Part shown: positions 1-64,000 of the stretch, one piece after another
Position numbering within the stretch: the first letter of the stretch is position 1
How the letters are laid out: every line of letters starts with the position of its first letter
Assembly: GCF_963921235.1 (NCBI RefSeq)
Contig: NC_086108.1
Coordinates: 39,186,001 to 39,250,000 of the forward strand
DNA length: 64,000 nt
Direction: 5' to 3'
Source: Mobula hypostoma
Taxonomy: Eukaryota
Notes under the pieces: generated by a model
Seen by the model: only the letters and a program-made list of their open reading frames with translations
Told to the model about the DNA's origin: nothing
Database searches by the model: none
Made by a program: the position numbers and the translations under genes

Positions 1-857
1 TGTTCGTATTTTGCATCCTATAGAACAATGACCTGGTCTGATTCTTGGGAGTCCCTCAATCCACCCTAAAATGGATCTCAATAAAATGCAAATAACCTAA
101 ACATCACCATGGTCACCAATAATCACCATGAAGGAAATATAACAACAAAGCATCATGTCTTTTCAAGTCAACAGATGTCACACCACTGAAACAAAACACC
201 CATAAATGGATATTCAACCAATGAAGGAAGTAAAAATTCTTTGTCAGACTATGATTTGCTTTTTAGCAATAGCCCATGCTTACACTGATAAACCATTAAA
301 AAGTAAGAAATTAATTGGCATAAAGTCTTGGCAACTCTGCAGGTTTTATTATCTGGGTTACATGGCAGATGTGTTTCCAAGACTAGGAATAGCACAAGTC
401 ATTAACATCAGGTGTGGTCTCATTGCAAGAATCCTTGCACTTAAAACCAGAGCAGCAGAAAATTGCAGGCTATGTACACACAAAATGTGGGCAGCTTCCA
501 TGTAAGCCGTCAGTGCCTGAGTGGTATCATCTTCAAGGCTAACCCACACATTAAAGATGTCGAGGGAACAAGCAAACTTGGCCTTAGCCCATGTTGCTTT
601 GGCAGCAATTGCAGACAGCCTGCAAAGCAGCCATCTGAGCATAGTGAGTTTGAACACAGCAAAAGCACTTTGTATGTAATCCCTAGAGTAGGTAGAAATC
701 ATTTCTCTGTGGCTGACCCAGCTTAAACACGCACCTTGATGATGCAACCAAATTAAAAATAAAGATTAAGTTTTTATACACACAAACATTATAGCCCCAA
801 GGTAAGACACATCTTGCAATAAAAAGAAACAAATAAAACCACAATTTTCCAAAAATG

Positions 858-975
858 TAGTAGAAACATAGAAAACCTATAGCATAATACAGGCCCTTCA
901 GCCCACAGTGCTGTGCCAAACACATACTTACTTTAGAAATTACCTAGGGTTACCCATAGACCTCTATTTTTCAAG
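858..975 (-). mobile_element. CR1 LINE 3' end fragment
   Basis: Reads tagaaacatagaaaacc...acaggcccttcagcccaca on +, the reverse complement of the CR1 3' hairpin and microsatellite tail seen elsewhere in the window. Confidence 0.65.
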
Positions 976-2444
976 CAATTTTTTGCAATTAATATAAACA
1001 GGTTTTAAGCTGTACCTACTCAAAACAATGGCTTGCTCACTGTTGTTTTTAAATCACTCAGCTCCATATAATCAAATGTAACTTGCTCTAACAATAGAAC
1101 CTATCTTGGTGTTCCGCTTTCTTCCACTCAAACTATTCCAAGAAGAACGTAATGAAAATAATTATGTGGTGCAGCTTTCATGTTGGCATGGGATAACAAC
1201 CTGCAAGGTAGTGACTGAGGTCATCGTCATTAATGAAGACTTGAGACAACATCACATTGAATAAACTTAGAAATTTAACTATCACCTTTACAGAATCCCA
1301 ACAGCAAACCAATAACCCCTAATGAAGGGAACACAAAATGTTGGAAAATTACTTCAGAAGCAAGTTGATGACTTCCTATTCAAGAATACTAAAGGGACTA
1401 GCTGAACCAATAGGGAGAGAAAAATTAAACAGCAAATTAGTTTGCCCTGGGAAATGTGTTTATCTGCACAGGAAGAGGAGTGGTTAAGCAACCATTCATC
1501 ATATGTCAACAAATCCTCAGAGGAGATCACATATCACATGTTCCTCTTTTTTGCCAGTCTGATATTACTTCAAGATATTCAGTATAATTTAAAGATATTG
1601 AGAAAATATGTTGCAACAGCATTTCTCTTCCCATTTATTGCTGCCAACCTAGCTCAGGGAATAGCTGCTTACTTAAACTATCACAAGTAATAATCTTCGA
1701 GTACCTGGATGAGATGCCCAAACGCCATAAGAAAGAAAGAAAACTCAAAGATTGCATTTTAATTATAGATCCATCTCAAACAATTAAATTTTTTTTCAAA
1801 TCAAGTTTCTTATTTCTTTTTCAGTTTTAATCAAAGTACATTAGCAGTCATTGGTACTTGGATTGTGAGATAGAGTCACATTTCCTGAATTAGTATCTTT
1901 TTTAAAAGCTTCATATTAACTCAGACAAGATGCACCAATAAAAATCATTCATTTGGACTTCAATTCAAAAAAATTACATTGAAGTACTGCAGTTTGCCAT
2001 ATTACATAGCCTACATTAATTTCTAATTTACTTTAGTACATTTTTTCTTCTGTTATTTATGACATCTTGCAAGATTCTTCTATACTGGGCACAACTAATG
2101 GTCAAAAAATAAAAATTCAAATCATGACTCATGTACTTTTGTCTCTAGTATTGGCATGTGTTTATATTCAAGATGGATTTTAAACTTCAATCGCCCTTCA
2201 TGGGATTTATTTCAAATGCTTCAAGATGCACAAAAATGACACATTTTTATAAAGCCTATGAACACTTATCATTCACTATCCATAAGATCACCTTGGAATT
2301 CCCAACATAGTAAATGCTTCACACTTCCTACAATCCCCAGTCAAGATTCTTCCAAAATTTTTTAAACACAAAAGGGAAAATTTGGTTAACTATTCCAGTT
2401 TCATCCTAAAATGAACACACAGCCTAATAAGTTAATAAACATTT

Positions 2445-3365
2445 ACATAGAATAGTATAGCAGAGCCTTAGCTCCATGATTGTGCTGACCACAATGCCAA
2501 TCTAATCATTCCCACTTGCCCCCACAGTCTATATCCCACCATTCCCTCCTGGTTCATATGCCTGTCTAAATGCTCTTCAACATTGCTCTCTCAGCTCCTT
2601 CCAACACTTTCCCTGGCAGTGCATTCCAGTTCCTACCACTCTTTGTGTGATGAATTGCTTTGTACACCTACTTTAATCTTCCCCCTTCACCTCAGACTGT
2701 ATCCTTTAATGTTAGGCATTTCCACCCAGGGGAATAAAAAACAATGACTACTTACCCTATACCTTTCATGATTTTATATTCTTCTGTCAATTTGTCCCTC
2801 AACATCTAACACTGGAAAGCATTCCAAGTTTGTCCAATCTTCTTCTTAAAGCTAAAAATCTCTAATCCAAACATTTTCATGAACCCTTCTGTATCATCTG
2901 CAAAGCATCTGCATCATTCCTGCAACCATGCTGCACACAATACTCCAAATGTGTCCAAACTGAAGGATTAATAGGAGCTGGAGGGACAACGCATCTTTCC
3001 AACACAGAAAATGTAACATACGCAGCATCATGGAGGAAGTAGTTGAGGCAATTAGATAGGAAAAGTTAAAAAGCATAAGGGCAAAAGCAGGCAAATGAGA
3101 CAAGCCTGCATGGGCATCTTGGTTGCAAGGCCCAGTTGGGCCATAGGGCTTGCATCTGTACTATAAGAACCTACAACTCTATAACCAAAGTTTTTATACA
3201 GGGGTAACGTGCCTCCTCAACTTTTATACTCAACATTCCAAGTGATGAAGGCAAGTGTGCTGAAAGCCCCCTTTACTATCCTATCTACATTTACTGCCAC
3301 TTCGAAGGAGCTTTCAACATGCAGCCCAATATTCCGAGATACATCAATATTCCTCAGGGTCATTG
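2445..3365 (-). mobile_element. Old CR1 LINE 3' region with a nested opposite-strand CR1 3' fragment (~2960-3180)
   Basis: Decayed CR1 3' UTR/ORF2 end motifs (ccctggcagtgcattccag; ctgcacacaatactccaa). Nested + strand tail gggccatagggcttgcatctgtactata. Confidence 0.6.
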
Positions 3366-4256
3366 CCACTTAATTTTTTTTACTGTACTTGCCAATTATA
3401 AAACTTGTGCACAATTCTAGTGGTTACAAACATGTTCAGTTCATTCATTTGGAATGCCAGTTGAAGAACCAGAAAATATGTTTCACTGGAAGCATCACTT
3501 AAAAAATAACTTCAACTAATGCCCCAAATCAATTCTGCAAACGAGTTCATAATTTTTGAGGAGGAAATAAAAAAAAGGATATTGCAGAAGTAATATGATC
3601 CCTTCTTGACAAATCTTGGCCAAATATCAGGTCACAACACAAGAACCTGCATTTATACGCAGTGCAGAAATAACTAAATATGTTCTACTACAGGTTTCCC
3701 CCGCCATCCGAAGGTAGAGCGTTCCTATGAAACAGTTCGTAAGCCGAAATGTCGTAAAGCGAAGAACCAATTACCATTTATTTATATGGGAAAATTTTGT
3801 GAGAGTTCGCAGACCCAAAAATAACCTACCAAATCATGCCAAATAACACATAAAACCTAAAATAACAGTAACATATAGTAAAAGCAGGAATGATATGATA
3901 AATACACAGCCTATATAAAGTAGAAATACTTCTCTACAACGATTGCCTGCACAGATCTCCGTAGCGAAAATCTCACACAAGCGCTCTCGGCAGAAAATCT
4001 CACGCAAGCGCTGTTGGCATAAACGCGCTCTCCAGTAACCTTTAAACTATGAAGCTGCCAAATCTACCAAATAACACGTAAAAATACACAGCTTATATAA
4101 AGTAGAAATAACGTATGTACAGTGTAGTATCACTTACCGGAATTGGGAAGACATAGAGCACACTGATTATGGTGTGTTAGACTGAGTCGTCACAGGTTGG
4201 GTTGTGCAGTGGCCCCCACCCTCCAGGCCGCCGACCGATATATTGCTGCGAAGTAC

Positions 4257-4490
4257 GCAGGGATAGCCGGGAGGCACACAGCACATCTTTAAGAAAAAAG
4301 CCAAAATAAACATGCTAATTAAATAGGTGTTGCCCGGCACATAAATGTCGGCACAGATCAGAGGCGATTGCCGATTGCATCGGCACTGATCTGGGCCGAC
4401 AATTACGTGCTAGGCAGCACCTAATTAATTAGCATGTTTATTTCGGCTTTTTTCTTAAAGATGTGCTGTGTGCCTCCCGGCTACCGCTGC
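4257..4490. repeat. Long palindrome inside the Tigger element
   Basis: tagccgggaggcacacagcacatctttaagaaaaaagcc... (from 4264) is mirrored by ...ggcttttttcttaaagatgtgctgtgtgcctcccggcta (to 4483). Centre near 4372. Confidence 0.95.
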
Positions 4491-5083
4491 ATTTTCTGCG
4501 AATCGGTACAGTATCTGTCTGGGGCCTGGGGGTTGGGGTGGTGGGACACGGGGGTGTCATCTCATCGTCGATCAGGGCAGGCAGCTCATCTTCTCCTATG
4601 ACTGTCTGCCTCGATGTTGAAGGTCGAGGTTCGTCGTCTGCTGTGGCTGATGTGGAAGGCTTGCTTGACTGCTGAGCCTCAAGCATTTTTATATCACACA
4701 GTTCTTTGTAAGAACTCAAAACATCCTGCAAATATCCCCTAAACCTACGTATCCTTTCAAAATTAAAGTCGTACTTTATCATTGCAGCGAAAATCTCACG
4801 CAGTTGCTTCACGTTCAGTTCCTGGACGACTTCACTTTCGCTACTGCATTCGGTTTCCATTGTTATTCTTTCCTCTTCCAATTGCATCAGCTCTTCATCT
4901 ATCAGTTCTTGGTCACGGGATGCCAAAACCTCTTCAACATCATCTTCGTCAGCTTCCACAAGCCAAACCCACTTTGTCCTTGCTTCGTTCACCACGATTG
5001 AAACGCTTATTTATGTCTAGTTTTACGCTAAGTGTAACACCCTTACGAGGTCTTTCAGGCTTTTCCGACACCTTAGAACTCAT
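4438..5083 (-). pseudogene. Tigger transposase remnant: CENP-B/psq HTH start joined out of frame to the acidic C-terminal region; DDE core deleted
   Basis: ATG at 5083 gives MSSKVSEKPERPRKGVTLSVKLDINKRFNRGERSKD (psq HTH-like). ORF 4438-4995 contains DEDDVEEVLASRDQELIDEELMQLEE...YDFNFER...LSSYKEL, like TIGD1/Tigger C-termini. Confidence 0.85.
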
Positions 5084-5454
5084 CTTGCAAATGGCTGCTC
5101 ACAGGCTCGTGTTTAAGCAATGCCGTTCCAAACCCGGGGGAGAGCGGCTGCTCGGGGTGCGCGCTGCCTTTCTTCGTAACAGTGAAAACACCTGCTGAAA
5201 GCGAAAACAGGGTACTAATGTAGGTCTTTCGTAACAGTGAGGTTTTGTAAAGCGAACGTTCGAAAAGTGGGCGACACCTGTATTGTGATTATAGCCATGC
5301 CATTATATGTAGCAACAAACAGCATATACAAACAGTATATGGTGTCTCCATGTACAGTACTGTTGTTTTTATAACCAATTTATCCAAATGCGCCTCTGCT
5401 AACTGGCAACCTGCTAAATGTAATTCTGAAAATTCATAGAACATAACTTTTGAG

Positions 5455-5800
5455 TTAGAACAGTACAGCACAGAGAAAGGCCCTTCCGCCTACAATGTTG
5501 TACTGAACTAGCTAAAGAGTACATCAAAAAATCCCCTATCACAAATCCTTCCTACCTACAAAATGCTCATATTGCTCCTTCTTTCTTATATTCATTGCCT
5601 GCCTGAACATCTCTTAAAAGCCTCTAATGTATTTGCCTCTACCACCAAACCAGACAGCTCATTCCAGGCATCCAACACTCTGAGTAAAAAAAAACTTGCC
5701 CCTCACATCCCGTTTGAACCTACTCCCTCTCACCTTCAATGCATGCCCTCTGTTATATTGACCTTTCCACCCTGTGAAAGAAAGATACTCCCTCTCTACT
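5455..5800 (-). mobile_element. CR1 LINE 3' fragment
   Basis: agaacagtacagcacagagaaaggcccttc and cagctcattccaggcatccaacactctgagtaaaaaa are reverse-complement CR1 3' motifs. Confidence 0.7.
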
Positions 5801-5942
5801 CTTGAGCTCATGAGAACAGTTACCTCTGGATTTAAAAAGTGAGTGGGGCCAGGCCAGTTATAACTTTCTGCAGAGCTTGAGACTGTTTGAGTGATTAGAC
5901 AATGGGAAGAGCCAATAAAACCAAGTGAGGCTTAAGTGAGTA

Positions 5943-6638
5943 ACACATACAAAATGCTGGAAGAAATCTGCAGGTCAGATAGCATCTTTGTAAAGAAATA
6001 AAGAGTTGATGTTTTGGGCTGAGACCCTTCATCAGGACTGGAAATGAAGGGAGAAGAAGCCAGAATAAGTAGGTGTTGGAGCGGAAGGAGTACAAGCTAG
6101 AAGGTGAAAGGTGAAGCCAGGAGGGTGGGGGATGGGAAGGGGGAAATGAAGTGAGAAACTGGGATGCGATAGGTGGAAAAGGTAAAGAATGAAGAAAGAA
6201 TCTCATAGGAGAGGAGAGTGGACCACAGGAGAAAGGGAAGGAGGAGGGGTACCAGGGGAAATGAAAGGCAGGTGAGGAGAAGAGAAGGGGTAAGAGGGGA
6301 GCCAGGGTGGGGAATGGACGATGGGGGAAAAGTTTGCGGGAAAAATGTGCTGGATGTTACAGAAATTGATATTCATGCCATCAACTTGGAGGCTACCCAG
6401 ACGGAATATGTAGTGTTGCTCCTCCAACCTGTGAGTGGCCTTATGGTGGCAGTAAATGAGCCCATGGGAATGGGGACTATGGACTTGTCACGTCAGAATG
6501 GAAATTTGACATTTTCCCCCATCATCCATTCCCCACTCTGGCTCTCCTCTTACCTCTTCTCCTCACCTGCAATTCACTTCCCCTGGTACCCCTCTTCCTT
6601 TCCTTTCTCCCGTGGTCCACTCTCCTCTCCTATGAGAT
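5943..6638 (-). mobile_element. Penelope-like element (PLE) 3' fragment with 5' inversion
   Basis: ORF 6203-6427 begins EEQHYIFRLGSLQVDGMNINF (C-terminus of a PLE GIY-YIG endonuclease). Decayed hammerhead core at 6004-6040. 6512-6638 is an inverted copy of ~6200-6330. Confidence 0.8.
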
Positions 6639-6639
6639 C

Positions 6640-8587
6640 AGGTTCCAGAGCATTAGCCAGAATGGACTTAGGAGACCTAGAAGGGGACATGAGAACGCCT
6701 TGCCAAGTAGGATTAAAGTAAACCCCAAGGTTTTCTGCAGGTACAGGACATGATAAACAGCAGGATAATTAAGGTGAGACTAGAAGCCACTAGAGATAAA
6801 AGAGGAAATGTGGCTAGACTTGGAGGAGTTAGGAAAGGTCCTTAATATATACTTTGCTTCTACATTCCCCAGTTAGAATAGAGTTTCTCAATTTGAAGTC
6901 CATGCACCCCTCGGTTGATGGTAGTAGTCCATGGCATAAAAAAGGTTGGGAACCCCTGAGCTAGAGGGACCTTGAAGAATGTGAGGACAGCATAAAACGG
7001 GCTGATATGCTGGAATGTATTAAGAAAGAGGATGTGCTGGAATATTTGGGTCCAGACAGGATATACCTCAGATTTCTACAGGAAGTTAAGGATGAGAATA
7101 CTGTGCCTTTGACAATCACCTTTGCATTCTCAATGGTTATCGAGTAGTACCAGAAGATTGGCAGATGGCAAATATTAATTCTATTTGTTCCATTTGTTCA
7201 AGAAAGGTAATAAGGATAACCTAGGAATTATAGGCAAGCGAGTCTTCATGTCGGTGGTAGGCAAACTTTCCCAGAGGACAGAATTCATGAGCATTTGAAG
7301 AAGCAGCGTCTGATAAGAGATAGTCAACATGGCTTTGTGAGCAGCAGGCCTGATTGAATTCTTTGTGGAAGTGATAAAAGAAATTGATGAAGGCAGAGCA
7401 GTGTACATGATGTACAGTAGAGTATATGGATTTTTTAAGGTGTTCAAGAAGGTATCCCATAGTGTCTTTATAGAAAGTCAGGAAGCTTGAGATCCAGGGA
7501 AACTTGGTTGCATGGGTTTAGAAATGGCTTGCCCACAGAAAGCAGTGGCTGGTAATAGAGGAGCATATTTTGCTTGGGGGTCAGTGACCAGTGGTGTTCT
7601 GCACAGATCTGTTCTAGGACCCCTGCTGTTCGTGGATTTTTTTTTATATAAATAACTTGAATTAGTAAAAGTGGAAGAGCGGATCAGAAAATTTGCAGAT
7701 GACACGAAGGTTGATGGTGTTGCCCTTAGTGTAAAAAGTTGTAAGTTATTGTTGGTCACAATGGGATATAGACAAAACTCAGGATTGGGCACAGATGTGG
7801 CAGATGTAGTTAAATCAAACAAAGTTTTGGAAGGTGAGACCTGATAGCAGAGTACAGGGGTAATGGCATGACTCTTAGAAGTGTGGGGGAACAGAGGGAT
7901 CCTGAGGGCTGCATCCATAGAAGCGTGCAAATTGATAGAGTTGTTAAGAAGGCATATGGTGCGTTGCTCTTCATTAGTTAGGAAAATGAGCTCAACAGCC
8001 GCAAGGTAATGTTGCAGCTTGATAAAACTCTGGTTAGGCCACAGCATTGTGTTCATTTCTGGTCTCCTCACACAGGAAGGATGTGGAAGCCCTAGAAAGA
8101 GTGCAGAGATTTACCAGGCTGCTGCCAGGATTAGAAAGCATGACTTAGGAGCAAAAGTTGAGCAAGCTAGGGCTTTTCTCCTTGTCGCAAAGGAGGATGA
8201 GTGGTGACTTGATAGAGATGTAGAAGATGATGAGAGGCTTGGAGAGAGTGGCTAGCTAGAGACTTTTTCCCAGGGTGAAAACAGCTAGTACAAAGGGGCA
8301 TCATTTTAAGGTGATCGGAGAAAAGTGGAGGAAAGTATAGGGGGCATGTCAAAGGCAGAATTTTTTTTAATATACACAGAGAGTCATGGGTGTATGGAAC
8401 ATCCTGCCATGGGTAGTGGTGAGGGAGAAATATTATGTACATTTATGAGATTCTTAGATAGATACATGGATGAAAAAAAATGGAAGGCTATGTGGGAGGG
8501 AAGGATTAGATTGATCTAAGTTAAGAGGTTGGCACAACATCATGGGCCAAAGGGCCTGTACTGTACACTACTGTTTTATGTTATATG
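6640..8587 (+). mobile_element. Decayed CR1 LINE (ORF2 RT region to 3' tail)
   Basis: Recognisable RT pieces: ccagaagattggcagatggcaaat (PEDW..AN), ggaattataggc (GNYR), aaatttgcagatgacacgaag (KFADDTK). 3' tail gggccaaagggcctgtactgtac. Many stops and frameshifts. Confidence 0.9.
6879..6958. mobile_element. 80-bp hAT (Charlie-type) MITE inserted in CR1
   Basis: Ends in aaaaggttgggaacccctg. Flanks agttagaa / agctagag resemble an 8-bp TSD. Same family as 26522-26601. Confidence 0.7.
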
Positions 8588-9099
8588 TTAATACAACAAA
8601 ACAATATAGTCCTCTGTGTTTAACAGATGGGGGGGGGCAAAAATAATGACAGTTTTCTCCACATGGAACTTGTGAAAGATCTGAGCAAGAGAATAAACAA
8701 AACAAGTCATAGAAGAAACAAAGAAATCCTCTGTAAATCATTATTAAATTATCAAAGGGTATAGCCCCGATACCGTTGATGTACCTCTCAAGGTAATGTA
8801 ATTTTATAGAAATTAGCAAAGTTGATTGGACATTAGAATAAGCTTCTTAAGTCAGCAGCTGAGTTGTGACACAGAGCAGAAATAATGATGCTTTAGCTGC
8901 ATTACCGTCAGAAACCAAGCTGCCAAAATAGGCAGGTGGTATCAACACTCTTGCTTTGTACCACTTGACAGTGTACACCATCAATATTAACTATGGGGGT
9001 AACCTGAATCACAGAATTCAGAGCAGCATACAAGAAAAGAAATGCATAACACACACAATCAAAAAAATTTAACAGATTATAAATCACTAGTATTTCTAA

Positions 9100-9520
9100 C
9101 CACATCCAAAGCAATGGCAGCAAGAGCATCTTCCTCTCTTCTAGTCCCTTCAACAGAACTACATCCTTTGCCCCAATACCTTTCCACACAAAAAATGTTC
9201 CATCCCTGAAATACAAATCCCGGCTGAAGCAGTGATTTATTTGTTATTCTTTCAATTTAACATTCTTCATTTCCTGCTCACAATGCAGTATCCTGTCCAA
9301 CAGGGAATAAAATGCAGATTGGGTGTATGTCTTACAAAATACCTCCTTTCAACATTATAGCTGCTTGTTCCTTAAATTCTTCATCCCACTTACTTTGACC
9401 TTCTTGGTTCCCATCTTTCACCTTGTTCTAAAGAAGCTGAACATAAACATAATAAAGAACACATTATCCCACTACTAAATAGGTAATTTCGGGGCTTAAG
9501 TTCAACAATTTTGGATACCG
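9100..9520 (+). mobile_element. Very old PLE GIY-YIG region remnant
   Basis: Decayed similarity to the younger PLE copies, e.g. gaagctgaacataaacataataaagaacacattatc...gggcttaagttcaacaatttt. Confidence 0.4.
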
Positions 9521-10163
9521 CATTTTCATGTACGAATTGCCAGTGTTTTTATTCTTGTAATGTTAGATAATTATTCTCCTTCCCCAATTTACATCTTCTG
9601 CAGACTATCTTACTGTTCTATTGCTATCACCTTCTTCCATCTTGAACGATTATTCTGGTTCTCATTCAACTTCCACCCCAACACAGACCTTTTTGATACT
9701 TTTCCCCCTCCCAAATTTTTGTATGTGCTCAAGCACCCCTTTCTGTAACTTTTTGAATTTTGTTGAGAGGTTACCAATCCAAGGCATTGACTTCACTTCT
9801 CTCTCCTTAGGTGCTGCCTGATCTGATAAATATTTCCAATACTTTCTGTCTTCAATGCAGTTCAGAGCTAACCTTTGTTTGGAAAACAATCCATTTGGAA
9901 TCTACTTATGTGGAACATCTATTTTGTAAACATTATTTTCACCAAGCTTAATGAAACTTATTTTAGTGAATGTTCTATATATCATTAAGAGAGAGCTGAA
10001 TATAAATTAGCATCACTTCACACATTCAGCAAGCTCCATGCAAACCTGTCACACCTGGAAATCCCAACAATAATATTGGTTGGAGTACTTCCTCAACATT
10101 AAAATATGAATTGGTCACTTTGGGCTCAATAAGGACTTGAGGACGAACTATTGATTAGTTTTG

Positions 10164-11171
10164 TGGCAGACCACAGTACGTGTGCTTGCAACGCTGCGTG
10201 TCCGACAGAGTAATCAGCAGCACTGGGGCTCCACAGGGGACTGTCTTGTCTCCCTTTCTCTTCACCATTTACATCTCGGACTTCAACTACTGCACAGAGT
10301 CTTGTCATCTTCAGAAGTTTTCTGATGACTCTGCCATAGTTGGATGCATCAGCAACGGAGATGAGGCTGAGTACAGGGCTACGGTAGGAAACTTTGTCAC
10401 ATGGTGTGAGCAGAATTATCTGCAGCTTAATGTGAAAAAGACTAAGGAGCTGGTGGTAGACCTGAGAAGAGCTAAGGTACCGGTGACCCCTGTTTCCATG
10501 CAGGGGGTCAGGGTGGACATGGTGGAGGATTACAAATACCTGGGGATACAAATTGACAATAAACTGGACTGGTCAAAGAACACTGAGGCTGTCTACAAGA
10601 AGGGTCAGAGCCGTCTCTGCTTCCTGAGGAGACTGAGGTCCTTTAACATCTGCTGGACGATGCTGAGGATGTTCTATGAGTCTGTGGTGGCCAGTGTGAT
10701 CATGTTTGCTGTTGTGTGCTGGAGCAGCAGGCTGAGGGTAGCAGACACCAACAGAATCAACAAACTTATTCGTAAGGCCAGTGATGTTGTGGGGATGGAA
10801 CTGGTCTCTCTCACGATGGTGTCTGAAAAGAGGATGCTGTCCAAGTTGCATGCCATCTTGGACAATGTCTCCCATCCACTACATAATGTACTGGTTGGGC
10901 ACAGGTGTACGTTCAGCCATAGACTCATTCCACCGAGATGCAACACAGAGCGTCGTAGAAAGTCATTTCCACCTGTGGCCATCAAACTTTACAACTCGTC
11001 CTTTGGAGGGTCAGACACCCTGAGCCAATAGGCCGGTCCTGGACTTATTTCCTGGCATAATTTACATATTACTATTTAACTATTTATGGTTTTATTACTA
11101 TTTATTATTTATGGTGCAACTGTAACGAAAACCAATTTCCCCCGGGATCAATAAAGTATGACTATGACTAT
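10164..11171 (+). mobile_element. 5'-truncated Rex1/Babar LINE (young family A)
   Basis: ORF 10180-11031: STGAPQGTVLSPFLFTIY, KFSDDSAIVG, LNVKKTKELVVD, YKYLG. 3' end AATAAA plus (TATGAC)n tail. Confidence 0.95.
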
Positions 11172-11264
11172 TTTCCTTATGAAGGCCCATCATTTTAGCC
11201 CCAGCATAGTGGTACAAAAATTCCTCACATTTCAATATCTTCAATGCATCTATCTCCAGCCACT

Positions 11265-11632
11265 TAGAGTCATAGAGAAGTATAGCACAGAAACAAACCC
11301 TTCAGCACATCTAGTTCATGTCAAGCCATTTATACTGCCTACTCCCATCAACCTGCACCAGGACTATAGCCCTCCATATCCCTACCCCATGAACCTATCC
11401 AAACTTTTATTACACATTGAAATCATGTTCACATGCACCACTTGTGCCGGCAGCTCATTCCACACTCTAAACTACCCTCAGAGTGAGGAAGTTTCCCCTC
11501 ATGCTCCCCTTTCACCCTTAACCCATGACCTCTAGTTGTCGTCCCACCCAACCTCAGTGGAAAAAGCCTGCCTGTATTTACCTTATCTATACCTCATGAT
11601 TTTGTATGCCTCAATCAAATCTCCTCTCAATC
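11265..11632 (-). mobile_element. CR1 LINE 3' fragment
   Basis: agagtcatagagaagtatagcacagaaacaaacccttcagc tail. cagctcattccacactc and aaatctcctctcaatc are reverse-complement CR1 motifs. Confidence 0.75.
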
Positions 11633-12805
11633 ATTAAACAAATTCATCAAAAGATCAAAAGTAGAACCATTCACCAATGATCCATATTCAACTCTTTGTC
11701 AGGCAGTCCATGCTCCATGTACTAGGGATGCCCAGGTTTAGGGGGATAAACACCAAATAACAAGTCTGCCAAAGACATGTTTGGCATTGCCAAATCCTCC
11801 AGTATTTACATCTCTCAATCAAGGAATCTTACAGTCCAAGAGGAGGTTAATCTGCAGTCTTGAACATGTTCCGAGAAAGAAAGGTGTAATCAGCTTCTTC
11901 AGGTATACAACCAATATACTTCTGAAAATAACCATTGAAATTGCTTCTATTCTTTTGCCAAATTGATACCATCAGTCTATCAAAGAAAATGTTCTATTTC
12001 TCTCCAGGAGAATTCACTTTAATTCACTACCCCACTCTCATAATGGCATTCCTTCGAAGCCAATACAATTTCACAGATCAGCAATGGATAATCATACTAG
12101 GCACGTCACAGGTATTGGGACTTAATATCGAATCGAACAAATTTAGAAAACGTTCTTTTCAGTTTGTCTCAAAACTATAACATCACTTCCAAGAACTTAG
12201 TTTTTCTCTCTCCACAGATGCTGCCCAATCTGCTGGAAATATTCAATGTGCTGCTTTAGACAACTTAGGTAACTCAGACATTCCAGTGTTCTGCATAATT
12301 TCGCTCCTCTTTCTACCTTCCGACACAATTGTTTTCTCATTTCTTATGTTCCAATGAAGAGATATTGACCTGATACATTAATTTAGTTTCTTACTCCAAA
12401 GATGCTATCTAATCTGCTGAGTATTCCCAGCTGTTTTCTCATTTCTGGCAGCACATCAGCTAGCCGAAATGTTCAAGTAATGTACCATGGCTGTCTCTAC
12501 CTTTCCTTCCAGGTCATCAAAATATACATGTTTCAAGTCCCAGAACTCTCAATCACATAACGCAAGTGAGAACACATTCACCACATAACACTGCACAAAA
12601 ATCGCTCATCTCCATCCCCTCTTTAAACACATAACTCCCTCACGAATGCCAAACCAGGAGAGGGGTAAAAATCTTAATTGGTCCCAGGAGGAATGTTTAG
12701 ACCTATGACACAATTCACCGGCAATTACTGTAAATGAAGATATTATTTTCCATTCAGAATCAACTAGAGAAATTTAAATGCTAGAACAGAATAATTCCCT
12801 GTATA

Positions 12806-13425
12806 CATTGGAATCCGGTTAATTAGGCCATCTGCACTAGGTGTCTACGCTGATTTTGTTCATTTACAGTGAATGTGTTCTGGTTTCTAGTTCTAGTTCT
12901 GGTCAGTCTTTTTTGTTCCTACTTTTGGGCGATTTTTGAATCGTGACAGCCTGCAGATAACGAACAGTGCGCTGAACTGTACTGAACAATGCCTTTTGAT
13001 TTTGTGTTTTATATTCTGTATTTTCAACCTTTTTTTGTTGCAGTTTGCGTGATTTTTTTGCACGTGGGGGGAGGGGTTTGATGTTCGATGTTTTTCTTTG
13101 TATGGGTTGGTTCCATGGATCTTCTTTGTTTCGTGACTGTCTGTGGGGAAGATGAATTTCATGGTTGTATTCTGTATACATACTTCGATAATAAATGTAG
13201 TTTGAATCTTTGAAACAAAATAACACACAGCGATGAATTCCTCCATCGATAACCATTAGGAAATAGAGATTTAATAATACTCTAGTATTTGTAGCATTCT
13301 AATTTATTCTGTATTTCATTTAAATGCATAATTTGCTATTCCATGAAACTTTGAATAAATGAGGCAGCTGCTTATTTGGGCCAAAATGTACTGATCCCAA
13401 TGTGTCCCTATTAACCAGAACTCAA
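12806..13425. mobile_element. Decayed Tc1/mariner-superfamily (Tigger-like) MITE interrupted by a retroposon
   Basis: TA followed by cattggaatccggttaattagg at left. Degenerate inverted cctattaaccagaa at right. Confidence 0.45.
12885..13214 (+). mobile_element. Short retroposon or LINE 3' UTR with a Rex1-family-B-like tail
   Basis: Ends gataataaatgtagtttgaatctttgaa, matching the aataaatt.actttgaa tail of the Rex1-like copies. Confidence 0.55.
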
Positions 13426-16400
13426 AGCAACATGATTGCATCCTCAATTACCCTGAACCCACCAGATCAAAAAAAAGATACAACTCTTGAAAGAGTGCAT
13501 AAAAGTTCGACAAGATTATAAACAAACAGTGATTTCAAACCTTCAGAAGTATAAATCTCCTTATGTTTCAAACAATTCATTTGTTCTAATCCTCAATTCT
13601 ATTCATGAGGTAGAAGTTGAGGAAATGTTTACTTTCTTCTGATTATCATTGATCTTTAACATGAATTGTTTATAGAAGTTGAGGGTCCTCCTGATATTTT
13701 GCCCCAGCAGTTTGGACTTCTTCAACCAAGCACTTAGATGATCTACAGGTAATGGGCTACCAAACTTGACTCAAGGAAATGTCTGTATTCTTAATTCTAT
13801 CTACACATCTCTGAAAAACCAACGAACACAAGAGGATGCTAAGAAGAATACCTTCCCTAAAAAAATCAAGAACCTCCTTTGTTGAAATGTTCAGAATATT
13901 TAACCTTATTATTATGCTACATGGATAATCTTAAAGATAACTTCCAATTCAATCTGGTGAACTCCTCCACCTAACTAAAGTTTCTCAAAGGATAAAAGTT
14001 TCCCCTCAGGTTGTACACTTCAGATTACATGCAATCACAAGATAAGCACTGTGTAATGTTCCCTATCTTTATTTTTTTCAACACTTCAAATAAATCAAAT
14101 CTTCAGCAGTACAGTTTTGTAAAAGGTTAAGGTATAGCTGCTGCACATGAAACCACTTTAGCATTTTATAAACAGTATACAAGAAAACTTTCTATACTCA
14201 CTAGCTTATTAATGACGGTATACCATCATTTCTAAACTCAAGCCAGACTAAATCAGGCAATCATTAATGTATTTTACAAAGATAACTAGCTTAGCTCTCT
14301 AAAAATCGTGCCAGACTTTCCCCACTTTCCATCATTTCTTTTTCTTGCCTTGAAAGACAGAGTAGAACTTGGTCCTTCTTCATAAATTGTGTCTTTTTGT
14401 GAAAAGGTAACTAGCAACAAAGAGCTTTTCCAAAGAATATTTCTCCCTGACAGAGAAGCTCTTCAGTCAGGTCATTTTACCCCATAGGGCTGTGTCACTA
14501 GATCAATTGCAGGGGTCTGCAAGACCAGCTATGTCCATCTGGCCAGTCCCCAGTGGGCATAATTGGAAGCTTTCCAGAGCAGGATAATTGCCAACAAAGG
14601 GACTGCAGCTAGACATGTGCCTGAGGGATATTCGAAATCCCTCCACTCCCCCCCCCACCAACCCCACCAAACCAGGCGATCCATGCAAAAGGCCAGAAAT
14701 GTACATTTCTCAGCCTGTTATGTGAATCCCTGAGGTTGCTTAGCTCAGTCACTGCAATCATCAGTTGCAATGGAATCTGTCTGGGATTTATAAGATATCC
14801 TTGTAACCAATACAACCATGCAGAAGAACTATCTGAAATCACACACTTTACAGCAAGAATCTAGCAGGTGAACATGTAAATCTTGATCCCCAAAATGAAA
14901 CATCCAAAGAAGGAATGGTTTTGAAGGGAATATTAGTTATTTATTAACTTTTTTGGCTTTAGTACTGATTGTCCATTTGCCTCTGCCACTCAGAAGGTGC
15001 TGATAAGTACTTCTTGAAATGCTTAAATCCTGTTACAATGAAGAAACGTTGACAGATCGCCAACTCAGGAGACTGTGCAGCTCTGAGGAGAACCTACAGA
15101 AAAAAGTATTCCTGTAAGCCTAGGGCTCTTGTTCTCATGAGTTGAGAAGATGTTGTCGACTAACTTTTGCTGATGGGACATTTGTAATTACTGTTTTCTG
15201 GCAGTAGAAGGAATGAATATTTCAGGTGGATGATGAAGTGCACTTAATCCTCGGTATATTTTTGAGTTTTTTGAATATTGTAGGAGCTACTCAAACCAGC
15301 AAATGGAGGGTATTCCATCATATGACTGACATGCCATCTGGTAGCTAGGCTTTTGGGGTGTCAGGTATTGATACCCAAGCTCTGGCCTGCTTTTACAGGC
15401 ACGGTATTTATCTCTGATGGTGGGGGGAGGGGGGGCGGTGGCGGGGGGAGGGGGAGTCTTAGAAGCAGAGATCGATTACACTCGCAGGTTGGGCCCCACT
15501 ATCATTGAAGAGAAAGGGATTGCCTCAACAAATCTTTTTCCTCAGTGCTTGAGAATTTTCATGTTTGAAACAATGTCCCACTCCAGTTTTCTTTTGACAC
15601 TGAAAATGTCTTGAAAATTCAAAACAACCTAGTTAGAGACACTTTAATGCTTCCAGACACTTTAATGGTGCATAAAGCTACTTCAAATATTATGCCAAAT
15701 GCAGAAGCCACAGCCTTTGCAAAGCGCAACTAAACATTTTTTAATATTGTGAATTCCTTGGGGGATACTATTAATTCCTAACTGACTCCACAAGAAGTAA
15801 CAGTTTTATTAGCATGTACACCAACCTTACATATGATTATAGCAATTTTCATCTCTTCAGTGTCTAAAAGTGCATACTGTGAAGTAAAGTCCTTTGAGAA
15901 TCCCACAGCTTCTAAGCAATTTACAAGCACGCAACAGCACTGGTTAGATGCCGCAGGTGGTTTGGCTGGCAAGAGCTCCATTCATCTCATGCTGATATTT
16001 TTCTTTAAACAACAGAAAAATCTTGAATTAATGCTTCAAGCTAAAATCACACATATCTGAGAAAATGCCCGAAGCACTGAAATCACACCCAATTGCGTAC
16101 AAATCTTGCGTACAAATTCTGGGCAATCTTGCGTACAAATTCTCCAGAAAACTCCTCTCCCTCTATCGACTCCATCATAAGAAGAAAACCTCCACAAAGT
16201 GAACGTTGCAATGATGAAATGCTCCATGGTGTATAATGATTTTCTCAAAGAGCAATGTTGGACCACCTGCTTTGAGATGGGGCAAACATATTCTGGAAAT
16301 CCTACTTGATTACCAATGGGGAACTGGAAGTACTTTTTTAAAACTCTCTGAAACAATTACATCATTGTGGCAGAGGCTAAATTATACTACATAGGAGTTC

Positions 16401-16851
16401 AAAGGAGGACAGGACTTGATAAGCCTTCAAAATGTCTAGCTAAAGAAAATAGGTGATGTCCAACTGAGCAAAAAGACCAGAGAAGTCACAAGTCTGATTG
16501 CACTGTGCTGGCTCAGCTACCCCAGTAGAACATAATAATTGAGACTGGCCATCCTGAGAGTGGGTCTATGCAGTGTGTGGTGGGAGGAAGGGGAATGGTT
16601 CGAACCACTGAGCTGCTCAATGAGATTAAAGCCTTTTGTACTGGTAGCAATCTAACTGTGATATTGAGAATTGGCCTGAAGCCATCAAACAGCAAAAGGG
16701 TATAAATGGATTGTGGTCCGCTTACAGACCAGTCACCTCTGATGTCCTGAGGCTCCCAGTTCTAATCATTATTTTTTATTAATTACTCAAGAGTAGGTGC
16801 TGAAAAACCTACCAGTATGGAGATGATATCTAACTTTAGGCAAGAATGCAT

Positions 16852-16946
16852 CTGATGAAGGGTCTCAGCCCAAAATATCGACTGTTAACTCTTTTCCATA
16901 GATGCTGCCTGGCCTGCTGAGTTCCTCCAGCATTTTGTGTGTGTTG
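16852..16946 (+). mobile_element. PLE-derived short repeat starting at a decayed hammerhead core
   Basis: ctgatgaagggtctcagcccaaaatatcgactg followed by gatgctgcctggcctgctgagttcctccagca. The element continues at 17471-17527. Confidence 0.8.
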
Positions 16947-19900
16947 TTCTCAGTACAATAATTCAAGTTACCTGTGGGTTAGTTTGGTAAATGTAATTGT
17001 TGACCTCATTTTTCAGAAGATGCAAATCTGTGAAGTGGTTTCATTGCTCACGTATAGTATTCTGCACGTGGGCAGTGAAAACATTTCACAGATTTATGTC
17101 TTCTCCAAAATGTGCCAATGCCACTGGGAAGACAAAGTTATGGACATTTGGAAGCATGGATCTACAAATATTTCCATTCAAATCTGTAGTGCAATAGCAA
17201 GAGTGAATCGGGGTGCTGAGTGCATTGCAATTGTGAGGGGCATAGATAGGGCAGATATTGAGAAACTTTATCCCTCCGGCCTAGAACCGGAGGTAGGAGA
17301 TTTAGATGGGAGTTTGGGATTTGAGTTAGAATTAGATAAGCACGACACATTATTACATAATGTACTGGAAAAAAGGATCAGTACAGGTTCAACAACGGTG
17401 CAATCACAGTGGGTCAAGTGCTCTGTTTCATATTGTGTGACTCTATGATTCAAAATGAATTCAGGACAAAAGTTCCTCCAGCATTTTGTGTGTGTTGCCT
17501 GGATTTCTGGCATCTCTTGTTTGTGATCAGATGTTGGGAAGTGGTTCTTTTCCCCAGTTACAAGTTTTGATCATCTAAAGGGGGTCAAGGGGGAATTTAC
17601 GCCCATTAATCTATTTTTGGTTTGTTTTACTACCTTTGACTGGACTATACTTAGCATCAGGATAGATAATTAACATTTAAATTGCGATTAAAAAAAAACT
17701 CATTGCATGTGTGTAGGAAATGTCTAACAGGCTACTTGATTTGATCCTTTGTGGAAATCCTCAAATCTATACTCTAGTAAGATGCCAAAAGGGAGCTGGT
17801 GTCCACTGAACTTTGACCTAACCAGCTCCAAATGATGGAGAGGAAAAAGAAATGACTTCAAAAATAATAATCATATCATCTCCTTAGATATAAAGAAGTT
17901 TAATTTTGAAAAATAGTTCTTTGGCAAAAATAACTTGCAGCGAGATCTAATCCTTTATCTTCTTTTAGACTAAAGCAGCATTAGCATGATGGCCAGTGAT
18001 ACTGAGATCATTCCTAAAGACAGGTCTCATCAGACCACCTTATCAGTTTCAACCATAATTTTTGGCGTTCATTTTTGCTCCCATATATACAATTCACAAT
18101 TATATATGCCTATTCCACATTAAAATGTATCTGATGGCCAACAGTGGCTGCTGGATGGGTTTTGTTCACCAAAACTAGAGTATATCAAAACATCTGCATT
18201 AACTGACAAGGTTGAAAAAGAATCACCCAAGTCTATTTATGCAAACTACAGTATGTTGCTGATTTTACCGTCCTTGCTGGAGGTAAATTTAAAGATAGTT
18301 TAATAAAAAATTGTTGATTAACATTTAGTAAAACACACAGACACAAAAGCCGGAATGGAGAAATTCTTCAAGCATACACAATTATTTACTGATGCCTTGA
18401 TTAGATTTAATACTTAAGGTGTCAGAAATGTAAGAGATCTGAATCAGTGCAACAAAAAAATCAAATATGTACCTACTATAGTAGCTGCATAAAAAAAGAC
18501 TAAAGGGAATAAATTCACTTCCATCTGTCTACTCTATCGTCCCTTTAAGCCTTTTTTATACTGATGAGCTAAATATATGCTTTTGCTCCCAATGACAGCA
18601 GCTGTGAATGACCAAGACTTCACAGTATTATACCAGTCATTTTCACATCATATTCCAGTATTGCTGCCAGCTCCCAGTCTGTTTCCTTTGAATCCCATTC
18701 TACTGCAGCAGTATTCTTATTCAATCAATTCATATTTCCATAATCCACAATTCTGCTGCTCCTTCACCTCCCTGGGGTGGACTAACCCTTTTGCCCCAAA
18801 CTATGGCCTACAACTGTCATTAAGCCCTGCAACAATAACGAGACAAACAAAAGAGCCAGCGGTACTGAGGGTTTCTGCTGCCATATGCTGGCTAACTTCG
18901 AATTCTTTGACTATTGCAGTAACCCAACAAAAACATTAAAAAAACCATAATCCTAATCATGAGCAAACTGAATAGGTCTTTTATGCTGTTGAACTAGAGG
19001 CCAAGCCATCTGTACACAAATCCTCATAAAGTGTAATCTCATCCAAGGAATGCTTTCATTCATTTATTTATTTAGCTGTTTTTCCACCTACTTCCAGTTA
19101 ACCCTTCCCTCTACCTTGATAAAACGAGTCACAGAATTGGACCAGAGATGCCTCAAATGACACTCGAGGCCTCGCACATAAAGAAAACACTCTTCACAGT
19201 TACTAAAACACAAAAGGAACATCAAGTTCTATTTTATTCCTAATCCTCAGTAAATAATAATAGTATCCCGAACAAGATTCAAACCTACAACAGGCCAACC
19301 ATACAACCGAATATTCAGTAGCCTTTTCTTAAGTGGTTACATGAAAGTAGCATTAATGACAAAACTTTTTACGAATTATTTGTTCAGATAGATGACGAAG
19401 TGAAGAGTAAAAGACATTATGATTTATAGATTGCAAATAAACCATTCAACTTTGCTCAGCGTACTGGACAGAAAACCCTTCATGTTCTGATGAATTGAAT
19501 AATCAGGAGCCCATTTGAGCTCAGTACGGAAATGGGATGTTTAAGCTCAAAAGATAAAACAAAATCCTATTTTAATGGCATCCTTGGACAAGAGAACTGT
19601 ACCCAAAATAAGGAGACTAATAAGCTGAGTCTTCGTGCAAAATAAGAGTATAATAAACTAGGACAAGAACACCCTTAAGTTACAAGCAACTGCAGATATA
19701 GGAAATTATAAACAAAAGAAAATGCTAGAAGAACTCATCTGGTCGAGCAACATTTGTGTTGGTAAAATGTTGGTCTCTTTGCTGTCACCGATGCTGACTG
19801 ATCTGCTGATTTCATCCAACATTCTTTTGTACAAGAGTATGCTTGATTTTTGCAGATACTGACAGAGGTTAGTTCATACAAGCACGAGGCTAAAACTGAT

Positions 19901-20380
19901 TCAGAGCTTAGAACAGAACATCCAGATTGCAAAGGGAAGAAATAATCAGATTATCTTTCAATTCCAAGACACAGCCAAACCTTTAGGATGCCCTGCCTTA
20001 CCATTTAGAAATATATACAATGTTTTTGCAATTACAAAATGCCACACCGCAGAACCAACTCAGACTACGAATTCTCTGCGAAGTAGCTAGGAAGCTTCAG
20101 AATGCATTCCAATCAATGCAAAGTTCAATATCTGAAATCATAAAGAAAACTAACAAGCATATATTGTAAAAAAGTGTAATTTCAGAGTAGATGGCCCAGC
20201 GAGCTTTTCCAGCCCACTACACCATGCTAAAGCTCAGCTTGCCTCTAATTTCTTTGACCAACACACAAAGCTCTGGAAGAACTCAGCAAGGTCAGGCAGC
20301 ATCTATGATGGGAAATGAACAGTCGAAGTTACGGGTCAAGATGCCTCATCTGGATCCTGGGAGAAAGACTACCAATCCTA

Positions 20381-20880
20381 TACTCAGCAGCAACTTTATT
20401 AGGTACAGAAATAGAACCTGGTGGTTTTCTGCTGCTGTAGCCCATCCACTTCAAGGTTCAATGTGTTGTACATTCAGAGATACTCTTCTGCACACCACTC
20501 TTGTAATGCATGTTTATTTGAGTTACTGTTGGCTTTCTGACAGCTTGAACCAGTCTGGCTATTCTCCACTGACCTCTCACATTAACACGGCAATTTCACC
20601 ACAGAACATGGCTACGCACCATTCTCTGTAAACACTAGAGACCTGTGTGTGAAAATCCCAGGAGATCAGCAGTTTCTGAGATGCCCAAAACACCCCATGT
20701 GGATCTGGCACCAATAATCATTCCACTTAGATCACATTTCTTCCCCATTCTGAATGTTTGATCTAAACAACAACTGAACCGCTTGACCATGTCTGCATGT
20801 TTTGAGTTGTTGCCACATGATTGGCGAATTCGATATTTGCATTAATGATCAGGTGTACATAATAAAGTGGCCACTGAGTA
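20381..20880 (-). mobile_element. Non-autonomous Tc1 deletion derivative (~500 bp)
   Basis: TA flanks. TIRs tactcagcagcaactttatt / aataaagtggccactgagta. Homologous to 34385-34851, which encodes a Tc1 HTH remnant. Confidence 0.85.
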
Positions 20881-21045
20881 TATCTATTCTTTTTTTACTT
20901 TTATATACTGCACACCATTCCACATCAGCCTATTCGAGAGAAGATGAAGGGTCTCAACCTGAATTGCTTCCTGAATTGCTGAGCTGCTTCAGCACTTCGT
21001 GTGTTGCTCCAGATTCCAGTACCTGCAACCTCGTGACTCTATAAT

Positions 21046-23735
21046 TTCAAAGTTCAAAGTAAATTTATTATCAAATACATATATGTCACCATATACAACC
21101 CAGAGATTCATTTTCTTGGGGCATCCTCAATAAATCCATAATAAAATAATAAGCATAACAGAATCAGTGAAAGACTACATCAACTAAGGTGTTTAACCTT
21201 TGATGATGGATGTTGCTTTCCAGCAACAGCGCTCCATGTAGGTGTGCTCAATGGTGGGGAGGGTTTTACTCGTGATGGACTGGGTTTTACCTATTACTTT
21301 CTGGATGACTTTCTGCTCAAGGGCATTGGTGTTTCCATACTAGGCAGTAATGCAGCCAATCAATATTCACTGTACCACACATCTAAAAAAGTTTGTCAGA
21401 CTTTTAGATGTCATGCCAAATCTTCACAAACTCCTAAGGAAGCAGAGGTGCTGCCGTGCTTTCTTCGAAATTGCACTTATGTGCTGGGCCCAGGACAGGT
21501 CCTCCGTAATAACACTGAGGAATTTAAAGTTGCTGACCTTCCCTGCCTCTGATCCTCCAGTGAGGACTGACTCATAGACTTCTCATATCCACCTCCTGAA
21601 GTCAATAATCAGCTCCTTAGCCTTGCTGAGTAAGAGGTTGTTGTCGTGGCACCACTCAGATAGATTTTCAATCTCCCTCCTATAAGCTGATTCGTCACCA
21701 CCTTTGATTCGGCCTATGACAGTGCAGTCATCAGTAAGCCTGAGTACGGTGTTGGAGCAGTGCTTAGCTACACTTACATAAGTGTAAAGCAAGTAGAGCA
21801 GGCGCATAAGCACATGGCCTTGTGGTGCACCTGTACTGATGGAGATTGTGAGATGTTCTTGTCAATCTAAACTTATTTGGGTCTGGAAAGGAAGAAACTG
21901 AGTATCCAATTGCATAGGGAGATATTGAGGCCAAGGTCTTGGAGCTTATTGATTAGTTTTAACAGGATGATGGCATTGAATGCCAAGATGTAATTGACAA
22001 AGAGCATCCTGATGTATGTATTTTTGCTGTCCAGATGTTCCAGGGTTGAGTGAAGAGCCAAAGAGATGACATCTGCTGTGGATCTGTTGCACCAGTAGGC
22101 AAATTGGAGAGAATCCAAGTCACTTCTCAGCCAGTAGTTGATATGCTTCATCAATAACATCTCAAACCACTTCATCACTTTGGACATAAGTGCTACTGGA
22201 CAATTATCACTGAGGCAGGTTACCACATTCTTCTTAGGCGCTGGCACAAGTGAAGCCTGCTTGAATTAGGTGGGTACCTCAGTGTGCCGAAGCGAGTGAT
22301 TAAAGATCTTAATGAATACTCCACCCAGTTGAACAGCACAAGTCTTTAGTAGTTGGCCAGGTACCCAGTCTGGGTTGGATGCTTTTCGTGGCCAGGATGC
22401 TTCCTGAAGGCTGTTTGCACGTTGATCGCAGAGACTGAAATTATAGAGCATCAGCGGCTCTGGGAGTTCACGGTTGTTCCTCCACGTTTTGACAGTCAAA
22501 GTGAGCACAGAAGGCATTAAGCTCATCTGGAAGCAAAGCCCTGTGGTTGCCTACGTCGCTTGATTTTACTTTATAAGAGGTGACAGCATTCAAGCCCTGC
22601 CACAACTATCAAAGATCCTTCATTGATTCAAGTTTAGTCCGGAATTGCCACTTCATCTGTGAGATGGCTTTCTGGAGATCGTACCTGGCATTCTTGTAAC
22701 TTTCTTGGTCACTAGACTTGAATGTCTCTGATCTGGCTCCCAGCAAATTGCGGAACTCATGGTTCACCCACGGCTTCTCGTTGAGGAAGACTTGAATTAT
22801 TTTGTGGAGACACATTCACCTACAACTGTTTTTATAAAATCTGTGACAACCACGGTGTACTCACTCAGATCCACAGATAAGTCATTGAACACGACCCAGT
22901 CCACCGACTCGAAGCAATCCTGTAACCGCTCCTCTGCCTTCCGCGACCACCTGTTTGTTGTCCTAATCTCTGTAGCTCTGCTCTTCAGCCGCTACCTTTA
23001 AGCAGGTAGAAGGACAGCCAAGTCATCAGACTTTCCAAAATATGTTCTGGGCATGGAATTGTAGGCATTCCTCATTTCAGTATAATAATGGTCTAGCATG
23101 CTGGGAACTCTGGTGATACAGGTTATATGCTGATGGTAATTGGGCAGGGATTTCTTCAAATAAGCCTGGTTGATTAGAAATGCATCAGGATGGATTATTT
23201 CTTGTTTGGAGACAGCATCTTGCAGTATTTCAAGCGTTTGGTAGTAGTCAGCCACTGGTAGTATGTAAACTCTGGTGAATATCACAGATGAGAACTTCCT
23301 AGATTAATAGAATGGATGGATTTGAGAACCACCACAATGGAGCACTACCGGAAGTTTATCATGAAACACACACCTCCACCTTTTGCCTTTTCCGAATCAG
23401 CAGTTCAGTCCACCCTGTGAATCGAGAAGCCTTCAGGTCTGATTGCCATATCTGGTGTCCTGGGTGTGAGCCACAGCTCGGTCAAACATGGAACACAACA
23501 ATCTCTCATGACCCTACGATACAGCAATCTTGCCCTCAGCTCCTCAATTTTGTTCTCCAGCAACTACACATTTGCTAGCAAGACGGTGAGTAAAGGGTGT
23601 CTCATTCTTCTGGTTTGGCGTTTCCCCCACTTCTGCCTCACTTCTACCAAGGCAATGAACCTTCATCCACTTAAAGGTGCTGTACCTGCTAGCTTGAGAG
23701 TTAAGTACACTGAGTCCTTCAGAAGATCGTGAAAT
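21046..23735 (-). mobile_element. Decayed Rex1/Babar-like LINE (family B) with APE endonuclease and RT remnants
   Basis: ORF 22998-23285 (LDHYYT...FGKSDDLAVLLPA, APE end), ORF 21873-22247 (PVALMS...LQFAY..NRSTAD..YIRMLF), ORF 21583-21813 (TDDCTVIGRI). (TTTGAAC)n tail at 21046. Confidence 0.9.
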
Positions 23736-26521
23736 CTATAGTGCAATTTCCTGTTTTGTGCCCATTGCCCTTCTTAAACAGATATTAGCAGTCCTCTGAG
23801 ACCTCTCCAATGGCTAAAGAGGATACAAACACCATGGTCATTATTTAGGTTTGCCTTGAGTCATGCTGTTTTTCATTCAATTCAGGATGCCTTGCACAAT
23901 ATCACCACAAGTTCACTGTTCTTGATCAAGTGTGTAAAGTCTCTCTACTTCTTTTTTGCAAGTGACACCCTATTGTGTAATAAGTCCTCAGACTCAGGTC
24001 ATGGCCAGGTCAGGTGTTCATTTTATATTTTGGGAGACCTCTAATTGGCTACATCATTATCCAGTTCAGTGTAATTTCCATCTAATGGCTCAACTTCCAC
24101 CTCTCCACATACACCAAATATTGTTTCCTGTCCTAGAGTATCAGCTCATTAAGATTACTTAGTTGACTCCAGCTCAGCTGCAGACTGCTGCTGGTAATGT
24201 TATCAGTTCACTCATTTTCATAGAGCTCTCTCTTGCCAGCATTTGCTTTAATCTCCATAAAACAGTGACTTGCATTTTTCCATCAGATGTCCAGGGCTCA
24301 AATGCCTTCAAATGATCAGCAGTAAAACCAGTATCAATACTTTCACCTACTGACATTAACTTCACATTCATGCAGTACAGACCCGACTAGACCCTTCAGC
24401 AAACAACAAGTCACCCTGAAACCACTTGAGTCTCCACAATACTGTTGCCTGCCCAATTGCTGAATTACATACATTCTTGCTAACTCTGGAAAATTTTTAG
24501 AGGTGGACAAATTTGTAAAAAAAACCAAATAGTTGAGCACCAGTTCTACTTCCACTCTTCCTCCTTGTCTTCTTCTTCACTCGCTGCCATAAACATTTTT
24601 CTTTGCAATATACGTAGGATGGTTTCAAATGCATTGTCAGATATTAACTTGGCATTGATTGGAACACATTCTGAAGCTTCCCAAGTATGTAGCAGAGTTC
24701 AAAGTCTGTGTTGCTGCTGTGGTGTAGCAGTTTGTAACTGAGAAAAAGTTTTGTTCAATTCTAAGTCGTAAGGCGAGGCATCCAAAAGTTTTGGCTGTCT
24801 CTTGGAATCAAAATTTAATGTATCAGTTGCTTCCTTTTGCAGTCTGGATTTTGTTCAAAATATTGGCAATATCCTTCTTCCATGTTTCAATTCCCATTCT
24901 TCACAAACGTTGTGCCCAAAACGTAGCATTGTTATTCTTACACTTTGAGTCACTTATCATGAATACTATTTTCAGTTAAGAGCCACAGCTTCTTGTTCTC
25001 AAAGGCATCTTCATCAAAATATTCCTCTGAATATTCACTGTTCACTTCACCCCATCTGTCTAAGTTCTTTTGGCCTTATTTTCTATGGGCAGAGCTCAGT
25101 TCATCTAATTTTGGAAATTTTGCACAATAACATCTTTTTGCAAAGGTTTTGGTCATTCCCCTCAACCTATGACTCTGTTGCTTAACAGTCACATTTGCTT
25201 GTGGTGTTCACTGTCCAAAAGCACCCTTGGAAATACAAGTTTGATTTCTTGCACAAGCTTAGGCTTAACATATCAAAATCTTTCAGAAAAAAGCTGATCA
25301 AGGAATGGCATTTCATTTATATCATGCAATTACACTAAGTGAGTTGAATTTGGCAAAAAAGCTCTCTCCGAAATGCATCTTTCACCTTGATTTGCATTCT
25401 TCATAAATAATAGATCTAATTTCAACCATGGTTCCAAAACAAACAGCATTTCTGCAGAGCTCAGTCAGAAGAGATGAAACACAAGTGCACTTTACCAGGC
25501 TATGGATAGCAACGGGAATGTTGACATGTGGGGAACAAAAAAGATAAGGTAACTTTTAAATAGAGGAACTCGTCAAATAGAGACGGTGGCAAAAAAAAAT
25601 CTGGAACTGAAATATAACAGTGGTTGAGAGCGAAAGAATAAGAACGGGAAGTTTTGGACAAAATAATATGTTTCCTTATTACATGAATGATTACATTTTT
25701 GAATGACTGAATTGGCCGCAAAATGCTATGAGATGTCCTGAAGTAGGGAAATGCATTTTATAAGCATCTTTCAAATATAATTCTCAGGAATAAAGCAAGC
25801 CAGTGGAGCTTAGGGATACATGCAGCTCAAATTGTAATTTACAACGCTTCAGTCTACATTTCAGCTTTACCAACCATTGAAGAAACTTCATCATAGTTAC
25901 ACTATGAGGAAACCATCTTGCTTGTGCATAGTTAAGGTTGAAGAGTTACAAGTACAATTTACATTGTTATGGAGAGCTTGGACCCTAACAGAACATTGTT
26001 TCCTGTTAGAGTGGGAAAGAGCAGGAGCAGATGCAGGAGAATTTTAGCAGTTTTTAAAAATTTAACAGATTAATCACGCAGGTGAACATTTCAAAATTAA
26101 TTTTGTTTTCAAGATTACTCTCAGTATTGTAAGGCAAAATGGTAACTAAAGTAGTTCAGTGTTTACTTGAAAGATGATCTGGGTGTTTATACTGAGGTAA
26201 ACATGCAGATTTGCTTATATTTGTTGATAGCCTGATGAGTGCATCTTCAACTCCTGTTCACTTTTTTGTGGCATTTTTAACAATGGCATCAATTGTTAAA
26301 GCCTCTAGGATCCCCAGAAAAGCTGTGCACCCAGCACCAACATCGGAACAAAAGTTCAAATTATACCACTGCATTTGGGAAATTCCAAGTCATTAAATAA
26401 AGTAGTTCAAATAGAGAAAAATAATCAATGATGATCATGAAGTTTATAGAATACAGGCAAAATCCATCTGATTCACTAATTGCTTTGAGGAAGGAAATCT
26501 GGGAGATATGGAACTCTAGAA

Positions 26522-26601
26522 AAGGGGTTCCCAACCTGGGGTCCACGAACCCCTTGCTTTATGGTATTGGTTCGTGACATTAAAAAGGTCGGGAACCCCT
26601 G
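26522..26601. mobile_element. 80-bp hAT (Charlie-type) MITE
   Basis: TIRs aggggttcccaacc / ggtcgggaacccctg. 8-bp TSD ctctagaa (26514-26521) / ttctagaa (26602-26609), fitting the Charlie-type TCTAGA target. Confidence 0.85.
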
Positions 26602-26838
26602 TTCTAGAACCATAATGCTGTGGTTCATTCCCTGCACCAAGCCATTATAAAATTGAATAGAATGAATCTGAACCAAACCCAAATACAATAAACTCAACCC
26701 TGCCCACAGAATGTAACACTATCCTTCTGGTGATTATCACTAAGTTTTCAGAGTTTCTCAAAAGAGTAGTTAGGAGCAAAATTGTCATCTTCCTGAGGAT
26801 AAGTGAATTGTAATGTAAATGTAAAGTGAATTGTAAAT

Positions 26839-26928
26839 GTCCTGAAGAAGAGTTTCAGCCCAAAACATCAACTGTTTATTCATTTCCATAGATGTTGCCT
26901 GACTTGCCAAGTTCCTCCAGCATTTTGT
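26839..26928 (+). mobile_element. PLE-derived short repeat with decayed hammerhead core
   Basis: gtcctgaagaagagtttcagcccaaaacatcaactg...gatgttgcctgacttgccaagttcctccagc. Confidence 0.75.
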
Positions 26929-29900
26929 CATAACTAATAAATCTTTTAGTTGGTTGAGGATATTCAGGGAGATGAAAATGATGTGGAAAGATGGAGTTAA
27001 GATTCAGTTATGATTTAACCCAAAGGTGGAAAAGCTTCAGAGGGCTGAATGGCTTGCTCCTGATCTATCCCAATGTCACCGGTCAATAGATGTGATCAAC
27101 CTTTTTTAGTTCTGCTGCTGACAATAACTTTAAAAAATTACTGCAATTAGAGTTACGATATAATATTCTGGAGATCCATCACAACTTCTCTTACTTGTCC
27201 ACCAACCAAAATTATGGCCGTGGGGGGGATGCATGCTTGGAAAGAAATTAAGGCACATGAGAAAGGAATTGCACTACAAAGCAATGAAATCAATATTAAA
27301 ATAAGGCACCTGTCATTAATCAAACAAAACATTTTTTTAAAATATTGCTCTATCTGCTATAATTGCTTTAGGTTACATGTGAGAGATCTGTTCAGTGACT
27401 TCATTCATCTCTGCCTTGTCATAGCTACCTAGGAAAAACTATTATATTATGAAAAAGTTAATCATGTTTCAAACCTGGTCTCTGAAGTCCTCTGGGAACT
27501 TCCAAGCAACCACTGGATCTGTAAATAATTGACAGACAGTATTAATCAGCTGTGAGGGAATAAAACCTGGCACAGTCAGACTACATTAATATTAAAACAG
27601 TTGCTAGTTTCAACTTTTCAGGCAAATACTGAAGCAGTCTTCCAAAAATCACTGCACAGTATGTCTACATTTCTACTTACAGCACAACTCCTTTGTATTT
27701 AACATCTTTTATTCAAGTTGCTTCAGGTATATTAATAAAACAAAGAACAACTTGTTCTGTATTTTAGAGCAAAGATGATTTAATTACAAAAATTCTAATT
27801 TTCAGTAAAATGTAAAAGCTTAAATGTGAATTTGCAGGCTGTTCTATAAATATATCTTATAGAGAACCATAATATAGTACAGAACAAGCCGCAGCCTTCA
27901 ATCGTCATAGACCAAATCAAATGTGCCTGTCATGGCCAGAAATTTACTGGGAAATGCCTGCAGTTGCAACTAAAACTGCCCACATTTCTCACTTCAATCA
28001 CCATGAAATACAGGAATACTGAGTGAAAGCACACCTCCTGAATTCTCTGACTGCTCTTTGCTAGTGATTCTGTATTGTGTGTTGGCATCAAACTCCACTT
28101 GCAGTGGAAAGATGCGATGGCAGGGCATAAACTTGCAGGAGTCCTCCAGACCACAGGATCTGCATTTGATTGGAGTAGGAACATCACGTCTATTTGAGCT
28201 GATGGATAGCAGTTGTTACAAGGGATCACGGTGGGTACAAGATAATATAAGATATTTTTTCTGAATGTTTAGAAGCACATTGCATTTGCTTTTAAATTAT
28301 TGCCATATTTAAAACTTGAAAAATTCTTCAATTGAATTTTAATCGTTCTCCATAACCTTTGAATACTTCTAAATTTCAGAAAAATTCCAAGTCACTGACG
28401 GGTTTGACAGTTGTCCAAGCCGAGGGGCCCAAGAATGTTTAGAAGCACTCTATAGATCAAGCAGCATCAGGAGGGAACAAAACTCAGGTCATGTTTCTTT
28501 CCACAGATTTCAAAACAAACATGTTTAGAAGTTGCAGAAGGAAAAAGTGGCAGAAAATGAGGGAATGTCTATCAGAGGTTGCAGACCAAAACTGTTATTG
28601 CAATATCATTGCCAAAGTCACTTTGATAAATTTATCTGCATCCTAAAGATATTTACTCACTTTCCTCTACCTCTACCCCTATCTGTAAAATAAAATACGC
28701 TTATGTTCGCCAATGTAATGATGGGTCATTGATCAGAAATATCAAACTCATTACTGTCTCCAATGATGTTGCTTGCCCACTCAGTGCTTCCATAGGGGAG
28801 GAACGTCAAACGTTCCTTCCATAAGGTTTTGATTTTCTATCAACTTAGTCCTGTTCTGCAGCATGGGGATAGATGTTGCTCACCCCAATGTAATGCCAAG
28901 CTCCTATTGCTGTTTAGGGGTTCACCATTTTGAATCAGAGTAGCTTCAGCAGCAAGTCAACATAGATACATCTAGATAAGGGAAGTCTGCATTTATCACA
29001 AAGGATCGTGACGAGTAGGGTTGTTTCCCACTGCTAACAGGTTCTAGCCATTATATCAATAATACTTAGAAAAGGGACTGCCTTCATTCTTTTCTTTTTA
29101 AATCACACATACCGACACAAAAAAACCCTGTGGTTCCAAAGAAGCAGAGCATTGACAAAAGTTTTTGCTCCACAAGCAATGAAGATTTAAGTAGTACAGC
29201 CAAAATTCGCCAACATGAAATCCCAATTTTAACTCCTCTGGAATTAGAAAATTAGTTCACACCTAAAATTGGGGGGGGAAAGAAATCATATTATATATTT
29301 AACAATACATATACCAGAGATGATCTACTACTTCATTCAAGCCAAACATGACCTTCAGTATTTTTATGTGGGCGCGTAGCTCTGTGAAAATAAAAAGGTG
29401 TTAGTTTATGAGGCAAGACACATACTGTGGCTTTGAACCAATGGGCCCCAAGACATCCTGTATGTCATTATAGACAGCAGTGTGAGAGCCCACATTTGAA
29501 GTGCCTCCGCAAACCCCAAACATGTGCAAGGAAGTTCATTTACAAAAATTGCTGGACATCAGATGTAGCTTGAGCTCCAAAATGTCCAATGAAAACACTC
29601 AGTAAACAAAAAAATGAACATTAGTAACATACCATATAAAATGGATTCCACAAACGACAAGAAGAGGGCAGAAATGTAAACACTAATACTGAAAATCAAG
29701 GCTCTTCATGGCAATTTGCACGTGACTTTCATCCATCCACAAAATGTAAATGGAGACACAGCTTTAAAATAATTTTCCATGCAGTTGCACAACTGATCAA
29801 ATTTATGACCTGTTCTAAACAAATAATAAAAATGTTTTACACTGAACCACAAAACAAATGCACTAATTAATCTTTCATATCGCCATTGCAAAGTTGCACC

Positions 29901-32667
29901 ATCAGTGTACACAGATGTCTTACATGCTGTGACAATTGTCTGACTTTAACTTCAATGACAACGATCTGTTCTCAAATAATCAATTAAAAAACTGACCACT
30001 TTGCTATGCTATAAATTAGATTAAGCAGTTGAATTATTTACTTGTACAAGAAAGAAAGAAGTGTGTCTCAGTACATTTACACTATTATTTCAAACATCAG
30101 TATTTTGCCATGATATATTTGGTATTCTGTGTTATTTGTCAAAGCTCTCAACACATGCAGCTGAACTTGCCTTTATTCTGTCAGTGTGCATTCACAACAA
30201 TGGCCAAAAATATTCCATCTCCCATAAGCAATTAACTATCCAGAAATGCAAAAAAAAATCTAAACAAAGCTAATCACTCAGGTGAGGAGAAGATAATTAT
30301 GTAACTAAGTTGAATTATCAACACTGAACACTGCACTTGGTGGAGCTGGTTTCCTGAACAACATTTTCCAATCATAGGATACTCTGACAAAAGAGACTAA
30401 ACTCCTTTGCTTTTAAGCACCCACTCCAGCCTATGTAATGCACAGCCAAGTGGTTCTGTGGATGATGATTACCCCAGTTCTGTATCTGCAAAACTGAATA
30501 CCATCAATTTTAGGTGAATGTGAGGGTACTATAAAACCCTGCAAACACAGGCATCAAATATAGTTAAGGCTCTTAGTAAAAGGAAACTTGTACCACTCGT
30601 GTCTAAGGGAGTAATATCCTTCTGGTGTTCACAGCGCACATTCACTCCTAACATCATTTTTCAGATTCTGAATCACAATGAAGTGCCTATGCCAAATACC
30701 TCTAAATTAAAAGTTGAACCAATGTATAAATCTGAAGAGGGTGTTTCTCCCCCTGCAATGCAATCAGTGATGCACAGAAGTGAATTATTTATAGCACTAG
30801 AGGATAACTCTAATAAACTTCTTCACATTTCAAAACTGGTGCTGGGTAACTTTCACCAAAGCTGAAGAACTACAAGGAACCATTGGCCACTACCATCAAC
30901 CCAAGAATTATAACAGTTGCTGCTGACAGGTTAATAGACTTAGTTAATTGCAGCAATCTCAGAGTTTTATTTCAATGGCCATAAAAGTGGTGGTAGAATA
31001 TGCACCAGTATGTAAAGTGCAACTGCTCTGTAAACAACTATATCTTCATAAACTATCACAATTCTGCCAAATTTATGTACAGTACAATAGAACAAACATG
31101 CATAATTTTATCCCCAGAAGTATTAACATGCAAATTCATATCTATGTTCAATGAACAACAAAATTTCTCCTTGGCACACAAGCAATTGCGCAATATTTCA
31201 CTGTTTGCTTTAAAAATATTGAAAGCAAATCTGTCTTCAATAAGTGCCAGCTAATGATGAAGTTACAAAACAATGTAACATCACCAAGATATTAGATCTC
31301 ACTAGTGGAACATCTCATAGAGCTCCTTCTATAATTATTCTTAAGTGAAGTCACTGCCAATGCCATAGGAAAAGAGTAGTTTTATGACTGTTACAAAATA
31401 AAGAACTACAAATAAAAATGTAATAAAAACAAAGTAATAAGATAATAAATCTGTAATTATTTTATTACTAAATACAATGAATATCTGTAAATCATGACTG
31501 TCAAAACACACCCTATATACTTTGCTGCATGTTATTTTGAAAAAGAAATGTTGCCAAAGACAGCAGAATAATGCGGTGATTTAACACTTCATTTACAGGC
31601 ATGGTATATTTAAAAATACAACAGCTTTCCATGAGAAAGTCATTTGGATGTTACACTCACATGATATTGTATGAACCTCTAACTTTATAACAGCAACAGG
31701 ATCTGAACAAACTGATTAACATGGCCAATTTGTTTGAGTGCAGTGATCATCTCAACCTGCCAAAGTGGCAAAGTCTTCCAGTGCTATTTACTTGTTGTGT
31801 GACACATGTAATATCAGCTTCCTAATTATTCTACCCATGTCATGCAACCCTATGTGATGTGTAACATGCCTGGTGTGTGAAGGCAAAGGATACAAACAAA
31901 ATATCTTTAAATAACCTGGTTCAATATTCCCAGAGACTTGTTGTCAAGAAGGACTACTGTAGGTCTACTGTTGCTGTGAGAACCATCAGTTTATTAGACT
32001 GCACTGGTTCTCCTCTGGCATGTTATTTTCAATGAGGCACTCCAATAGCATGGTGCCCTCTACAGGACATTTAGAATCTATGAGGCAATCAAGTGTGTAC
32101 CTCCCTAACTGATTCCTTCAGTTAAAATAGTGAATTTATTACCCAATCAGATATAAAAAAAACAATTTAAAGGAAAGAAAACAACGTTAGTTGAATTGAA
32201 AGTAATTTTTTCAAAGTAATTCCCAATTTTTGAAATCAGCGGACATACTTGGAGTCATAGAATCAGAATCAGAAAGAGGTTTATCATCACTGACATATGT
32301 TGTGAAATCTGTTGTGCTGTGGGAGCAGTGCAGCGCAAGGCATAAACAAATTACTCTGAGTTATATTTAAAAGAATCATCAATAAGTATGAGGAAGAGTG
32401 AAGTAATGTTCATGGAGCATTCAGAAAGTTGATGGTGCCCAACAGGTCCATGCCAACCAAGTTTCCCACCTAAGTTAGTCCCATTTGCCCACATTTGGTC
32501 CATGTTGCTCTCAAACTTTCATTTTCATGTAGCTGTACGTGTTTTTTTTTAAGTACTATTAGTGTACTTTGCTCAAACACGTCACCTGGCATCTCATTCC
32601 ATACTTTAAATAAACAGAATTTCATACATGGTTTGTGATAAAACATATCAACTGCTCCCTGAGAAGT

Positions 32668-34020
32668 AATTTGGATCCACTCCCAATGCCTACCAGAACA
32701 ACAGGTCCACAGCAGATGCCATCTCTTTGGCTCTTCATTCAACCATAGAACATCTGGACAACATAGATGCATATATTAGGATGTTCTTTACTGACTACTG
32801 CTCAGCATTTAATACCATCATCCCCTCAAAGCTAATCAATAAGCTTCAAGACCTTGGCTTCTATACTTCCTTGTGCAATTGGATCCTCGGTTTCCTAATT
32901 GCAGACGCCAGTCAGTTCGTATTGGCAACAACATCTCCAGCTCTCCATCAGCACAGGTGAACCACAGGACTGTGTGCTTAGCCCCTTGCTCTACATTCTA
33001 TATACTTAAGACTGTAAGTCAAAGCACAGTTCCAATGCCATATTTAAGTTTACTGACTACACCATTGTCATTGGGAGAAAGAATCAAAGGTGATGACTAA
33101 TCAGCATATAGGAGGGAGATTGAAAATCTGGCTGAGTAGTGCCACAACAACCTCTCAGTCAATGTCAGCAAAACCGAGGAGCTGATTAGTGACCTCAGGA
33201 GGAGGAAACCAGAGTCCATGAGTCAGTCCACATCCGGAAATCAGACATGGAGAGGATCAGCAACTTTAAATTCCTTGGTGTTATCATTTCAGAGGATCGG
33301 TCCTGGGCCTAGCAAGTAAGTACAATTATGAAGAAAGCCTCTGCTTCCTTAGAAGTTTGCAAAGATTTGTCATGACATCTAAAATGTTCACAAACTGTTG
33401 TAGAAGTGTGGTGGAGAGTATACTAACTGGTTGCATTCCTGTATGGTACGGAAACACCAGTGCGCTTGAACTGAAAATCTTATAAAAAGTAGTGGATATG
33501 ACCCAATTTATCACGGGTAAAGCCCTCTCCAGCACTGAGCACATCTACATGGAGCACTGTTGGAGGAAAGCAGCATCCATCGTCAAGGACCCCCACCACA
33601 TAGGACCTGCTCCTTTTTCACTACTGCATCAGGAAGAAAATACAGGAGCCTCAGGGCCCACACCACCCAGTTCATTATTACCCTTCAACCCTTAGGCTCA
33701 TGAACCAGTGGGGATAGCTTCACTTAACTTCATTCCTCCCATCACTGAACTGTTTCCACAACTTATGGACTCACATCTCAAGTTCTTGATATTTGTAGCT
33801 TATTATTTATTAATATTATTTCTTCTTTCTCTTCTTTTGGTTTGCACAGTTTTTTGTCTTTTGCATGTTGGTTTTTGGTCCATCCTGTTGGGTATGGCCT
33901 TTCATTGATTCAATTATGTTTCTTGGATTTACTGAGCATTCCTGCAAGAAAACTAATCTCAGGGTTTAATACGGTGAAATATATGTGTTCTGATAATAAA
34001 TTCACTTTGAAATTTTGAAC
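32668..34020 (+). mobile_element. 5'-truncated Rex1/Babar-like LINE (family B)
   Basis: ORF 32727-32960 ([35 protein letters not shown]). Tail gataataaattcactttgaaattttgaac. Confidence 0.9.
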
Positions 34021-34384
34021 CCACCGCACACCCTAAAACAATGTGTTCCTCAGACAAATCCAGATTTCTACATTTATGTTCCCATTCTGTTTGATGCCCA
34101 ATTTGTGAAATACTGAAAATGTTGTTAACCTCACCATTATTTCTGCAACTAACTACCAAAAAGCTGCTTACTTGCAAAATTTTGCATTGACTTATGAGCA
34201 ATTTGCAACATATGGTGAGTATTTTCCTCAACGATTGTTTATTCAAGTACACATGATTATTGTGTACAGTCAAGTACCATGTTCCCAGCAAATTTTAGGC
34301 CATTGCACCCAATTAGAACACTCCAGTTAGCAAGCCAATCAATCATACTGTACACAAGTTATTTATTGTGAATATACACGGAAT

Positions 34385-34851
34385 GTATGACTGTGGTCTT
34401 CTGCTGCTGTTGCCCATCCACTTCAAGGTTTGACATATAGTGCATTCAGAGATGCTCTTCTGCACACCACTGTTACAACAAATGGTTATCTGAGTTACTG
34501 TTGACCTCCTTTCAACTTGAACCAGTCTGGCAATGTTCCTCTGACTGCAGTGGTTTTCATCCACATTGCCACTCACTGAATGATTTTTTTTTGTTTTATT
34601 GCACCATTCTCTGTAACCTTTAGAGACTGTTGTCTCTCTGATCCGCTGAGAACCAAGAGATCAGCAGATTGTGAGATACTCAAACCACCTCATCTATTCT
34701 TCTCCATTCTGATGTTCGGGGTGAACAATTGAATCTCTTGACCATGCTTGAATGCTTTGATGTATTGAGTTGTTGCCACATGATTGGCTAATTAGATATT
34801 TGCATTAACGAACAGGTACTTAGGTGTAGCTAATAAATTGGCCATTGAGTG
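34385..34851 (-). mobile_element. Tc1 deletion derivative, second copy; only one end recognisable
   Basis: TIR aataaattggccattgagtg followed by TA. ORF 34343-34576 ARLVQVERRSTVTQIT...GVQKSISECTICQTLKWMG.SSRRP is a Tc1 HTH remnant. Confidence 0.8.
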
Positions 34852-34949
34852 TACCAGGGAACTGTATATATGGCTAGAGAATAGGCTAAAATTTTTGTAT
34901 GTTATTGCATTAAAATATGTTGGAGGCTTTCATAAAAATTAAGAATTTT

Positions 34950-36363
34950 GAGATTTGAGCTCTCAGATAACTTTTACCAAGGTCTCAGACCTTAATTAGC
35001 TTGTTAGGGCAATGGCTTGTTCACAGTCATCGTTAGGAAAGGCCAGGTGATGCAAATTTCAAAGCTTTATAAATACCCTGACTCGTCAAACTTTGTCCCA
35101 ACATTCAGCAGCCATGGGCTCCTCTAAGCAGCTGCCTAGCACTCTGAAAATTAAAATAAATGATGCCCATAAAGCAGGAGAAGGCTATAAGAAGATAGCA
35201 AAGCGTTTTCAGGTAGCTGCTTCCTCAGTTCATAATGTACGTTTGTAATTAAGAAATGGAAGTTAACAGGAATGGTGGAGGTCAAGTTGAGGTCTGGACA
35301 ACCAAGAAAACTTTCCAAGAGAACTGCTCGTAGGATTGCTAGAAAAGCAAATCAAAACCCCCGTTTGACTGCAAAAGACCTTCAGGAAGATTTAGCAGAC
35401 TCTGGAGTGGTGGTACACTGTTCTAGTATGCAGCGACACCTGCACAAATATGACCTTCCTGGAAGAATCATCAGAAGAAAACCTTTCCTGCGTCCTCACT
35501 ACAAAATTCAGCATCAGAAGTTTGCAAAGGAACATCTAAATAAGCCTGATGCATTTTGGAAACAAGTCCTGTGAACTGATGAAGTTAAAATAGAACTTAT
35601 TGGCTGCAATGAGCAAAGGTATGTTTGGAGAAAAAAGGTACAGAATTTCATGAAAAGAACTGCTCTCCAACTGTTAAGCACGGGGGTGGATCGATCATGC
35701 TTTGGGCTTGTGTTGCAGCCACCAGCACGGGGAACGTTTCACTGGTAGTGGGAAGAATTAATTCAATTAAGTACCAGCAAATTCTGGAAGCAAACATCAC
35801 ACTGTCTGTAAAAAAGCTGAAGATGAAAAGAGGATGGCTTCTACAACAGGATAATGATCCTAAACACACCTCAAACTCCACAATGGACTACCTTAAGAGG
35901 CACAAGCTGAAGATTTTGCCATGGCCCTCACAGTCCCTTGACCTGAACATCATCGAAAATCTGTGGATAGACCTCAAAAGAGCAGTGCGTGCAAGACAGC
36001 CCAAGAATCTCACACAACTAGAAGCCTTTTGCAAGGAAGAATGGGCGAAAATCCCTCAAACAAGAATTAAAAGACTCTTAGCTGGCTGCAGAAAGCATTT
36101 ACAAGCTGTGATACTTGCCAATGGGGGTGTTACTAAGTACTGACCATTCAGGGTGCCCAAACTTTTGCTTCAGGCCCTTTTCCATTTTTGTTATTTTGAA
36201 ACTGTAAAAGATTGAAATAAAAAAGTAATCTTGCTTAAAATATTAAAGAAATGTGTCATCTTTAACTTTATGACTTTTGGAAATCAAGTCATCTTTTACT
36301 CGCTTAGCTATTCACAGTAACAGAAATTTTGACTATGGATACCCAAACTTTTGTCTGCCACTG
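34950..36363 (+). mobile_element. Tc1 (DD34E, IR/DR type) transposon; left TIR not found
   Basis: Right end acccaaacttttgtctgccactg followed by TA. Inner direct repeat gggtgcccaaacttttgc at ~36151. Confidence 0.9.
35114..36143 (+). pseudogene. Tc1 transposase pseudogene
   Basis: MGSSKQL...GEGYKKIAKRF; RSGQPRK; VL*TDEVKIEL; TVKHGGGSIMLW; QQDNDPKHT...DLNIIENLW, with 34 residues between the second D and E. One stop (35572) and two frameshifts (~35240, ~35635). Confidence 0.95.
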
Positions 36364-36364
36364 T

Positions 36365-36700
36365 ATATGTCATGATATACAACCCTATACTTGTGGGCAG
36401 ACTCAATAAATCCATAATAATAGCCATAATAGAATTAATAAAATGCCACACCAACTTGGGTGTTCAATTAGTATGCAAAAAACAACATACCGTGCAAATA
36501 CATATAGAAAGAAGTAATAATAATAAATAAATAAGCAATATATTTCAAGAACATGTGATGAAGAGTCCTAGAAAGTGAGTCCAAAGGTTGTGGGAACATT
36601 TCAGTGATGGGGCAAATAAAGTTGTGTGAAGTCATCCCCTTTGGTTCAAAAGCCTGATGCCTGAGAGGTAATAACTGTTTTTGAACCTGGTAGTGTGAGG
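36365..36700 (-). mobile_element. Rex1-like family B 3' UTR fragment
   Basis: Matches the 3' UTRs at 21046ff and 63110ff (gatgaagagtcc...ggttgtgggaacatttcagtgatggg). Confidence 0.7.
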
Positions 36701-36779
36701 AAATGTGAAACATTTCAGGAAATATCATTCATAATTTCAAAAGAAACTGGTTGAATATTTAAACAAGCAATGTTCTGAC

Positions 36780-38822
36780 AAGAACTGTCCTTTGTTATTC
36801 AAATAACAAGCCATTGGTGACAAAGGACATTAAGGACATCCTGAACGCTAAAAAGAGGGCGTTTAGAGATGGAAATAGGGAGGAGCTGAGGGCAATACAG
36901 AGGGACCTGAAAGCCAGGATCAGGGAGGCTAAAGACAGGTACAGGAGGAAGCTTGAGTGGAAACTCCAGCAGAACAACATGAGAGAGGTCTGAAGGCGGA
37001 TGAGGACCGTCACTGGGTTCCAGCAAACTAGCAACAGAGGAGCTGAAGGCAGTGTGGACAGGGCCAACGAACTTAACCTGTTCTTTAACAGATTTGACAT
37101 TGTGATCCCTGCCCATCCCCCACATGAGCCATCTGTTGTCGGCCCCCAATCAACACATGCTCCACTCTCCCCTCCTATCCCTCCTCACAGTCCCCCACCC
37201 TGCTCTCATGACTATACCCCTTCCCCACACGAAACCACCACGGTGGGCTTCACAGCTGAACAGGTGAGAAGACAGCTGAAACGTCTCAACCCAAGCAAGG
37301 CTGCAGGACCGGATGGTGTCAGTACCAGGGTGCTCAAAGTCTGTGCCCCTCAGCGATGTGGAGTACTTTGCCATGTATTCAACCTGAGCCTGAGGCTCCG
37401 GAGGGTTCCTGTACTGTGGAAGAAGTCCTGCCTCGTCCCTGTGCCGAAGATGCCGCACCCCAGCGGCCTCAATGACTACAGACCGGTGGCATTGACCTCC
37501 CACATCATGAAGACCCTGGAGAGACTTGTTCTGGAGCTGCTCTGGCCTATGGTCAGGCCACAATTAGATCCCCTCCAGTTCGCCTACCAGCCCCGACTAG
37601 GAGTTGAGGATGCCATCATCTACCTGCTGAACCGTGTCTACGCCTACCTGGACAAGCCAGCGAGCACTGTGAGGGTCATGTTTTTTGACTTCTCCAGTGC
37701 GTTCAACACCATCCGCCCTGTTCTGCTGGGGGGGAAGCTGACAGTGATGCAGGTGGATGCTTCCCTGGTATCATGGATTCTTGATTACCTGACTGGCAGA
37801 CCACAGTACATGTGCTTGCAACACTGTGTGTCCGACAGAGTGATCAGCAGCACTAGGGCTCCACAGGAACTGTCTTGTCTCCCTTTCTCTTCACCATTTA
37901 CACCTCAGACTTCAACTACTGCACAGAGTCTTGTGTCATCTTCAGAAGTTTTCGGATGACTCTGCCATAGTTGGACGCATCAGCAAGGGAGATGAGGTTG
38001 AGGACAGGTCTACGGCAGGAAACTTTGTCACATGGTGTGAGCAGAATTATCTGCAGCTTAATGTGAAAAAGACTAAGGAGCTGGTGGTAGACCTGAGGAG
38101 AGCTAAGGTACCGGTGACCCCTGTTTCCATCCAGGGGGTCAGTGTGGACATGGTGGAGGATTACAAATACCTGGGGATACGAATTGACAATAAACTGGAC
38201 TGGTCTAAGAACACTGAGGCTGTCTACAAGAAGGTTCAGAGCCGTCTTTATTTCCTGAGGAGACTGAGGTCCTTTACCATCTGCCGGATGATCTGTCGGA
38301 CGATGCTGAGGATGCTCTATGAGTCTATGGTGGCCAGTGCTATCATGTTTGCTGTTGTGTGCTGGGGCAGCAGGCTGAGGGTAGCAGACACCAACAGAAT
38401 CAACAAACTCATTCGTAAGGCCAGTGATGTTGTGGGGATGGAACTGGACTCTCTCACGGTGGTGTCTGAAAAGAGGATGCTGTCTAAGTTGCATGCCATC
38501 TTGGTCAATGTCTCCCATCCACTACATAATGTACTGGGTGGGCACAGGAATACATTCAGCCAGAGACTCATTACTCTGAGATGCAGCACAGAGCGTCATA
38601 GGAAGTCATTCCTGCCTGTGGCCATCAAACTTTACAACTCCTCCCTTGGAGGGTCAGACACCCTGAGCCGATAGGCTGGTCCTGGACTTATTTCATAATT
38701 TACTGGCATAACTTACATATTACTATTTAACTATTTATCGTTCTATTACTATTTATTATTTATGGTGCAACTGCAACGAAAACCAATTTTCCCCAGGATC
38801 AATAAAGTATGACTATGACTAT
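36780..38822 (+). mobile_element. 5'-truncated Rex1/Babar LINE (young family A), full RT domain but frameshifted
   Basis: ORFs 37000-37959 (KAAGPDG, NDYRPVALTS, DFSSAFNTI) and 37931-38674 (KFSDDSAIVG). (TATGAC)n tail. Highly similar to 10164-11171. Confidence 0.95.
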
Positions 38823-38990
38823 ATTTAATTGAGTGAAAAATTTTAAAAATTATTCATTGGCTACTGCTGGCTGGGACTAAATTAATAACATTTCCTTACA
38901 GCTCGACAAACAACTATAATGCTTGTTCCTCCACTGTATAATTTTATGCTATTGTTGCAGTAAGCAACCAAGAGAATTTACAATTAGTTA

Positions 38991-39366
38991 GAAGTCCTCA
39001 ATGTTGCCATTGCAAGAAAAAGTATCAGCAGCTCTAAGTTTTTGGATGGGGGAAAAAAGTCAACTGGAACAAGAAAAGTTATAGATTATTTTGATACACA
39101 ACACATTCCAATGACACTATTCCAAATGGGATTATCATATTTGATATTACTCATTCATTTAAAAAAATGCGCATCATTATACAAACAGAAAAAAACATTA
39201 CAAGCGCTCAATTAATAGTTAAAATGAAGCATAAATGTCAGTAAGTAGTCTGTAATTCTGCAATCAAATGTCACACATCTTGCAGTAAGTCAGAGATAGC
39301 ATGGTTTCAAAAATAAGAGTATAACAGATGATGATGATACATTGGAAAAAAGAGCAAGGAGTTTTG
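38991..39366 (+). repeat. Left arm of ~375-bp inverted duplication
   Basis: gaagtcctcaatgttgccattgcaagaaaaa...aaaagagcaaggagttttg is the reverse complement of 41206-41573, with scattered mismatches. Confidence 0.95.
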
Positions 39367-39804
39367 TTTCTCCAGGCTAAAAAATCTGACAGAGGTAAAG
39401 CCTGAGGGATAATAACTTGCTATATTTTCAACAAGAGTTGGGGAATTTGATGGGAACTCAAACTGAAGTACAACTTCATTATAATCTTATAACAAAGCAC
39501 CAGTTTGAATAATCCCACAGCAAAATTCGACTTGTTCAATGAAAATTTGTGTCACTGAGTTCAGGACAGAATGAGGTAACTTGTGGTGATGAACGTGTGA
39601 AAGAACTTAGCTAGATCCCTTCACTAGAGAGTTCAGCAAGTCAATCACAACTCTGAAAAACATCACCACCAACAAGCTTGCTTTAGGTAAACCACAAATA
39701 ATACCAAGCAATCCTTGCTGTACACACTCAATTCAAGTAGGTATTTCTTCAGTTTTGTTATCAACCCTTAGTAAATGAAAGCAACTGGACTTGCTGTGCT
39801 GTCT

Positions 39805-39846
39805 AGAAGACGTTTCGCCACTCATGCGAGAGGCTTCTTCAGTTCT
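39805..39846 (-). ncRNA. Minimal type I hammerhead ribozyme (core intact)
   Basis: Minus strand AGAA-CUGAAGA-A-GCCUCUC(GCAU)GAGUGGC-GAAACGUC-UUCU: stem I, core, helix II, GAAA, palindromic ACGU, GUC cleavage triplet. Confidence 0.8.
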
Positions 39847-39904
39847 GATCCATGGTTTAACAGCTTAAAAACTGGAAAAGCCGGTAAACTCCCCACCATG
39901 GATC

Positions 39905-39946
39905 AGAACTGAAGAAGCCGTTCCGATGAGTGGCGAAACATCTTCT
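39905..39946 (+). ncRNA. Minimal hammerhead ribozyme (partly decayed)
   Basis: AGAA-CUGAAGA-A-GCC...GGC-GAAACAUC-UUCU. The ACGU palindrome has mutated to ACAU. Confidence 0.65.
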
Positions 39947-40169
39947 AGATAACACAGGACGCCCAATTGTCTTGATTTATAACTGCTTGATATACAACGA
40001 CCTGGATAACTGAGAACCTTTATAGACATGTCCTCAGTTTTTGGCTGCAAATAACCTTCAATTCCTGTAATAAAAATTTACACGTCATAATACTTTTTGC
40101 TGGTTGCCATAAATATTGAATTTTAAAGTCCAGCATAAAGCCATAGAGAACATATTGATGTGATTACAA

Positions 40170-40795
40170 AGAAGGCATGGCAGTGGTTATATTTCATTAG
40201 CTGTTTGAGGAGATCTGGTATGTCACCAGACTCTAGCAGATTCGTACAGATATACAGTACATGGAGAGCATTCTAACTGGTTGCATCATTGTCTGGTTTG
40301 GAGGGGCCACTGCACAGGGTCAGAAATGTCTGCAGAAAGTTGCAAACTCATGCAATTCCATCAAGGGCACTAGCCTCCCCAGCGTTGAGGACACCTTCAA
40401 AAGGTGATGCCTCAAAATGTATCCATCATTAAGGACCCTCATCACCCAGGACAAGCCCTCTTCTTATTGCTATCATCAGGGAGGTACAGGAGCCTAAATA
40501 CAAGCACTCAATGATTTACAAACAGCATCTTCTCCTGCACCATCACTTCAGTATGGGCAGTGAACCCATGTACACTACCTCACTGTTTTTCATTTGCTCT
40601 ATTTTCACTACTTACGTTGATTTAACATTTACAGTATATATAATATTTAATATGCATGTATTATATTTTATATATCATAATTATAATGCACAATACTTAA
40701 TAGTAATTTCTGTTTATTATTTATCACATTGTACTGCTGCCACAAAACAACAAATTCCACAGTTATGTTCCGGTGATATTAAACCTGATTCTGAT
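40170..40795 (+). mobile_element. Rex1-like LINE 3' fragment
   Basis: ggagagcattctaactggttgcatc and ccatcattaaggaccctcatcacccagga. Tail gatattaaacctgattctgat. Confidence 0.7.
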
Positions 40796-40799
40796 AGTC

Positions 40800-41205
40800 T
40801 GTTTCGAAATCGACCCACATTTGGACGATAGCTCTCCACACCTCTCCCATCCATGTACTTACCTAAAATTTTCTTAGATGTTGCAATTGAACCTACATCC
40901 ACCATTTCAGTTGACAGTTCATTTGCACCACCCTCTGAGTGGAAGAGTCCCCCACAAGTTCTCCTTAAGTATTTCACCTTTTACCATTATCCTATGACCT
41001 CCACTTCTCACTCAACCCCAGTGGGGGAAAAAAAACCTGCATGTATTTACCCTATTTATTCCCCTCATAATTTTGTCTATCACTATCAAATCTCCCTCCA
41101 TTCTCCTATGCTCCAAGGTACAAAGTCATAACCTATTCAAACTTTCCCTATAACTCAAGTCCTCAAGTCCCAGAAAAATCCTTGCAAATGTTCTTTGTAT
41201 TTTTT
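40800..41205 (-). mobile_element. CR1 LINE 3' fragment whose truncated 5' end abuts the inverted duplication arm
   Basis: ccatccatgtacttacc, aaatctccctccattctcctatgctccaagg and taactcaagtcctcaagtccc are reverse-complement CR1 motifs. Confidence 0.75.
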
Positions 41206-41573
41206 CAAAACTCCCTGCTCTTTTTTCCAATGTATTATCATCTGTTATACTCTTATTTTTGAAACCATACTATCTCTTGACTTACTGAAAGATGTGTGAC
41301 ATTTGATTGCAGAATTACAGACTACTTACTGACATTTATGCTTTATTTTAATTATTAATTGAGAGCTTGTAATGTTTTTTTCTGTTTGTATAATGATGCA
41401 CATTTTTTAAATGAATAATATCAAATATGATAATCCCATTTGGAATAGCGTCATTGGAATGTGATGTGTATCAAAATAATCTATAACTTTTCTTGTAGTA
41501 GTTGACTATTTTCCCCATCCGAAAACTTGGAGCTGCTGATATTTTTTCTTGCAATGGCAACATTGAGGACTTC
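41206..41573 (-). repeat. Right arm of ~375-bp inverted duplication
   Basis: caaaactccctgctcttttttccaatg...gcaatggcaacattgaggacttc. Confidence 0.95.
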
Positions 41574-43150
41574 CAATCTAGCTCACACTATCTTAAACTC
41601 AGCAGAAAGCATCTTTACATTTTGTTTTATTAGAAGCTATTTGTTAACCTTGCTGTGGTTGACAGCCCAACTACAAAATATAACTCTTTAGAAAAGTTGT
41701 CCATTGAGCTGAGTAACTTGCTATTGATTTTTTGAATTGTATGAAGCTTCTCTTTCCATTTTTGATCCTTTTGGTCCTTTCTACTTATTCTTAAATATTA
41801 CAAGACAATATTCCATGCTTGAAATTGTTCAACTCCACAACAGTTGGGAGACAGGAACCACAACTGCTATGCTTTCCTTTATATGATCAAAATTCTGACT
41901 TTATTTTAAAAAAGAAATCTATTGGAATGCTCAGGTTCAGGAAATGCAGCAATATTGTGAGAGTCAGTGATATGGGAGAAGCTATTAGGTGTGGAGGTGC
42001 TGGTATGAAGTTGGAAGAACTGCATTGGGAGGAAGTCATGGCCTAATCAGTGCATTCATTCCTGGATGTTACTTCCTCCATACCTCAGGCCATCCACAAC
42101 TCCATCCTTTGAGTCATGCACAGCCACTTATGATTTAAGTTTTACAAAACACACCCAGTCAACAGAAATCACGCATATTGTTGTTAGCATACCTCACTAT
42201 CTCTGAACTTTCAATTTCTTGACATTTTATGTTGTCCCCTCAGAAATTTCCCATTACTGTGGTATTGGGCCAGATCTTCCACTGAACTCAAGATGAACCT
42301 GTTGGCAGATAAACCTGTAACTAGACTATCCCCAAGGTTGGGCAGAAGTGCAGCCTTCTGAACTTATGAATGCTGGAGAAAGGAATGCTGTGCTGGAGCA
42401 ATGGCCTTCTCAGGCTGGGAAATATGTCCTCCGACTCTTACCTAGGTCAAACCCAGTGCCCATAAATTAGACCAGCAAAATGAATGGGAAAAAAATAACC
42501 TGGTGGGTGATAGGCAGGTCAAGCTAATTGTTAAATTTAAGCTCAGTGTAATATCCTTAAATGTGCAAATGGTGTTTTATTCTTTTAATTGTTAAATATT
42601 AATCATGTTCCAAGTGAAGGTGACAGATTTGACAGTAAGTGAAGTTGGGGACATAGATCCTAATGGAAGACTGTTGCCAGAACCATTCTGGAAGAGTTGC
42701 AGGGTAACAGAAGATCTACCTCAGCACCTACCGCCTACCACTCTACCTCACCCTAACCAGCTTGTTCTGAATATTAGCCGTTTCTGCTGCTGAGGCTACA
42801 GACCAATTTCTGCTCAGGCAACTCAACAAGTTGATAGGCCAATTAGTACATACTAACAGTCTAATTGTCCTCTACTTCTGTGATTGCATGCAAAAATATA
42901 AATCTAATGTAATAAAGCACAGATTTGAATCATAGAATGTGGAATCAGACCTTGAAACCCAGCAGGCCCTCGCCAAACATCAAGCATCTATATAGACATA
43001 AAGTCCCATTTTATTCCATTCACGTTCCCAACAGCTTCCCTAAATTCGAAGCGCAAGAAAGAATGCAGATGCTGGAAATCCAAAGAAACACACACACACA
43101 CAATTCTGGAGGAACTCAGCAGGTCAGGCAGCATCTAGAGAAATAAATAA

Positions 43151-43336
43151 AATTGGCTATATTTAAGAGGGAGTTAGATATGGCCCTTGTGGCTACGGGG
43201 GTCAGGGGGTATGGAGGGAAGGCTGGGGTGGGGTTCTGAGTTGGATGATCAGCCATGATCATAATAAATGGCGGTGCAGGCTCGAAGGGCCGAATGGCCT
43301 ACTCCTGCACCTATTTTCTATGTTTCTATGTTTCTA
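43151..43336 (+). mobile_element. Young CR1 3' fragment nested in the PLE
   Basis: ggctcgaagggccgaatggcctactcctgcacctattttctatgtttctatgtttcta. CpGs retained. Confidence 0.9.
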
Positions 43337-43339
43337 AAA

Positions 43340-43376
43340 CAGTCGACATTTCGGGTAAGACCCTTCTTCAGGACTG
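43340..43376 (-). ncRNA. Minimal type I hammerhead ribozyme motif
   Basis: Minus strand CAGUC-CUGAAGA-A-GGG(UCUUA)CCC-GAAAUGUC-GACUG. Confidence 0.7.
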
Positions 43377-44117
43377 AAAAGGAAGATGGGAGATACCAGA
43401 ATAAAAAGGTGGGGGGAGGTGAAGGAGGATAGCTAGAAGGTGATAGGTGAAGCCAGGTGGTAGGAGAGATAAAGGGCTGGAGAAGAAGGAATCTGAGAGG
43501 AGAAGAAAGTGGACCATAGGAAGGAGGAGAGAATCCAAGGGGACGTGATAGGCAGGTGAGAAGAGGGAAGCGGCCAGAGTGGGAAACGGAAAAAGAGGAT
43601 GGAGAGGGAATTTCTTTTTTACTGGAAGGAGAAATTGATATTCATGCATCAGATTGGTGACTACCCAGACAGAATATAAGGTGCTGCTCCTCTACCCTGA
43701 GGGTGGCCTCAAATGCCTTGGAATAGAAATTGGAATTAAAATGTTTGGCCACTGGGAAATTTCATTTTTGGCAGATGGAGCGGAGATGCTCGACAAAGCA
43801 GTTCCCCAATTTATAATGGGCCTCACCAATGTAGAGCAGACTGCATTGGGAGCACTGGACACAATAAATGACCACAGCAGATTAGCAGGTGAAGTGTTGC
43901 CTCATTTGAAAGGACTGTTTGGGCCCCCGAATGGAGGGAGGGAGGAGGTAAATGGGCAAGTGTGGCACTTTGACTGGTGCCCATGGCTACCCCTTGAGTC
44001 TGGAGAAAATGAGAGAAGCTGAAGGAAAAGTTGATGAGGGTGAGGACCAGTTCTGCCAGACGGAGGAGAGTGGTGGTAGAGGGGAACTGGTTGGTTACCA
44101 GTTCTGCCAGACAGAGC

Positions 44118-44310
44118 AATTTGCAATGGCCAGTTAACCTACTAATCTAAAAGTCTTTTCAAAGTGGAAGGAAACAAAGCAGCCAGAAGAAAACCTATGT
44201 GGTCACAGGGACAATATATTAACTCCATGCAGGCAGCTCCATAGTTCAACGTCAAATACAGTCTGCCAGAGCTCTGAGGCAACAGCTCTACTTGCTCTAC
44301 CATTGTACCA
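44118..44310 (-). mobile_element. V-SINE (HE1-like), decayed
   Basis: gtggaaggaaacaaagcagccagaagaaaacctatgtggtcacaggg is the reverse complement of the V-SINE core. Confidence 0.65.
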
Positions 44311-46067
44311 TCTATAGCTATTTGATCACCGGTAATCTTGTGCTATGCTAAATTCCTCCATCCATGGTATGCTCCATATAAAGTGAAAAATTTAACTCTG
44401 CCCCCCAAACTCAGTTAACAACTCACACTGCTATTTTTTTCACCACTTAAATTCATTGTCCACTTGTCATTAACATGGTATCTGTAAAATATAATCAACC
44501 TTCGAATCAACAGCTACCATCCCGAGCTGGGAATACTGCTATAGATGAGTTTGCCTTCCTTTCACCTTTCATCAAGATATGAATCTCTTCCAGCTAGCCA
44601 GAAAATGCAGCTGATCATAATGAAAGCTTTAGGATACCAGATAATAATGCAATGGTTTGGTTTATTTCCCAGTGCAAGGAGAAAAATGAAGAACTCATAC
44701 TAAGATGAGGAAAGTTATTCTTGTTTATCAGCAGTCTCTCCTGACCAAAAAATGTAAATTCAAACGGCTGTATTTCCTTGCAACAAATTTAATAAAGGTA
44801 CTTGTTTTGCATTATATGACAGAACTTTCTTTTTAATCTCCTCATGCTCCTTGACAAAAGCACCAAATGCATTCCTTTAACCCTGAACTTCTGCTAAAAA
44901 ATATTTGCTCCAAGTGTTCTTGAGGGAGGCTGCACCGTCACTTCTCACTAGAAAGTACAAAGTTGTTCAGGCACAGAGGACCATTTTAATAAGGTAATTT
45001 AAGTGTTTGTTACGTTTTGCTTTGAAGTAATTATTATTATTTTGGTTTTAATCCAAAAAAGGTGTTATTTATAACATCCATTTATGTTTATAACTTCCAC
45101 TTATAAAGCAGTTTTAGCAGGGCCTAGTATGTCACATCTCACTGTAGCACAATAATGGGACAAAGCCACAGAAAATAACTGCAGGAAATGACAGAAAATG
45201 TTTAAGCTGCATCACGGAGGAAATAAGGTAGCGACCAGATGAGACTTTGTGTGGGTTCATTCAGCAGACCATGACAGATGAATCCATTTACACCATTGAA
45301 GGAGCCTTAAAAAATACCAGGAGCTTACAAACAGCTGGAAAATTTCCCTTTGTCCTCTTTAACTTCGCCACTTGTTCTTCTTATTCATGGTTCATTTTCT
45401 GACATTTTGCTGAGTCATTATTGCTGGCTATTCTCTGCCCATTTTATCTGGTATTTGTTCTAAACTCATCATATGAAGCTTCCTTCAGTATTATTACCTT
45501 AAGTAGGGAAAGAAAGCAGCATTTAGGAAAACGTTCCTTCTGTGGCCAAAGCTTCCAGTAAGCTACCATCCAAGCTTCCATAACACTGAGTATATATGTC
45601 AAAAGATAAAATGATCAAGGGTTCTGTTTAAACCAAATGAGTGTGCATTATTAGGGCACAGACACAGATTTCAGTGAATGTTTGAGGCACTAAATTACAA
45701 ACTTCCATGAAAACCATTGCTTGGTGGTTCTGAATGATCCAGTCTCAACCATTTACGTCATTATTACATTGCACCTTTTGAGGGCTTGAGATATCAAGAT
45801 AATGGGAAACGATGTGCCGCCATAACAGCAGGTTTGTACACCTGATAGATATTAAGGAAATCTTTATAGTATTGAACAACCCTTGTGGAGATTGTTGCCA
45901 TCAGAAGAATTTATAGCACTCTCAATCATGTAGGGAGAACCTGAGTCAAGAGATTCCTAGAAGAGAAAACTCCAAACGCCACCGGGAAGGATGTAACAGA
46001 AGAGAGGGTGGAGATTGTACTAATGTACATCAGCATTCAGAAACAATAAATGAGCATTACATTACCC

Positions 46068-48302
46068 ATAAGACTATAAAACATAGGAGTAGAGTTAGGC
46101 CATTCAGCCCATCAAGTCCGTTCTACCATTCCGTCTTGGCTGATCCCAGATCCAATTCAACCCTGTACACCTGCCTTCTCCTCATACCCTTTGATGCCCT
46201 GACCGATCAGGAAACAATCAACTTCTCCCTTAAATATACCCATGAATTTAGCCTCCACCGCAGCCTGTGGCAGAGCATTCCACAGGTTCACTACTCTCTG
46301 GCTAAAAAAATTCCTTCTTACCTCTGTTCTAAAAGGTCACCCGTCAGTTTTGAGGCCGTGCCCTCTAATTCTGGATACCCACACCACAGGAAACATCCTC
46401 TCCACATCCACCCTATCTAGTCCTTTCAAAAGTCGGTATGTTTCAATGAGATTTCACCACCACCACCACCACCACCCCCACCTCCCCCCCGGCATTCTTC
46501 TAAATTCCAGTGAGTACAAAGTTGCCAAACGCGGCTCATAAGTTAACTCCTTCGTTCCCAGAATCATTCTCGTGAAACTCCTCTGGACCCTCTCCAATGA
46601 TAACACATCCTTTCTGAGATATGGGGCCCAAAACTGTTGACAATACTCCAAGTGCAGCCTGATTAGTGTCTTATAAAGCCTCAGCATTATCTCCTTGCTT
46701 TTAAATTTTATTCCCCTTGAAATAAATGCCAACATTGCATTTGCCTTCTTTACCACACACTCAACCTGCAAATTAACCTTCTGAAAGTTTTACACGAGGA
46801 CTCCTAAATCCCACTGCACCTGATATTTGAATCTTCTCCCCATTTAAATAGTCCACACTATTGTTCCTATTACCAAAATGTATTATCATACATTTCCCAA
46901 CACTGTATTCCATCTGCCACTTTTTTGCTCATTCTTCCAATTTGTCTGTCCTACTGCAATTGCATTGCTTCCTCAGCGCTACCTACCCTTCACCTATCTT
47001 TATATCATTTGCAAACTTTCCCACAAAGCCATCAATTCCATTCTCCAAATCATTGACAAACAATGTGAAAAGTAGCAGTCCCAATACTGACCCCTGAGGA
47101 ACACCATTAGTCACTGGCAGCCACCCAGAGAAGGCTCCTTTTATTCCCACTCGCTGCCTCCTGCCTGTCAGCCATTTCTCTATCCACGCCAGTATCTTTT
47201 CTGTAACGCCATAGGATTTTTACCTTGTTAAGCAGCCTCATGTGTGGCAACTTATCAAATGTCTTCTGAAAATCCACGTAAATGATATCCGCTGCCTCTC
47301 CTTTGTCCACTCTGCTTGTTACTTCTGCGAAGAACTCTAACAGATTTGTCAGGCAAAATTTCCCTTTCCAGAAACCAAGCTGACGTTGACTTATTTTATC
47401 ATTAGTCTCCAAGTACCCCAAAACCTCATCTTTATTAATAGACTCCAACACTTTCCCAACCACTGAGGTTAGGCTAACTGGCCTATAGTTTCCCTCCTTT
47501 TGCCGTCCTCTCTTCTTAAAAAACAGAGTGACATTTGCAATCTTCCAGTCCTCTGGGACCATGCCAGAACCAAGTGATTCTTGAAAGATCATGACCAATG
47601 CATTCATTATCTCTTCAGCAACCTCTCTCAGGACTCTGGGATGTAGTCCATCTGGCCCAGGTAATTTATCCACCCTAAAACCTCTAAGTTTGCCCAGCAC
47701 ATTTTCCTTTGTAATAGCAAAGGCACTCACTCCTGCTCCCTGACACTAACAGACCTCTGGTAAACTGCTAGTGTCTTCCACAGTGAAGACTAATCAAAAT
47801 ACCCGTCAAGTTTATCTGCCATTTTTTGTCCCCCATTACTACATCACCATCATTCCAATATCAACTCTCACCTTTTTACTCTTATATAGCTGAAAAAATA
47901 CTACAGGTATCCTGCTTTATATTATTGGATAATTTGCCCTCATATTTCATTTTTTCCCTTCTTTCAGCTTTTTTAGTTGCCTTTTGTTGGATTTTAAAAG
48001 CTTCCCAATTTTCCAACTTCCTGCTCACTTTTGCTACCTTATATGCCCTTTCCTTGGTTTTTATGCAGACCTTAACTTCCCTTGTCAGCATGGTTGCCTA
48101 CTCCTGCCATTTGAGAACAACTTCTGTGGGACAGATCTATCCTGTGCCTTGTGAACTATTTCCATTTCTGCTCTGCCGTCATCCCTGCCAGTATCCTCCT
48201 CTGATCCATCTGGGCAAGCTCCTCTCTCATGCCTCTGTAATTCCCTTTATTCCATTGTGATACTGATATTTGTGACTTATGCTTCTCCCTCTCAAACTGC
48301 AG
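46068..48302 (-). mobile_element. 5'-truncated CR1 LINE
   Basis: ORF 47107-47730 (PGPDGLHPRVL, PEDWKIANV, GNYRPVSLTS, YVDFQKTFD) and ORF 46454-46771 (LEYCQQFWAP). Tail at 46068. Confidence 0.95.
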
Positions 48303-48624
48303 TCACGCAGACATGCTGGAGGGTGTGACACCAATTTTAGAAAATGGAAGGATCAATAGCAAGACAGAGATAAAATCAATCTGTCAGGAATCTGGTGACC
48401 ATTGCAATTTGGCAACATTGAAAACAGATGCAAAGAAATAAGTCAAATAAGCAAACAGCAATCATGGCCAGGTATTGCACAATGAATAAAACTTCAGCAA
48501 AAACAATGAGGATCCAACTTGAAGTGAAAAGAAGTCAGAGAAATACAATAGAAGTTACCCAAAATAAAGAACGAGACCACACAGGTATAGGACTGAATCA
48601 TCCTACAGGATATCTCCCCAAAGT

Positions 48625-48878
48625 AAAGTAGCTTTGCAATTAGCACAACACTACTACAGTGCCAGTGACCTAGGTTCAACTCCGCCACTGACTGCAAGGA
48701 GTTTTGTACCTTCTGCCCATGAGCATGTGGATTTAATCTGGGTGCTCCAGTTTCCTCCCACATTCCAAAGACATTCAACGTAAGACATTTGTGGGTTAAT
48801 TCATCAGATGGGTACAGTTAGGTGGCATGGGCTCATTGGGCCAGAAGGGGCAGTTACTGTGCTGTACTTCTAAAATAA
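48625..48878 (+). mobile_element. V-SINE (HE1-like) with tRNA-derived head and CR1-type tail
   Basis: B-box ggttcaactcc, V core gggtgctccagtttcctcccacattccaaagac, tail gggccagaaggggcagttactgtgctgta. Confidence 0.8.
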
Positions 48879-48881
48879 TAA

Positions 48882-49844
48882 CTATGGAGAACAAATTTTT
48901 TTCAGAGGGGTTGCTTCCTCGGACATTTTTTCATTATGATAGATCGCTTGAAGCTGAACACAAATATAATTTCAGACTACTTATATCACATAGGAATTTG
49001 GAGAAACAAGAAATTAACTTTGATTGAATATAATGCGTTTAATTGCATAATGGTGCTGATGCTTTGCAATTGTTCGACTAAGCTAAAAACATTTTGTTGA
49101 TGATTTTCATTTGTACTCAGTGTCTGCAGTTTCGCGCTTAAGTGTCCAGCAATAATCAGTCAGTGCTGATGGATTCCAATTGCCCTGATACCGTTTCTCC
49201 ATGACCGCAATGTCCCAGTAAACCCTTTCACCATGCTCGTCACTGTCAGTGCTAGGATTTGCATGCAAGAAGTCTAAATAGAAATGCAGACAAATGAATC
49301 TTTAGTGACATGTTGGACTTCATGGTTTTGTATGCCTGAAGCATGGTGTCAACCATCTGCACGTAGTTTGGTGCTCTGCAGTTGCCAAGAAAACTTTCAA
49401 TAACATCCTTGAATGTCTTCCATGCAATTTTCTCAGGTCCGACCAGAAGTTCTTTGAATTGCCTGTCATTGATGGCCTGTTTGATTTGTGGACCAACAAA
49501 ATTACCTTATTCCACCTCGGCATCTGTTATTCTGGAAAACCTCTGTCTCAAATATCGAAATCCTTCACGGAAATTTATAGCCCTTCTAATAACTTGCCCT
49601 GCTGTGCAGCTCTACCTTGCCTAAGCATGCCCAAACATGCCTGGTCAAGATAGATTTTTTTTCAGCTTACATTATTAGCAACCCTTTAATTAACTTGATT
49701 ATGAATTGAATTATCAAACATAGGAGATTTCAAAAAAAAGGTGCATGATAGGGAAAACTTCATGGTGATTTTCATGATCAACAGCCCAAATTCCATAAGA
49801 TACAACCAAAAGTATTTAGGAAGCAAAATCTCTGTTGTCCAGTG
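48882..49844 (-). mobile_element. Internally deleted Chapaev3 (CMC) DNA transposon
   Basis: TAA on both sides (48879-48881, 49845-49847). Termini ctatggagaac / gttgtccagtg (CAC start on minus). Transposase remnant inside. Confidence 0.8.
49083..49585 (-). pseudogene. Chapaev3 transposase C-terminal remnant
   Basis: Manual translation: FVGPQIKQAINDRQFKELLVGPEKIAWKTFKDVIESFLGNCRAPNYVQMVDTMLQAYKTMKSNMSLKIH/LHFYLDF...SDEHGERVYWDIAVMEKRYQGNWNPSALTDYCWTLKR. Not in the ORF track because of stops and a frameshift. Confidence 0.85.
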
Positions 49845-51087
49845 TAATTGGAGCTGCAATGTGTGCCTCCCACAGTCCAATTAAAGCCAGCTGAACAGTT
49901 GGCTGAGTTCAACAGGGCGAACCCACAGCACTCAGTTTCATCTGTGCTCAATGGTGCATAGGGAGGACCCATGGCTAACCCTTGTATGACACCACTTCCT
50001 TTGTCAGTGGCAGCCATTCCTTTAACCCTACAACATCTCAAATGGAAACCATGCTGTGTGACAGAAGTTACTCCACGGGTCAAATATCACAGTGCAAGTT
50101 TGCAATGGCCAACAGGAAAAAGTATTAACTGAAGGTATCTTGGAGACTAACACTTTGCTAAATATGAAATACAGAGATAACCAATCAGTAAATGAAGGAG
50201 GGAAACAAAAAGCAAACCCCCACCCACCCACCTAAGGCATGTATCTACCTCAAGGCTTCCCAAGGATACAGCAGTTCCTGTCTATTTCACACTTCAGAAA
50301 AAGTGACCAACTCATATTTCACCAGGGTCATTGGTCAATGTGAAACTAATTAACTATAAAGCCCCTTGAGCAAAATATTGTAATCTACTGGAGACCATTG
50401 GGGACTTAACAGGAAGCAATAAAAGTAAATGTAAAATCCCTGCCAGGTCAAGTTCATATGGTGGTGCAAACTGAATAACAAGCCCATTTTATCCAATTTT
50501 AAAATTCAGTCTCAGTTCATTTAACATCATCACTATTTGATCACAAGTTAACACTCAAAAATTGAGTGCATTTCCAAATAAAAAAAGAATTTGTCTAAAC
50601 TCTCATAGAAAAACTTACTCGTACTGATGTATTTACTGTAGGAGTTTCATGGTGATAAAATGAAGCTTAAAAACCAAACCAACTCAATTAGCAATACAGC
50701 CAAAGTGCAATTATCTAAGTAGAAAATCCATGTTTATTTATCTTCAACAATAAATTTTCCTCATAACCTCAAAAGGCAGACTTCAGAAGGTAAGGTGACT
50801 AACACAAACTTTACCATTGTAAATTCACAATGTAGCTTATGATCTTGCTTTTTCCAAGTGGCTGATAGGTCATCATAAGTGTCCAGCTGAATGGCACCAA
50901 CACTTCTTTGATACAAATATATTAAAGAGATACCCATACAACTCTAGAATGATCATTTCTCATGTTACTATTTTTGTACTAACATACATTGTGAGCATCA
51001 AAATACTAACGCATGACAGAATCATTCTAGAACTTCCATGTACACGTTGAAGAGTGTGGCTGATTAAATATGGGTGGGTGGGGAGGG

Positions 51088-51091
<4 letters not shown>

Positions 51092-51129
<38 letters not shown>

Positions 51130-51178
51130 CACAAAGAGAGAGACAGAGACAGAGAGAAAGACAGAGACAGAGACAGAG

Positions 51179-51208
<30 letters not shown>
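51092..51208. repeat. Compound (AG)n/(AGAGAC)n microsatellite
   Basis: Directly visible. Confidence 0.95.
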
Positions 51209-51211
<3 letters not shown>

Positions 51212-51924
51212 AATCTAAGGCTTCAGTTTAAATACCGACCCAGAGAAAGAAATGAAGGAACAAAGAAGAAAAAGTAAATCTATGATTGGATGGAAATATT
51301 AAAAGACAAAAGGAAAATGAACAGCATGGCAGTGGGGAATGAAAGAGAAGGATGGATACGTATGTTGAAAGTGACAAAAGCTGATTTAATCCCAGCACTG
51401 GTTAGGATCTGAAATGGTAATACTCAGGACCAAGTTCAAAAGACAGTAAATTGCCCAATCAAAAGATGTGGAGCTTTTATATGAAGCTTCCACTGAGCTT
51501 CAATAAAGCAGCATAGATAATCAAAAGCATGGTGTAGAATTAAAATAGGAAACCACTGATTCACAAGCATGCCTAAAGAGTGAATCAAAATGCTTCACAA
51601 AGCCTTCACCCTGTCTGCATTTCTCTTTCCAATGTCGAGGAAACTGCAACGAGCTACCAAAATAGTACAATGAATTTAAGAGAATGTAAGTAGATCATTA
51701 TTTCAACAGAAAGTAGTGTTGGGGCCCCAGTGGGTGGGAAGGGAGACAGCTCAAAAGGAAAGTGTTGCATCTGTTGCCAAAACAAAAATAATGAGTCATA
51801 TTTGCAAGAAACCTGGAGCACATAGGAATCAAATAATAAACATTACCTTCTGCTGCTCAAATATACAAATAGGCCAAAAGTTTCAAATAAACCCACCTTT
51901 CCAATATTTGAAATGACAGATTAA

Positions 51925-52255
51925 TTGAATTATACAGTGTGGAAACAGGCCCTCTGGCTCAGCTCACTTATGCCCGCCAAAGTGCATTTCCCTGCAATGA
52001 GCCCAAACATCTATCTTTCCTATCCATGTACCTAAATAAATGTCTTTTAAATGTTGTAACTCTACCCACCTCAACCATTTTCTCTGGTTGTTGGTTCCAA
52101 ATACCACCACTCTCCATGAAAATGCTACCCCTCAAGTCCCCTTCATTTTTTTTTCCTTTCATCTTAAACCTCTGTCCTCTAGGTTTAGATTTCCCTCCCA
52201 CAGTTAAACAATTGTGACCATTCACCTTTGCACCTCATGATTTTATATACCTCTG
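51925..52255 (-). mobile_element. CR1 LINE 3' fragment
   Basis: ORF 51968-52225 SKPRGQRFKMKG...GIWNQQPEKMVEVG..TTFKRHL..YM is the CR1 ORF2 C-terminus. Confidence 0.8.
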
Positions 52256-52534
52256 CGTGTAGGTATGATTCAGAGGCTATTTCTAAATCTACTCAAATCT
52301 TGGTTGCACCACTTTCTAATACTGTAGTGCAATGCATAGCCTATAGAAGAGCGGCCCCTTCAACAGTTCAACTGAATAAAGCAGAGGAAAACTGTACATC
52401 CACTGGTTGAAATTGCTGCCCAACTATCTTGTGCAACATACACTGCATGTTACAATTGGCCAGTAATCGTACTACATTATTTGTTAAATACAGCCACATG
52501 CCCATTATTATAGGAAATTCATAGACTGTCAGGC

Positions 52535-54995
52535 TGATAGTGTTATGTAACATGAAAAGAGGCACTTCAGTCCAACTCATCCATGTCAAATCCCTCTAAA
52601 CATTCCTATCCGTGAACCCATCCAAATGGTTTAAACATTGCATTTGTACCTGCCTGTATCACTTCCTCTGGCAACTTGTTCCATATATTCAGTTAAGTCG
52701 CCATAAAATCTGTCCTCTCTCACTTAAACCTTGTTTTCTGGTTTTAGACACTACTTGGGAAAAAGACAATAATCATCCACCTTAGGTATGCCTCCTATGA
52801 TTTTATAAACTTCTTTCATTCTCCTTTGCTCCAGGAAAAAGTCCCAGCTTATCCAATCTCTCCTTACGATTCAAGTCCACCCATCCTGGCAGCACTCTTG
52901 TGAATCGTTTCTATACCCGCTCTTTCTTAATCACATTATTCCTGTAGTCTGGCAAACAGAACTGCACACGATACTCCAAGTATGGCTATGCCAATATTTT
53001 GTACAACTTAACATGATGCCCTAGCTCCTGTACTCAAAGTTTCAGCTGATAAAGACAACCAACAATGTGCCTCCTGTCACTTACCTGTGTCTCTGTCACT
53101 TTGAAGGAACTATGTATGTATTTGTACATCTAGGTCTCTCTGTTCCCAACACTACCCAGGGCTCTGTCATTCACAGTCAATGTCTTGGCCCAGCTTATCT
53201 TCCAAAGATGTATCAGTTCATACTTGTTAAATTCCATCAGCTATTCCCTCACCTATTTTCCCAGTTGATCCAGATCCTGTTATAACCTTAGACCAGGGGT
53301 CCCCAGCCTTTTTTGCATTGCGGACCAGTTTCATATTGACAATATTCTTGCGGACCGGCCGACCCGGGGGGGGGGGGGCGGGGTAGGGTTGCCAACGGAC
53401 AAGAGTAGCAGTCAAATACGTTGTTTACCCTGAGAAAGACTACAATGACCATGAAGCCTTGCGCGGGCACCAGTGCACATGTGTGTACGTGCCGAACTTC
53501 AAATCGTTTCTGGCGATTCTGTTCGGGGGGGGCGTTAATCACGACCGGGATATAGGTGATACGTGGCTAATACACTCAATTTTGTTTCTAAAAGGGTTTA
53601 TCTGACGAATTTAATATTAAACACACACCGCATATCTTCCTCGCGTGAATATAGTGATAAGTCAATTATCGGGGAGGACAGGGGAGCTTGAAGTAAGTGT
53701 TGAACGAACTTCCAGTAGAAGTGGTAGAGGCAGGTTCGATATTATCATTTAAATAAAAATTGGATAGGTATATGCACAGGAAAGGAATGGAGGGTTATGT
53801 GCTGAGTGCAGGTCAGTGGGACTAGGTGAGAGTAGTGTTCGGCACGGACTAGAAGGGCCAAGATGGCCTGTTTCCGTGCTGTAATTGTTATATGGTTATA
53901 TTGGTCACTTACAAGTCAATAGCATCATAACATTTTAAGTAACGTTTGGATATTAAACACACAGCACATATTTTTCCCGTATGAACATACAAAATCATTG
54001 CAACACACCAATATCGCTGAATCAGTGGGAGCCCTGGGCTTGTTTTCCTGCAACAAAACAGTCCTATCGAGGGGTGACGGGAGACAGCGATACTCGAAGG
54101 GGGTTCCTTATGTCCAGTCTATTCCGCAATTTAGTTTTCATTGCATTCATTGCAGAGATACGTTGGAAATGGAAGCAACGTTTTCAGTGCTTCCGTGGCT
54201 ATCTCAGGATATTTACCCTTGACTTTGATCCAGAATGCCGTCATTTGCAAGCTCGAGGAGTTGATCTCCATCCCGCGCTGACATGGATGTCGCGCGGGTC
54301 ATGACCTCGCATGCGTAATGGCTCAACGGTGGGCGTGACAGGGAATGAGGAAAGGTGCAGCTGACTCCTATCGCCAAATCATATCGTTTCCTCGCGGCCC
54401 GGTAGCACATGCTTTGCGGCCCGGCACCGGTCCGCGGTCCGGTGGTTGGGGACCACTGCCTTAGACAACCTCCTTCACTGATCACTATGCTACCAATTTC
54501 AGTGTCATCTGACAATGTTTTCATGCAAATCATCAAGATACATGATGAACCATGAAGAATGCAGCATCAGTCTTTGTGTCACACTACTTGTCAACCTCCA
54601 TTCCAATTGTCTGCCTCCTTCCATCAAAGTAATTTTGCATTCACTTTACTATCACTTCATGTATTCCACTGAACTAGTCTTCCACGGGGACCTTGTCAAA
54701 GACCTTGCTAAAATCCATGCAGACAACATAAACTGCCCTACCCTCATCAATCCTCTTGGTCCTCTTCTCAAAAATCTCAATCAAATTTGGGAGCTATGTC
54801 CTCTCATGAACAAAAACTGATTATCTTGAATTAATTGCTGCTTTTTCAATTGCAAATCAATACAGCCCCCCACTTCCAAAATCCCCTTCAGTAATTTTCC
54901 CATGACTGTAGTAAAGCTCACCAGCCAGTATTTCCCTGGCATGGCCTTGCAGCCCTTCTTAAATAAAACTACATTAGCCAACCTCCAGCACCTCA
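52535..54995 (-). mobile_element. Old CR1 LINE split by the hAT insertion
   Basis: ORF 54781-54996 (WRLANVV.FKKG...PGKY..VS.T) and ORF 54213-54536 start (LSDDTEIG). CR1 3' motifs at 52540-53000. Confidence 0.8.
53294..54458 (-). mobile_element. Non-autonomous Charlie-type hAT transposon
   Basis: Perfect 8-bp TSD CCTTAGAC (53286-53293, 54459-54466). TIRs caggggtccccagcc / ggttggggaccactg. Minus-strand remnant at ~54022-54280: WIKVKGKYPEIATEALKTLLPFPTYLC/MKTKLRNRLDIRNPLRVSLS...KQAQGSH*. Confidence 0.95.
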
Positions 54996-55419
54996 CTTGT
55001 AACTATTACATCTTGCAGTTATCCACTAATGTATCACATCTTCAACAATTATGTTTGTTTATTAAAGCATGGCAAATAGAATTATGAAGACAGACACATT
55101 TGCAGTGTTTAGGTAAGCCAACATGTACAAGAAATATGAAGTAAATAGCAATGCTAGCTGAAAGAGAAATGTTAATCAACGCAAAAAAACTAGACAGTCT
55201 CTTGCAATAAAAACACCATATTTGATTCCAATGTATTTGCATAAACATGGGAATTTAGCTGTAACAAAATTGACCTTGGGTTCACTTATTCCATGTGAAG
55301 TAATTACAAAGTAGTTGCCAGAAGCAATGCTGATGGACTCCCAAGTGAAGGGAGGTGCAAGGTAAACATTATCTTTTCTATGATGTTTGTTTCATTTAAT
55401 TATAAAGAACAAGAATTTT

Positions 55420-55803
55420 CTCGTGATGAAGGGCTAATGTATGAGGAATGTTTGATGGTTCTGGGCCTGTACACTGGCGTTCAGAAGAATGAGAAGGTTT
55501 CTCATTGAATCGTACTAAATATTGAAAGGTCTAGATAAGAGTGGATGTGGAGAGGATGATTCGGGAGTCTAAGACCAGAGGGTACAGCCACAGAATACAA
55601 AGATGTCCTTCTAGAACAGAGATGAGGTGGCTATGGAGGCCAAATAATTCCACATATTTAAAGCGGAGGTTCTTGATTCACAAGGACATCAAAGGTTACG
55701 GGAAGAAAGCAGGAGAATGGGGTTGAGAGGGACATTAAATCAGGCTTGATCAAATGGCGGAGCAGGCTCAATGGGCTGAATGGCTTAAGACTGTTCCTAT
55801 GCC
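55420..55803 (+). mobile_element. CR1 LINE 3' fragment
   Basis: ORF 55541 (DVERM..ESKTRGYS). Tail aaatggcggagcaggctcaatgggctgaatggc. Confidence 0.8.
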
Positions 55804-57489
55804 TTAAGATAAACCCCAGTAAGATTGCGCTCTAATGTTGGATTCCACGTAGATTCTAGCAAGGGAGCCAAGTTACAGGTAAAGTGGGTCCCAAATGGGC
55901 AGGAGCCCAGTAATATTTGGGACTTCCTTGTACGTGAGTGGCTAAATACCTGGCAGTTCTTTGCAGAACAGCAGGCCGTAGCCAGAACTATTTCAGCCGA
56001 TGCTTCCAACGCTGTTTCGTATTCAACACCCAGCACTCCATATAAATGTAAAATGAGTCAAATCCAGATATATATATGTACTGAACTTGTTAAATTCTCT
56101 TCTTTATGAAACTTCAGTAATCCAAAATTATATCAAAATATTATTGTAAGCAATGCTTTTCTAACTGCCCTGTAGTTATTGGCATACAGTGAGTTCACAC
56201 CCAAGTTTCCAGCAAAATATCAAGACCCAAATTTTGCCAAGACTTTCACAGCAAGACAATCTGCATTCACCATTTCCACAGAGTAAATCCAACAGCACCC
56301 TCTCGAAGCCTACATGTGCACACCTGGAAGCTGCTACTAGGGATTCTCTGTTCCTCCACAGGTTGGGCTGTTAAGTTTGGCACAGAGTAACTGCAATGCA
56401 TCATCTCAACATACTGACTACTGAATTCTAGACAGACCATTATAAATGATTATTTCAATGATAGATACTTGCAAACAATCTTAGTCATATCAAATTTCTT
56501 TTCTTTGATATAGGATGTATATCAAGTCTCATTCCTTCAGTGAAGTTAGGTTGGAGGTTTTTAAAAATGAAAAACAGAAGGTATTCACATCTTTCTGTTA
56601 TCCCTAAATCCATCTTTATTTCACAACATCTTTCATACCTCAAATCTTCTAGTTTATGTTTCTGCCTTAGATTATTCATGCTTTAGGATGGTTTCTTCAA
56701 CATAATTGGTTTGCAAAGCCTTGCAGGATTATTTCCCCCTGCTGCTATATGCCATAAATCCCCATGAGTGCACAGTGCTGGATTAGTGTAAATCTTAGTT
56801 GGCAAAATCATGAGAAGCCTATGGACAACAGTGAATAGCAAGGACCATCACTTCTCACGAGGATCACTCGGGTAATCTAACACTTTTCCACATATCCATG
56901 GGCTCCCGTTCCTCTCAAAGATTTCTGTACTGTCGAGGAACCTTCATTTCTCCCAACAGATTGCCCACAGCTCCAATCACATTGAAACTTCTTTCTGTTC
57001 ACCATTTCAGAGATGCTTCTGAATGACTCGTGGTTCTATCATGTGACATTTAGGATACTAGATTAGATCAGCGGACCAAATTAAGTTAGCTGATCATGCA
57101 GGAATCTGGAGTAAACAGTCTTTGTCTAACAGCTTAAAGAAATGAGAAGGTAATGCACACAAATTTTAGCAACTTGACATCTTGAGTACACAGTTCTAGT
57201 TACTACAATGCAGGAAAGATGCCATTATGATAAAGAGAGGTAAAAAAAATCACAAAGGTTTTGCTTGGATGGAAGTATTTGAGTTATGAGAAGAGATAGG
57301 TTGGGTCTGTTTCCCTTGGAGCAAAGGAGGTGTATAGGTAGGGTAGATGGGCGTGCATGTTTCTCCCAGTGGTAGAGGTGTCTAAATACAGAGGGCATAG
57401 GATTAAAGGGAAAGGGAGAGGAATAAAGCAGATCTGAGGAGTGAATATTTCACATACAGCGTAATCTGTATCTGGAATTAGCCATCATA

Positions 57490-57556
57490 GCCTCTCAAAG
57501 TCCAACCCTACGTCCCCATTGTGAGAGGTGGAAATGGGTAAAGCCAGCCAATAAGT
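57490..57556 (+). ncRNA. HDV-like ribozyme fold (P2 decayed)
   Basis: P1 GCCUCUC/GAGAGGU with G1-U wobble; P3 ACG/UGU; L3 UCCCCAU; GG for P1.1; P4 UGG/CCA; J4/2 GCCAAU. Confidence 0.7.
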
Positions 57557-57718
57557 CTCCCGTTAAGCTGTATAGGCCAATCCCCTGGTCAGTGGATTCA
57601 ATGGATTGCAGAAGCGTTGATGAATTCCAACCATACCATCGACCTCAGAGGACAATAGAGACGGGAGGTCATCGATGGCCTATGCTCCACTGGGAGCAAA
57701 GGGCCCAAGTAAGTAAGT
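57490..57718 (+). mobile_element. Short RTE-derived retroposon (SIDE/SINE-like)
   Basis: 13-bp TSD attagccatcata (57477-57489) / attagccaccata (57719-57731). 3' end encodes VIDGLCSTGSKGPK* (RTE ORF end) followed by (TAAG)n. Confidence 0.8.
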
Positions 57719-58602
57719 ATTAGCCACCATAAAAGAGAACAACATGTAGACAATAAGCAGAATTAGGCTACTCAGTCCATCAAGTCTGCTCCACCATTCC
57801 ACCATAGTTGATATATTAAATCTCTCAACACAATTCTCCTGCCTTCTCCCCCTAACTAATCAAGAACCCGTGAAACTCTGCTTCAAATATATTCAATGAC
57901 TTGGCCTTCACAGTTGTCTGTGGAAATGGATTCCATAGATTCGTCATGCTTTGCTAAATAAATTCCTTCTCATCTCTGTTGTAAATTGGTATTGCTCTAT
58001 TCTTAGGCTATGCCCTCTGATCCTAGACTTCCCCAAGTAGGAAACATCCTCGCCACATCCACTATGTCTAGGCCTTCCAATATTCAGTAAGTTTCAATGA
58101 GATCACCCTTCATTCTTCTAAACTCCAGCGAGTACAGGCCCAGAGCCATCAAATGCTCCTCGTATGTTAACCTTATTCAAGTGACATCTGGATGGGTACT
58201 TGAATAAGCAAGACACAGAGGGATGTGGAATTAATGCAGGCAAATGGGACTGCCATGAATAGGCCCACCATATTGACATAGTGAGCCAAAGGGCCTGCTC
58301 CTATGCTATACAATACTACGATTCTATAATGTCAATATCTGCACCCTAGTTATTGTCTTCTTTGTTCAATGAAATAAGTTATTCCCGTTAATCCTATGTA
58401 GGCCTTACTCTTTCATGCAAATTTCCCCAATTGTGCTAAGTACTCTGACTGTGGCCTAATGAATGCTGTATAGTTCTGTCCAAGTTTCCCTGTTCTTGGT
58501 CAATATACCTCAGTCAATTCAGTATTTTGTAAAGTATCCTGTATTCCTTTTTTAACCACCTCATCTGCCTACGCTGTAACATTTAGACATCTTTGGACAT
58601 CC

Positions 58603-58895
58603 GAAGTTCAAAGTAAATTTATAATCGAAGTATGTATATGTCATCATATGCTACAGTGACATTCATTTTCTTGCAAGCATTCACAGTAAAACAAAGAAAT
58701 ACAGTAGAATCGATGTAAAAACTACACACAAAAATTGACGATCAGTGTGCAAAAGAAGACAAACTGCCAATACAAAAATCAATAACTAAACCTATAAATA
58801 AGTAAATACATAATAAGATAAATAAATAAATATTGCGAACATGAGGTGAAGAGTCCTTAAACGCAAGTCCATGGGTTGTGAAATCAGTTCAGAGA
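58603..58895 (-). mobile_element. Rex1-like family B 3' UTR fragment
   Basis: gaagttcaaagtaaatttataatc tail and gtgaagagtcctt motif. Confidence 0.7.
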
Positions 58896-59329
58896 TGACT
58901 CCAAAATACCTCTGTTCCTCTCCACTTCTTAGTATCCTGCTGTGCTCTAGATTGCCTTGTTGATCTGTCACAAATGCTTTACACTTGGCTGAATGAAAAT
59001 TCTTCTGTCATGATTATGTCTAACTAACCTATTGACACATTCCAGCAGCACAAAACCTCCTTCCCCATTTTCAACTATTGGCAATTTCACAACCTATGTG
59101 TGTGACCTATTACAGAGGAAGTTAAAAGTTACAACTCTCTATGAATCGCCCATTAAATGGCTGGACAGTGGATGGATAGAACGTACAGAGAATTGCAAGA
59201 CTGGATCAGGAATTAAAGCAACATTAGTGAACCTTATATCTGATTTGTCATCTCCAGTACTTTGATTCATCTGCTCTCCCAATATGCTCAACATGAGTGT
59301 CAGATTAAACCAGTAAGATTACTAATTTC

Positions 59330-59915
59330 ACATATTTCAATTCCACGTCCCATTCCCATTCTGATATGTCAATTCATGGCCTCCTCTACTGTCAAGATGA
59401 AGCCACACTCAGGTTGGAGGAACAACACCTTATATTCCATCTGGGTAGCCTCCAACCTGATGGCATGAACATTGACTTCTCTATCTTCCGTTAATGCCCC
59501 TCCTCCCCTTCTTACCCCATCCCTTATTTATTTATTCCCCCCCCCTTTCTTTCTCTCTCTGTCTCTCTCACTGTATCTTCCTCTAGTGCTCGCCTCCCCC
59601 TTTCTTTCTCCATAGGCCTCCTGTCCCATGATCCTCTCCCTTCTCTAGCCTTATATCCCTTTTGTCAAACAACTTTCCAGCTCTTAGCTCCACCCCTCCC
59701 CCTCTTGTCTTCTCCTATCATTTCGGATCTCCCCCTCCCCCTCCCCCTCCCACTTTCAAATTTCTTACTATCTCTTTTTTCAGTTAGTCCTGTCGAAGGT
59801 TCTCAGCCCGAAACATCGATTGTACCTCTTCCTATAGATGCTGCCTGGCCTGCTGCATTCACCAGTGTGTGTTGCTTCATTTCCCAGCATCTGCAGATTT
59901 CCTCGTGTTTGCGAG
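59330..59915 (+). mobile_element. PLE 3' fragment (GIY-YIG end and pLTR with decayed hammerhead at ~59786-59823)
   Basis: ggcctcctctactgtcaagatgaagccacactcaggttggaggaacaacaccttatattc (GLLYCQDEATLRLEEQHLIF); agtcctgtcgaaggttctcagcccgaaacatcgatt. Confidence 0.85.
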
Positions 59916-60839
59916 ATTAACTAAGTTACTTCTCCAAGCATGAAACAAGAGCACTGATCTTTAACTGTTTCTCTGAGACCTTTCTCAATCACTGTAATTG
60001 GTCTGCTCTTTGCTCTTGAAGATTATCTATAGGAGACAGTGCAGTAACAACAGATCTCCTGTCTTAAAATGTTGCTCAATATTGCTCACTGGTCAATGCT
60101 CATGAAAAAATGAAAGCTTTTTGTTATTATACCTGTCGCATCAATTTTAGATCTTCTGAAAGTGCATTACTTCTAATAATATAATTCCAACAATTCAAAA
60201 AAACTGCAGATGCCGGAAAGCTGAAATAAAAATAGAAATAGCGGTTAAGAAGCAGCAGTTCAAACAGCATCTGTGGAAAGAGAAAGAGTTAATATTTCAG
60301 GTCATGGATAGCATTTATTGCCAATCCCAACTCAGCCTGAAAACATGGATATGTCACTTGTGTCTGCCTCCTTGAAATGTTGTATCAATGAGTCAATATG
60401 GAGAAGATATTCCTACAGTTGGGCAAGATGCTCTCAGATTCTGATCGAGCAATAATGAAGTATTACTCCCAGTATCCAAGTTGGAATAGAGCCTCTCTTG
60501 GAGATAGCAGTGTTGCAACCTATCTGCTCCCTATGATACATTCCAGCTTGCATCCAGTAGAGATCCCTGTTTGTTGAAGCTGCTGTAGATGGCACAAACT
60601 GCAACTATGTGGAGAGAATAACTGCTTAAATTGGAGGATGGACTGTCAATTAAATAAAACATTCAGTCCTTTAGACTGGTTTCTCTGTTTCTGTCTTCTA
60701 TCCAGTACCCTGAAGGGTGAGGATTTATGAATATGTTCTTTGTCCATTAGCTGCTTAATAGCTCACTGCTCTTCAAAACATGATGAAGTATCACTGCCTA
60801 ATCTATTGTTAAAATTGATGAAAAATAAATATGTTTGGC

Positions 60840-61797
60840 GAGAGTGACTGCCCTTGATATCAGGGCAATAGTTGACTGACAGTAGCATCAAGGAGCTGTG
60901 GTAAAATAACATCTGCTGGAATCAGTGACTGCAGTCTGTACATTGCACAACAGAAGATAGTTTTCAATGTTGGCGGTCAATCATCTTGGCACCAGTGCAA
61001 GACCACAAGAGTACCACAGCAGTGTCCGAGTCACAACCAGCTAGTTCATTAATGAACTTCTATCTGAAGATCAGCAGTGGGGATACTCACTGATAATGCA
61101 ATACATTCAATTTCGTTTATAATACCTCAGTACATCCCACAATCCAAATTGCATTAGCATGACCAAGCAAACACTCAGATATGGGCTGTTCGATAACATA
61201 TAACATTAATCACACAGAAGTACAAGGCAATGATCAACAAGAGAGAGTCTAAATAATTATCCCCGACATCCAAAATTATTACCATGGCAGAGTACACCAC
61301 TATCAATGCCCTGGAGTTCATCACCAAAAATAAACTCAGACAAACCAATGGCATAGATGCTGCAGCTGCAAGAACAGGAATGGTATCCTGCAGCAAGTGA
61401 CTTAACTCCTGTCAGCCCAACATCTTTTCACCACCTCCAAGGCACAAGGCAAGAGATGGAATACTCTCCATTCACCTGGATATGTGTGGTTTGAGCAACT
61501 TTCAAGAATTTCAACACCATCGAAGACAAAACTCTCTCATCACCAGCAGGCACATGGAAACACCACCATCTGCAGTCCTTCTCCAAGTCGTACACCATCC
61601 ACAGTTAGAAATGTAATTCCAGTTCCCGTTGTTGCTATGACCAAATTGTACATCTCACTTCCCATTGGCACAATGGGAATACCTTCATCAGAAGGGTTAA
61701 AACGGCCATTCATCAACTCTTTCCCAACAACAAATAGAGTTGGGCTATAAATGCTGGCCTTGCTACAATAAGTTTCAGATCCTAAAAATGAATAAAG
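60840..61797 (+). mobile_element. Ancient LINE 3' portion (CR1/L2 group, family uncertain)
   Basis: gactgcccttgatatcaggg (ALDI), gatactcactgataat (decayed YADD) and 3' end taaatgctggccttgc...atgaataaa. Confidence 0.55.
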
Positions 61798-62009
61798 GTA
61801 TCAAATTTATAACCTTGATGTAGACTTCGACCTGAAATGTCGACAGCTCCTTTCACAGTAAGTTTCTCCAGCAGGTTGCTTGTCTATTGTCTCTGTATTG
61901 TGATTATGGATGCCTAAAACACTGAAATATAGCATTCAGTCACACCACATGAATTGGAGAGAAAATAAATCTTGTGCAGTAATTGTGACAAGAATACAAA
62001 TGAACTAGA

Positions 62010-62770
62010 CATAAACACAAAAGATTCCACAGATGCTGGAAACCTAAAGCAACACACAAAATTCTGGAGGAACTCAGCAGGTTAAGCAGCATCAAGGGAG
62101 GGGAATAAACAGTCAGCGTTTCAGAGCAAGACCCCTCACCAGGACTGGAAAGAAAGAAAGAAGCCCGAACAAGAAAGCAGGGGAGGGGAAGGAGTACAAA
62201 CTGGCAGGTGATTGGTGAAATAAAGTGAGGGGGAAGGTGACAAACACAAGAAAATCTGCAGATGCTGGAAATCCAAGGCAAAACACACAAAGTGCTGGAG
62301 GAATTTAGCAGGTCAGGCAGCATCTATGGAAATTAATAAACAATCAAGGGCCAAGATCCTCCATCAGGACCAGAAAAAACTATGAGAAGTCAGAGCAAGA
62401 AAGTGAGGGGAGGGGAGGAAAAAGCACAAGATGGCAGGTGATAGGGAAAGAGGGTGAAGTAAAGAGCTGGGAAGTTGATTGGTAAAAGAGATAAAGGACT
62501 GGAGAAGGAGGAATCTGAAAGAAGAGAGTAGAAGGTCATGGAAGAAAGAGAAGGAGGAAGAACACCAAAGCAAGGTGATGGGGTGTGTAAGGAGATAGGA
62601 GAGGGAAGAAACAGGAATAGGAATGGCAAAGGAGGGGGGAGGCAATTACTGGAGATTCGAAAAATTAATATTTATGCTATTAAGTTGGAGACTATCCAGA
62701 ATACAAGGTGTTTCTCCTCCAACCTGAGTGTGGCCTCATCGCAACAGTAGAGGAGGCCATAGACTGACAG
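62010..62770 (-). mobile_element. PLE fragment with partial tandem pLTRs
   Basis: Two direct copies (~62010-62240 and ~62240-62770) of gatgctggaaa...ctggaggaactcagcagg. Hammerhead remnants at 62110-62147 and ~62341-62373. GIY-YIG end at ~62660-62765. Confidence 0.8.
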
Positions 62771-63109
62771 GTATAGAACCTTTGGCATGCCAACTATCAT
62801 TTATCTGTAAATGATTGGACCCTCAACCTTAAAATTCATAAGTAGGGGAACTTTGGACAATTGGACAAAAATCATTGTCCTTCGAGACAGATGGATGCCA
62901 TCATCATTACATTCTTTCGAATCAACAGGACTGTTGACACACATGTGGACCACCGGGGTGAAACACTACAACAATAATTGAGGGGATTCTTGACCCAACC
63001 TGGCCCCTCCCTGCCCAGTAATGGAAAAACCCTATCCTGTGGTCCTTCCCCACTGAGGCCTTGTGGTGGATGCACCAAGATCCTATGTGCCCTTCAACAC
63101 ATACTTCTG

Positions 63110-64000
63110 CAAAGTTCAAAGTAAATTGGTTACCAAAGTACATGCAGTATATGTCACTACACTCAACGCTGAGATTCATTTACTTGCAGGCAATCATAGT
63201 AAATATAAGAAACACAATAGGATCAATGAAAGATGGCACCCAATAGAACAAACAAACAGCCAATGCATAAAAAACACAACTAACTATACAAACACAATAA
63301 GAAAGAGAAAGAAATAATAGTACATACATAATAAATAAGAAATAAATATCAAGATCATGTGGTGAAGAGTCCTTGAAACTGGGTGCATAGGTTGTGAGAA
63401 CAGTTCAGTGACAGGACAAATTAAGTTGAATGAAGTTATTCCCACTGGTTCAAGAGTAACTGTTCCTGAACCTGGTGGTGTGAGTCCTGATGCTCCTGTA
63501 CCTTCTTTCTGATGGAAGCAGCGAGAAGAGAACATGACCCATATGGTGAAGGTCCCTAATGATGGATGCTGCTTTCCTGTGACAGTGCTTGATGTAGATG
63601 TGTTCAGTGGTGCGGAGGGCATTACCCATGCTGGATTGGGCTGTATCCACTATGACTGTCAGCTTTTCCATTCAAGAACATGGTGTTTCCGTACCGGGCT
63701 GTGTTGCAACCTGTCACTCTCCACCCCACGTGTAAGAAAGTTTGTCGAAGTTTTAGTTGGCATGCAAAATCTTCACAAACTCCTAAGGAAGTAGAGGTGT
63801 TGCTGCAATTTCTTTGTAATGGCTCTTATGTGCTGGACCCAGGACAACTCCTCTGAAATGATAACACTGAGGAACTTAAATTGCTGATCCTCTCCGCCTC
63901 CGATTCCCAGTTGAGGACTGACTCATGGACTCTGGTTTCCTCCTCCTGAAGTCGATAATTATCTCCTTGGTCTTGCTGACATTGAGTGAGAGGTTGTTGT
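63110..64000 (-). mobile_element. Rex1-like family B LINE 3' portion, runs off the window
   Basis: ORF 63450-63671 (HCHRKAASIIRDLHHMGHVLFSLLPSERRYRS). caaagttcaaagtaaatt tail. Confidence 0.9.

Follow-up and report, generated by a model that had tools for sequence, protein, structure and literature searches.

A dispersed retroposon family of Mobula hypostoma with a probable HDV-like ribozyme at its 5' end

The stretch of DNA analysed here (hereafter, the window) comprises 64,000 nucleotides of Mobula hypostoma contig NC_086108.1 (assembly GCF_963921235.1, forward-strand positions 39,186,001 to 39,250,000). An earlier note, made from the letters alone, had described within it a 229-bp insertion bracketed by a 13-bp target-site duplication (TSD) with one mismatch, whose first base would be G1 of an HDV-like ribozyme. 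The sequence confirms the insertion and its TSDs, and each of the helices and loops that the note had listed (P1, P3, L3, the GG of P1.1, P4 and J4/2) was located at 57490-57718 (Table 1). The damage to P2 that had been reported for this copy is likewise real, in that AAGU on its 3' side is unable to pair with CCCU on its 5' side. Given the loss of P2 and the A at the conserved G position of L3, the window copy would, under the ribozyme model, no longer be expected to cleave.

Table 1. Features of the retroposon copy and its flanks, in window coordinates
Feature	Position	Strand	Observation
Left target-site duplication, ATTAGCCATCATA	57477..57489	+	13 bp; its repeat at 57719-57731 differs by 1 mismatch
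Decayed copy of a 229-bp non-autonomous retroposon	57490..57718	+	39 scored relatives, 83-88% identity
G57490 (G1), predicted cleavage site directly 5' of it	57490	+	
P1, 5' strand, GCCUCUC	57490..57496	+	7 pairs with 57523-57529 including G1.U; 91.9% of cells paired, 30 copies
P2, 5' strand core, CCCU	57506..57509	+	Consensus partner AGGG
P3, 5' strand, ACG	57510..57512	+	Consensus P3 ACG/CGU
L3, UCCCCAU in this copy, UCCCCGU once its CpG is restored	57513..57519	+	
P3, 3' strand, UGU in this copy, CGU in the consensus	57520..57522	+	One G.U pair here
P1, 3' strand, GAGAGGU	57523..57529	+	Partner of 57490-57496
GG, P1.1 pairing possible with CC of L3	57530..57531	+	91.5% of cells paired
P4 mini-hairpin, UGG/CCA with loop GUAAAG	57535..57546 (57535-37/57544-46)	+	3 pairs, 6-nt loop; 80.5% of cells paired
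J4/2, GCCAAU	57547..57552	+	Read in the sequence
CCAA (CNRA) within J4/2	57548..57551	+	Descriptor match at element position 59
C57548, candidate catalytic C	57548	+	C there in 26/30 copies
P2, 3' strand, AAGU, destroyed here; consensus AGGG	57553..57556	+	
Frame of 44 codons with VIDGLCSTGS at its end, presumably left over from a LINE ORF end	57566..57697	+	tblastn; open in the consensus
(AAGT)3 microsatellite tail	57707..57718	+	Read in the sequence; tail kept in aligned copies
Right target-site duplication, ATTAGCCACCATA	57719..57731	+	13 bp, 1 mismatch against the left one

We used the 229 bp as a query against the species' own 3.48-Gb assembly, where the first look gave 1766 candidates. 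In each search of this kind only the best 40-150 of 1240-1766 candidates were scored; here, the best 40 were the window copy and 39 others at 83-88% identity. The family is present well over a thousand times in the genome. Its copies share the 5' end that the earlier note had predicted: the 40 scored matches all begin within query positions 1-5, with 31 starting exactly at position 1, and of 39 distinct full-length copies 33 have a G at the G1 position. When 30 copies were aligned with 40-nt flanks, similarity started abruptly at G1 and stopped after the tail, and many of the copies were visibly surrounded by TSDs of their own. We also looked in these 30 for heterogeneous 5' ends extending past the position of G57490, and found family sequence upstream of G1 in no copy. 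TSDs of the family measure 7-15 bp, and among the 17 full-length copies with a scorable TSD its edge lay at G1 in 7, 1 nt away in 6 and 2-4 nt away in 4.

Because sampling with the whole element is biased towards full-length copies, a second sample was drawn with a query of the final 129 nt, which gave 1288 candidates; its 30 loci include some that had already been sampled. Of these loci, 24 were full length, one with an insert of ~70 nt, and the other six lacked their 5' part, with truncation points at positions 18-54, which is what reverse transcription that stopped early would leave. Two subfamilies could be told apart by positions 109, 119, 125 and 127; the sole difference between them within the head, at position 23, is confounded by the choice of query.

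In the family consensus, the head has a 7-bp P1 with G1.U, P3 as ACG/CGU, GG after P1 and CCAA in J4/2. P2, which the earlier note expected a consensus to repair, is indeed restored there as CCCU/AGGG, and P1.1 pairs too. The four core P2 pairs are of standard type in 23, 26, 23 and 28 of the 30 copies; the helix can be read as four contiguous pairs or as five of six with an A x C mismatch, and bulges also allow it to be extended. Across the 23 pairs proposed for the head, 86.6% of cells hold a standard pair, as against 33-46% when the partners are slid by 1-3 columns, a control biased towards structures that were derived from the consensus itself. Five dinucleotides of the head (positions 22, 28, 31, 46 and 56) show the mix of CG, TG and CA that marks decayed CpGs. 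One of them lies in L3, where positions 28-29 read CA in 36, CG in 16 and TG in 13 of 74 copies, and where the majority consensus, like the window copy, has an A in place of the G of the motif. The copies with TG point to CG as the ancestral state of this site, the alternative being a source that already carried A.

Non-CpG divergence from the consensus is 8.9% in the head versus 8.7% in the tail, and 9.2% in the ribozyme core versus 8.6% in the rest of the head. Stem covariation, which the earlier note had raised as a further sign of the fold, did not emerge from 30 heads (0.112, against a shuffle mean of 0.114). With divergence equal and covariation absent, selection is not indicated, and the copies are neutral fossils of nearly identical sources. 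Neutral decay from such sources makes the covariation test a powerless one.

We compared the head with the published HDV-like descriptors, whose elements include P1 as G...:...Y, a 3-bp Watson-Crick P3, L3 as TYYHCGY, RN after P1, CNRA in J4/2 and a 6-bp P2 (PMC4870747, Figs S11-S14); the text of the descriptors came from a PDF extraction of the supplement to the RNArobo paper, in which characters may be lost. For its two descriptors, that paper gives only 7 matches across ~98 Mb and 11 across ~2.1 Gb (PMC4870747). In both the window copy and the consensus, P1 has 7 bp and opens with a G that has a pyrimidine partner; GG follows P1, and the CC of L3 is available to it for P1.1. The CpG-restored consensus has UCCCCGU as its L3, an exact fit to the published UYYHCGY. 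This same consensus fails the strict descriptor at two points, namely an extra base, C63, between CNRA and P2, and a P2 of only 4 contiguous pairs. When the descriptor was relaxed so as to accept P2 helices from 4 bp upwards and a spacer of 0-1 nt, the restored consensus matched it, starting at base 1 and with its C falling on position 59.

The relaxed descriptor found 0 matches in 534,580 nt of real sequence (the window and the fetched loci, both strands, decayed copies included) and 0 in 20,000,000 nt of simulated first-order Markov sequence. The motif pattern sits exactly at base 1 and is rare by chance. The window copy itself fails the relaxed descriptor. Among 35 well-preserved natural heads, two pass with the G of L3 in place (L089 and L090), three when that position may be either R, and five when P3 may contain G.U in addition.

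A search with the Rfam HDV-like models did not bear out the earlier assignment: the window gave no match at the gathering score, nor did positions 57400-57800 and 20 other copies at E<=10. At E<=10, the window copy and these 20 others matched no twister or other ribozyme family, and gave only chance rows for miRNAs and snoRNAs. As nested structures, the heads are not unusually stable: three that lie close to the consensus gave z values of +0.16 to +0.42, and the window copy gave -0.84. For the restored consensus, P1+P3+P4 (-13.6 kcal/mol) is less stable than a competing nested fold at -20.7 kcal/mol, a comparison that covers nested folds only and places pseudoknots and tertiary contacts outside the model. 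An apparent internal duplication and a 'GRP..W' frame in the head, both considered along the way, lie within shuffle expectation.

Active R2 ribozymes are described with a P1 of 6-7 bp, a P2 of at least 5 bp that has mismatches in about a third of cases, and a P4 that can shrink to almost nothing (PMC3774820). By this analogy, the short P2 and P4 of the Mobula head are deviations of a kind seen in active ribozymes, the 5-nt J4/2 aside. Since R2 ribozymes can be active with mismatches in P2 and with a P4 that varies, the misfits in J4/2 and P2 lower the head's strict membership of the HDV-like class and leave our working model as it was.

Downstream of the head module, which ends exactly at the 3' strand of P2, the remainder of the element is tail. 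The consensus contains a frame of 44 codons that begins near position 76 and is closed by a TAA stop (mutated to AAA in the window copy); ~10 nt and then (TAAG)n come after it. The earlier note had taken VIDGLCSTGS for the last codons of an RTE ORF ahead of a (TAAG)n tail; the frame and the tail are present; homology to RTE was not found in the searches given below. By eye, the frame resembles the end of a LINE ORF (G..P..W...I ... R.RWR.EV). A HMMER search over 1.84 billion representatives gave two matches, both to unrelated repeat proteins; a word search among longer proteins yielded no relative, the ESM Atlas none that was usable, and Pfam none.

Neither end of the element led to an autonomous LINE: 0 of the 30 tail-drawn loci and 0 of the 35 best head-drawn loci run on into LINE sequence. 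All 35 head-drawn loci continue instead into the family's own body, five of them with internal deletions. Among the best 150 matches of the 44-aa frame in the genome, no open frame other than that of the query itself exceeds 127 aa, and the four longest of them belong to copies of the family. A head-only query gave 1240 candidates and a tail-only query 1288, similar counts that argue against a large second family sharing one end only. An autonomous RTE common to both ends, as the earlier note had envisaged, was thus not found among the best 40-150 of 1240-1766 candidates, nor among the ORFs of the window. Of the proposed promoter-less, non-autonomous, RTE-mobilised family, the non-autonomous retroposon with a sharp end at G1 is supported, and its mobilisation by an RTE is a proposal.

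A search of the genome for RVT_1 returned at least 150 matches, those listed belonging to one young LINE family. The LINE used for comparison lies on the same contig, carries Exo_endo_phos_2 and RVT_1 domains (APE and RT) and has at least 18,848 candidate copies. Its 3' end reads ...AWREIVRQLEIPDAT, stop, then (ACG/ACA)n, an architecture like that of the family tail in that the stop nearly touches a short tandem-repeat tail. We rejected it as the parent: its tail is not (TAAG)n, its C-terminus gave a BLASTP E of 13 against the family frame, and in this comparison with one LINE family its DNA matched neither head nor tail. Also rejected was a second (TAAG)n-tailed family ('Family B'), which is ORF-less, is not a LINE, and resembles the present family only over the last ~15 nt.

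Taken together, we consider it probable that 57490-57718 is a dead, ~9%-decayed copy from a 229-bp ORF-less retroposon family with an HDV-like ribozyme head and a LINE-type 3' end. In its ancestral form the element would have encoded, within its initial ~75 nt, a double-pseudoknot ribozyme of the HDV-like type, and the remaining ~150 nt would be the LINE-type 3' end, made up of an ORF-end remnant, a 3' UTR of ~10 nt and the (TAAG)n tail. In the mechanism we propose, a source copy would be transcribed within a longer host or neighbouring transcript, where the head would fold co-transcriptionally and cut 5' of G1, releasing an RNA that starts at G1; this step is suggested by the motif and by the sharp 5' ends. 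The reverse transcriptase of a LINE would then recognise the 3' end and copy the RNA into a nicked target, giving TSDs and the occasional 5' truncation. These insertion footprints are observed, and the enzyme behind them would probably belong to the RTE clade.

The head can also be read as the structured 5' end or internal promoter of a LINE, in which cleavage was lost or never present and the HDV-like pattern is either a leftover or real in part only; on this reading, a transcription start at G1 followed by full-length reverse transcription would account for the sharp 5' end. L1Tc offers a precedent, its Pr77 being promoter and ribozyme within the same 77 nt (PMC3383444), and such a reading would accommodate the lack of an Rfam match and of covariation, the non-canonical J4/2 spacing, the short P2, the A that most copies carry in place of the L3 G and the more stable competing fold. 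We nevertheless think it unlikely, as the pattern lies exactly at base 1 and is absent from 20.5 Mb of control sequence, the head module stops exactly with the 3' strand of P2, and no promoter evidence of any kind emerged for the head. Far less credible still is an ordinary pol III SINE whose small-RNA head has diverged past recognition, for which only the SINE-like size and copy number speak. At E<=10, Rfam gave no tRNA, 5S, 7SL or snRNA match for the window copy and 20 others, ARAGORN found no tRNA, and inspection by eye shows no A-box or B-box where one would normally lie relative to the 5' end; the earlier description of the family as promoter-less thus holds insofar as neither Rfam nor ARAGORN found a pol III head. 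A further variant keeps the ribozyme and changes its origin: instead of being inherited from the LINE partner, the head would be a free-standing minimal HDV-like ribozyme (5-nt J4/2, 4-bp P2, 3-bp P4), a portable 'SINE head' that replaces the promoter and was fused to a LINE tail of ~150 nt. It fits because a head-bearing LINE is absent from the 35 best head-drawn and the 30 tail-drawn loci alike, and if true it would define a vertebrate SINE class by a ribozyme and not by a pol III gene; we regard it as improbable, more so than the structured-end reading and much less so than the pol III one.

As to the mobiliser of the ribozyme-headed family that we favour, the stop codon ends ~10 nt before a short tandem-repeat tail, which is reportedly the style of RTE elements. 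To our knowledge, RTE is moreover the one among the ribozyme-bearing LINE clades that inserts dispersed in vertebrates. Based on this tail style, on dispersed insertion with TSDs, and on the 5' ribozymes and bipartite derivatives reported for the clade, RTE is the most plausible mobilising clade. It is listed with R1, R2, R4, Ingi and LOA among the clades reported to have 5' ribozymes (PMC5786205). A non-RTE LINE (e.g., an L2- or CR1-like one, these being microsatellite-tailed as well) would make the RTE label wrong and leave the rest standing. In its favour, the 44-aa frame showed no homology to the C-terminus of the comparison LINE or to any protein searched, that abundant LINE ends in (ACG/ACA)n and not (TAAG)n, and L2-like LINEs in the window have a microsatellite end as well, namely (ATGACT)n. 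Set against the closeness of stop and tail and against the ribozyme and insertion habits of RTE, these points leave a non-RTE mobiliser somewhat unlikely, though the likeliest of the alternatives considered here.

The family that we propose, with its ribozyme head and LINE-type tail, has counterparts in print. Like the bipartite RTE-clade elements RTESINE1/2, WALLSI3, MAR4_MD and Bov-A, it is short and ORF-less, has no pol III head, combines a 5' with a 3' module, ends in a microsatellite tail and is dispersed with TSDs (PMC5786205). It differs from them in that its parent LINE was not found, in its 5' module, which at ~75 nt would be essentially the ribozyme alone, and in its cartilaginous-fish host. 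Kojima (2018) draws a connection from 5' ribozymes to the bipartite, non-autonomous members of RTE, Ingi and R2, and suggests that a 5' ribozyme that cleaves itself explains why the extreme 5' end is retained (PMC5786205).

The short internally deleted elements of R2 (SIDEs) likewise combine a 5' HDV-like ribozyme with a 3' end for reverse transcription and have no ORF (PMC3414825, PMC6765202). In the account of Eickbush and Eickbush (2012), SIDEs are mobilised in trans and obtain their 5' end by self-cleavage of a co-transcript, as we propose for the present family. They are site-specific in 28S rDNA and co-transcribed with rRNA, whereas the Mobula family is dispersed, with variable TSDs and at least ~1,200-1,800 candidates. 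NARTc and L1Tc, with L1TcRz, offer another parallel: a truncated non-autonomous element with a 5' HDV-like ribozyme of ~77 nt, in their case common to the LINE (PMC3383444, PMC4035085). Unlike the Mobula family, these belong to the Ingi/L1Tc clade and to protist hosts, and their 77 nt are a demonstrated promoter (PMC3383444, PMC4035085).

The HDV-like ribozymes that Ruminski et al. (2011) describe at the 5' ends of RTE, R2, R4, baggins and other LINEs have their cleavage site at the first nucleotide of the element, as is predicted here, and share with the proposed Mobula ribozyme a core of P1, P1.1, P2, P3, L3 and J4/2. The Mobula head departs from the described HDV-like LINE ribozymes in having no sequence or Rfam match to them, an extra J4/2 nucleotide and a minimal P2 and P4. 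Perere-3, an RTE-clade LINE of Schistosoma mansoni, carries a 5' twister (T-variant) in an APE-type, non-specifically inserting element (PMC8501958); its ribozyme is of a different class, the Mobula head having no Rfam match to twister. A search of the full-text literature for HDV-like ribozymes in sharks and cartilaginous fish brought up, judged by title, a CPEB review and a paper on R2 distribution, and no such element.

The principle is not new, as LINE derivatives that carry a ribozyme at the head and have lost their interior were published before. Should the head prove to cleave, this vertebrate example from a cartilaginous fish would join the short list of ORF-less retroposons in which a 5' HDV-like ribozyme replaces the promoter. 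It would also represent an active core that departs from the strict descriptor, with an extra base in J4/2 and a minimal P2 and P4, which would explain why descriptor and Rfam scans overlook families of this kind. Finally, a head that cleaves would make the family a concrete and testable case for the connection, proposed in the literature, of 5' ribozymes with the origin of bipartite non-autonomous LINEs.

Immediately upstream of G1, the first base of the 229-bp element, position -1 was occupied by T in 21 of 39 full-length copies of the family (loci L001-L060, taken from the M. hypostoma assembly), against a T background of about 30% in the flanks further upstream. This excess could reflect either an untemplated A that the reverse transcriptase attached at the 5' terminus of the RNA or a target-site preference. 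Copying of a cap is expected to leave an extra G; the signal at this position is a T, with no extra G.

Comparison of 74 copies separated the 229-bp family into at least two subfamilies, told apart by G-to-A differences at positions 109, 119, 125 and 127, all of which lie within the tail half. In the head, no non-CpG diagnostic subfamily difference was found among the same 74 copies, but a set of three differences is too small to demonstrate constraint.

The other transposable elements recorded in the window and in the sampled loci are listed in the table. The window's two L2-like LINE copies share 91% identity across 1046 bp and terminate at their 3' end in AATAAA followed by an (ATGACT)n tail. 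The LINE found elsewhere on the same contig belongs to an old and abundant family, for which at least 18,848 candidates were counted. It carries Exo_endo_phos_2 and RVT_1 domains, and the ORF ends in ...AWREIVRQLEIPDAT and runs directly into an (ACG/ACA)n tail.

Coordinates and strands of the additional repeats
Feature	Location	Strand	Remarks
Family B copy	L026, 2595-3001 (reverse-complement coordinates)	minus	
Family B copy	L043, 1871-2260	minus	
Family B copy	L030, 1-75	minus	
L2-like LINE, 3' part, copy 1	window 10151-11174	+	RVT_1 and ALKBH8_N matches
L2-like LINE, 3' part, copy 2	window 37781-38825	+	RVT_1 and ALKBH8_N matches
DNA-transposon fragment	window 35613-36143	+	open frame, DDE_3 transposase match, E 1.7e-10
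Old LINE copy	L072 plus L061:1-1360		window's contig, about 38 Mb upstream of window

Genome-wide, the best 150 of 332,530 RVT_1 candidates were uniform in length, with every score at 156-160 bits, and most of them lay within stop-free open frames of up to 1264-1317 aa. Judged by these sequence features, they look like one very young LINE family, which is probably still active.

Family B is a second repeat with a (TAAG)n tail like that of the 229-bp family; it is about 400 nt long, lacks an ORF and is represented by at least 24,042 first-look candidates, with a common 5' start position across copies. Its last ~15 nt resemble those of the 229-bp family, and no similarity between the two was found outside this stretch and the (TAAG)n tail. 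Family B may share the putative LINE partner of the 229-bp family.
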